Shown here: positions 1 to 34,546 of the stretch, one piece after another
How positions within the stretch are numbered: the stretch's first letter is position 1
Layout of the letters: the number at the start of each line of letters is the position of its first letter
Sequence record: SRR20825006_1258
Reading direction: 5' to 3' (one strand)
Length of the DNA stretch: 34,546 bases
Translations under genes and position numbers: made by a program
Notes under the pieces: generated by a model
Seen by the model: the letters and a program-made list of their open reading frames with translations, nothing else
What the model was told of the DNA's origin: nothing
Databases searched by the model: none

Positions 1-68
1 TCTTCTTCTATTTTGGCTCTTGATTTATACGCTTCTAATGTATATTTTTATCTATTAACTTATTAAAG

Positions 69-100
69 GCTACATAAGAGCTGTGGTCGTTAGCATAATT
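69..100 (+). repeat. Right end of an attC-like element (left part probably outside the window)
   Basis: GCTACATAAGAGCTGTGGTCGTTAGCATAATT matches the right end of the 1602-1810 element (GCTA...CGTTAGCGGTAATT). It lies 13 nt before the ATG at 114. Confidence 0.55.
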
Positions 101-113
101 ACGACCAAATAAC

Positions 114-1601
114 ATGAAACATCTTAAACTAACCATTTTACTATTAACCACAATTTGCTTTACTGCCTGTAATCAAAGACTGAGCGAAACCGTTAATACA
201 GACAGATTAAGTTCATCCATAAATGAATATCTAACGGCATGTGAGTCAAATGGATTCAACGGTGCTGTTTTAGTTACAAAAGGAGACAGTATTATTCTTA
301 ACAAAGGTTATGGATTCGCCAATAAGGAAAAGTCTTTTGCAAATACTCCCAAAACGGTATATGATATCTGTTCTGTAACGAAGCAGTTTACGGGAGCGGC
401 AATATTAAAATTAGCCGAGAACGAAAAACTAGAGCTAACCGATTCTTTAATTACATATTTTAATGATTTGCCCGTTGATAAACAAAACATCACCATTCAC
501 CATTTACTCACACATTCGGGTGGCTTTGGGCACGACATAGGCAAAGGTGATTTTGACCATATCCCTGAAAAACAGTATTTCCAGCAATTGTTTGATACCG
601 ACTTGCAGTTCACACCGGGAGAAAAATATGAGTACTCTAACTCTGGCTACAGTATTCTTGGACGAATAATAGAAATCGTATCAGGCAAAAGCTATGAAAG
701 CTATATAAGTGAAGATTTATTTAAACCAGCAGGGATGTCGCAAACTGGTTATCTTCTGCCTGAATGGGATAGTGATTTAGTGGCTAATGAATATTTGTAT
801 AATGTGATAAATAAAGAGAACCACATTTCCAAATATCAGAAGGATGGAAAAATTGCTTGGGCTCTAAAAGCAAATGGAGGTATTCACTCCACCCAAGAAG
901 ATATGTACAAATGGTATTTGGCATTAAAAAACAATACAGTATTAAACAAACAATCTATAGAAAAATTAACCGCACCTCACATTCTCGAGTATGAAGACGA
1001 ATCGAGTTATTATGGTTATGGTTGGGTAACATTTCAGTCAGATAGAGGTACAAAAGTAATTACTCATAATGGTTTTAATGGTGTTTCTTATTACGAGTTT
1101 ATTTGGTTTCCAGAAGAAGATGCTCTTATTCTATTTTCAACCAATTCGTCAACTCGCGAATCTTCAAGAATACCGTTTGAATTAGAAAAAATACTCTTTA
1201 ATGAGAATTATAAAGCTAAACCTATCTCAAAAAGTAAGGTTAGTGAGTTGCTAAAATTTTCCGAAAACTATACGGGAGATTTGATTTTTTTAGGGAAAGA
1301 ATTAAAGCAAGAATTCGAAGCAAAGTTGAATAATCCTACTTATTTAAACGGTTTAAGTGGGATTTATTTAAGGGCGAATAAAATTAACTATGCTGTTGTC
1401 ATTACGGAACTCAATACCGAATTATTTCCAAATGATGGTAATGTATGGGATACTATGGGAGATGTATACCTTGCTGATAAACAAAATGAAAAGGCAATAT
1501 ATAGTTATAAAAAAGCATTGGAATTTAAACCTGAAAATGATGATTGCTTTTGGTGTGAGAATTCTTCCTCTCAGCTTAAAAATTTGGAGACAAAAAAATA
1601 A
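114..1601 (+). CDS. Serine hydrolase (beta-lactamase/AmpC-like family) lipoprotein with C-terminal TPR
   Basis: Lipobox FTAC, SxxK (SVTK), LLTHSGG, YxN (YSN) and HNG motifs. The C-terminal segment NVWDTMGDVY...AIYSYKKALE is TPR-like. Confidence 0.9.
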   Translation: MKHLKLTILLLTTICFTACNQRLSETVNTDRLSSSINEYLTACESNGFNGAVLVTKGDSIILNKGYGFANKEKSFANTPKTVYDICSVTKQFTGAAILKLAENEKLELTDSLITYFNDLPVDKQNITIHHLLTHSGGFGHDIGKGDFDHIPEKQYFQQLFDTDLQFTPGEKYEYSNSGYSILGRIIEIVSGKSYESYISEDLFKPAGMSQTGYLLPEWDSDLVANEYLYNVINKENHISKYQKDGKIAWALKANGGIHSTQEDMYKWYLALKNNTVLNKQSIEKLTAPHILEYEDESSYYGYGWVTFQSDRGTKVITHNGFNGVSYYEFIWFPEEDALILFSTNSSTRESSRIPFELEKILFNENYKAKPISKSKVSELLKFSENYTGDLIFLGKELKQEFEAKLNNPTYLNGLSGIYLRANKINYAVVITELNTELFPNDGNVWDTMGDVYLADKQNEKAIYSYKKALEFKPENDDCFWCENSSSQLKNLETKK

Positions 1602-1810
1602 ACTATTGTCAACAACGTGTATAAAACATAGCTAATATAGGCTTTTCGATAGGTTTTTGTGTACTTATACAAGTACGCCAAATTTCTAATTTAATTATAC
1701 TTAAAAAAGAAAATTAAACATGAAAATTAAAAGATTGGCTCGTGCTAAATCCGAAAAGTTTGCGTCTTTTTAGACGCTATGTTCCATACACAAGACCGTT
1801 AGCGGTAATT
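1602..1810 (+). repeat. Complete attC-like imperfect inverted repeat (~210 bp) between two genes
   Basis: The left arm GTCAAC-AAC-GTGTATAAAACATAGC (to 1632) pairs with the right arm GCTATGTTCCATACAC-AAGACC-GTTAGCGG (1776-1805). Internal hairpins lie at 1661-1676 and 1762-1777. The element starts immediately after a stop codon. Confidence 0.7.
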
Positions 1811-1841
1811 TGAAAAACATCGCGAAAAAGAGAATAACAAG

Positions 1842-2576
1842 ATGAAGCAAAACAAATATGACGATAATGACTTTTTTGAAAGTTATGGGAAAATGCCACG
1901 TTCAATTGACGGTTTAAATTCGGCAGGAGAATGGTATGTTTTGAGAAAAATGTTGCCCGTTTTTCAAGGGAAAAATGTGCTCGACCTTGATTGCGGATAT
2001 GGTTGGCATTGCATTTATGCTAAACAACAAGGAGCTGAAAATGTAGTTGGAATTGACTTATCGCAAAACATGATTGACAAAGCCAAAGAAAATTCCAAAG
2101 ACTTGGTAATTGACTATAAGCAAATGGCAATCGAGGATATTGATTTTGAACCAGAACAATTCGATGTTGTCATTAGTTCACTTGCATTCCATTACTTAAA
2201 AGACCTAAAAACTGTTTTTGGGCAAATCAACCGAATCTTAAAAAAAAGTGGAAGTTTTGTATTCTCAATGGAACATCCGGTCTTTACATCAAGAGCCGAA
2301 CAGGATTGGCTTACAGACGAAAATGGAAATCGAATACATTGGCCCGTTGACAATTATCAAAACGAAAGTAAAAGAAAAGCCCAATTTCTTGGACACGAAG
2401 TGACCAAATATCATCGGACTTTGGAAACTATAATAAATACGGTAATTCAATCAAATTTTGATATTAAAGAAATATCCGAGCCAAAACCATCAAAGGAAAT
2501 TTTAAAAAAATATCCAGAAATGAAAGACGAAATGAGGAGGCCAATATTTATTATAATTTCAGCAATAAAGAAATAA
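1842..2576 (+). CDS. Class I SAM-dependent methyltransferase (motif I variant)
   Basis: VLDLDCGYG (normally LDLGCGxG), VVGIDLS, FDVVISSLAFHY and FSMEHP motifs. Confidence 0.88.
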   Translation: MKQNKYDDNDFFESYGKMPRSIDGLNSAGEWYVLRKMLPVFQGKNVLDLDCGYGWHCIYAKQQGAENVVGIDLSQNMIDKAKENSKDLVIDYKQMAIEDIDFEPEQFDVVISSLAFHYLKDLKTVFGQINRILKKSGSFVFSMEHPVFTSRAEQDWLTDENGNRIHWPVDNYQNESKRKAQFLGHEVTKYHRTLETIINTVIQSNFDIKEISEPKPSKEILKKYPEMKDEMRRPIFIIISAIKK

Positions 2577-2588
2577 TAAGCGAAAAAA

Positions 2589-2757
2589 ACGTACCAAAAC
2601 ACCGTATATAGGATGTGCTTGATCGGTGCCTACATGGAAAATCCTCAAGGTTTTCCAAAGCCAGTTTTGATTCCGATTTTTTCATTGGTAATTTGAACGC
2701 CTTTAATTTTAACGTTTCCTTTCCGAACGGCGCGAGATAGCACACTGACTTCCTATG
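2589..2757 (+). repeat. Degenerate attC-like element (left arm intact, right GTT end missing)
   Basis: ACGTACCAAAACACCGTATATAGGATGTGCT aligns with the left arm of the 1602 element. There is an internal hairpin GGAAAATCC-TCAA-GGTTTTCC at 2636-2656 and a partial complement AGCACA...TCCTAT at 2739-2756. Confidence 0.5.
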
Positions 2758-3188
2758 CTATAAAAAACATCGACGTCTTTTTCACTATTTGGTATTGCAA
2801 CATCTGTCGATTCAATCGTCACACTTTCAATCAAATATTTCTTCTTTTGATTAGAGATTTAGAATAAATTAATCTTCGTGTTGCCATTAGGAATACAATA
2901 ATGATGGACAGAAGTGATGAACCAACACAACCATAAAAATGTTAGAACGTCAAGAAAACGTTCTTCGAACGATTCCTGTTTTTAATTCCTGAATAAATTA
3001 AAAATCACCCTGACTAACCAATTCGTATAACTCCTTCATTATTACTAAACAAGTTTACGTTTAGAAAAAAAAGTAGCCTTCCAACTTAGCCTATTTAGAA
3101 GGTTTTCAACCTAAGCAACGCATTAAATCCCGTCACGTTTTGAGGAAAATGCTTGATCAAATAAGCAGGAAATTTAAAAATTTATTAA

Positions 3189-3959
3189 ATGAAAAAAACA
3201 ACTTTGTTCTCAACACTTTTAATCGCTTTTGGTATTTCAAATGGTATTAATGCCGCGATAATTTACAACAATATTGCAGATGTAACTCTTGCTAGTGGAG
3301 GAACCATTGACATTGACTTTAATGGCGGAGGTGCTGAATTCACTTTTACAGACATTGGATTTGGTACTGTAGAGCCTGGGATCTTTTTCAATTCTCAAGA
3401 TGATCATCTTACCACAATTAGCGCCAATGAATGGGATGTTCTTAAGGGTTTAACTGCAGGAACAACTATAGATGCAAATGCAGGGTTTTATGATCAAGGA
3501 GATGCTTTTATCGATCCATTTTGGGGAACAACGTTATTCCCGACAGTAGACACATACTTAGGAGCACAATTCAAAATTGGCGCAAACACGCATTATGGTT
3601 GGATTCTAGTAAATTGGAATGCGGCGGGAACCTTTATCGTGAAAAGCTATGCGTACGATGATGTGCCTAGTAAATCGATTAAAGCAGGGGAAACTTCGAG
3701 TACGACTGCAAATGTCCGAACCTTGGAAAGCATTGATGTATCGGTTTATCCAAACCCTTGTTTTGATGTTTTAACAATCAATTTAAATGAATCAACTAAT
3801 GCCGAGCTTAACATTTATAATTTGACTGGTAAAAACGTTTTACAAGTTTCATTTAACGCCCAAACCAAAGTAGATGTTAGAAACTTAATTTCTGGAGTTT
3901 ATATTCTTAACATAACTACAGATAAAGGAACATTTCAAAATCGGATAATAGTCGAATAA
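3189..3959 (+). CDS. Secreted protein with T9SS type A C-terminal sorting domain
   Basis: Sec signal peptide and a THYGWI motif domain. The CTD reads VYPNP...IYNLTGK...L.SGVYIL...RIIVE. Confidence 0.88.
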   Translation: MKKTTLFSTLLIAFGISNGINAAIIYNNIADVTLASGGTIDIDFNGGGAEFTFTDIGFGTVEPGIFFNSQDDHLTTISANEWDVLKGLTAGTTIDANAGFYDQGDAFIDPFWGTTLFPTVDTYLGAQFKIGANTHYGWILVNWNAAGTFIVKSYAYDDVPSKSIKAGETSSTTANVRTLESIDVSVYPNPCFDVLTINLNESTNAELNIYNLTGKNVLQVSFNAQTKVDVRNLISGVYILNITTDKGTFQNRIIVE

Positions 3960-4090
3960 ACTTGTCCTCAAAAAAATGAAAAACTAGTTGCATCGGTGTC
4001 TTCACTTGAGTTGAACAGCAACTTAATCACAGATAAAATAATAAATTATCCCGAAGCAATTAATTTGAGAAACACTTTCAAAAAATCACT

Positions 4091-4138
4091 AAAATGCAAC
4101 AATTTGTGTCCTTTAAGCGACATAGATTGTTGCATTTT
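4091..4138. terminator. 20-bp stem hairpin, probable terminator
   Basis: AAAATGCAACAATTTGTGTC, an 8-nt loop, then GACATAGATTGTTGCATTTT (two G-U pairs on the + strand). It lies 131 nt after the T9SS gene. Confidence 0.55.
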
Positions 4139-4497
4139 CAGTTAAGAATGCGGGAACCATTCTTCAATAGACTGAATGTTGCCCAATTTTGAACCACAAA
4201 ACCCTTTTGATTATCTTCTGAATGTAAATTCGGTATTGCACCATTCACATGTTCCATTGTTTACCTGATTTCTCCTTCTTCCATCTCTTCACTTATTAGA
4301 CTGATCTTTTAGACATAATTGAATAACCCTCGCTATATTTTTCTTCGATATTTGTCCGAATTCGTCAACTAAACGGAGCAAGTCTATTTTTTTAGGTTTG
4401 TCCTGTTTTTATTCTCTCCCACTTCTCTCACCATTAAATGATTATAATCTACTAAACGATTCTCCCCATCAATGCTCAGTAAACCGAGCAATTGTTG

Positions 4498-4505
4498 TAA
4501 TTTTG
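4498..4505 (+). promoter_or_regulatory. Bacteroidota sigma-A -7 box
   Basis: TAATTTTG fits TAnnTTTG, 34 nt before the ATG at 4540. Confidence 0.5.
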
Positions 4506-4539
4506 ACAACTCTAGCGAAAACAGCTTAAAAAAGAAAAA

Positions 4540-4890
4540 ATGGAACAAAACGAATTTTTAGATCAACACGTATTTTCTAATTTAAAGAGTACTTCTATCA
4601 ATGTAGATTCTTCCCCAGTTCTATTTTTCTCAGAGGCCGATTTTGAAGTAGCGTTAGAGCGTATAAAATATTTTGGAATTAGCGTTTATGCGATTGAGCC
4701 ATATTTCGAAGGGAAGTCTTTTGGTGTAAAAACGAACGTTGACCTGAAGAAAAAAGCAACAGATGCCAATTGGTATGAAAAAGCATTTTCCACTTTTAAG
4801 CATTTTCAACCAGGAATGGAGTATTCAGGAAGTTTTAAAGTTCCAAGTAAATTATTAGCGAGATATTCAGACTCCCCTATTTCAGAGTAA
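4540..4890 (+). CDS. Hypothetical protein
   Basis: 116-aa ORF with an A-rich leader, an ATG start, an upstream promoter box and globular composition. Confidence 0.75.
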   Translation: MEQNEFLDQHVFSNLKSTSINVDSSPVLFFSEADFEVALERIKYFGISVYAIEPYFEGKSFGVKTNVDLKKKATDANWYEKAFSTFKHFQPGMEYSGSFKVPSKLLARYSDSPISE

Positions 4891-5092
4891 ATTTGTGCTC
4901 TTTTCTTTTGCAAAATCGCCTCTAAATTACCCACATTCTCTAAAGGGGCTCTGCGAAAATTATTTAACATTTTAGTTTTCATAAGCACCCGAGCAGCTTA
5001 ACTAATACATTACTAGAAACATACGTTGGAAATCACAATCCCAGACATCAAGCCTTCATTTCAAGCACATATAATTTTGCAGAAAATTTCCT

Positions 5093-5100
5093 TAAGTTTG
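5093..5100 (+). promoter_or_regulatory. Bacteroidota sigma-A -7 box
   Basis: TAAGTTTG fits TAnnTTTG, upstream of the protease gene. Confidence 0.45.
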
Positions 5101-5193
5101 ACTAACAAGAAACCTAAATAGTCACTTATCTATTTGAATTGCGACAGGCGTGTTTTCAGTAGATTAGTAACCGCTATTTATCAAACTAAATTT

Positions 5194-8100
5194 ATGACTA
5201 AAAAAAGCCTAACGCTATTTGTTATGTTAGCGTTACTAGTGAGCAGTTCATTCTCGTTCGCTCAGGAAAAGAAAGCCCAGCTGGGGTGCGGGACATCAGA
5301 ATTGATGGAAACGCTCTCAAAATCCAACCCGAATGTGATCCCCAGCATGCAGCAACTGGAGGAAAGAATTACAAAGTATTACGGTGCCAATCCAATTGGT
5401 GCACAACAAAAATCCACTCCGAATTCAATGCTCACCATTCCAGTGGTGGTTACTATCGTTCATAACGGAGGCCCAGAAAACATAAGTGATGTTCAAGTCT
5501 TGAGTCAAATCAACGCCTTAAACACTTACTTTAATCCTTACGGTTTGAATTTTTGTTTAGCAACACAACAAGGTAACGTTCCTTTTTCTGGAACTACACC
5601 TGGGATTTTCAGAGTTCAAAATGCTGGTTTAACAAACCATTCGAGCACTGCAATATCGGCGCTCATGGCAACTTCAAACCTGAACCCTGCCAATTACTTG
5701 CGCATCTGGGTAGTAAATGAAATTACTTCTCCCGGTTCAAGTGGACAAATCCAAGGGTATGGAACATTTCCTGCTAGTTACACGGATCCAAATCTTGATG
5801 GAATTGTCATGCGTTATACAGCATTTGGAGATCAAGCTACATGTAATTGTGGAGTTTTAAATCCATTGACGAATCAAGGAAAGGTATTAGTACACGAAGT
5901 TGGACATTACCTTGCTCTATACCACACCTTTCAGGATAATTGCTCTGGAATGAATGCAAATGATTGCGCTTCCGCTGGTGATCGTGTATGTGATACACCA
6001 CCCGTACAGCAACCAAATACAGGATGTCCATCTGTAGCTCCAAATTCATGTAATGAACTCTATGGAGTTGATTTACCAGATGACATCAATAACTACATGG
6101 ATTATACGAATGAGGCGTGTCTCAATAGCTTCACAGACGGACAAAAAAGCCGAATGTATGCAACGATTTCACAAAGTAGATCACTTTTAGTTGCGGCATC
6201 TAACTTAACATTTACCGGAGTCAATTGTGCATCGACTGTCCTACCTGGATTTACAGCAGACAACTACGTTCCATGCATTGGCACAACGGTTACATTTACC
6301 GCAAATCCGCTCAACAACGCAACATTTGAATGGGATTTTGGAGACGGAACATCCGCTGTAGGAGCATCTGTGCAACACACCTATACTTCCGCTTTTTCGC
6401 CAGTGACAGTTACTCTAACTGCAACGGTTGGAAATCAATCTGGTTCAACAGTTCAAAATATTGTTGTTAACACATGTGCACCAATTCAAAGCACGAATGC
6501 ACATTGGTTTTTCTGCGATAGAAATGCGTTGGACTTCAGTTCGGGAGCTCCTGTATTTGACAACTCAGCGGTTCTTAATAATACATTCAATCTAACTACC
6601 TCCTCTACAAATCCTAATGGACAAACAGCAAGTGAATCTGCGGCAAGTCAAAGCGACGCTAACGGTAATTTGCTTTTCTATACAGACGGAATCAACGTGT
6701 GGAATAACTTGCATCAATTAATCAACCCATCAACACCATTAGGCGGACACAGAAGTTCTAACGATGGAGTGTTGATTGTTCCAGATCCTGGGAATGCTTC
6801 GGAATACTATGTTTTCACGACGTGTGATGCTGGAATCGCAGCAAGAACTGGATTTACTTATTCAAAAATATCAATTTCGGGAGGTAGCGCACAGCTTGTC
6901 GCTGGTCAAATTAACATTCCAATTCTCGCTCCTTCTGCATTAGACGTACGTTTGGCCAATTCTGGGGCAATCATCGCTGGTGAAGGAATTACTGCTATTG
7001 CAAAATCTGATGGATTCTACATTATTGCGGAAGCAATGAACTTGAACAGAACTGGATCATATTTGTTGCGATTTGACCTCACATCTGCAGGTTTACAATT
7101 CGGAACTCAAATTTCCATTTATTCATGGAGCTCTCAAATGTGGGATTTAAACTCAGATGCTTTCGAAGTTAAAGCGTCTCCAAATGGCAGACACATTGCA
7201 TTTAAAGGAACGCAAGTAAATCCAGGAAGAGTAATTGATTTCGATCCATGTACAGGATTGTTCTCGAATGTTCGAAATATCACGGGAGTGAATTCTCAAA
7301 TTATTTTTGCTTTTAGTCCGAACTCAAAGTTTTTGTATGCGATCAACTATAATCCTGCAGGAAGTAGTCTTTACCAAATTAAGGTAACCGATCCAGCAAT
7401 GACGGCAGTTCAAGTTAGTCAACTGTTCACAAATACAGCGGGAATGGCCGTTGGACCTGATGATAAGATTTATTTATCGGCGAGAGGGTCGTATATTCTT
7501 GAGACTATCCATTCTCCAAATGAAGAGTCTACCCCAGCGCTACCAAATGCTTGTCTTTACACTCCAAATGGACCGGTTGTTTTCAATAGTCCAAATATTC
7601 AGTCGCTGTACTACACTCTACCAAACACGATAGTAGCATCAAGCGCAACTGTTTATTCGAATGAAATAACTCATGCTCAAGATTTTGGTGATTGCTTCAC
7701 ATTTGAATTTGAAGCCATTGTTTGTGCTAATTCATTTAGTTGGAATTTTGGAGATCCTCAATCTGGAAGTAATACATCTACATTGTCGACTCCATCGCAT
7801 ACCTTTTCAGCACCTGGAACGTATACGGTAACGCTAGTTGCGAACGGTATAACAATCACACACACTGTCGAAGTAGCTCCTCAACCTCAATTCACTGGAG
7901 CAACAACAATTTGTCCAGCAAACGGAATGACAGTTAACTACGGTTTCTCAGTTCCAATTGGATACACTTGTTCATGGGCTGTTACGAATGGAACAATTAA
8001 TGGTCTTAATACGCAGTCGAATGTGGATGTTACATGGACTTCACTTCCTGCTACTTTAACACTTTCGATGACCAATATCGCGAACGGGTGCACAACATCA

Positions 8101-9297
8101 ACTACAGTAAACATTACTGAATCATGTGAAACTCCTTGTTTGGATGACGCAATAATAACCGTTCTCTTAAACCCAAATTGCGTATTTGCATTTGACATCA
8201 TCACTTCAACGCCACTACCAAACGGTTATGTTTCGTACCAATGGAATTTTGGCGATGGAGGGATTTCAAGTCAAGCACAACCTACTCATACGTACGCCAA
8301 TCAAGGAACTTACCAAGTGTGCGTGTTGGTTAGAATATATAACAACAAAGGTGTCGTAATTTGCCAAAGGGAAATTTGTACAACGCTTAAAGTGAAATGT
8401 TCGCCTGTTGTAGAGTGTCCTTGCACTGTGAAACCTGAATTCACTTATGACTTTGATGCAAAGGAGTGTCTATTCTCATTTTCCGCAGATCCAGGAGTAC
8501 CAGAATGTACTCAATATGTGAACTACTACTGGGATTTTGGTGATGGAACAACTTCCATGGGACAGTTTGTAAACCATATTTATTCCAATCCAGGAGCTTA
8601 TCTCGTTACGTTACTTGTTACCGTGACTGACGAAAACAACAAGATCATTTGTCAAGAAAAAGTATCTCAAGAAGTGGTTTCAGAATGTTCAGGTTTCTGC
8701 GAATGTAAAATCGACCCAGAAATCATCGTTGATTATGCATACGGAGCGACAACACAGTGTGATCTTCGCTTCTCGTCATCTGTAAAACCTACATGTACAA
8801 ACATAACTTCTATCGAATGGTACGTAAATGGCATACTCTATCCTCCAACTCAAGACATATACGTCACTTTGAATGTAAACACGCCGTATGAAATTTGTCT
8901 GGTAGTTACTGGTGCGGATAGCGATGGAAAACTGTGTAAAGAAAAGGTATGCGTTGAATATTTCACAACGGACTGCTATCCAATTCAACAGCAGTTACTT
9001 CCTATGGACAAAAACGAAGATGGAAGTAATGGCAACATTTCGAAAGAAATAGAGATGATGTTGTACCCAAACCCTGCAAAGGATCAACTTACAATCGATT
9101 TTAAAACTAGAATCGAAGAACCGTTTACAGTAATCGTTCGTTCTATGCAAGGACAAGTTGTACAAGAGTTAGTCGTTTCAGAAGAAATGAGCTCAACTGT
9201 TTTACTCGATGTTTCAACACTTACAGACGGAGTTTATTCTATTGAAGTAAAAGGAACAACATTCACAATGAATAAGCGATTCGTTGTAATGCAATAG
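5194..9297 (+). CDS. M43 (pappalysin/ulilysin-like) zinc metalloprotease with PKD domains, beta-propeller-like region and T9SS CTD
   Basis: A signal peptide follows the ATG at 5194 (preferred over the TTG at 5134). Motifs: CGT cysteine switch, HEVGHYLALYH zinc motif, DRVCDTP, Met-turn NYMDY, four WxFGD PKD motifs and CTD LYPNP...GVYSI...KRFVV. Confidence 0.92.
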   Translation: MTKKSLTLFVMLALLVSSSFSFAQEKKAQLGCGTSELMETLSKSNPNVIPSMQQLEERITKYYGANPIGAQQKSTPNSMLTIPVVVTIVHNGGPENISDVQVLSQINALNTYFNPYGLNFCLATQQGNVPFSGTTPGIFRVQNAGLTNHSSTAISALMATSNLNPANYLRIWVVNEITSPGSSGQIQGYGTFPASYTDPNLDGIVMRYTAFGDQATCNCGVLNPLTNQGKVLVHEVGHYLALYHTFQDNCSGMNANDCASAGDRVCDTPPVQQPNTGCPSVAPNSCNELYGVDLPDDINNYMDYTNEACLNSFTDGQKSRMYATISQSRSLLVAASNLTFTGVNCASTVLPGFTADNYVPCIGTTVTFTANPLNNATFEWDFGDGTSAVGASVQHTYTSAFSPVTVTLTATVGNQSGSTVQNIVVNTCAPIQSTNAHWFFCDRNALDFSSGAPVFDNSAVLNNTFNLTTSSTNPNGQTASESAASQSDANGNLLFYTDGINVWNNLHQLINPSTPLGGHRSSNDGVLIVPDPGNASEYYVFTTCDAGIAARTGFTYSKISISGGSAQLVAGQINIPILAPSALDVRLANSGAIIAGEGITAIAKSDGFYIIAEAMNLNRTGSYLLRFDLTSAGLQFGTQISIYSWSSQMWDLNSDAFEVKASPNGRHIAFKGTQVNPGRVIDFDPCTGLFSNVRNITGVNSQIIFAFSPNSKFLYAINYNPAGSSLYQIKVTDPAMTAVQVSQLFTNTAGMAVGPDDKIYLSARGSYILETIHSPNEESTPALPNACLYTPNGPVVFNSPNIQSLYYTLPNTIVASSATVYSNEITHAQDFGDCFTFEFEAIVCANSFSWNFGDPQSGSNTSTLSTPSHTFSAPGTYTVTLVANGITITHTVEVAPQPQFTGATTICPANGMTVNYGFSVPIGYTCSWAVTNGTINGLNTQSNVDVTWTSLPATLTLSMTNIANGCTTSTTVNITESCETPCLDDAIITVLLNPNCVFAFDIITSTPLPNGYVSYQWNFGDGGISSQAQPTHTYANQGTYQVCVLVRIYNNKGVVICQREICTTLKVKCSPVVECPCTVKPEFTYDFDAKECLFSFSADPGVPECTQYVNYYWDFGDGTTSMGQFVNHIYSNPGAYLVTLLVTVTDENNKIICQEKVSQEVVSECSGFCECKIDPEIIVDYAYGATTQCDLRFSSSVKPTCTNITSIEWYVNGILYPPTQDIYVTLNVNTPYEICLVVTGADSDGKLCKEKVCVEYFTTDCYPIQQQLLPMDKNEDGSNGNISKEIEMMLYPNPAKDQLTIDFKTRIEEPFTVIVRSMQGQVVQELVVSEEMSSTVLLDVSTLTDGVYSIEVKGTTFTMNKRFVVMQ

Positions 9298-9317
9298 ATT
9301 TAATAATGATCAAATTG

Positions 9318-9349
9318 AATGGGACGTTACTTGTAGCGTCCCATTTTTT
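9318..9349 (+). terminator. Rho-independent terminator
   Basis: The stem AATGGGACG...CGTCCCATT is followed by a T-run, 20 nt after the protease stop codon. Confidence 0.85.
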
Positions 9350-9468
9350 ATATCGCAGATTTAATCGATATTTACTCTTTTAGCTGACCTTTCAATCAAT
9401 ACTTCTCTACCACTAAAAATTAACTTTCACCGAGTTGTTACCTTCAACCATTTTTGAATTATATCGTT

Positions 9469-10377
9469 ATGAAAACACTCTTACTTATTCTAATTTCTAG
9501 CGCTTATTCGTTTTCTCAAAAATCTGGCGACAATTACATTACATATAACAATTACGCGAGTGAAGCTGAATATTATTTTCATGAAGGAATGTATGATTCG
9601 TCTTTGTATTATTTTGATCTAAGTTTTCAATTTGCGTCTGCTCCTCACCCTACCCATCATTACAAATATGCAAAGGCACTTTGGAAATTGAATGAAAACA
9701 AAGAAGCATTAAAAGAAATCTATCAAAACAAAGGAATTACGCAGGTCGATACCAACTGGTTTTCTGGATTGAGCACGTCGGAATATGAATCAATTAACGC
9801 TGCCTTAAAAAAGAACCTTATCACAACAAAAAGTGTTCAGCACTGTAGAGATTTCATCGATTCTTTAATGCTATTAGACCAGATGGTTCGCAAAGATTTT
9901 GACAGAAATGATTCTCTAAAATTGACTAGATTAAAGGATCAAGACAGCTTGAATGGCCTCACATTGATCAAATTTTCCATGGAATATGGGTTTCCCGCAG
10001 GAAAGAATGCTGGTTGGAGTCAAGATGCTGCAACCATTCTACTTCACATGTCGCCTGAGTGGTTCGTTGAAAATTATTCCATCTTGATTAAGGAAGTAAT
10101 TAAAGGAAATCTTGAACCTTGGATGCTCGCACGGGGGATTGATCGAATGTTCGCTGTAAAAGTTGGTGAAGATAAGGTAAGTCCAACCAACAGGTATTAT
10201 AATGAAAGTATCATCGATCCATTCTTAATGTTTCAAAATTGTATTGCCACGGGCGTTTCTCCCTATTATGATTACAATTGGTTCTCAAACCCAAAAAAGA
10301 CCATTCATTTTGAGTATTACAAGAAGAATAAAGCATACTATAATGCAACCGTGATGTATGTAAACGGGAATCATTAA
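9469..10377 (+). CDS. Exported helical hypothetical protein (TPR-like N-terminus, DQxVR...DSxN...GFP motif resembling DUF6624)
   Basis: Signal peptide MKTLLLILISSAYSFSQ from the ATG at 9469, and the motif LDQMVRK...DQDSLN...YGFP. Confidence 0.75.
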   Translation: MKTLLLILISSAYSFSQKSGDNYITYNNYASEAEYYFHEGMYDSSLYYFDLSFQFASAPHPTHHYKYAKALWKLNENKEALKEIYQNKGITQVDTNWFSGLSTSEYESINAALKKNLITTKSVQHCRDFIDSLMLLDQMVRKDFDRNDSLKLTRLKDQDSLNGLTLIKFSMEYGFPAGKNAGWSQDAATILLHMSPEWFVENYSILIKEVIKGNLEPWMLARGIDRMFAVKVGEDKVSPTNRYYNESIIDPFLMFQNCIATGVSPYYDYNWFSNPKKTIHFEYYKKNKAYYNATVMYVNGNH

Positions 10378-10490
10378 ATATTCTAAAATGCGGCCCCGTT
10401 ACCAATTGCTCTAAAAGTATTTCTAATTTTAGAATGAAACCTTTCGAGGGGTTCGAATGAGAATTCAATGGAGAATATAATAGACGGTAC

Positions 10491-11480
10491 ATGTGGTTTG
10501 AAAAGTTGACAGGATTTGCAGAAAAAAGTCCAGAGCACGTTAGAGAAAATATTGAGATTGTTGGAGACAAACTCATTTCAAAAGTCAATCATAAGGAGTT
10601 TACTTCTGGTAGGCTTGAAGTTCCAAGTTTAGAATCTCTACGTAACCAAACGTTAGCAATTAATTATCCAAAGGGGAAAATTTCGATTTCTGAAGTCGTT
10701 GGAAATGTTCAAAAGATGCACATGGATCTTGAAAACAACGGTGCATTTTTCCAAGCTGCTTCGCAATTCAATCTCCTAGAAATGGTAAGTCCTCAAGTTT
10801 CCCCAGAAAATGGAGTTGCGATCTACGAAAATGACTTTACACAAGGCCCAGCATGCGCCATAGCATGCGGAGCGGGTACAATTTATAGAAACTACTTCGC
10901 AAATGTGAATGGCAGAATAGGACAATCGAATGATAATCAAATAGACTGTTTGGCCGATCTTGGTGATGAATTAGGGAATGGCAACGGACTTCTTTGGAAA
11001 ATGACCAATGGATATGCCTTGCCTAGTTTGGAGGGACTAAAAAAGACCACCGAATTGATTCTCTCAAAATCACCTGAAGAATATGATCAATTAAAAAGCA
11101 AACTGAAAATTGGAATTCAATGGCATACTCAAGTAACCGTTAATTCTGGGAACAATCATGTTTCGCAGGCTTATTGTTCTGCTCTCCCTGTTTCTTATTC
11201 TAGTATAAGACCAGAATTATGGAGCGTTTTTGCTAAACTGGTTTTGGAAGCAACATACGAAGCCACCTTGCATGCTGCGTTAATTAATTATCAAGCAACA
11301 GGCAACAATAAAGTGTATTTCACTCTTGTAGGTGGTGGCGCTTTCGGTAATGATCGATCCTGGATTTTTGATTCAATGAGACTTTCTATGACTAAATTCA
11401 CAAACACTCCACTAGATATTAGAATTGTGAGCTATGGTGGATCGAATAAAGATGTACGCGACTTTGTAGAATCATTTTAG
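10491..11480 (+). CDS. Uncharacterised protein, probable macrodomain/PARG-like fold
   Basis: Motifs FQAASQFNLLEM, YENDFTQGPACA and TLVGGGAFGN. The last resembles the macrodomain diphosphate-binding loop. Confidence 0.65.
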   Translation: MWFEKLTGFAEKSPEHVRENIEIVGDKLISKVNHKEFTSGRLEVPSLESLRNQTLAINYPKGKISISEVVGNVQKMHMDLENNGAFFQAASQFNLLEMVSPQVSPENGVAIYENDFTQGPACAIACGAGTIYRNYFANVNGRIGQSNDNQIDCLADLGDELGNGNGLLWKMTNGYALPSLEGLKKTTELILSKSPEEYDQLKSKLKIGIQWHTQVTVNSGNNHVSQAYCSALPVSYSSIRPELWSVFAKLVLEATYEATLHAALINYQATGNNKVYFTLVGGGAFGNDRSWIFDSMRLSMTKFTNTPLDIRIVSYGGSNKDVRDFVESF

Positions 11481-11569
11481 GAGGGGAAAGGCAGTCGATA
11501 ATTTGAATAATGGCTATTGACAATAGCAAAGTAACATGTAAATTTCTTAAAAAATCAACTTGAAAAGTA

Positions 11570-11941
11570 TTGGAGCAAATAATAAAAATAGAGACCGACT
11601 ATGGAGTACTTGAGGGAAGAGATAGTATTTATCTCGACAAGCTAAACTATTTGACAGAAAATCAATTGTTACTTGAAGGAGAATTCAATACAAATTCAGG
11701 GTTCATAAAATATGCAATCACATTCTCAGGTGTTCTTTACTTGAAATCGGTAGAACTAGATTATTATGAGGGAAATCAATTAGCAAGTTTTGGTTTCATA
11801 CAAAATTCAAGACTAATCAAAAGGTTAAAAAAACTCGATCACTCCAATAAACTAGGTACTGATCATAAGCACTATTATTTTAAGACCTACGATACAGCAT
11901 TCGAAATTGTGTCTAGTAAATACTCCTTGCAGCATCCATGA
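11570..11941 (+). CDS. Hypothetical protein
   Basis: 123-aa ORF with a TTG start and protein-like motifs (GRDSIYLD, ELD, HKHYYFKTYD). Its stop overlaps the next ATG. Confidence 0.7.
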   Translation: MEQIIKIETDYGVLEGRDSIYLDKLNYLTENQLLLEGEFNTNSGFIKYAITFSGVLYLKSVELDYYEGNQLASFGFIQNSRLIKRLKKLDHSNKLGTDHKHYYFKTYDTAFEIVSSKYSLQHP

Positions 11942-12087
11942 ACGTCGAATCATATAAAGTAAAAGACTGGAAGAATCGAGGAAAAGGTTTTCTTATTTCC
12001 GAAAATGAAGAGTGGATTTTGGTGAAACATATCCCGACTGATTATGTTGTGGATAGATTTAAACTAAATAGAAAGGCACTTCTTTGA
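11938..12087 (+). pseudogene. 49-codon ORF, probably a truncated gene
   Basis: ATGA overlap with the upstream stop. It reads MNVESYKVKDWKNRGKGFLISENEEWILVKHIPTDYVVDRFKLNRKALL and is absent from the ORF track. Confidence 0.45.
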
Positions 12088-12120
12088 AAAGTCTATTTAC
12101 ACCACAAATAACAATATTAA

Positions 12121-12696
12121 ATGAATATAATTAAGCACGGAATTAGTCTAGTAGCCCCAAACGCAGTCCTTGAATATCAATCCTCCATAGGGAATCGCAT
12201 CATTTACAAAGAAAAGAATAAAGCATGCATTTTTATAGTCGTCAACGGGGAGCACTATATTCGATGGGGATTGAGCTTTATCGGAATTGCCTTGTTATCC
12301 GTCATCGGAATACTGACTAACATTAAAAATTTCAACTGGTTCATCCTCTTTGTAGTTGGTTTAGTAACTCTTCCTTTTCTAGCAGTTGGAATTAATTACA
12401 TTCGCAAAGCACGGTCAAAAACACTACTTAAATTTGATCACCTCAAAAAAGAGATTGTTCTAAACGATACATATCGCCTCTCCTATTCCAAAGTGAAATC
12501 ATTCACCATATCTTTGCTCGATTCAAGTAAAGATGGAGACAATTACGAAGCGTATCAACTGAACCTATTGTATGGCAACAAAGAACTCGTTTTAATCAAC
12601 GCTGACTCCTATAAATCTATCTTGTATGCTGCCGAATTTCTTTCCAAAGAAACAGAAATTCATCTTAGACGCGATATCATTGAAAACATCCGTTAA
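12121..12696 (+). CDS. Hypothetical membrane protein (two TM helices plus soluble C-terminal domain)
   Basis: Two hydrophobic segments, WGLSFIGIALLSVIGIL and WFILFVVGLVTLPFLAVGI. Confidence 0.7.
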   Translation: MNIIKHGISLVAPNAVLEYQSSIGNRIIYKEKNKACIFIVVNGEHYIRWGLSFIGIALLSVIGILTNIKNFNWFILFVVGLVTLPFLAVGINYIRKARSKTLLKFDHLKKEIVLNDTYRLSYSKVKSFTISLLDSSKDGDNYEAYQLNLLYGNKELVLINADSYKSILYAAEFLSKETEIHLRRDIIENIR

Positions 12697-13130
12697 ATTC
12701 GACTAATTGCACACTGTGGTTCAATTTGCTCATACCATTGAGAAGTTTCTTTACTGTTATCCGATAAATGAAATCCACATTCCGAACCGCCAATTGTATA
12801 AAGCGTTTTTGGTGAAGAGATGAAATAAATATTCTCAAAACCTTTCTCAATTTTTCGTCCCAATTTAACTTCTTCAGGTCGCTTTTCTGAATAATAAAAC
12901 CACGTTCTTTCTCCATCTTCGCCTTCAATGAGCTTTAAAAACTCTCCTGTGCCCAGATCGTCGGATTTAAAAATGAAAGTCGTTGGATCAACAGGTACTT
13001 CTTCAACTTCTTCGGGCATCATTACTTCCTCAGAATTTCCCTCAATAGACTGATTTTCTGGTTCAGCCGCGCATCCGACCATCAATAATCCCAAACCAAT
13101 TGTAAAAAGAAGCTTCTCAAAACGTTTCAT
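12693..13130 (-). CDS. Hypothetical lipoprotein
   Basis: Signal peptide with lipobox MVGC, followed by an acidic linker. Confidence 0.8.
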   Translation of the reverse strand: MKRFEKLLFTIGLGLLMVGCAAEPENQSIEGNSEEVMMPEEVEEVPVDPTTFIFKSDDLGTGEFLKLIEGEDGERTWFYYSEKRPEEVKLGRKIEKGFENIYFISSPKTLYTIGGSECGFHLSDNSKETSQWYEQIEPQCAISRI

Positions 13131-13227
13131 ATTCTAAATTTTAGATCAAAATAGCCAATTTTTTCAAATCGCTTACTCCCAAGTTGTGCTATTTTTACAA
13201 TTGATTAAATCCTGCATAACTCAGTCC

Positions 13228-14247
13228 ATGAAATTCTTCTGTTGCCTTGTTCTATTATCGCTTTTCGCCTGTTCTACTTCAGAAAATGTGAGTGAGCCTA
13301 ATGAAGTAATTTGGAAATCAACAGTTGATTCTTTGCTCATCAATAGCGACTTTAATGGCGTTATCTTGATCCAGAAAGATGACAAAACAATCTACTCAAA
13401 CACCAAAGGTTTTAGCAACTTCGACGCTAAAACCAAACTAAAACTCAGTGATCAATTCGTGATTGGCTCAATTAGCAAACAAATTACCACAGTTTTGGTC
13501 ATGAGAGCTAAAGAAAAGGGCAAAATCGACTTAAACCAAACCATCGATAAGTATCTTCCAGAACTTCTGCAACCGTGGGCAAAAGAAGTCACCATTCATC
13601 ATCTGCTCACGCACACACACGGAATCGTTTCGGAAGACGCGCCTCTTGAATTCAAACCAGGAAGCCAATTCAGTTATTCCCAACTCGGTTATGAACTTCT
13701 TGCTCAAGTTTTGGAGAACGTAGAACAACAATCATTTCAGGAATTGTCGACATCGCTATTTCGTGAAAACGGACTAAACGATACATTTCATCCAGATGAC
13801 GAATCTTACATTCGACTTGTGAAAGGATACGAAACTTTAGAAAACGGAACCGTTTCTGTCGCATTGAATAGTCTAAAAAACTATGTTGCCGCTGGATCAT
13901 TTATTTCTACAGCGTCCGATTTAAGTAAATGGAATTACTTGTTGCACAGCGGAAAACTAGTCAAAAAACCAACTTATGAATTAATGCAAATGGATCATGC
14001 TACGAGAATTCATCCCATTTTTGATTCGATTCAATACGGTTATGGATTGGTGTTTAAAAAAGGACAAAACGCTATTGAAATAGGGACTTTTGGCTACGCG
14101 CCAGGATTTGTTTCGACCTCCTATTTCTATCCGAAATCTAAGATTAGTCTCGTAGTACTCTCCAATTTAGCAAACGATCCGAGTGATTTTAAAAAGATCT
14201 TTTGGATCCATACTGAGTTGATGAAAATCATGAAGAAATCGAACTAA
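13228..14247 (+). CDS. Serine hydrolase (beta-lactamase-like) lipoprotein
   Basis: Lipobox LFAC after the ATG at 13228, with SISK, LLTHTHG and FSYSQLGY motifs. Confidence 0.88.
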   Translation: MKFFCCLVLLSLFACSTSENVSEPNEVIWKSTVDSLLINSDFNGVILIQKDDKTIYSNTKGFSNFDAKTKLKLSDQFVIGSISKQITTVLVMRAKEKGKIDLNQTIDKYLPELLQPWAKEVTIHHLLTHTHGIVSEDAPLEFKPGSQFSYSQLGYELLAQVLENVEQQSFQELSTSLFRENGLNDTFHPDDESYIRLVKGYETLENGTVSVALNSLKNYVAAGSFISTASDLSKWNYLLHSGKLVKKPTYELMQMDHATRIHPIFDSIQYGYGLVFKKGQNAIEIGTFGYAPGFVSTSYFYPKSKISLVVLSNLANDPSDFKKIFWIHTELMKIMKKSN

Positions 14248-14993
14248 GAACGATCCTCTTCCTTCAGAACATTCGTTTTGTGCTTTAAGATTTTCAGCAC
14301 ATACGCAAATAACAAAGCGACGAACAATACAATGCCGTGTATCCATTTCCACTGAACAGATTCGTTAAAAATCCATTCACGAACAAAATCAACGTAAACA
14401 AAACCGATTATTGCGGCAGAAATCCCTGGATATTCTCTTCTGAGAATCGTTTTCATTGAAAAAGTAACGTTCGTTGGTACATAATGCTTTCTAGACGGAA
14501 TAAAAGAAGGTGTTTTTTCTGACCATTTAAGAAATTCATCTCCAAATTCTCGCTCCAAAAATTCCTCTTCCGAAAACATAATTCGTTCATAATACAGCCA
14601 AAACGCAAGCATTACAACCAAAATAAACCAAGCATTTGCTGTGTACACAACAATTCCCATCCACATGAAAAAATTCCCCAAGTAAAGCGGATGTCGAACA
14701 GTTGAATAAATCCCAGTTTTGTTCAATGCTTTGGCTTCGTGTCCCCATGTATTTCTACCAGAAGTTTGTTTTGCGCTTTTTCCTATGGCTAGGGAACGAA
14801 TAATTTGCCCTGTGAACGAAATTAATGCACAGGTTATCAACAACGAAACCTCAAACCAATCATGCTTTTTAACAAACTGTAAATCAGATAAGTAAATAGC
14901 TGGAATTGCAGCCGCAAATAACACTAGTGGTAGTTGACCACGGTGTTTAAAAAGTATAATGCCTTTTTTTTCGAAATCGTGCCTCAGAGCCAT
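14244..14993 (-). CDS. ICMT/PEMT-family membrane methyltransferase, LmtA-like (lipid A phosphate methyltransferase)
   Basis: SGRNT, GIYSTVRHPLYLGNF, YYERIMFSEEEFL and TPSFIP motifs with several TM helices. The likely start is MALRHDFE at 14993. Confidence 0.75.
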   Translation of the reverse strand: MALRHDFEKKGIILFKHRGQLPLVLFAAAIPAIYLSDLQFVKKHDWFEVSLLITCALISFTGQIIRSLAIGKSAKQTSGRNTWGHEAKALNKTGIYSTVRHPLYLGNFFMWMGIVVYTANAWFILVVMLAFWLYYERIMFSEEEFLEREFGDEFLKWSEKTPSFIPSRKHYVPTNVTFSMKTILRREYPGISAAIIGFVYVDFVREWIFNESVQWKWIHGIVLFVALLFAYVLKILKHKTNVLKEEDRS

Positions 14994-15053
14994 TGAAAAA
15001 GAATATGTATATTGCGATTTTTCAATCACGAAGGTAATAGAATTAACACTACT

Positions 15054-15443
15054 ATGGCAGAGAAGGAGAAATATGAGATGGAATATCTCTTGAAAACCTC
15101 AATAAAAGTTTTGGATAACATGGTCAGCACACCAAGTGGGTTGAGCGAGTGGTTTGCCGATGACGTGAATATCAAAGATGACATTTACACGTTCATCTGG
15201 GATGGTAGTGAAGAAGAGGCCCGACTCCTTTCAAAGAAGACGAACTCCAAGGTCAAATGGCAATGGATTGAGGATGAAGAGGACGATTTAAGCACGTACT
15301 TCGAAATGAGGTATGATGTTGACCCAATGACAAAAGCGGTAATTTTAACGGTAACGGATTTTGCGGAACCCGATGAAAGAGATGAATCGAGCCGATTGTG
15401 GGATCAACAAATCACCCAATTAAAACGCTTGCTCGGCGCATAA
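15054..15443 (+). CDS. START-like domain protein (Bacteroidota)
   Basis: STPSGLSEWFADDV, YTFIWDGSEEEA, VTDFAE and LWDQQITQLKRLLGA motifs. The likely start is the ATG at 15054. Confidence 0.85.
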   Translation: MAEKEKYEMEYLLKTSIKVLDNMVSTPSGLSEWFADDVNIKDDIYTFIWDGSEEEARLLSKKTNSKVKWQWIEDEEDDLSTYFEMRYDVDPMTKAVILTVTDFAEPDERDESSRLWDQQITQLKRLLGA

Positions 15444-15493
15444 TTCGTAAGTTTTTTCGTTTCTATTAAATTATGAAGTAATTCTTCTCAGGC

Positions 15494-16957
15494 TTGAAAC
15501 GTCTTTACACTTTTAGTATTCGTTCATTTGCTGGTCCATTTATTGTGACCTTCGCAATTTCAATGTTTATTCTAATCATGCAATTCGCATGGAAATACAT
15601 TGACGATTTAATGGGGAAAGGACTTTCCATTAGTGTCATCGCTGAATTGTTGTTTTACGTTTCGGCTGGATTGATTCCTTTGGCACTTCCGTTGGCTATT
15701 CTGCTTTCTTCCATCATGACTTTCGGGAATTTATCGGAGCACAATGAATTAACAGCACTAAAGTCGAGTGGATTGTCACTTTATCGGATTATTCGTCCAC
15801 TTACAATGGTCGTTTTTGTTATCGCCGTTTTTACGTTCTACTTTGCGAACTATGTAATCCCCGTAGCCAACTTGAAATGGCATACGATGATTTTTGATAT
15901 TCAACAGAAAAAGATTTCATCCATCTTAACGCCAGGAAGCTACAGCTCTGAACTTGATGGGTATGCAATCAAAATTGACGCCGAACACAACGACACTTTT
16001 AAAGGAATTTTGATTCACGATCACACGAAGCCAACTGTTCTCAAAACAGTGCGTGCAAAATCGGGAAAAGTCTATAAATCGACAAACGGGAAATACCTGT
16101 TTTTCGAACTTCATGACGGATACGTAGCCGAAGAGCTCGCTCCTACTCCTCCCAACTATCTTCCAAACGGAACTAAGCATGGAGTCCCAAATTCTCGTCC
16201 TGCACAGCGAACAACCTTCGAGACCGCTACATATAAAATTGACTTGTCAGGATTCGATCTTAGTAAATCGCAAGAAGAGCTTTTCAAGGATAAACACGAA
16301 ATGCTGAACGTCTTTCAAATTAAAGACGCCATGGATTCCATTCAAGAAAATGCCACTGGAATTCTGAAAAATTTTGTCTTAAATATAAAGTTGGATCATC
16401 CCTACTTTTTAGCGCATAGTTTTGAAGAGCAATCTAAAAAAGATACCGTAAACGATCCCGAGTTACAACCCGAATTGTTTGCGCCAGACACTCTAATTGT
16501 ATTTAATAACTTAAGTACAGCAGACAAAATTAAAACCATAGGATTGGCACAAACCAAAATTAGGGGACGAGTCAACAATATCGAAGGGCAAGCTCAATTC
16601 ATCTCATCAATGGAAAAGGATATGAACGATTTCTTGATCGAAGCAAATAGAAAGTTTGCTCTCACAGTAGCGATCATTATTCTGTTTTTTATTGGCTCAC
16701 CGCTTGGAGCAATTGTTCGAAAAGGAGGTTTTGGTGCTCCGGTAGTCATCGCAGCATTGTTATTCATGGTCTATTTTGTCTTGCTAACGATTGGTGACAA
16801 TCTAGCTGCTTCTGGCTCAGTTTCTCCTTATACGGGAATGTGGCTTCCCTCGATGATCCTCGCTCCTATTGCGTTTTGGCTCATGCGCTCTGCTGCAAAT
16901 GACTCGCCAGTATTTAGCAAGGAAGCTTGGCTCAAATTCATCAAATTAAAAAGATGA
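15494..16957 (+). CDS. LptF/LptG family LPS export permease
   Basis: PLALPLAILLSSIMTFGNLSEHNELTALKSSG and FFIGSPLGAIVRKGG motifs, with a 3+3 TM layout around a periplasmic domain. Confidence 0.92.
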   Translation: MKRLYTFSIRSFAGPFIVTFAISMFILIMQFAWKYIDDLMGKGLSISVIAELLFYVSAGLIPLALPLAILLSSIMTFGNLSEHNELTALKSSGLSLYRIIRPLTMVVFVIAVFTFYFANYVIPVANLKWHTMIFDIQQKKISSILTPGSYSSELDGYAIKIDAEHNDTFKGILIHDHTKPTVLKTVRAKSGKVYKSTNGKYLFFELHDGYVAEELAPTPPNYLPNGTKHGVPNSRPAQRTTFETATYKIDLSGFDLSKSQEELFKDKHEMLNVFQIKDAMDSIQENATGILKNFVLNIKLDHPYFLAHSFEEQSKKDTVNDPELQPELFAPDTLIVFNNLSTADKIKTIGLAQTKIRGRVNNIEGQAQFISSMEKDMNDFLIEANRKFALTVAIIILFFIGSPLGAIVRKGGFGAPVVIAALLFMVYFVLLTIGDNLAASGSVSPYTGMWLPSMILAPIAFWLMRSAANDSPVFSKEAWLKFIKLKR

Positions 16958-18135
16958 AAATTCTCTACGTTTCAAGTAAACCGGCATATCCCAAAACCGA
17001 TGGAGGAACGTTTGCTGTAGCTTCATTTATTGATACGCTTTTGGCCGCAAAGTTTGAGGTAACTTATTTGACAATTGCAACAGAGAAACACCCGTTTAAA
17101 CTTTCTGCTTTTCCAACGCGGATTCAAGAAAGTTTAAAAATCGAAAACTGTTTTGTAGATACTTCTGTTCGTCCTTTGAATGCTTTTCTTCACTTGTTCA
17201 AACGCGGTTCTTTTAACGTTGACCGTTTCCATTTTAAAGAAATGGTTCAACAAATTGAACAATTGCTTCGCGATAACGATTTCGAATTGGTCATTTTAGA
17301 CAGTTTATTCACAACGACATATTTATCAACCATTCGTTCGAATTTTAATGGAAAAATCCTGATTCGCACGCACAACGTGGAAGGTGATCTTTGGTCCTTT
17401 TACGCAAGCAGCTCAAATGGAATCAAATCGATCTATTTAAAAAAATTAGCCCGCGATATTCAGAAATATGAATCGATTGCACTTCAAAAGTGTGATGGAA
17501 TTCTCTCCATTTCCGATGCTGATAATAAACGATTTAAAGAACTGGGAATCGATACACCTTTGTGTACACTTCCAGTTTCACTTTGTGATCAAAACCCAAA
17601 AATGAACTACGATCACAACACCGTTTATCACTTCGGGTCAATGAATTGGGAGCCCAATAGAGAATCTGTAGATCAGTTAGTTGCCGTTTGGGAAGATGTT
17701 TTGAAGAAAAACCCAACCGCGAAATGTGTTATTGCTGGAAGCGATTCGAATAAATTCTATTCTTCAGATGAATCTAAAAACATTGAAGTCCGTGGATTTG
17801 TGGATGATCCAGTTCAATTCTCTCAAGAAATGGGGATTTTAGTTGCGCCAATTTCAACTGCTTCTGGTATTAGAATAAAGATCTTGGAAGCCATGAACGC
17901 AGGAATTCCGATTATCACAACGACCATTGGAGCGCTTGGAATCGATCATGAATCAAGTAACTGTCTCGTTATTGCCGATAGCAACGAAACACTGATTGAT
18001 AAGATTGTGGAACTGATTCAAAACAGAAGTTTGCGAGAAGAAATTGGGACAAATGGACATGAATATCTCGTCAAAAACCATAATATTGCCGACACAAGTC
18101 AAAAATTAATTGAATTCGTCAGAGCAACTCACTAA
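16954..18135 (+). CDS. Glycosyltransferase family 4
   Basis: PAYPKTDGG, HNVE, FGSMNWEPN and SGIRIKILEAMNAGIPIITT motifs. ATGA overlap with the LptF/G gene stop. Confidence 0.9.
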   Translation: MKILYVSSKPAYPKTDGGTFAVASFIDTLLAAKFEVTYLTIATEKHPFKLSAFPTRIQESLKIENCFVDTSVRPLNAFLHLFKRGSFNVDRFHFKEMVQQIEQLLRDNDFELVILDSLFTTTYLSTIRSNFNGKILIRTHNVEGDLWSFYASSSNGIKSIYLKKLARDIQKYESIALQKCDGILSISDADNKRFKELGIDTPLCTLPVSLCDQNPKMNYDHNTVYHFGSMNWEPNRESVDQLVAVWEDVLKKNPTAKCVIAGSDSNKFYSSDESKNIEVRGFVDDPVQFSQEMGILVAPISTASGIRIKILEAMNAGIPIITTTIGALGIDHESSNCLVIADSNETLIDKIVELIQNRSLREEIGTNGHEYLVKNHNIADTSQKLIEFVRATH

Positions 18136-19318
18136 GCCCAAGCTCATCATGGTGGTTTCTCGTTTTCCATATCCATTGGAAAAAGGAGATAAGCTACGTG
18201 CGTTCCATCAATTAAAAGAGCTGAAGCACCATTTTTCTATTACACTTGTCGCAATTTGTCACCGCGACATTGGAGATGAAGAAAAAAAAATCGTCGCAGA
18301 ACAATGCGAAAAGTTGGTTTTATTCCGTCAAAGCTGGACACAAAAAATCATCCAGATTCTGCTAGCTTGGATAAATGATAAACCGCTTCAAGTAGGTTAT
18401 TTCTATAATCGAAAAGCGTATAAATGGATTCAAAAATACATTGGCGATGAAAAAATTGAGTTCGCTTATTGTCAACTCATTCGTTGCTCCGAATACTTAA
18501 AGGACAATCATCATCTGATAAAAACACTCGATTACCAAGACGCTTTTAGCTTAGGAGTGAAGCGGAGAATTGAAAATGCTCCGTTCTACAAACGCTGGTT
18601 GTTCCGAATGGAAGCCAATAGATTACTGCGTTATGAAAGTCGAATGTTTGATTTTTTTGAACACAAAACAATGATTAGTGAACAAGATCAACGGTTCATT
18701 ATGCATCCAGACGCTGCGGAAATCGTCTGTGTTTCAAACGGAATTGACCCTACTTTTTTTGAAGAATTATCTCAGAAAAAAACGCACGATTTGGTTTTTG
18801 TTGGAAACATGAGTTATCCACCGAATATTGAAGCGGCGACCTATCTTTCAGATCAGTTACTTCCTCTTCTCCCGGAATTGAACTTACTAATTTCGGGATC
18901 ATCTCCACACGCCCGAGTAAAAAAAATTGCTCAACATCCGCGTATTGAACTCACAGGTTGGATAGACGATATTAGAACTTCCTACGCTCGCGGTAGAATC
19001 TTCGTTGCCCCGATGATGATTGGAACAGGAATGCAAAACAAGCTTCTTGAAGCAATGGCAATGGGAATCCCGTGTGTTACTACTTCCCTAGCGAATAATG
19101 CAATTAAAGCCGTTCATAAGGAACAGATTCTTGTGGCAGAAACACCAAGTGAATTCGTAAGCGCTATTGAACTTCTGTTGAATGATCCTGATTTTTACGC
19201 CCACATTTCCCACAATGCGCGTGAGTACGTAAAAAATAACTTTTCTTGGGAAAAGACGACCAACGCTTTGGTGGACGTGATTCAGAAGCGCCCAAAAGGC
19301 AAAATCAACGCAAAGTAG
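18110..19318 (+). CDS. Glycosyltransferase family 4
   Basis: [24 protein letters not shown] and [19 protein letters not shown] motifs. Confidence 0.9.
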
Positions 19319-19364
19319 TCCGCTATTTTCTGGGATTCCTGCCCTTCAAGTTAACTATTTGGAG

Positions 19365-19372
19365 TAATTTTG
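19365..19372 (+). promoter_or_regulatory. Bacteroidota sigma-A -7 box for ribBA
   Basis: TAATTTTG lies 20 nt before the ATG at 19393. Confidence 0.55.
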
Positions 19373-19392
19373 CACAAAAATTAAACGACCGA

Positions 19393-20607
19393 ATGGAATT
19401 CGCATTAAATACGATCGAAGAAGCAATTCAAGAGATCAAAGATGGTAAAGTAATCATTGTTGTTGACGACGAGAATCGTGAGAATGAAGGAGATTTCTTA
19501 ACCGCCGCAAGAAATTGCACCCCAGAGATCATCAATTTCATGGTAACACATGGTAGAGGATTAGTTTGTGCTCCACTTTTGGAAGACCATTGTGATGCAC
19601 TTGGTTTAGATTTAATGGTTGCATCTAATTCCGCAGCTTATGAAACACCGTTTACAGTTTCTGTAGATTTAATCGGACATGGCTGCACAACTGGAATCAG
19701 CGTAAGTGATCGTTCAAAAACTGTTCAAGCACTTATCGACCCTACAATCCGACCAGAAGAATTAGGTAAACCAGGACATATTTTTCCACTTCGTGCTAAA
19801 AAGGGCGGAGTTTTAAGAAGAGCTGGTCACACTGAAGCCGCTGTCGATCTTTCACGCATGGCTGGGTTCGAGCCTGCTGGAGTAATTGTAGAAATTTTGA
19901 ACGAAGATGGAACAATGGCACGCCTTCCACAGTTAATGGAAATCGCTAAAAAGTTCAATCTTAAGATCGTTTCTATTGAAGATTTGATCAAATATAGAAT
20001 GGCGCACGAATCACTCATTGAAGACGTGATTGATGTGAAAATGCCAACAAAAACAGGAGATTTTGACCTTCGTTTATTCAGAGAAGTAAACACGGGGAAA
20101 GAGCATTTAGCACTTACAAAAGGAACTTGGACTGAAGATGAGTCTGTTATGGTTCGTGTTCACTCTTCATGTATTACAGGAGATATTTTTGGTTCTTGCC
20201 GATGTGATTGTGGTCCACAGCTTGAAAAAGCAATGGAAATGATCGAAGCAGAAGGGAAAGGCGTAATTGTGTACATGAACCAAGAAGGACGTGGAATCGG
20301 TTTATCGAATAAACTAAAAGCGTACAAACTTCAGGAAGAAGGGTACGATACATTAGATGCCAACATCAAACTAGGATTTAAAGGAGATGAGCGCGACTAT
20401 GGAATTGGAGCTCAAATCATTCGGAGCTTGAACATTCGCAAAATGCGCTTAATGTCTAACAATCCAACGAAACGCGCTGGACTAATTGGATATGGCTTAG
20501 AAATTACAGAAACTGTTCCATTAGAGATTGAATCGAACAAGCATAACGAGCTCTATTTGAAGACGAAACGTGACCGCATGGGACACACATTAAAAATGGA
20601 TAAATAA
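19393..20607 (+). CDS. ribBA: Bifunctional 3,4-dihydroxy-2-butanone 4-phosphate synthase / GTP cyclohydrolase II
   Basis: RibB motifs [19 protein letters not shown] and RAGHTEA. RibA motifs [29 protein letters not shown] and LMSNNP. The likely start is 19393. Confidence 0.97.
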
Positions 20608-21260
20608 TGCTCGTTGCGAAAGGCATAAGAAAAGCGTTTGGTGATTTAGCCATTCTCAAAGGAATTGACTTAGAAGTAACTAGCGGGGAGGTTATTTCCA
20701 TCGTTGGATCATCGGGAGCCGGGAAAACAACCTTGCTTCAAATCCTTGGAACGTTGGAATCACCTGACTCGGGCTCACTTTCAATTAATGGGATTGAGCC
20801 TTTCAAATTGTCTTCAAAACAACTTTCAGCCTTTCGAAATAAACACGTTGGATTTATCTTTCAATTTCATCAATTGCTTCCTGAGTTTACCGCGATAGAA
20901 AATATTTGTCTGCCTGCTTTGATTGCTGGAAAATCAATGTCCGACGCTAAAAAAGACGCGAGTAAATTATTGGAAATCTTGGGATTGACAGATCGAGCAA
21001 GTCACCGTCCGAGTGAACTCTCTGGTGGAGAACAACAGCGTATTGCCGTAGCGCGCTCGCTGATTAATCGCCCGCAAGTAGTGCTCGCAGATGAACCATC
21101 AGGAAATTTGGACAGTGCAAATTCTAAGGAATTGCATCAGTTATTTTTTGATTTACGCGCTGAGTTTGGTCAAACGTTCATTATCGTTACGCACAACAAC
21201 GACCTAGCGAACATGACTGATCGCAAATTGGTGATGTCCGACGGACTCATTCTTACTTAA
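20607..21260 (+). CDS. lolD: ABC transporter ATP-binding protein, LolD-like
   Basis: Walker [33 protein letters not shown] and [10 protein letters not shown] motifs. Confidence 0.85.
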
Positions 21261-21273
21261 AAACCACCTTCGA

Positions 21274-22026
21274 ATGTCGAAAATGTCTTTTGATGAGCTG
21301 AAAGAATACCTCGATTTCAAAGTTGAGCAATACAATACACCTACGTTTATTGAAAGTGATCCGATCCAACTCCCCCATCGATTCACGAAAAAAGAAGACA
21401 TCGAAATTGTTTCCTTTCTAGTGTCGACAATTGCTTGGGGACAGCGCAAAAGCATCATTAAAAGTGGCGAGCGAATGCTCGAAATAATGGAACAAGAACC
21501 TTTGGAGTTCATCCGAAATTATCATTCTTCTAAACTCAGTTTTGTTCATCGCACCTTTAATAATATTGATCTCGATTTCTTTTTCAGGAGTCTTTCCAAT
21601 ATTTACGCAACTGGTGGACTAGAAAGTGCGTTTTCAGAACATTCCGAAATCGAAGGAATTAAAGGTAGAATCGTACACTTCAGAGAACAATTCCTTTCTG
21701 TAGAACACGAAAGTCGTTCAGTAAAACATTTATCGAATCCTTTGAAAAACTCAGCAACTAAGAGAATCAATATGTTTTTACGTTGGATGGTTCGAAACGA
21801 TCAGCGCGGAGTTGATTTTGGAATTTGGAACTCTATTTCACCGTCCGAATTAATGCTTCCGCTAGATGTTCACACAAGCAATAATGCACGCGATTTGAAG
21901 CTCTTGGAGCGCACCCAAAACGATTGGAAAGCGCTTGAAGAACTCATGTCCAATCTTCGGAAATTCGACCCAATCGACCCCGTAAAATACGACTACGCCC
22001 TTTTTGGAATTGGCGCATTTGAATAA
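21274..22026 (+). CDS. TIGR02757 (DUF2400) family protein
   Basis: FIESDPIQLPH, IAWGQRK, KRINMFLRWMVR, PLDVH and DPVKYDYALFG motifs. Confidence 0.9.
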   Translation: MSKMSFDELKEYLDFKVEQYNTPTFIESDPIQLPHRFTKKEDIEIVSFLVSTIAWGQRKSIIKSGERMLEIMEQEPLEFIRNYHSSKLSFVHRTFNNIDLDFFFRSLSNIYATGGLESAFSEHSEIEGIKGRIVHFREQFLSVEHESRSVKHLSNPLKNSATKRINMFLRWMVRNDQRGVDFGIWNSISPSELMLPLDVHTSNNARDLKLLERTQNDWKALEELMSNLRKFDPIDPVKYDYALFGIGAFE

Positions 22027-22058
22027 TCGATCATCCTAGAAAACCTTTTGTTATCAGA

Positions 22059-22127
22059 AGCTATTTCCAGCAATCCGCTGTATCTCTGCCGATGAACGTC
22101 AGAGGATGCCGCTCCTTTCTGGGCTAG
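22059..22127 (-). ncRNA. Flavo-1-like structured RNA/repeat element
   Basis: The minus strand reads CUAGCCCAGAAAGGAGCGGCAUCCUCUGAC-GUUCAUCG-GCAGAGAUACAGCGGAUUGCUGGAAAUAGCU, with nested stems CCAG/CUGG and CUCUG/CAGAG. This fits my recollection of the Flavobacteria element AGCCC.GA..G.AGCGGCAUCC...GAUA.AGCGGA..GC.GG. Confidence 0.6.
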
Positions 22128-22140
22128 AGAACTCTCGTTA

Positions 22141-22176
22141 AAAGAAAAAACCGCCAAATCACTTCGAAATGGCGGT
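22141..22176 (-). terminator. Rho-independent terminator of the minus-strand cluster
   Basis: The minus strand reads ACCGCCA-loop-TGGCGGT-TTTTTCTTT, 20 nt after the stop at 22197. Confidence 0.8.
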
Positions 22177-22196
22177 CTAGTATTAATCTATAAAAT

Positions 22197-22676
22197 TTAC
22201 TTTTTCTTTCCTTCAATTTCAATTCTAACTTCCTGTCCAGCAAAGCCAACAGTAGAAGATGAAGTAAAGATCATACGCTTTTTACTTTGTTTCTCAACGT
22301 CGTATCGACCAGTAATGGCGCTCGAAAAATAATCCATTGAATCAAGATCGGTAACATCACATTCGATGCAATACAAACGGTGGTTCAATTGCAGTTTTTT
22401 TGCTTTGTCTTGGAATTGCCACTCGAAAGTACTAGCTCCGTAAGGACTGTTCCCGCTCCACTGAAACGTTTGAATGGTGTCATAAATGTTCCCTTGACTC
22501 ACTACCCAAGAACCTTTAAAAGATGACTCGACATCACCAATTTTCACCGATTTCACGGTCCAATAAACGCTTCCACTAAGCGGTTGGCGTTGTAGTTTTT
22601 CAGAGCGGTTTTTAATCTTATCACAGCTAGCGAGAGTGAGAGAAAGAATGGTAATTGACAAAATAATGGTTCTCAT
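22197..22676 (-). CDS. Small lipoprotein, lipocalin-like; paralogue of 22728-23177
   Basis: Lipobox LASC. Shares WxV, IYD, FxWQF, GxYxVxK and MxFTSxxTxGFxG with its neighbour. Confidence 0.8.
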   Translation of the reverse strand: MRTIILSITILSLTLASCDKIKNRSEKLQRQPLSGSVYWTVKSVKIGDVESSFKGSWVVSQGNIYDTIQTFQWSGNSPYGASTFEWQFQDKAKKLQLNHRLYCIECDVTDLDSMDYFSSAITGRYDVEKQSKKRMIFTSSSTVGFAGQEVRIEIEGKKK

Positions 22677-22727
22677 AGCTACGTTATTTGCAAAATCTTA
22701 GTAATTAATTAGTAAGATAATTTCATT

Positions 22728-23177
22728 TTAAATCTTCGTTATTTTAATGTCTACTACCTTCCCATAAAAACCAATGGTACGTGTTGAAGTGAAATGCATT
22801 TCTTCTTTTTTATGTTTAAGGACTTCATAGATGCCCGACAAATAATAAGTTTGAAAAACTAAGTCAGAATGTGATGAATTAATGCAATTTGAGTCAATCT
22901 CAGCTGCAATTTGGAAATTCTTTCCTTTTTCTCTGAATTGCCATGAAAAATTGGAAACTTCATTTTCATACCCCCAAATCGCCAACGGAACGGAATCGTA
23001 TATGCTCATCTTGCCCGTAACATTCCACTGTCCTAAGAATCCGTAATTTGCCCCATCAACGGTAATCTCATCAACTCGCCAAACATCTCCTTTCATGAGT
23101 TTTTTGGAATATGATTTGTCCTTGTTGCAGCCAAATAAACCAATGATTATTATTAAAAGCAATGTCAAATTTTTCAT
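22728..23177 (-). CDS. Small lipoprotein, lipocalin-like; paralogue of 22197-22676
   Basis: Lipobox LFGC and the same shared motifs. Its start overlaps the stop of the 902-aa gene. Confidence 0.8.
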   Translation of the reverse strand: MKNLTLLLIIIIGLFGCNKDKSYSKKLMKGDVWRVDEITVDGANYGFLGQWNVTGKMSIYDSVPLAIWGYENEVSNFSWQFREKGKNFQIAAEIDSNCINSSHSDLVFQTYYLSGIYEVLKHKKEEMHFTSTRTIGFYGKVVDIKITKI

Positions 23178-25882
23178 TTTACAATTATTAGTGGTTGAGA
23201 AAAAGTTCCAGTATTAGAAAACAATATTACTTGGTACATACCAGCTTGGATTGTCGTTAAGTCCAATTCTATTGTGTCTCCATTAAGAACGTATTTAAAC
23301 ATTGCTTTTCTTCCAGATATATCATAAATCTCTACACGTTCGTTACCAAAAGAAGTTGATAACTTTATAATTCCTGAGTTACTTGCAGGATTTGGAAAGA
23401 CACTGAAAAAGAATTCTGTTTGCTTAAAAATGGGTAAATATTCAATTTCTGGAGTAACTAAATTTGTATTTTCTTTTGGGGACGGATTGGATCTATCATT
23501 ATAAATTGAACCATTGCAGAAATTAGCTATTTCTTTGGGTGTTGGATAAGTATCAACCTCTTCCATACAACTTAATGCGAGGGACGGTACAATTTCAAGT
23601 ACTATTTCTGGGTCTACAAAAGATTCAGGGCTAACAATTATATGCTTAGCAGCTTGAAATGTAACTTTTGAATTGCTAGGAAGGTTGGTCAAAGGTTTAT
23701 TAATGTAAATATTTCCCGTTGCCTGAATTATATGATTTCCAGATGAGAATGAAACGTCTTCCCAAACATAAATATCTCCCAGTACCGTAAACCCATCGGA
23801 TATTGTTTCATCTTCAAGTATTGAGTTTGTGCTGTATCCACTTAAATATGGTGATAAATCGATGGGAAGCGTGACTTCAATTTGTTGAAATGAAGGATGA
23901 GCTTCATTCCAATATAAAGTTCCACTTACGGTATAGTTGTCGGAAGAAAAGCGGTTAGTTTTCACTCCAGGAAAAGTGTGAATCATAATTATTTGATCGA
24001 TATTACTGTTGGGATCAGGATTAATAGGTTCTAGTATCACTTTTACCCTCAATCTTGGATTAATTATTTTTGAATAACTAAATATCGGATAATTTTTAAT
24101 ACAATTTTGACCTAAAAAAGGGCTGGCAATTCTCGCAGTATCCCACCCGCTAGCATCTCTTATTTGCAGTTCTAAACCCACGGACTCAAGATAAGCTTCA
24201 CGATCATCAAATGATGTGGAGTAAAATGCATTTCTATAATTAAGAAGGAAGGTATCCTTCATATCCTCAAAATAGCTGAAAGGACCAGGCATCATTGGCC
24301 CCTGTAATTGATAAGTAATAGAGTTTTCAAGATTATTAAACTCTATTTGATAATCGACGTCGATGATTTGTAGTCCTGAGGCTTCATTTAGAACGATTTT
24401 AGGTAACTCTTTAAGAGTTAATTGTTGAATATTTGGAAATACAGGCATTGTCAAATTAGACGCATCTTGAATACCTAAACTTGGTCCCAAATCAATTTGT
24501 CCAACATACAAGGTTGCTGGATTATTAACGCTATATTCCACGATTTCAAACTTAGGTTGTTCAAATAAATTCCAAACACCTAAAATTTCATCGTAAATTG
24601 GGTTTGTAAAAAGAATGTCACCTTGTCCTTGGGCAATTTTACTCCCTGGAACTCTTAAGGCATTATTAACATACGGAGAACTTACAGTAATTTGACCTGT
24701 TACGTTAACTTTTAATTGGGATTCAGTTATTGTCGGTTGTTTTATGGCTTCAAGCCCTTTTGGACTGTCATTTGTTAGAGCGTCATAATCATCTCCTAAT
24801 TTAGTCACTGTGGTGACTAACGTAGATGCCAAGTTTAAGAACATATTTACTTTGGGTACCTCGAAAAATAATTTACCTAGAATTAAGGCTAAATTGACTG
24901 CCTTTTTTTTTCCTATAATTTTGCCAGAGTTGTTCGCAAAATTCTGTCCTGCTGTCTGAAGAGCTACTCCATCGTCATATCCTTTGTTTGCACTGTTAAG
25001 TATGCCAGTTATACCATTAATAACTCCACTTCCAAATGCAGCGTAATCATGAATCTCACCGAAGAATCCATTTACACTTGTTTCATTAGGATTGGCTCCA
25101 GAAGGGTTAGCATCAACAATTGTTGTTAATGTACCATTCAATTGCAGTTGAACTTCCAAGTTATTAATTAAGCCTGCTTGAAAATACCAATCTCCAACTA
25201 GACCACAAGTACAAGCGTCAAAGAGCACGTTGAAATCAGCATAAAGCCAATAATAGTTGTTGTTAACACCAGTATTTTCATATGTGTTCGGGGCAAAATG
25301 TGCAGCGTCTTTTTGCAAATTGTCGTTCGCGAACGTGTATTCTCCTAGTTGATTTAAAATTGCTGTTTGTCTCACAGTTGGGAAATTTGTGTTAAACGCA
25401 GGCGTCATTGTTAAATGGAGACCTGCCGCCGTAAAAGGAAAACTCCCCGCATTAATAATGTTCACAAAAACCCGAACAGTACCAGTAAACCTGTTATAAA
25501 GCATGAAATAAGGGGTAGATACACCTTGAGCTGTTGATCCAAACTTTCTGTAAAGTAACTCCCAACCATCTTCCGATCTAAAATCTTTCTCAATAGAATT
25601 CGCGAGGGAATAAGTGTTTGCGTTCCCGTTTTGATCAAAAAAGGGACTGCGAATTGTTACGGGTGTACCAGCAGTTCCTGAGGTATTGGATAAATATACG
25701 GTGAATTCTTCCATTCTCCAATCCCATTGTCTATCTCCGCTTGGATCATTTGGGTTGCTATAGTTTTCTGGGTTAGTGGAAATTCCAGTAGGTTCGCATC
25801 CAGTTATAGGAACGCTTACCGATCCTTGGCTCAGGCTGTATATTGCAATAAGCAGTGAAATGAGCGATAGTATAAATTTCAT
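23174..25882 (-). CDS. Large T9SS-secreted protein of unknown function
   Basis: Signal peptide and CTD VFPNP...IYDISGR...AGMYQV...LIIVK. No catalytic motif was recognised. Confidence 0.85.
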   Translation of the reverse strand: MKFILSLISLLIAIYSLSQGSVSVPITGCEPTGISTNPENYSNPNDPSGDRQWDWRMEEFTVYLSNTSGTAGTPVTIRSPFFDQNGNANTYSLANSIEKDFRSEDGWELLYRKFGSTAQGVSTPYFMLYNRFTGTVRVFVNIINAGSFPFTAAGLHLTMTPAFNTNFPTVRQTAILNQLGEYTFANDNLQKDAAHFAPNTYENTGVNNNYYWLYADFNVLFDACTCGLVGDWYFQAGLINNLEVQLQLNGTLTTIVDANPSGANPNETSVNGFFGEIHDYAAFGSGVINGITGILNSANKGYDDGVALQTAGQNFANNSGKIIGKKKAVNLALILGKLFFEVPKVNMFLNLASTLVTTVTKLGDDYDALTNDSPKGLEAIKQPTITESQLKVNVTGQITVSSPYVNNALRVPGSKIAQGQGDILFTNPIYDEILGVWNLFEQPKFEIVEYSVNNPATLYVGQIDLGPSLGIQDASNLTMPVFPNIQQLTLKELPKIVLNEASGLQIIDVDYQIEFNNLENSITYQLQGPMMPGPFSYFEDMKDTFLLNYRNAFYSTSFDDREAYLESVGLELQIRDASGWDTARIASPFLGQNCIKNYPIFSYSKIINPRLRVKVILEPINPDPNSNIDQIIMIHTFPGVKTNRFSSDNYTVSGTLYWNEAHPSFQQIEVTLPIDLSPYLSGYSTNSILEDETISDGFTVLGDIYVWEDVSFSSGNHIIQATGNIYINKPLTNLPSNSKVTFQAAKHIIVSPESFVDPEIVLEIVPSLALSCMEEVDTYPTPKEIANFCNGSIYNDRSNPSPKENTNLVTPEIEYLPIFKQTEFFFSVFPNPASNSGIIKLSTSFGNERVEIYDISGRKAMFKYVLNGDTIELDLTTIQAGMYQVILFSNTGTFSQPLIIVK

Positions 25883-25884
25883 AA

Positions 25885-26748
25885 TTATATTTTTTTACCA
25901 ACAAACACGCGCTCCGTATACTCAGAGCCCAGTTGGAACGGTGTGATGATTTCTTTTGTGTAATAGGTTATCTTTATTTCTCGGTTATTTCGATCGTATA
26001 TGCCTCGAGATCTTTCAGGGAAAAAAGAACTCTGGTTTCCCACGTAAATGATATCATTATATGGAGCTGTCAGATCTCCAATCCCCTCAAAGCAATAACT
26101 TGAACTACCAAATTGCCTAACAAAATTAACCGGGTTAATTTTTCCATTTGGCAGGTTTTTAATGACTTCATTGCAAGCATAGGGCGGCGTTAAAAATGAA
26201 TAGAACCGAGTTAATGTGTCAATTTCTATAGTGAAATAATCATTCGGAGCTTCGCTTGAGTAACCATAATAACTTCCCCAAAGTGGCGAGGGAGAAACGT
26301 TCGTTATAGTCAGATTTCTATAGATTGTGTCTATCCCGTCATCTCCAGGAATGCATATTGTATTTGGTTTACTTTTCATAACAAGGCGCACAGAAATGTC
26401 TACAGGCCCTGAAAAATACAGGCCAAAGCTTTTCGTTGTTTTTAAGGTCGGATCATTTCCAACTTTCCATTCATAGCTAATTGCATCGTTATAATTCGCA
26501 TCAAAATAAACATAGGTATCATTGATCGAATCAAAATTGGCAGGGTCTCCATCGGCATAATATACTGGCATAATGATCGTGTCAAGATCAATCTTTTCTT
26601 CTCCGAACTTTTCTCCCATGAAGAAGGTACTTCGTTGCTTTTGGAGACAATCACAGATGTTTTCGGGTTCTCCAATCACGGGTTGAACTTTTTTACATCC
26701 AACAAAAAGTACAGGGAGAAGAAGGGCTGAAAAGATAAGTGGTTTCAT
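25885..26748 (-). CDS. Lipoprotein with PKD-like domain; paralogue of 27983-28804
   Basis: Lipobox FVGC, with CDC, YEWKVG, ISVRLV and NTICIPGDDGIDTIYR motifs. Confidence 0.82.
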   Translation of the reverse strand: MKPLIFSALLLPVLFVGCKKVQPVIGEPENICDCLQKQRSTFFMGEKFGEEKIDLDTIIMPVYYADGDPANFDSINDTYVYFDANYNDAISYEWKVGNDPTLKTTKSFGLYFSGPVDISVRLVMKSKPNTICIPGDDGIDTIYRNLTITNVSPSPLWGSYYGYSSEAPNDYFTIEIDTLTRFYSFLTPPYACNEVIKNLPNGKINPVNFVRQFGSSSYCFEGIGDLTAPYNDIIYVGNQSSFFPERSRGIYDRNNREIKITYYTKEIITPFQLGSEYTERVFVGKKI

Positions 26749-26754
26749 AATTTT

Positions 26755-27687
26755 TTATTTGTCTACTTCCAAGTTATTGATTCTATCTTCTAATTCCAAA
26801 ACATACAGGGTTAACTCTTCTACTTTTTCGAGTAAAAGTCGGTTCATTTCACCCAAATCAACAGGAGCACTTGATAGCTCTTCCGCAGATGGTATATTTG
26901 GTAAATGATGATTTGTAGTAACATAAGTGCGCAATTCAGTTAAGGGCATCAAATCATATCCCGAAAAGAATACATAATCAGGGATTGGATCTAAGGTTGT
27001 TGTGTATTTACGTGCAAACACGTGCCCTGCGCCATTTACTGTGAAGTTTTTGGTATTCGCATCACTTCCGAAAACTTCAATTGCGCTACTCGTATTTTGA
27101 GGAACTTTTACGCGTAATCCGTATTTCAATGAATTGTTTGTTTGGATATACAATCCATTATCTGTTGATGCTGTTCTTACGTTGAACAAAGCAAATGAAC
27201 CATCACTGGAAGCTGTAGTGTTACCTAACCATGCACGCTTTGTTGAATTAGAAAATCGTAATGCTAAATCAGGTACTGTGAAAAGCATATCTCCTGCCGA
27301 TTGATTCCTCACCATAAAGTTTAACTGACTCATTTGTAGAACGGCACCTTCCATGTCTGAACGACCTGTCATTGTATTAGTAAGACCAATGCGTGAGGTT
27401 ACGCCGTAATTTGTTGAACTTTTATTCGTTGCAATGGGTTGTCCATTATTATCATTTGTTATAAGTCCGCTCACTGCGCCTGATGAAATATAGTCTGACA
27501 CACCGTGAACATGTAAATTGTAATTTGGAAGCGGGGTGTTTACAGTTGTTGTGGTGGTTTTTGTTCCAATTCCAATGTAACCAGCTTGCGCTGAGTTTGA
27601 GGTGCTAGGAAAGTACCAATTGGTATTGTATTGTGCGAAGACTCCACATGATGGGAATAAAAGTAAGGCGATAATTGTCTTTTTCAT
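26755..27687 (-). CDS. Exported tail-fibre-like protein with C-terminal S74/intramolecular-chaperone-like coiled-coil domain
   Basis: Signal peptide, a GYIGIGT...P...LHVHG repeat unit and the C-terminus PDYVF...LMPL.EL..Y...NHHLPNIPSA...LGEMNRLLLEKVEELTLY. Confidence 0.78.
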   Translation of the reverse strand: MKKTIIALLLFPSCGVFAQYNTNWYFPSTSNSAQAGYIGIGTKTTTTTVNTPLPNYNLHVHGVSDYISSGAVSGLITNDNNGQPIATNKSSTNYGVTSRIGLTNTMTGRSDMEGAVLQMSQLNFMVRNQSAGDMLFTVPDLALRFSNSTKRAWLGNTTASSDGSFALFNVRTASTDNGLYIQTNNSLKYGLRVKVPQNTSSAIEVFGSDANTKNFTVNGAGHVFARKYTTTLDPIPDYVFFSGYDLMPLTELRTYVTTNHHLPNIPSAEELSSAPVDLGEMNRLLLEKVEELTLYVLELEDRINNLEVDK

Positions 27688-27876
27688 AATGGTTAAATTA
27701 AGTTATTACGAGAATAAAAATGGGTCAAAGAATTGAATTGATAAACGAAGAATCAAACATTCTTTATGTGTTTTGGCAAAAAAATAAAATCGTAGAGTAT
27801 TATTTTAAAATTGAGTTGCACAACTGCTAGATCAATGTTTAGAAACAAGCTACTACTTAGGTATGCTATGTCAGTA

Positions 27877-27960
27877 CTAACTATCATTTGGACAGTTGTA
27901 TTGACTGAAACTACATGAATGGAGAAGCGTTATATAAAGTAAAAGAGATAAAATTTTCAT
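27877..27960 (-). pseudogene. Signal-peptide-only remnant of a secreted protein gene
   Basis: MKILSLLLYITLLHSCSFSQYNCPNDS-stop begins 22 nt after the stop of the upstream lipoprotein. It resembles the N-terminus of the 902-aa protein. Confidence 0.5.
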
Positions 27961-27982
27961 AATAAGTATTAGGTTTATGTAG

Positions 27983-28804
27983 TTAAAGTTTTCTCCCAAC
28001 CATTTTAAATTCTTGATAAGTTGTGGGATTAATCCCATCCCATTGACAGCGACTGAATTCAAAGATCGCAACCCCATCTATTCTGTTTAAGAATACACCG
28101 CCTATACAGTCTTTAAGAAGTCCAGTATCCGAAATCCAAAGTCCACGGTAGGTTTTTAAAGTTTGATCACAGCGAGTTACGGATATTGCATCACTTCCCA
28201 TTCCGTCGTAATTGTATAAGTCAATTTCTTTTTCAATAGCAGTTGGGCGATCAACATAATCGATAATCACATCAAAACTATCGGGTAAATGAGCGGATTT
28301 CATGCGGTAAGTACCTTCCATCAATGTTGTATCATTAATATACTGGGAAGTCAAATCACATTGTCCATAAGGCTGCACATGAAATGTTCGAGAAATAGAA
28401 TCATATCCGTCATCGTTCGGCAAACAAATTGCATTAGTCGCTTTTCGTACTACGAGTGAAACGGTAATGTCTTGACCGCCCCAGATCGCTGAAAAATTGC
28501 GCCCAACTTCCTCGGTGTTCAAAATCTCATTGCCAATGTACCACGTATATTCTGCGTTCTCCTCTTTTGCACGGAAAATGACATTTTTCTCGTGAAAAAT
28601 CGTATCCGAATCCGTTCCAACAGGATCAAACTGTGGTAAAGACTCCAACTCTAAAATTTCAAAGGCTGCAGAGACTTCTGTTGCGCAATCACAGTCTACA
28701 TTCACAGGTGTAAGATTGGGTTGTTCATGTTTCTTACATCCAACAAAAAGTACTAAGAACAATGAGACGAGAAAAAATGGTTTAAATACGCAGAAAGTGT
28801 GCAT
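27983..28804 (-). CDS. Lipoprotein with PKD-like domain; paralogue of 25885-26748
   Basis: Lipobox FVGC, with CDC, YTWYIG, ITVSLVV and NAICLPNDDGYDSISR motifs. Confidence 0.82.
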   Translation of the reverse strand: MHTFCVFKPFFLVSLFLVLFVGCKKHEQPNLTPVNVDCDCATEVSAAFEILELESLPQFDPVGTDSDTIFHEKNVIFRAKEENAEYTWYIGNEILNTEEVGRNFSAIWGGQDITVSLVVRKATNAICLPNDDGYDSISRTFHVQPYGQCDLTSQYINDTTLMEGTYRMKSAHLPDSFDVIIDYVDRPTAIEKEIDLYNYDGMGSDAISVTRCDQTLKTYRGLWISDTGLLKDCIGGVFLNRIDGVAIFEFSRCQWDGINPTTYQEFKMVGRKL

Positions 28805-29017
28805 TAGATGTGTTTAGATTAGCTCAATATTGAGTAAAAATACATAAAAACCAATATAAAAAACGTAGGAAGGTTGAAAAATTAGCTTCAACATCCGTCT
28901 TATCATATCCCCAATTCGACTCTCTAAGAACACATCTTATCTGCTAACAATCTCCACTTTTTTTGTTTCTTTCTTCTGCTTTCGATTTATTTTGATTTTT
29001 CGATTCGGTTTTAATCC

Positions 29018-29025
29018 TATATTTG
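29018..29025 (+). promoter_or_regulatory. Bacteroidota sigma-A -7 box directly before the start codon
   Basis: TATATTTG lies 4 nt before the ATG at 29030. A TTTG at 28991-28994 is a possible -33 box. Confidence 0.55.
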
Positions 29026-29029
29026 AGCT

Positions 29030-31081
29030 ATGAAGTTTTTATATCCGGAATTTCTTTGGGCGTTCACAGTGCTTATCATTCCCATCGTTATTCATTTATT
29101 CAATTTCAAGCGGTATAAGACTCTTTACTTTTCCAGTCTTCAATTTGTGAAACATGTTGATCAGAAAACAAAATCCGTTCAACGCTTAAAGCACATTTTA
29201 ATTCTCATTTCTAGACTTCTTGCATTCATCTTTTTAGTCCTTGCTTTTGCGCAGCCTTATTTTAACTCAGCAGCCTCAGAAGATGAAAAGAAAGAAAATG
29301 TCGTTATGATCTTCATTGATAACTCATTTTCGATGCAAGCTCGAGGTGTGGAAGGAGAATTACTTTCTCAAGCTAGAGAATCTGCGCGTTCCATTATTCA
29401 AGAAGCCTCACGAGGAACTCAATTTGTGATCGGAACTAACGAAATGTCTGGAATCGAACAGCGAAAGTTAAACTCACTGGAGGCACTAGAAAAACTCGAC
29501 AATATCGACTATTCACCTCTCGTGAGAAGTTTATCGGAAGTTACCAATTGGCAAACACAGACGCTTAAAAAGCTCTACCCTGAAGATTCAACAGTGGTAA
29601 TGCAAAACGTGATCATAAGTGATTTCCAACGCATTAAGAAGTACCAAAAATCGGAAGAATTATTGGACAGATTTGCTATTCATCCGATCCAACTCACGCC
29701 AGAACGAAATTCCAATATTTACGTCGACTCGGTTTGGTTTGCTGACCCAATTAGAAGAACCGCAACAACGAACGAACTCTTTATGAGGGTTGTAAATAAA
29801 GGCGAAACGGATCTCCAAAACGTAGAAGTTGTTGTAGCATTAGACGGTGTAAATAAGTCTTTCTACACAGATGTTCCCGCGAAACAAAGTAAATCGACAT
29901 CAATCACTTATTCGGATAAATCGGCTGGATTTATGAAAGGAAGCGTAACAGTTGTCGATGACCACGTACTTTTTGATGATACTTACTTCCTTTCATACGA
30001 AGTAAAAACCGAGGCAAATGTCCTTGTTGTAAATGCAGAAGATGCAATAAACAATGTGGAGATTGTACTTGGCTTAGAAAACTATTACAAAGTTTCTTCG
30101 ACTCAAATTACGTCAATCACACTTGATGATTTCAAAAACAAGGATTTGGTGATTATCAATGGTGCAAACGATGTTCCCACAGGAGTTCAAAATTACTTGA
30201 CCGATTTCTACGAAAGCGGTGGTTCACTTGCGTTGTTTCCTGGTAAACAGGTTAATCGTCAAGCTTGGAACCAACTTTTAGGAAAGCTAAAATTACCTTT
30301 GATGGGCTCGATAGTGAATTCGGGAACAAAAATCCAATCGCTTAATTACGACGATCAGTTCATTAAAGGAGTTATTGAGAAAAGATCTGATCGATTGAAT
30401 TTGCCTGCCGTCACCAAAGCAATCCAGCCAATTATCGGAGGGAATTCTAATTTCAACGAGTTAATCAGAATGCAGAATGGACTTCCCTTATTTGGATATT
30501 CAAGCGGGACTTCTAAAGCATATATGTTTTACGGAAGTTTGCATCCAGATTGGGGAAATATCTCGAGAGACGCGTTGTTCTCAACACTAATTTTACGAAT
30601 CAGTGAACTGAGTCAACGTTTGCAACCTCTTTCGCTAACGATTGGGGAACAAGGGAGCTTCCCACTTTATTCCCAATCCGAAAACGAGCAAGCACTTCAC
30701 CTATCCAACGCCAAATTTGATTTTATTCCGCAAACTACTGTGAAATCAGGGATTCGTTACATTTCCTTGAATCAATTCGATAATTATCAGCAGTTGTTGG
30801 CAGGAAATTATACGATAAAAGACACGCGCGATCGCGGAGTTCTTTCAATTAACTATAGTCGAGAAGAATCTGTACTTGACTATTTCTCGGAATCAGAAAT
30901 TGTTGATTTCTTCACGAATAAAAAGGCAGCTGAGGTCTCTTTTAAACGAGTAGACGGAGTGAGTACACCGCTGAATGATCTTCGAATTAACGAGCCATTC
31001 AGCTACTGGAAAATTTGTATCATTTTAACTCTTATTTTTGTGCTAATCGAAATGCTATTGGTGCGTTTCTTAAAGCAGTGA
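29030..31081 (+). CDS. BatA-domain (N-terminal double-TM) / vWA-like membrane protein
   Basis: FLYPEFLW...[12 protein letters not shown]...FSS, LAFAQP, MIDAS-like IDNSFSM, ISDFQ and a C-terminal TM helix. Confidence 0.88.
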
Positions 31082-31091
31082 TTCTGATCTT

Positions 31092-32351
31092 ATGAAAATT
31101 CTGATTAAACAAGCTAAAATCGTCGATCCATCGTCTGAATTCAATGGTAAAACGCAAGATATTTTAATTGTAGAAGGTAGAATCTCGGAAATAAAGGAAT
31201 CCATTTCAGATGAAGACGCTCAAGAAATAAGTGGTGATGATCTGCATATTTCTTCCGGTTGGGTTGATTTAAAATCGAATTTTTGCGACCCAGGATTTGA
31301 GCACAAAGAAACGATTGTAAGTGGTTTGAATGCCGCGGCTTTTGGTGGATATACGCATGTCGCTGTTTTGCCAAGTACGCAGCCCGTTGTGGATGGGAAA
31401 ACGCAAATCGAATATTTATTGCGGAAATCTGAGCAATGTGTAACAGATCTTCATCCAATTGGAACGTTAACGGTTGGAATGCACGGTGAAAATTTATCAG
31501 AAATGTATGACATGTCGCTTTCGGGCACGTTTCTTTTTTCTGATGACCTTCAGCCTGTTTCCTCAGGAATTATGTACCGTGCTCTCCTCTATTCCAAGAA
31601 TTTTGGAGGTAAAGTCATTGCGTTTAACAGAGATCACTCACTTTCCAACAACGGAATGGTGAACGAAGGAATGGCTTCAACCCGCACTGGACTAAAAGCA
31701 GATCCATCGATTTCGGAAATTGTCCAATTGGAACGAAACATTCGCCTTTTAGAATATACAGGAGGAACACTTCACTGCACAGGAATTTCTACTGCGGAAG
31801 GCGTTGACCTTGTTCGCAAAGCAAAATTAGCTGGACTTCAAATTACTGCGGACGTTCATAGCTCACATTTAATTTACAATGAAGAAGCTGTTTTTGGCTT
31901 CGATTCCCTCTATAAATTCATGCCACCGCTGCGATTTGAGTCAGATCGAAAAGCACTTTGGAATGGAGTAAACGACGGTACGATAGACGCCATTGTTTCT
32001 GATCACAGACCGCACGATCAAGAAGAAACAGAAATTGAATTTGACTACTCTTCTTTTGGAAACATTTCCCTTCAAACGGTATTTTCATCACTGAATAATG
32101 CAGCGGAGTTTGAACTAAATACAGTTATTGAAAAATTAACTTCAGGCCCGAGAGCTATCCTTAGTTTAAGAGAAAATTCTATTCGCTTGGGAGAAATTGC
32201 CGATTTGACTATCTTTCAACCTTCAAAAAAGTGGAAATTTACTAAAGACCAAGTCTGCTCTGCAACCTTTAACACTCCTTATGTTAATAAGGAACTTACT
32301 GGATTCGTTTTGGGAGTTGTTAATAACGGTAAATTAGCCCTGAAAGATTAA
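31092..32351 (+). CDS. Dihydroorotase-family protein, probably catalytically inactive (PyrC'-like)
   Basis: DHOase motifs [21 protein letters not shown] and IVSDHRPH are present, but the HxH metal site reads KSN. Confidence 0.8.
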
Positions 32352-32355
32352 AAGA

Positions 32356-32916
32356 ATGGGAAGTAAGAGTAATTTTCTGAAAGAGTATTTCAAGAATAAA
32401 AAAATGGTCGGAGCTGTTAGCCCAAGCACACGCTTTTTGGGTGAAAAAATGCTTGAGAACATTGATTTTGATTCGGCAAAACATATCATTGAACTCGGAC
32501 CAGGAACGGGAGTTTTTACCGATATCATGATAGAACGAATGCGCAAGGATGCGAAACTTCTTGTGTTTGAGTTAAACGATGAGTTCTACACTTCTCTTTC
32601 AAATCGTATTTCTGATCCACGGGTACAGATAATTCATGATTCAGCTTCGAACATAGCGAATTACTTATCTCCAGAGGAGGAAGCAAATCAAGACGCTGTA
32701 GTGTCTTCTCTTCCATTAATGGTCTTTTCAAAAGATTTGCGAGAGGCGGTTGTAAATGCTTCACATAAGGCGTTGAAGCCGGCAGGACATTATGTTCAAT
32801 TTCAATACTCATTACAATCCAAAAAATTCTTGGAATCTATATTCAAGAATGTTTCGGTAAAATTTACCATTAAAAACTTTCCTCCAGCTTTCGTTTACAC
32901 GTGCAGAAAAACGTAA
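32356..32916 (+). CDS. Class I SAM methyltransferase, phospholipid N-methyltransferase (PmtA/OlsG-like)
   Basis: VGAVSPS, IIELGPGTGVFT, VVSSLP, VQFQYS and NFPPAFVY motifs. Confidence 0.82.
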   Translation: MGSKSNFLKEYFKNKKMVGAVSPSTRFLGEKMLENIDFDSAKHIIELGPGTGVFTDIMIERMRKDAKLLVFELNDEFYTSLSNRISDPRVQIIHDSASNIANYLSPEEEANQDAVVSSLPLMVFSKDLREAVVNASHKALKPAGHYVQFQYSLQSKKFLESIFKNVSVKFTIKNFPPAFVYTCRKT

Positions 32917-32970
32917 ACTTGAGTTAAATTATACTAGAGAATTCTAGCCTTATCCTAAAAATTATTCGCT

Positions 32971-34038
32971 GTGAATTACATTAAACAACTCACTTTTCTT
33001 CGATTCATAGCGGCTTTCCTTATTTTGATTTTTCACTTCGGTGCCAAAACAACGCCTTTTGATCTTCCCATTTTAAACGAATTGATCAAAGAAGGTTCCA
33101 TTGCCGTGAGTTTTTTCTTTTTCTTATCCGGAACCGTACTCTTTTTAACTTACGGAGAGAAACCACGCATTAATGTAAGACAATTCTACCTCAAACGCTT
33201 TGCTCGAATCTATCCAGTCTACGCTTTCGCTTTTGTGTTAACACTGATCCTAGGAATGGTGATTTTAAACGCGTATCCGAAAGGACTTGCCATTCTACTT
33301 CAACTCTTTTCTTTACACGCTTGGTATCCCGGAAGCTGTCTTTCTATTAATTTTCCTGGATGGTCAATTTCCGTAGAAGTCTTTTTTTACCTGCTTTTCC
33401 CTTTAATCCTACTTATTTTAAGGAAGCTTTCCTTCGCTAAACAAGTTCTCTTGATTTGTTTTGTTTGGGTTTTAAGTCTGATACAGCACTATTATTTCAT
33501 CTACCATTTGCATCTTCCTGCAGGTCCAGAAAGTGATCAATTTATTCTCTATTTTCCGCTTTGGCATCTAAACACTTTTCTATTTGGAATTCTGGCTGGA
33601 ATTATCATTCAACGTATAAAACACGCTGGACGATTAAACTTACCGCTTGCGAGAGCAGCATATTTGATCGGAATTGTCCTCTTCGTTCTCATTTTAGTTA
33701 CAAACAACCCAATCAAACCGCTCACTCATAATGGAGGAATGTCTCCTATTTTTCTATTGATTATTGTTGGATTGGCTATCGATCAATCGGCAATAACGAG
33801 AGCTTTGAGCCATCGATTTTGTATTCTTCTCGGGAATGCAAGTTATTCTATGTACATACTTCAATGGCCTGTTTATTTAATTTTGACACAATTCTTTGGA
33901 AGTGATGAATTAAACGGAGCATCATTTTACGCATACTTAATCCTTTTAATTACAATTAGTTGTATGATTTATCTCTATTTCGAAAAACGAATGAGAGACA
34001 TGATTTTGAGGAAATGGATGCGCTCTAAAGATCAATAA
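32971..34038 (+). CDS. Acyltransferase family 3 (OafA-like) membrane protein
   Basis: LRFIAA...FH, VSFFFFLSG, KRFARIYP, WSISVEVFFY and LGNASYSMYILQ motifs with about 10 TM helices. Confidence 0.9.
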   Translation: MNYIKQLTFLRFIAAFLILIFHFGAKTTPFDLPILNELIKEGSIAVSFFFFLSGTVLFLTYGEKPRINVRQFYLKRFARIYPVYAFAFVLTLILGMVILNAYPKGLAILLQLFSLHAWYPGSCLSINFPGWSISVEVFFYLLFPLILLILRKLSFAKQVLLICFVWVLSLIQHYYFIYHLHLPAGPESDQFILYFPLWHLNTFLFGILAGIIIQRIKHAGRLNLPLARAAYLIGIVLFVLILVTNNPIKPLTHNGGMSPIFLLIIVGLAIDQSAITRALSHRFCILLGNASYSMYILQWPVYLILTQFFGSDELNGASFYAYLILLITISCMIYLYFEKRMRDMILRKWMRSKDQ

Positions 34039-34144
34039 TCTCTGATTTAACTCTACCGTTTACTCTCTAAAAGCCACTGTTCACTAGGTTACCGCGTGAA
34101 TGGTACACTATTTGATTATCTTAGAGTATACTAAACGGAAAGAT

Positions 34145-34288
34145 ATGTTAACCTCAATAGAAATTGCTCGCATTCTTCGTCAACAGAAGAAAACTCAGAA
34201 AAAGGTATGTTCTGGATTCGATAGCGCACTTAAAGATTTAGGTGTTGTTTTTCAGACCAGCCCAAACCCTGCAAAAGTTAAAAAATAG
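34145..34288 (+). CDS. Possible small basic protein (47 aa)
   Basis: MLTSIEIARILRQQKK...PAKVKK from the ATG at 34145. Only ORF-level support. Confidence 0.3.
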   Translation: MLTSIEIARILRQQKKTQKKVCSGFDSALKDLGVVFQTSPNPAKVKK

Positions 34289-34546
34289 TTTGTTTGAATT
34301 CTTGCTTGAAAAAACGGAGCGCAGTTTTTCTCCTCCGTTGAGAAGAAAAAGCACTGCTTTTGAAAGAGGTGGGTGACAAAATCAATATGAAGCAAGAAAT
34401 GATACGGCCGAGAATCACCCTCCTCGGTCCTCCCATCAAGGAAGGAAGGGAAAGCTCCTTATTCACCGCTTCGCAGTAGCTGTGCTGCTGTATTCTTAGA
34501 AAACCTAGTACAGTCTTAATATAGAAATTACATCTAATTTTGTTAA

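Follow-up and report, generated by a model that had tools for sequence, protein, structure and literature searches.

Integrons are the textbook system for the capture of genes one at a time, and in the surveys accessible to us they looked nearly absent from the Flavobacteriaceae. The attC site is typically about 57–141 nt long. In the attC of aadA1 in plasmid R100 (NC_002134), the stop codon is followed by R'' (GTCTAAC), 5 nt, L''...L', 6 nt and R' (GTTAGAT). Among the sedentary chromosomal integrons is the superintegron of Vibrio cholerae, whose sites are called VCR. A general description of the group is given by Ghaly et al. 2021 (PMC8618304). Clusters of attC sites lacking an integron-integrase are known as CALIN (Cury et al. 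2016, PMC4889954). Within the Bacteroidetes itself, the only complete integron named in the accessible part of the IntegronFinder 2.0 paper is that of Salinibacter ruber M1, and the other complete integrons cited there for the Bacteroidetes/Chlorobi group are from Chlorobi and Ignavibacteriae (PMC9024848). In the same survey the phylum had In0 elements and the one complete integron of Salinibacter, and Table S1 gives 0 complete integrons, 0 CALIN and 0 In0 for 81 complete Flavobacteriaceae genomes (Néron et al. 2022, PMC9024848). The accessible text of a Tenacibaculum genome paper likewise reports no integrons, and our search of the open-access full-text literature returned no description of cassette arrays or attC sites in Flavobacteriaceae.

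The window studied here is the whole analysed stretch of 34,546 nt. Its positions 1–2760 are probably the distal end of a chromosomal integron-type gene cassette array in a marine member of the Flavobacteriaceae, and the attC-like sites of this array likely constitute a new class, long and AT-rich. Its putative membership in the integron family is judged only from the architecture of cassettes and attC-like sites. A unit carries a single gene, or at times a few, and then a long imperfect palindrome arranged like an attC site. In it, R'' ends in AAC and a short spacer leads on to L''; the centre varies from ~10 to 190 nt; L' comes next, and 6 nt separate it from R', which starts with GTT. The aadA1 attC and the Flavobacteriaceae sites share this order of parts, as well as an R'' ending in AAC, the 6-nt spacer and an R' starting with GTT, and in both systems the next cassette begins at TT. 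The differences are also plain. The aadA1 attC is 60 nt long and G+C-rich, whereas the complete site of the window, site B, is AT-rich and has 199 nt, which bears out an earlier note's estimate of sites of ~200 bp, longer than typical attC; across 27 sites the length ranges from 67 to 246 nt, and site B lies beyond the usual range. The left spacer is 5 nt in the aadA1 attC and 3 nt in site B, and the R boxes of the former fit the classical consensus, whereas those of the Flavobacteriaceae sites do not.

Like the sedentary chromosomal integrons, the Flavobacteriaceae arrays are long and co-oriented, with mostly single-gene cassettes and diverse cargo; their sites are homogeneous within a genome and lineage-specific, a toxin-antitoxin cassette lies within an array, and the crossover is at G|TT. 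Unlike those integrons, they have shown no integrase, attI or Pc in the DNA read, their host is a member of the Flavobacteriaceae, and they have AT-rich sites (median 133, maximum 246 nt), large cassettes and non-classical R boxes. Like a CALIN, the window and all seven array-bearing sources have two or more attC-type sites and no integrase nearby; a CALIN, however, is defined by matches to the IntegronFinder attC model, whereas these sites were found by their own arm profiles and the array heads lie outside the DNA read. The Salinibacter ruber M1 integron, compared by description only and from the accessible text, is an integron-type element of the same broad phylum grouping, but it includes an integrase, its sites are recognised by the standard model, and it belongs to a different bacterial class.

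Sites and cassettes in the window

The window holds one complete and two partial sites in tandem around two co-oriented genes, which site B separates (Table 1). At site A, crossover would fall between G89 and T90, and the right-arm profile detected no L'-like part there at E<=10. Site B is found by both arm profiles (left, E 4.2e-05; right, E 2.1e-05) and by the A4 profile, at 1608–1640 and 1748–1806. The pairing of left and right arm in the complete element, claimed in the earlier note, is real: L'' and L' form a 16-nt inverted repeat, 88% complementary, with its halves 143 nt apart. With 111 inverted pairs counted in 3.6 kb, this repeat is not exceptional by itself. Region 1598–1815 folds better than shuffles on both strands (z -3.94, with 1/200 as good, and z -3.62, with 0/200), the two strands of site B are equal in fold strength, and the minimum-energy structure of the region includes the long-range site B stem.

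Table 1. Positions of the attC-like sites, their parts, the cassettes and the cassette genes in the window
Feature	Position	Strand	Description
Site A, right end of upstream site	1..95	+	Left part beyond window edge
Site A, R'	89-95		GTTAGCA
Cassette 1	90..1798	+	TT after G89 to G1798; one gene and its own attC-like site
Gene of cassette 1	114..1601	+	495-aa serine hydrolase; PF00144 3.4e-54, TPR_11 3.3e-07
Site B, complete attC-like site	1606..1804	+	199 nt; arm profiles, inverted repeat, fold
Site B, R''	1607-1613		TGTCAAC
Site B, left spacer	1614-1616		
Site B, L''	1617-1632		
Site B, centre	1633-1775		143 nt
Site B, L'	1776-1791		
Site B, right spacer	1792-1797		
Site B, R'	1798-1804		GTTAGCG
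Cassette 2, last of array	1799..2760	+	Begins at TT of site B R'; 3' limit approximate; ends in site C
Gene of cassette 2	1842..2576	+	244-aa class I SAM-dependent methyltransferase; Methyltransf_11 2e-23
Site C, degenerate terminal site	2594..2760	+	
Site C, R''	2594-2600		CCAAAAC
Site C, spacer	2601-2603		
Site C, L''	2604-2619		
Site C, centre			
Site C, L' remnants	2738-2743 and 2750-2755		Split by 6 nt; read from sequence

The earlier note had placed motifs containing CGTTAGC before both genes and left arms behind their stop codons. All the motifs that it quoted were confirmed in place, and the genes do start 13 nt (ATG 114) and 31 nt (ATG 1842) past them. CGTTAGC itself lies at 88–94 and 1797–1803 on the + strand; it has 6 matches in the window against 1.65 expected, a number that 0/100 shuffles reached. 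The distance of 0–12 nt given from each stop codon to the left arm fits the first arm only, as 21 nt separate the stop codon at 2574–2576 from the second, at 2598. The related left arm reported at this third element stands in so far as left arm and centre match the A4 profile, which covers only 2598–2680 of site C (model positions 49–133 of 138, E 2.2e-4). An intact right arm is absent, no R' is recognisable in site C, and region 2577–2800 folds no better than shuffles (z 0.17).

The hydrolase of cassette 1 has a beta-lactamase/transpeptidase fold and C-terminal TPR repeats, and probably carries a lipoprotein signal, as read from the translation. Its NCBIfam matches all fall far short of their cut-offs; that to class C beta-lactamase, for one, has 64 bits versus 415. 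For the methyltransferase of cassette 2 no NCBIfam match reaches its cut-off, and neither a homologous cassette nor a methyltransferase homologue was found in the Flavobacteriia loci examined. Because positions 2800–34546 yielded no further arm in the profile search at E<0.5 and carry ordinary chromosomal genes, the window is taken to hold the distal tail of the array. Could these sites be an accident of sequence? The decisive support against chance comes from other genomes, not from the window alone.

Related arrays, their stems and the crossover signature

Separate left- and right-arm profiles were used in place of one whole-site covariance model. The further copies of the arms on which the earlier note had made its reading depend do exist: at E<1 the window and six related Flavobacteriaceae loci together have 31 left and 33 right arms, consistent in strand. 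In Psychroserpens (L010, NZ_CANLNS010000005.1), 17 left and 17 right arms all lie on one strand, in an array of at least 17 sites over 21 kb; contig positions 323,192–333,282 lie upstream of this array. Sites are also present in L004 (contig NZ_JBALVR010000003.1), Lutimonas (L003, NZ_JAIUZR010000003.1), L016 and a Tenacibaculum strain (L001). Lutimonas saemankumensis DP2N0-7 and Tenacibaculum sp. SG-28 are carriers that can be cultured. At the same threshold the profiles found nothing in 10 other Flavobacteriia loci, and six non-Flavobacteriia loci gave one marginal match (E 0.68). Successive R' sites are spaced about 0.64–4.1 kb apart, and among the varied cargo is a ParE toxin pair; the L003 array has a toxin-antitoxin cassette at 4553–5108, and its segment 4005–4552 may be a decayed cassette. 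In L006 a cassette is preceded by non-attC DNA that ends in GTTGGCA.

A covariance model from 13 related sites missed the 199-nt site B because it was built on their conserved 135-nt centre; its best match in the window is the centre of site C (2617–2700, - strand, E 0.47). A loose regular-expression scan for the arms was too unspecific and was dropped. A blastn-short comparison of the centres of sites B and C, site A and the post-array DNA with all loci gave nothing above chance.

What is conserved among the sites? The L stems are kept by covariation, and structure is maintained, not sequence alone. In the alignment of 13 related sites, 91.6% of cells in 21 pairs are paired versus 86.7% in shuffles (0/500), and the covariation score is 0.212 against 0.126 (again 0/500, with the same 13 related sequences). 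The L stem has 16 pairs with 90.9% of cells paired and compensatory changes in 5 pairs, and slid controls pair at 22–54%; pairs with double changes, 6 versus 4.1, are not beyond shuffles (69/500) in these 13 related sequences. Unpaired bases at A4 columns 25–26 and 129 interrupt the stem, not uniformly across sites, and the short sites of L001 and L003 contain bulges. The bottom strand is probably the better paired, since G·T is invariant or nearly so at three of its pairs, which on the top strand are A·C mismatches. The bottom strand is more stable in 19/27 sites, and its z is below 0 in 15/17 sites and at or below -2 in 7/17. The thermodynamic signal is modest, with z above -2 in 10/17 sites and above 0 in 2.

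The R boxes keep AAC in 30/31 left arms and GTT in 30/33 right arms. The classical consensus is another matter, since RYYYAAC fits 2/31 left arms and GTTRRRY 0/33 right arms; the local consensus is (T/A)GCCAAC and GTT(G/A)(G/T)(C/N)(C/A)A. The 7 nt outside R'' are complementary to the 7 nt that follow GTT where their own cassette begins, at its 5' end, at 5.41/7 positions (n=22), and to the R' of their own site at 2.83/7 (n=24). When the two fits are paired, the cassette start is the better partner in 15/17 cases, equal in 2 and worse in 0, and 0/20000 permutations reach the observed asymmetry. Such complementarity is the signature of integron crossover. Because the first bases of a cassette are complemented by the outer half of its own R'', a complete site is restored only in the circular cassette. 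For cassette 1 of the window, R'' fits the 5' end of the cassette at only 3/7 positions without a gap, as read from the sequence.

Movement of the hydrolase cassette between genomes

The hydrolase gene occurs at 80–85% protein identity in five sources, Tenacibaculum, Eudoraea, Lutimonas, Psychroserpens and a Flavobacteriales MAG, and its flanking genes differ in every locus. Over window 88–1636, cassette 1 DNA is 85–87.5% identical to units in L001–L004, and the cassettes of L002 and L004 are 94% identical to each other. Where does the similarity begin and end? Upstream it sets in at window 88 (L004), 89 (L002) or 96 (L003), of which 88/89 marks G|TT(A/G)GCA, and the DNA before this start aligns with none of the three. 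Downstream it continues past the stop codon, across R'', L'' and L', and ends at R'. The unit boundary therefore lies inside R', at G|TT. The earlier note had made its case hang on breakpoints of gene gain and loss at the GTT, and gain or loss of the hydrolase cassette in the five other sources falls there. Cassette order in L003 differs from that in L016; movement between genomes is by whole cassettes, and their order changes. Against a plasmid collection the hydrolase protein has only distant homologues (<60% identity).

The recombinase and competing readings

What moves the cassettes? The proposed enzyme is a tyrosine recombinase like the integron integrases, with its gene to the left of the window or at some other place in the genome. 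It would bind the folded bottom strand and, by recombining two sites, excise cassettes as circles; the circles would be reinserted at a primary site at the array head. As the earlier note had observed, no integrase is in view: a tyrosine recombinase (PF00589-type) was found neither among the 29 window ORFs nor among 156 ORFs of the fetched loci, and tblastn with IntI1 from R100 gave no match at E<1 in the window or 23 loci. A canonical integrase may be absent from the Flavobacteriaceae, given the zeros that Table S1 of the survey records for 81 genomes.

Is the array in the window a fossil CALIN, acquired or inherited once and now decaying, with nothing moving any more? We think this somewhat unlikely. 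The tail does look partly decayed: cassette 1 has lost 1 nt in its 5' end relative to L004, L002 and L006, the terminal site C is truncated, without L' and R', and does not fold, and the L' of site A escapes detection. There is also no integrase within 34 kb to the right, and CALINs are common and possibly degraded integrons according to the accessible text of Cury et al. 2016 (PMC4889954). But site B is intact, folds, and scores like the sites of large arrays, and no more than the final 2.8 kb of the array is in the window. The 85–94% DNA identity of cassettes across genera, moreover, argues for recent transfer somewhere in the family.

Cassettes and sites may be as described and the mover a different or very divergent recombinase, specific to the Flavobacteriaceae and outside the integron-integrase family, in which case the system would be an integron analogue or a deep branch unseen by current integron finders; we hold this to be unlikely. 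It would fit with finding no IntI-like sequence in about 0.4 Mb of arrays and flanks, with the zero In0, CALIN and complete integrons tabulated for the 81 genomes and the similar silence of the accessible Tenacibaculum text, and with the misfit of the R boxes to RYYYAAC/GTTRRRY. The spacers, which have 3 and 6 nt here but 5 and 6 nt in the aadA1 attC, point the same way, as does the failure of the Flavobacteriaceae arm profiles to detect the canonical attC in R100. However, IntI substrates have this same architecture, with the AAC and GTT triplets, the same crossover position and the same bias to the bottom strand. The array heads, where intI would sit, are outside the DNA read, which the arrays of L004 and L010 run off, and the surveyed genomes, as far as the accessible table goes, are of other species that may simply lack arrays. 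By extension, marine Flavobacteriaceae would have their own family-wide cassette-exchange system, built on long AT-rich attC-like sites, invisible to IntegronFinder and worked by a non-canonical recombinase, with the integron principle either invented independently or kept in a deep branch not yet recognised, a proposal that we consider doubtful.

It is very improbable that these are just ordinary repeats between genes or transcription terminators, hairpins of the REP/BIME type that play no part in recombination. They do stand directly after stop codons and form hairpins, some with small G+C-rich inner hairpins, but the + strand has no terminator-like site within 1602–1841 or 2577–2760, and this reading was rejected on that ground. 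Nor is any Rfam family above threshold: a scan of 1–5200 at E<=10 gave 9 chance-level matches, none near its gathering score, and no family fits the sites. Unit-wise transfer with G|TT breakpoints would be left unexplained, and the pairing of R'' with its own cassette start, not its own R', contradicts a terminator or repeat. That each unit is a small non-autonomous transposon with terminal inverted repeats TTGGCA... / ...TGCCAA is scarcely credible and was rejected, for though the cassette 5' end and R'' are mutually inverted repeats, the conserved unit runs 60–240 nt past R'' to the G of R', which makes the repeat internal, not terminal, and the units show no target-site duplications and all lie head to tail in one orientation.

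Several marine Flavobacteriaceae genera share and reshuffle cassettes by means of a distinct class of long sites, in arrays of at least 21 kb, and current integron detection is probably blind to these sites. The breakage of some assemblies into 2–6 kb contigs (L001, L002 and L006) is explained as an artefact of the site repeats. The responsible enzyme may belong to a new integrase clade or be of another kind, and the arrays provide a concrete route to it. For the bacteria themselves, hydrolases, esterases and regulators may spread by cassettes among populations that process marine algal and particulate organic matter.

Breakpoints and mobility of the cassettes

Gene 1, the cargo of the window's first cassette, encodes a PF00144 serine hydrolase with TPR repeats, and gene 2, the cargo of the second, a class I SAM methyltransferase (Pfam); neither reaches an NCBIfam cut-off. 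When species-representative genomes were scanned with gene 1, 23 loci were returned, and in five sources the encoded protein is 80-85% identical to that of the window: Tenacibaculum (L001), Eudoraea (L002), Lutimonas (L003) and Psychroserpens (L004), all Flavobacteriaceae, and a Flavobacteriales MAG (L006). The earlier note proposed that cassettes should break at G|TT, and it is there that similarity among the gene-1 copies opens: the shared 5' start is G|TT(G/A)GCA..TAATTACGACC, upstream of which nothing is alignable. By blastn, similarity begins at window base 88 (L004), 89 (L002), 96 (L003) or 107 (L001) and ends at 1625-1636, with 85-87.5% identity; between L002 and L004 the figure is 94%. 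In L001-L004, TTGCCAAC comes a few bases past the gene-1 stop codon; two arms follow, separated by a centre of variable length, and then CGTT.

The neighbours of gene 1 are different in every locus: in L003 a GTPase lies upstream of it and a hydrolase follows downstream, L004 has a dioxygenase and a PLP enzyme, and in the window the methyltransferase lies downstream. Three further cassettes are common to L003 and another gene-1 locus, L016, and their order relative to gene 1 differs. The AraC regulator plus DJ-1/PfpI cassette and the cassette with an RsgA-like GTPase, which have about 70% DNA identity between the two genomes, are found on one side of gene 1 in L003 and on the other in L016.

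In integrons, the crossover falls within R', separating G from TT, and the bases 3' of GTT are thus part of the next cassette. A cassette's R'' box is therefore expected to pair with the first bases of its own cassette rather than with the next R' of the array. Scoring complementarity over the 7 bases outside AAC/GTT, we found that R'' matches the R' that opens the same cassette at a mean of 5.41/7 (n=22), versus 2.83/7 for the R' of its own site (n=24). Among the 17 cassettes with both values, the same-cassette partner is better in 15, there are 2 ties, and the opposite is never seen. Shuffled partners give a mean of 3.06 (sd 0.29), and 5.41 was reached in 0/20000 shuffles. Several cassettes are complementary at 7/7, including the single 3.9-kb cassette of L010. 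Terminators, generic repeats and TIR transposons were considered, and none of them predicts same-cassette pairing of R''.

Coordinates of features in the window and in loci with gene-1 homologues
Locus	Position	Strand	Feature
Window	88-94	+	CGTTAGC, followed by gene 1; R' of site A at 89-95
Window	114-1601	+	Gene 1
Window	1606-1804		Site B, complete, 199 nt
Window	1608-1640		A4 profile match, E<0.001
Window	1617-1632 / 1776-1791		Inverted repeat of site B, 16 nt, 88% complementarity
Window	1748-1806		A4 profile match, E<0.001
Window	1797-1803	+	CGTTAGC, followed by gene 2
Window	1842-2576	+	Gene 2
Window	2594-2760		Site C, degenerate
Window	2598-2680		A4 profile match, E<0.001, model positions 49-133 only
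Window	2738-2743, 2750-2755		L' remnants of site C, 6 nt between
Window	9454-13130		Six successive ORFs without Pfam match
Window	10633-10667		CGTTAGCAATTAATTAT, R'-like motif fused to L''-like motif, within ORF 10491-11480
Window	13186-14247		Second PF00144 serine hydrolase, outside the array, after the six ORFs
L003	4553-5108		Cassette inside array: ParE-type toxin and small upstream partner
L003 / L016	5832-9946 / 747-7439		AraC plus DJ-1/PfpI and RsgA-like GTPase cassettes
L004	2073-2285, 9780-9985		Long sites
L004	13550-14343		Two tandem copies of a ~130-nt segment, each starting with ATGAGAAC and a short reading frame
L004	14270-14343	-	Short complete site, ~75 nt
L004	14344-15471		PF00144 gene, reversed, directly followed by the short site
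L010	9729-13802		Single cassette, three genes reversed relative to the array

The reversed genes of the L010 cassette encode a gene-1 homologue (51% identical), a DUF4386 protein and an unknown protein. In L004, the short site and the reversed PF00144 gene are a single inverted cassette ending the plus-strand array; the tandem segments between array end and reversed cassette are possibly small peptide genes. Toxin-antitoxin cassettes, as in L003, have been described in large chromosomal integrons.

The class of sites

Profiles of the left arm (R'' plus L'') and the right arm (L' plus R') were seeded from nine sites, iterated three times and run against the window and the 23 loci, about 0.43 Mb. 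There are further copies, with 31 left and 33 right arms at E<1: 17 and 17 on the minus strand of L010, 7 (one on the minus strand) and 5 in L004, 2 and 3 in each of L003 and L001, 1 and 3 in L016, 0 and 1 in L002, and 1 and 1 in the window, plus one left arm (E 0.68) and no right arm in L017, a non-Flavobacteriia locus. Ten other Flavobacteriia loci (L005, L007-L009, L011-L015, L022), whose gene-1 homologues are more distant, yielded no arm at E<1; arms of this kind are thus no general trait of intergenic DNA in Flavobacteriaceae. The consensus read from the arms is ..GCCAAC AAC GTGTATAATTAATTGC ... GCAACTAACCATACAC GAACAC GTT(A/G)G.

The aadA1 attC of the R100 class 1 integron reads stop codon, GTCTAAC, 5 nt, L'', centre, L', 6 nt, GTTAGAT. 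Part order and the 6-nt right spacer are identical in the Flavobacteriaceae sites, whereas the left spacer is 3 nt rather than 5, and the sites are AT-rich and two to four times longer. The RYYYAAC/GTTRRRY ends invoked by the earlier note hold for the core triplets (AAC 30/31, GTT 30/33) but not for the full R boxes (2/31 and 0/33), and the arm profiles do not match the R100 attC. From R'' to R' the sites span 67-246 nt (median 133, 27 sites). Long sites, namely two in L004 and those of 219-224 nt in L010, share centres of about 150 nt conserved within the genome beyond the arms, so the centre may have its own function, for example as nested hairpins or a promoter.

RNAalifold on the aligned bottom strands of thirteen ~135-nt sites (A4) predicts an R stem of 5 bp and, beyond an asymmetric internal loop, an L stem of 16 bp with unpaired interruptions. 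Paired cells (91.6% versus 86.7%) and covariation score (0.212 versus 0.126) both exceed shuffles (0/500 each), and slid controls pair at 22-54%; the six pairs with double changes are within the shuffle range (69/500). At three pairs, 12-13 of the 13 sequences have G·T where the top strand has A·C mismatches, so the bottom strand pairs better. With DNA parameters it is the more stable strand in 19/27 sites (mean -18.3 versus -16.9 kcal/mol), and its z is below 0 in 15/17 sites and at or below -2 in only 7. The thermodynamic signal is modest, and the stems are AT-rich. The short sites of L001 and L003 adopt the textbook fold: R stem, internal loop, L stem with bulged bases and small terminal loop.

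The array tail in the window

The motifs named from sequence alone all lie where they were reported; CGTTAGC occurs 6 times in the window versus 1.65 expected. The arms of site B do pair, as had been claimed, yet the repeat is weak proof alone because 3.6 kb of sequence holds 111 such pairs. On either strand the surrounding 1598-1815 has a better fold than its shuffles (z -3.94 and -3.62), and this stem is part of the minimum-energy structure; the stretch 3' of gene 2 folds no better than shuffles (z 0.17). The A4 profile has three matches to the window at E<0.001. The extent of the one in site C indicates that R'', L'' and centre are present there and L' and R' absent. Since, in addition, site A at the left edge has only its R' and the cassette boundary, and the 5' end of cassette 1 has lost one base relative to L004, L002 and L006, what the window shows is the distal tail, decayed in part, of an array extending further to the left.

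The remaining 27 ORFs are chromosomal genes ordinary for Flavobacteriia, among them type IX secretion cargo, LptF/G, RibBA and glycosyltransferases. An Rfam search of window 1-5200 (E<=10) gave 9 matches at chance level and none close to a gathering score. The next A4 match, the lone weak R'/L''-like motif (E 0.76), is probably chance.

An integron in the strict sense?

As the earlier note held, there is no integrase in view: Pfam finds no recombinase among the window's 29 ORFs. Tyrosine-recombinase families are likewise absent from 30 ORFs of L003 and L004, and from 127 ORFs of at least 200 aa from 15 Flavobacteriia loci (140-aa floor in part of L004; 14 gene-1 homologues left out), and IntI1 (R100) has no tblastn match at E<1 in the window or the 23 loci. 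These searches cover the loci as read; the L004 and L010 arrays extend beyond, with their heads outside the DNA examined. In L006 the cassette is preceded by non-site DNA ending in GTTGGCA, which could be a primary or secondary insertion site.

According to the IntegronFinder 2.0 paper (PMC9024848), only In0 elements were known from Bacteroidetes in 2016. Review passages name Bacteroidota among integron-bearing phyla, without detail. In 81 Flavobacteriaceae rows of Table S1 of the same paper, complete integrons, CALIN and In0 are 0 throughout (the first 15 of 76 Flavobacterium, Tenacibaculum 6, Maribacter 5, Muricauda 3, Psychroserpens 1, Aquimarina 4, Cellulophaga 7, Lacinutrix 4, Polaribacter 7 of 8, Winogradskyella 7, Zobellia 1, Dokdonia 4, Formosa 4, Gramella 4, Kordia 2, Nonlabens 7), and the IntegronFinder result given in a Tenacibaculum genome paper is nil. 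Our full-text search of open-access literature returned no account of such arrays in Flavobacteriaceae. The contigs of L001 (2659 bp), L002 (2931 bp) and L006 (5518 bp), and the start of L016, hold one to three cassettes in all or end within gene 1, which suggests that assemblies break at the repeated sites; arrays would thus be under-represented in draft genomes and MAGs.

Whether the system is a true integron, or only integron-like in its working, depends on finding the enzyme, for which the searches of the DNA read gave no candidate. The original reading was right in substance and the finding is real: the window starts with the tail of an integron-type cassette array. What is new is the host family, the Flavobacteriaceae, and the class of site: its members are long and AT-rich, their R boxes depart from the consensus, and their strand bias is encoded by wobble pairs.

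Follow-up and report, generated by a model that had tools for sequence, protein, structure and literature searches.

Introduction

In Bacteroidota, T9SS is a display route for many proteins, and SprB and RemA of Flavobacterium are large T9SS-dependent cargos that are retained on the cell surface. How proteins of this phylum that lack a T9SS sorting domain arrive at the surface and are retained there is poorly understood. Bacteroidota also pair TonB-dependent transporters with surface lipoproteins, following a SusC/SusD-like logic.

The 'mosaic adhesive trimer' (MAT) fibres of Bdellovibrio bacteriovorus, namely Bd2133, Bd1334 and Bd3182 (PDB 8OND, 8OML and 8OJN; PMC10769870), are described as surface-exposed, adhesive proteins whose ends are formed by an S74 chaperone or by other domains (PMC10769870, PMC12428579); no lipoprotein or T9SS partner of the MAT genes is described in the main text of PMC10769870, where the words 'operon' and 'lipoprotein' occur 0 times each. 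The 'grappling hook' protein GhpA of Aureispira is presented in PMC12428579 as a large T9SS-type cargo that is kept on the surface as an extracellular structure, and the TANFOR polymorphic toxins, as outlined in PMC7073777, are large T9SS-linked exported proteins of Bacteroidota with small downstream genes.

Here we describe a block of genes for exported proteins that resembles each of these systems in part. The block is a real gene cassette that is found in many Bacteroidota and is apparently undescribed; a literature search returned no published description of its core triad. It links a putative trimeric-fibre family, whose members number in the thousands but are covered by no Pfam model, to a co-inherited pair of proteins that is rare, and it thereby bears on the question of how proteins without a sorting domain are displayed. 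We estimate a probability of about 0.5 that the cassette builds a surface fibre or adhesin and not a toxin-immunity weapon.

Layout of the block

The window, that is, the whole stretch of 34,546 nucleotides that was analysed (record SRR20825006_1258), carries on its minus strand, in this order, lipoprotein A, a 27-codon ORF, a fibre protein, lipoprotein B, a 902-aa protein designated BIG, two small lipoproteins and a terminator hairpin. Lipoproteins A and B belong to one family, designated LIPO. Signal peptides and lipoboxes in the block were judged by eye.

27983-28804, minus: lipoprotein A (273 aa), ORF with lipobox LFVGC by eye
27877-27960, minus: 27-codon signal-peptide-like ORF, from sequence reading
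26755-27687, minus: fibre protein (310 aa), ORF with Sec signal, fibre motif and conserved C-terminal domain
26758-26982, minus: fibre C-terminal PDYVF domain (residues ~236-310), from an alignment of 28 fibres
25885-26748, minus: lipoprotein B (287 aa), ORF, the LIPO partner, with a 2-nt gap upstream of BIG
23174-25882, minus: BIG (902 aa), ORF, T9SS type-A cargo (Por_Secre_tail/TIGR04183)
25109-25795, minus: BIG N-terminal beta-sandwich (residues ~30-258), predicted from the model and superfamily conservation
24836-25093, minus: BIG helical insertion (residues ~264-349), predicted by the model with low confidence
23921-24736, minus: BIG central beta-rich domains (residues ~383-654), predicted by the model
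23591-23878, minus: BIG short-strand repeat region (residues ~669-764), from the strand pattern in the model
23177-23407, minus: BIG T9SS type-A C-terminal sorting domain (residues 826-902; PF18962, TIGR04183)
22728-23177, minus: small lipoprotein 1 (149 aa), ORF with a 4-nt overlap between its start and the BIG stop
22197-22676, minus: small lipoprotein 2 (159 aa), ORF, paralogue of small lipoprotein 1
22145-22178, minus: intrinsic-terminator-like hairpin (22148-22178) with U-rich tail, from folding; ends the block

On the basis of ORFs and folding, the gene order and sizes, the terminator and the gaps of 6, 2, -4 and 51 nt that run from the fibre gene through lipoprotein B, BIG and small lipoprotein 1 to small lipoprotein 2 are as the original prediction had given them. 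Its remark that the block runs opposite to the flanking housekeeping genes also stands, as RibBA, a LolD-like gene and TIGR02757, together with a BatA-domain gene and PyrC, lie on the other strand; the original prediction takes TIGR02757 and the BatA-domain gene to be neighbours in other Flavobacteriales, in which case the block would be an insertion. Direct repeats flanking the block were sought as insertion scars, and only short, low-identity pairs in coding DNA were found, which we ascribe to chance.

The terminator hairpin (-16.2 kcal/mol, z -4.79) was equalled in stability in 1 of 200 shuffles and was missed by our consensus scan because its loop is long. The same scan returned 29 promoter-like (sigma-70) sites against a shuffle mean of 24.7 and 7 terminator-like sites against 5.0, values that are close to one another. 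The Bacteroidota -7 promoter motif, TAnnTTTG, occurs 35 times in the window against 42 expected, a count that is uninformative; none of these sites lies on the minus strand within the two upstream intergenic regions.

No block product matched an enzyme family in Pfam, NCBIfam or PHROGs, in agreement with the statement that none has a recognisable enzyme motif. Searches with Pfam and NCBIfam likewise found no phage structural, lysis or integrase gene within the block and no TonB-dependent transporter gene in the block or its flanks. Within the 34.5 kb of genome that is covered, two further genes (3189-3959 and 5134-9297) encode proteins with a T9SS CTD, an indirect sign that the host may possess a T9SS.

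A conserved fibre-LIPO-BIG triad

The triad is conserved, and it accompanies BIG specifically in its T9SS form. BIG served as the query by which loci were collected, with 114 relatives confirmed by tblastn in one-genome-per-species contigs, and 32 of the loci were informative, meaning that BIG carries the T9SS domain and that more than 2200 nt are available upstream. LIPO lies directly upstream of BIG in 25/32 of these loci and a fibre gene is present in 25/32, with both in 22/32, whereas the short BIG relatives without a T9SS domain (480-660 aa) are accompanied by LIPO or fibre in 0/22 cases. Full triads in the order fibre-LIPO-BIG on the same strand occur in 25 of 76 loci, a recurrence beyond chance, and are found in records titled Crocinitomicaceae, Fluviicola, Taibaiella, Chitinophaga, Raineyaceae and Ignavibacteria; the median identity of BIG in the 18 non-close triads is ~24%.

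The original prediction had envisaged a repeating unit of one lipoprotein and one T9SS protein. The pair itself is well founded: besides its presence in 25 of the 32 informative loci, the pairwise identity matrices of LIPO and BIG correlate with r 0.83 (0/2000 permutations as high), a value to which shared descent also contributes, and the pair forms tandem arrays in some genomes (L022, L024 and L052), the number of LIPO copies per cassette ranging from one to three. The two families are also equally rare, with 21 and 23 clusters, respectively, among 5.8 billion. The fibre, however, is a third conserved member and not an interloper between units. Its identity matrix correlates with that of BIG at 0.53 for the C-terminal and 0.64 for the N-terminal part.

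It could be argued that these are unrelated exported proteins that merely travel together, given that the fibre family is far larger than LIPO or BIG and that partial cassettes exist: neither partner is found in 4/32 informative loci, the fibre occurs without LIPO in 3 loci and LIPO without a PDYVF fibre in 11. We consider this very improbable, because order and strand are common to the 25 of 76 triad loci across distant lineages, the gene spacing is near zero or overlapping, and the association is confined to the T9SS form of BIG.

What follows the triad differs among lineages. A small outer-membrane beta-barrel gene (PF13568) stands behind BIG in L014 and L038, with a beta-barrel follower in 3 loci in all, and other triads end either in an outer-membrane barrel gene or in nothing; the barrel gene points to envelope assembly. 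The cassette also occurs in other genomic contexts, one copy having an ArdC-like gene and an IS110 transposase as neighbours.

BIG, a probable T9SS cargo without a fold relative in the PDB or BFVD

The assignment of the 902-aa product to T9SS agrees with its C-terminal domain: residues 828-900 match PF18962 (35.4 bits, cut-off 27; E 1.3e-8) and TIGR04183 (39.6 bits, cut-off 23; E 3.8e-10), and its profile matches the solved CTDs 8glk, 8glj and 8qb1. The N-terminus of BIG may be a Sec signal, reading by eye as MKFILSLISLLIAIYSLS/QGS. Apart from the T9SS domain, BIG matched no Pfam or NCBIfam family and no SusD family, and it had no match in 72,556 plasmids. Its 23 close relatives, which are all unnamed or 'hypothetical', align full length with a mean column identity of 47%, and distant relatives match residues 1-902 or 9-901 end to end, without a variable toxin tail.

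A first fold search with a BIG model gave only Ig-like matches to the C-terminal sorting domain; hence, residues 20-810 were re-modelled from a 78-sequence alignment, with a confident result (pLDDT 79.9, pTM 0.84). This model found no fold relative in the PDB (TM <= 0.11 by query, probability <= 0.23) or in BFVD (TM <= 0.13, probability <= 0.21), and residues 20-820 gave no usable match in the ESM Atlas. The model shows BIG as beta-sandwich-type domains strung together in a chain. Its weak PDB matches, none of which is real, were to integrin legs, complement C3 and Gram-positive pilins and adhesins, and an architecture of this kind is that of surface proteins.

The N-terminal beta-sandwich (pLDDT mostly 85-97) is the most conserved part of the superfamily, the point at which distant tblastn matches start, and it contains the superfamily-invariant residues P80, G106, W107, Y129 and N130 (902-aa numbering). 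Gly/Ala/Asn-rich amphipathic helices follow at 251-318 of the residues-20-810 model with pLDDT of 35-67, and this helical insertion, 107-224 aa in length, is kept in all 78 aligned superfamily members, transporter-linked lipoproteins included. The central domains are predicted with strand pLDDT mostly of 82-98 and lower-confidence blocks of 48-60, and here G435 is invariant and P412, P428, Y430, P443 and N499 are near-invariant. Residues ~669-764 form regular strands of 3-6 residues (pLDDT mostly 90-97), and this pattern, which has no fold match, suggests a beta-helix-like region. Conservation across the superfamily falls on W, Y, N, D, R, P and G and not on any set of H, S or E, a composition that would fit binding better than catalysis.

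A composition of this kind, aromatic and polar as in binding sites, raises the question of nutrient or ligand capture, in which BIG would be a surface binder that passes its substrate to an outer-membrane transporter, and LIPO and the fibre would be accessory binders. TonB-dependent transporter genes (Plug and barrel) do adjoin BIG-type genes in at least nine loci (L027, L050, L054, L056, L058, L063, L067, L070 and L072), and the relatives of the Bacteroides and Alistipes type are themselves lipoproteins, similar in size to the partners of transporters. In several of the transporter loci, the directly adjacent gene encodes a shorter lipoprotein (376-485 aa) that groups with BIG by clustering only and is not itself a relative of the N-terminal module. 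The likeness to known transporter-lipoprotein pairs lies in BIG-type genes that are lipoprotein-like (lipobox by a simple pattern) and adjoin transporters in Sphingobacteriaceae-type loci. The cassette of the window differs from such pairs in that it has no transporter gene in or beside it, its BIG is a T9SS cargo and not a lipoprotein, and no SusD match was obtained; moreover, in the gene-order map none of the 25 triad loci shows a transporter gene beside the triad, and a fibre gene is not known as a usual component of uptake loci. We therefore regard capture as unlikely.

For a surface fibre or adhesin, the nearest comparison for BIG is with large surface-retained T9SS cargos. The likeness is one of description: GhpA, SprB and RemA are single giant proteins, whereas BIG is a mid-sized cargo tied to separate fibre and lipoprotein genes.

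The fibre protein and its PDYVF domain

The fibre of the window has a Sec signal, a single G-x-I-G-I-G-T ... L-H-V-x-G motif near the N-terminus (by eye), a variable middle and a conserved C-terminus. Across the family, whose members are 200-590 aa long, the last ~90 aa are conserved, and both sequence and length vary in the N-terminal or middle part. The C-terminal domain follows the pattern PDYVF ... HLP.(V/I)PSA ... KVEELTLY and ends in a coiled-coil-like helix; D237, V239, F240, L262, P263, K288, E290, E291 and L294 are invariant in 28 fibres. This domain matches no Pfam or NCBIfam family; the fibre has more than 6,751 relatives, and none of the 120 matches listed carries a Pfam domain. 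In the ESM Atlas, the nearest named clusters of the fibre were S74 (0.89) and YadA_head (0.88), which are leads only.

The family resembles the MAT fibres. Its 28-sequence profile matches 8ond (Bd2133; E 1.2e-6) and 8oml (Bd1334; E 9.2e-4), in both cases in the beta-helix region. Both kinds of protein share the repeated motif G-N-(V/L)-G-(I/L)-G-T ... L-x-V-x-G, and both carry a Sec signal without a domain dedicated to secretion. The fibre sequence of the window alone had no match to the MAT structures at E <= 1, so that the resemblance comes from the profile, a point that counts against the surface-fibre reading. MAT proteins are ~1000 aa long with a conserved N-terminal domain and a variable C-terminal tip, the reverse of the pattern in the putatively trimeric cassette fibres.

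The fibre had been called S74-like, a label that we would withdraw. No PF13884 (Peptidase_S74) match was found for the window fibre at E <= 0.1 or for family members at E <= 1 (0/28), hhalign gave a probability of 14.6% against two true S74 fibres, and the S-D-x-R-L-K start of those two is absent by eye; the likeness to S74 tail fibres consists in a conserved C-terminal cap that is followed by a coiled-coil-like helix. In L018 (E 2.3e-17) and L021 (E 3.6e-12), however, the place of the fibre is taken by true Peptidase_S74 fibres; therefore, the slot accepts fibres with interchangeable C-terminal caps, and the division of MAT fibres into S74-capped and non-S74-capped forms is mirrored by S74-capped and PDYVF-capped fibres in one cassette slot.

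Fibre architecture, S74-capped fibres in the slot of two loci, the ESM Atlas lead to S74 and weak BFVD matches of BIG that include tail and tail-fibre proteins would all be compatible with a domesticated phage tail-fibre module, such as a phage decoy or a tailocin or prophage remnant. Such an origin is nevertheless hardly credible to us: the fibre had no tblastn match in 50,697 phage records, PHROGs gave no family for any of the six block proteins, the BFVD matches stay within the low TM and probability values given above, phage structural, lysis and integrase genes are absent from the block, and all products bear bacterial export signals as judged by eye. In the plasmid collection searched with BIG, the C-terminal domain of the fibre gave weak matches in 5 plasmids, all to a 'hypothetical protein' or unannotated.

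The LIPO family

Lipoproteins A and B, which are 32% identical (E 2e-17), are paralogous members of this family and share its conserved pattern C..DPC..Y.W..G..C.P.DDG.DT; an alignment of 52 sequences shows C18, W94 and G158 to be invariant. The family has no Pfam entry and no PDB sequence match, lipoprotein A matches nothing in Pfam, NCBIfam or PHROGs, and the few relatives of lipoprotein B are all unnamed or 'hypothetical'; the claim that the families are undescribed thus agrees with Pfam and NCBIfam. The description of the lipoproteins as PKD-like did not survive: PF00801 and PF18911 match neither A nor B, and only 2 of 52 family members touch PKD, at E 0.06-0.12, far below the cut-off.

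In some relatives the lipid cysteine is followed by acidic residues, from which we guess that LIPO may be exposed at the surface; lipoproteins A and B of the window begin CKKV.. and CKKH.., without such residues, which we count against the surface-fibre reading. With regard to the proposed role of the lipoprotein as an adaptor, complex prediction for BIG (1-725 of the residues-20-810 construct) with lipoprotein B (19-287), run without alignments, scored 0.03 against a mark of 0.34, a value that speaks neither for binding nor against it.

A putative surface fibre

We propose that a conserved cassette of three genes, here in a copy expanded in its lineage, underlies the block; this cassette is one of Bacteroidota, present also in Ignavibacteria-labelled genomes, whose members would be a Sec-exported protein of trimeric-fibre type, one to three dedicated LIPO proteins and a beta-rich, multi-domain BIG of ~800-1000 aa. 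BIG would cross the outer membrane via T9SS and then be retained on the cell surface, with LIPO as its lipid-anchored, co-inherited partner; the fibre, more freely exchanged, would probably be the distal or recognition element, held or displayed by the LIPO-BIG pair, and the three together would form a surface fibre or adhesin. The data show the genes and their conserved order, the T9SS domain, the kinship of the fibre at family level and the lack of any matching enzyme or toxin family, and the conserved triad with its tie to the T9SS form of BIG stands whichever function proves right; the surface location of the three products, the contacts between them and the adhesive role are inferred.

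In favour of this arrangement we count the conserved order, the specificity for the T9SS form, the tight gaps, the matrix correlation, the MAT profile match, the S74 fibres in the slot, the barrel gene, the T9SS domain, the two further T9SS cargo genes, the architecture of BIG and its conserved residue set. Against it stand the absence of a T9SS domain from the fibre, which would have to cross the outer membrane, the partial cassettes, and the size of the fibre family: its thousands of relatives outnumber the rare BIG and LIPO, so most of these fibres work without the LIPO-BIG pair.

A more specific version can be offered tentatively, namely that LIPO and a novel-fold T9SS cargo might export, anchor or cap a trimeric fibre that lacks a secretion domain. 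This would constitute a new surface appendage with a T9SS 'hitch-hiking' or docking route, and PDYVF, which thousands of Bacteroidota proteins contain, would represent a new type of module, distinct from S74, for the capping or docking of fibres. If fibre, LIPO and BIG form one structure, the cassette would provide a testable model of fibre display for the phylum and would name three uncharacterised families, and its fibres could be adhesins or receptors for phage or prey.

Downstream genes and accessory additions in the window

The two small lipoproteins behind BIG are paralogues, as stated originally (32% identity, E 2e-21), and had been taken for immunity-like genes of a polymorphic antagonism system. 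In such a system BIG would be a T9SS-secreted, membrane-active toxin, the small lipoproteins would confer immunity, and the fibre and LIPO would target or escort the toxin; a BIG with toxic activity would represent a new weapon of the T9SS. The conserved amphipathic insertion, which the model renders at low confidence and as though it changed state, is suited to this reading, as are the two paralogous genes directly behind BIG with their -4 nt overlap, the varied contexts of the cassette, including the copy near the ArdC-like gene and the transposase, and the missing fold relatives of BIG in the PDB and BFVD, with which enzymatic or toxic activity is compatible. Furthermore, a different, unrelated small lipoprotein follows the BIG relative in 8 loci of other superfamily branches (records titled Bacteroides, Alistipes, Phocaeicola, Pedobacter, Mangrovibacterium and Marinilabiliaceae).

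We nonetheless consider antagonism unlikely. Homologues of the small lipoproteins of the window stand directly behind BIG in L001, L002 and L003 only (3/80 loci, all close relatives), triads of other lineages finishing with the barrel gene or nothing; no toxin or enzyme family was matched in Pfam, NCBIfam, PHROGs or PDB sequences, and there was no real fold match. BIG relatives align end to end, so that the system is not polymorphic in the sense of having a variable toxin tail. With the downstream genes so restricted and with neither a toxin domain nor a polymorphic tail, the immunity reading is weak, and the helical insertion, being present in all 78 relatives, transporter-linked lipoproteins included, is a structural feature of the family and not specific to a weapon. 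TANFOR systems differ from the cassette in the same respects, as it lacks both a TANFOR and a toxin domain, BIG carries no variable toxin module at its C-terminus, and an immunity gene is not widely conserved downstream. The original observation of the block is thus partly confirmed and its interpretation partly supported, and of the two alternatives that it named, a surface-display system fits the evidence better than antagonism.

Under the surface-fibre reading, the cassette of the window has three additions, namely a further LIPO paralogue with the 27-codon stump upstream and the two small lipoproteins downstream, the latter as lineage-specific accessories. Two LIPO genes stand in tandem in L004, and the first of them is the best relative of lipoprotein A (36% identity, E 5e-30). 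The 27-codon ORF, which begins 22 nt past the stop of lipoprotein A and reads as a signal peptide, is possibly the stump of a lost BIG-type gene. It had been described as a truncated secreted gene, and nothing follows its signal-peptide-like start: a tblastn search of 27600-28100 with 23 BIG relatives gave a best E of 0.011, outside the ORF. Small lipoprotein 2 belongs to a family with 123 representative clusters at E <= 1e-3 among 1.84 billion, and small lipoprotein 1 has a sub-threshold NCBIfam match (22 bits, cut-off 57) to Riean_0653, described in PMC7881567 as a hypothetical protein that is required for haemolysis and is itself non-haemolytic.

A triad of exported proteins and its recurrence

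The minus-strand block at 22197-28804 encodes a cassette in which a 310-aa protein (the fibre) is followed by a member of a lipoprotein family (LIPO, represented here by lipoproteins A and B) and then by BIG, a 902-aa protein with a T9SS type-A C-terminal domain. Our comparisons support a conserved triad, made up of exported proteins that include the fibre, whose association is specific to BIG of the T9SS form.

Features of the block, in transcription order
27983-28804, minus strand, lipoprotein A, 273 aa (ORF list)
27877-27960, minus strand, 27-codon ORF, signal-peptide-like, starting 22 nt past the stop of lipoprotein A
26755-27687, minus strand, fibre protein, 310 aa
25885-26748, minus strand, lipoprotein B, 287 aa
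23174-25882, minus strand, BIG, 902 aa
22728-23177, minus strand, small lipoprotein 1, 149 aa
22197-22676, minus strand, small lipoprotein 2, 159 aa
22148-22178, minus strand, terminator-type hairpin, then a U-rich tail (-16.2 kcal/mol, z -4.79)

The ORF list reproduced exactly the gene layout claimed in the original prediction, with 189 nt between the 27-codon ORF and the fibre gene and intergenic gaps of 6, 2, -4 and 51 nt from the fibre to small lipoprotein 2; the hairpin had been overlooked by a generic scan because its loop is long. By eye, signal peptides and lipoboxes were seen in all products of the block, and lipoproteins A and B (32% identity, E 2e-17), like the two small lipoproteins (32% identity, E 2e-21), are paralogous. 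The flanking genes all lie on the opposite strand: those for RibBA, a LolD-like ATPase and TIGR02757 are at one end of the block, and those for a BatA-domain protein and dihydroorotase at the other. The G+C content of the block (0.34-0.39) is slightly below that of the adjoining genes (0.40-0.42) and inside the overall range of the window. Library searches recognised a single family in the block, the T9SS type-A sorting domain, which covers BIG residues 828-900 (PF18962, 35.4 bits against a cut-off of 27; TIGR04183, 39.6 bits against a cut-off of 23).

To follow the cassette across genomes, a BIG alignment was scanned against one-genome-per-species contigs, which yielded 114 confirmed relatives, and 80 loci (denoted by L numbers), collected through BIG alone, were kept; their ORFs were called, compared with the window proteins and clustered, and T9SS domains were detected with an HMM built from the close BIG family. 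Just three clusters recurred widely, namely BIG (77 loci), LIPO (50 genes in 38 loci) and the fibre (30 genes in 28 loci). A BIG ORF was present in 76 of the 80 loci, and 37 BIG proteins carried the T9SS domain. Where such a BIG had more than 2200 nt of upstream sequence (n=32), LIPO lay directly upstream in 25 cases, a fibre gene was found in 25 and both in 22, so that the predicted co-occurrence of lipoprotein and T9SS protein in other genomes is borne out; neither was found in 4 of these 32 loci (L015, L017, L027, L055), and a chance grouping of the genes is unlikely. None of 22 short BIG relatives (480-660 aa, no T9SS domain), most of which bear a lipobox, had LIPO or a fibre. Altogether, 25 loci contain triads, 11 contain LIPO without a fibre of the PDYVF type (named after the conserved C-terminal domain of the fibre) and 3 contain a fibre without LIPO; the record titles of the triads are Crocinitomicaceae, Fluviicola, Flavobacteriales, Taibaiella, Chitinophaga, Raineyaceae, Bacteroidia and Ignavibacteria. 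Taibaiella chishuiensis CGMCC 1.12700 carries two cassettes (L016 and L020). Several BIG, LIPO and fibre matches agree in the length of their longest contig (51270, 13943, 76851, 8785, 20109 and 7654), which suggests that these relatives of the three proteins are co-located on contigs.

Across the identity matrices of 23 triads, BIG and LIPO were correlated with r 0.83 (0 of 2000 permutations as high), and BIG was correlated with the C-terminal domain and the N-terminal part of the fibre at r 0.53 and 0.64, respectively; after removal of the five closest members, these values were 0.78, 0.33 and 0.43. Shared descent feeds all of these correlations, which say only that LIPO travels with BIG more faithfully than the fibre does.

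Homologues of TIGR02757, BatA and PyrC were absent in all 80 loci. The cassette follows ftsA/ftsZ-like genes (by eye) and yqeY in L001, adjoins an aminotransferase gene in L003 and lies between a DUF4920 gene and a MauG-type peroxidase gene in L004; as the closest cassettes thus sit in differing contexts, the location of the cassette is not conserved. In L037, the triad has an ArdC-like anti-restriction/zincin gene on one side and an IS110-family transposase on the other (6765-7664, 13087-14115), a hint that mobile DNA can carry the cassette. In place of the small lipoproteins, other triads have genes of a small barrel type. A gene of approximately 210 aa lies downstream of BIG in L014, L033 and L038, and those of L014 and L038 match the outer-membrane beta-barrel family PF13568; another small barrel-like gene stands between the fibre and LIPO in L021 and L049, with a weak PagL match in L021 only.

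In L008, L009, L010, L011, L022 and L029, the BIG gene downstream of an intact LIPO is broken into two to four successive ORFs, either because it is a frameshifted pseudogene or because of assembly errors. The near-identical copies L010 and L011 are located approximately 35 kb apart on one Hymenobacter humi contig.

The fibre protein

The fibre has at least 6,751 relatives (6,751 of 8,000 scored candidates passed E 0.001), and no Pfam domain was found among the 120 relatives listed. An alignment of 28 fibres revealed a short, strongly conserved C-terminal domain with nine invariant residues and a coiled-coil-like helix at its end, preceded by a variable N-terminal and middle part (approximately 110 to 500 aa) that often has G-N-V-G-I-G-T ... 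L-x-V-x-G motifs. One source labels a fibre relative "bZIP transcription factor", a name that evidently stems from the terminal helix. Over the repeat, the 28-fibre profile matched solved mosaic adhesive trimer (MAT) fibres of Bdellovibrio (8ond, Bd2133, E 1.2e-6; 8oml, Bd1334, E 9.2e-4); the window fibre, in which a single copy of the motif was seen by eye, gave no match to MAT structures when its sequence was used alone.

An excerpt of PMC10769870 describes MAT beta-helix fibres as trimeric, with an end formed by the S74 chaperone or by domains that "substitute for the S74 chaperone". The same duality of S74 and non-S74 ends appears in the cassette, whose fibre slot is occupied by the PDYVF type or, in L018 and L021, by a protein of approximately 230 aa with a true Peptidase_S74 domain (E 2.3e-17 and 3.6e-12). 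The S74-like label once given to the 310-aa protein holds as positional analogy only: PF13884 was found neither in this protein nor, at E <= 1, in any of 28 fibre family members, and profile-profile comparison of the fibre C-terminal domain with two genuine S74 fibres gave a probability of 14.6%. Together, the MAT profile match and the S74 fibres in the same slot support, at family level, the designation of the 310-aa protein as a putative fibre.

The prospect that the cassette came from a phage is unlikely; phage records and PHROGs gave no phage link for the fibre, and PHROGs had no match for the block proteins. The fibre C-terminal domain also has a weak match on plasmid NZ_AP027060.1 of Haliovirga abyssi (Fusobacteriota; 39% over 77 aa, E 1e-8) and may not be confined to Bacteroidota.

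The lipoproteins

Lipoprotein B has 21 relatives, all without names, among 5.8 billion clusters. The PKD-like label was not upheld, as lipoproteins A and B lack a Pfam PKD match and only 2 of 52 LIPO members touch this model, at E 0.06-0.12; the family profile had no match among PDB sequences. The number of LIPO copies in tandem ranges from one to three (L004, L035, L044, L052).

The original prediction also proposed a repeating unit of lipoprotein and T9SS protein and a truncated secreted gene. Tandem units do exist elsewhere (L022, L024, L052). The 27-codon ORF of the window is signal-peptide-like and may be a gene stump, and a BIG-type remnant was not recovered: in tblastn of 23 BIG relatives against 27600-28100, the best match had E 0.011 and the matches lay outside the ORF. 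Lipoprotein A and this ORF could be a decayed LIPO-BIG unit; equally, lipoprotein A, whose closest relative is the leading gene of a tandem LIPO pair in L004, may be a displaced tandem paralogue. Over the 31 nt that code for signal peptide and lipobox, the genes of lipoproteins A and B (28723-28753 and 26682-26712) are 87% identical, against 32% identity of the proteins overall; either gene conversion or a strong constraint acting on the export signal could account for this.

The small-lipoprotein profile matched 123 representative clusters among 1.84 billion, and NCBIfam gave a sub-threshold match to the Riean_0653 family.

BIG and the proposed surface assembly

BIG has 23 relatives among 5.8 billion clusters (best 56% identical), all unnamed or "hypothetical". 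A first model from the 23-sequence alignment was mediocre (pLDDT 71.6), and its fold search caught the sorting domain only; a model of residues 20-810 from a 78-sequence alignment reached pLDDT 79.9 and pTM 0.84. This model comprises an N-terminal beta-sandwich, a long low-confidence helical insertion, further beta-rich domains, a short-strand repeat region and, ahead of the sorting-domain linker, a small helical segment that contains cysteine. The insertion (107-224 aa) is present in all 78 aligned relatives. Foldseek found no real relative in the PDB (best TM 0.11 by query, probability <= 0.23) or among the viral predicted folds of BFVD; its weak matches are to surface proteins of a generic multi-sandwich kind (integrin legs, complement C3, Gram-positive pilins and adhesins). 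Conservation across the superfamily falls on W, Y, N, D, R, P and G residues, among which no catalytic set was seen. Nutrient capture by BIG is a role suggested only by distant relatives.

Antagonism, in which BIG would be the weapon and the small lipoproteins its immunity, carries some weight: BIG has no fold relative in the PDB or BFVD, the helical insertion in it is rich in glycine and amphipathic, and in several branches BIG has small lipoprotein genes after it. However, no toxin domain was found, BIG lacks a polymorphic end and an immunity gene conserved among the loci was not seen, which tells against the predicted polymorphic antagonism system; the window lipoproteins that were called immunity-like come after BIG in just 3 of the 80 loci, those of its closest relatives (L001-L003).

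The most economical mechanism for the triad is a cell-surface assembly, in which BIG would be exported and then kept at the surface via the T9SS, LIPO would be its membrane-anchored partner and the fibre would serve as an exchangeable outer element. The most interesting point of this proposal, and also its main gap, is the route across the outer membrane for a fibre that has no sorting domain. We infer the position of each protein, the contacts among them and an adhesive role. No Pfam or NCBIfam model exists for BIG, LIPO or the fibre C-terminal domain, and no description of the triad was found in the limited literature collection searched; we group it with T9SS-dependent surface structures and trimeric adhesive fibres.

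Other settings of the BIG group and other window genes

In Sphingobacteriaceae-type loci, lipoprotein-like BIG N-module genes adjoin genes for TonB-dependent transporters, and BIG-type genes lie beside such genes in L027, L050, L054, L056, L058, L063, L067, L070 and L072. The directly adjacent gene in several transporter loci is a shorter lipoprotein, grouped with BIG by clustering only, and a divergent ABC ATPase/permease pair is nearby in several of the Sphingobacteriaceae-type loci. This transporter-side setting is a separate, likewise unnamed context for the BIG protein group. Elsewhere, N-module lipoproteins of 510-620 aa (510-560 aa in L046, L059, L060, L061, L062, L071, L077 and L078) directly precede a lipoprotein of approximately 100-130 aa that forms its own family, unrelated to the small lipoproteins of the window; neither partner has a Pfam family, and the record titles are Bacteroides, Alistipes, Phocaeicola, Pedobacter, Mangrovibacterium and Marinilabiliaceae. 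The neighbouring ORFs of L061 look, by eye, like mobile-element integrase and primase genes. Beyond Bacteroidota, the N-module has weak but significant matches, without a Pfam family, in L073 (Vibrio sp. Of7-15, E 2e-8) and L065 (an Acidobacteriota MAG, E 2e-9).

The window holds two further T9SS type-A cargo genes on the plus strand, one at 3189-3959 (256 aa, sorting domain alone, E 4.5e-15) and one at 5134-9297 (1387 aa, Peptidase_M43, four PKD and a sorting domain), the latter where the G+C content of the window is highest (0.40-0.42). Two plus-strand genes have the serine beta-lactamase fold (PF00144; 114-1601 and 13186-14247), in one case with a TPR repeat fused to it; both are probably housekeeping genes of an ordinary esterase or penicillin-binding type.
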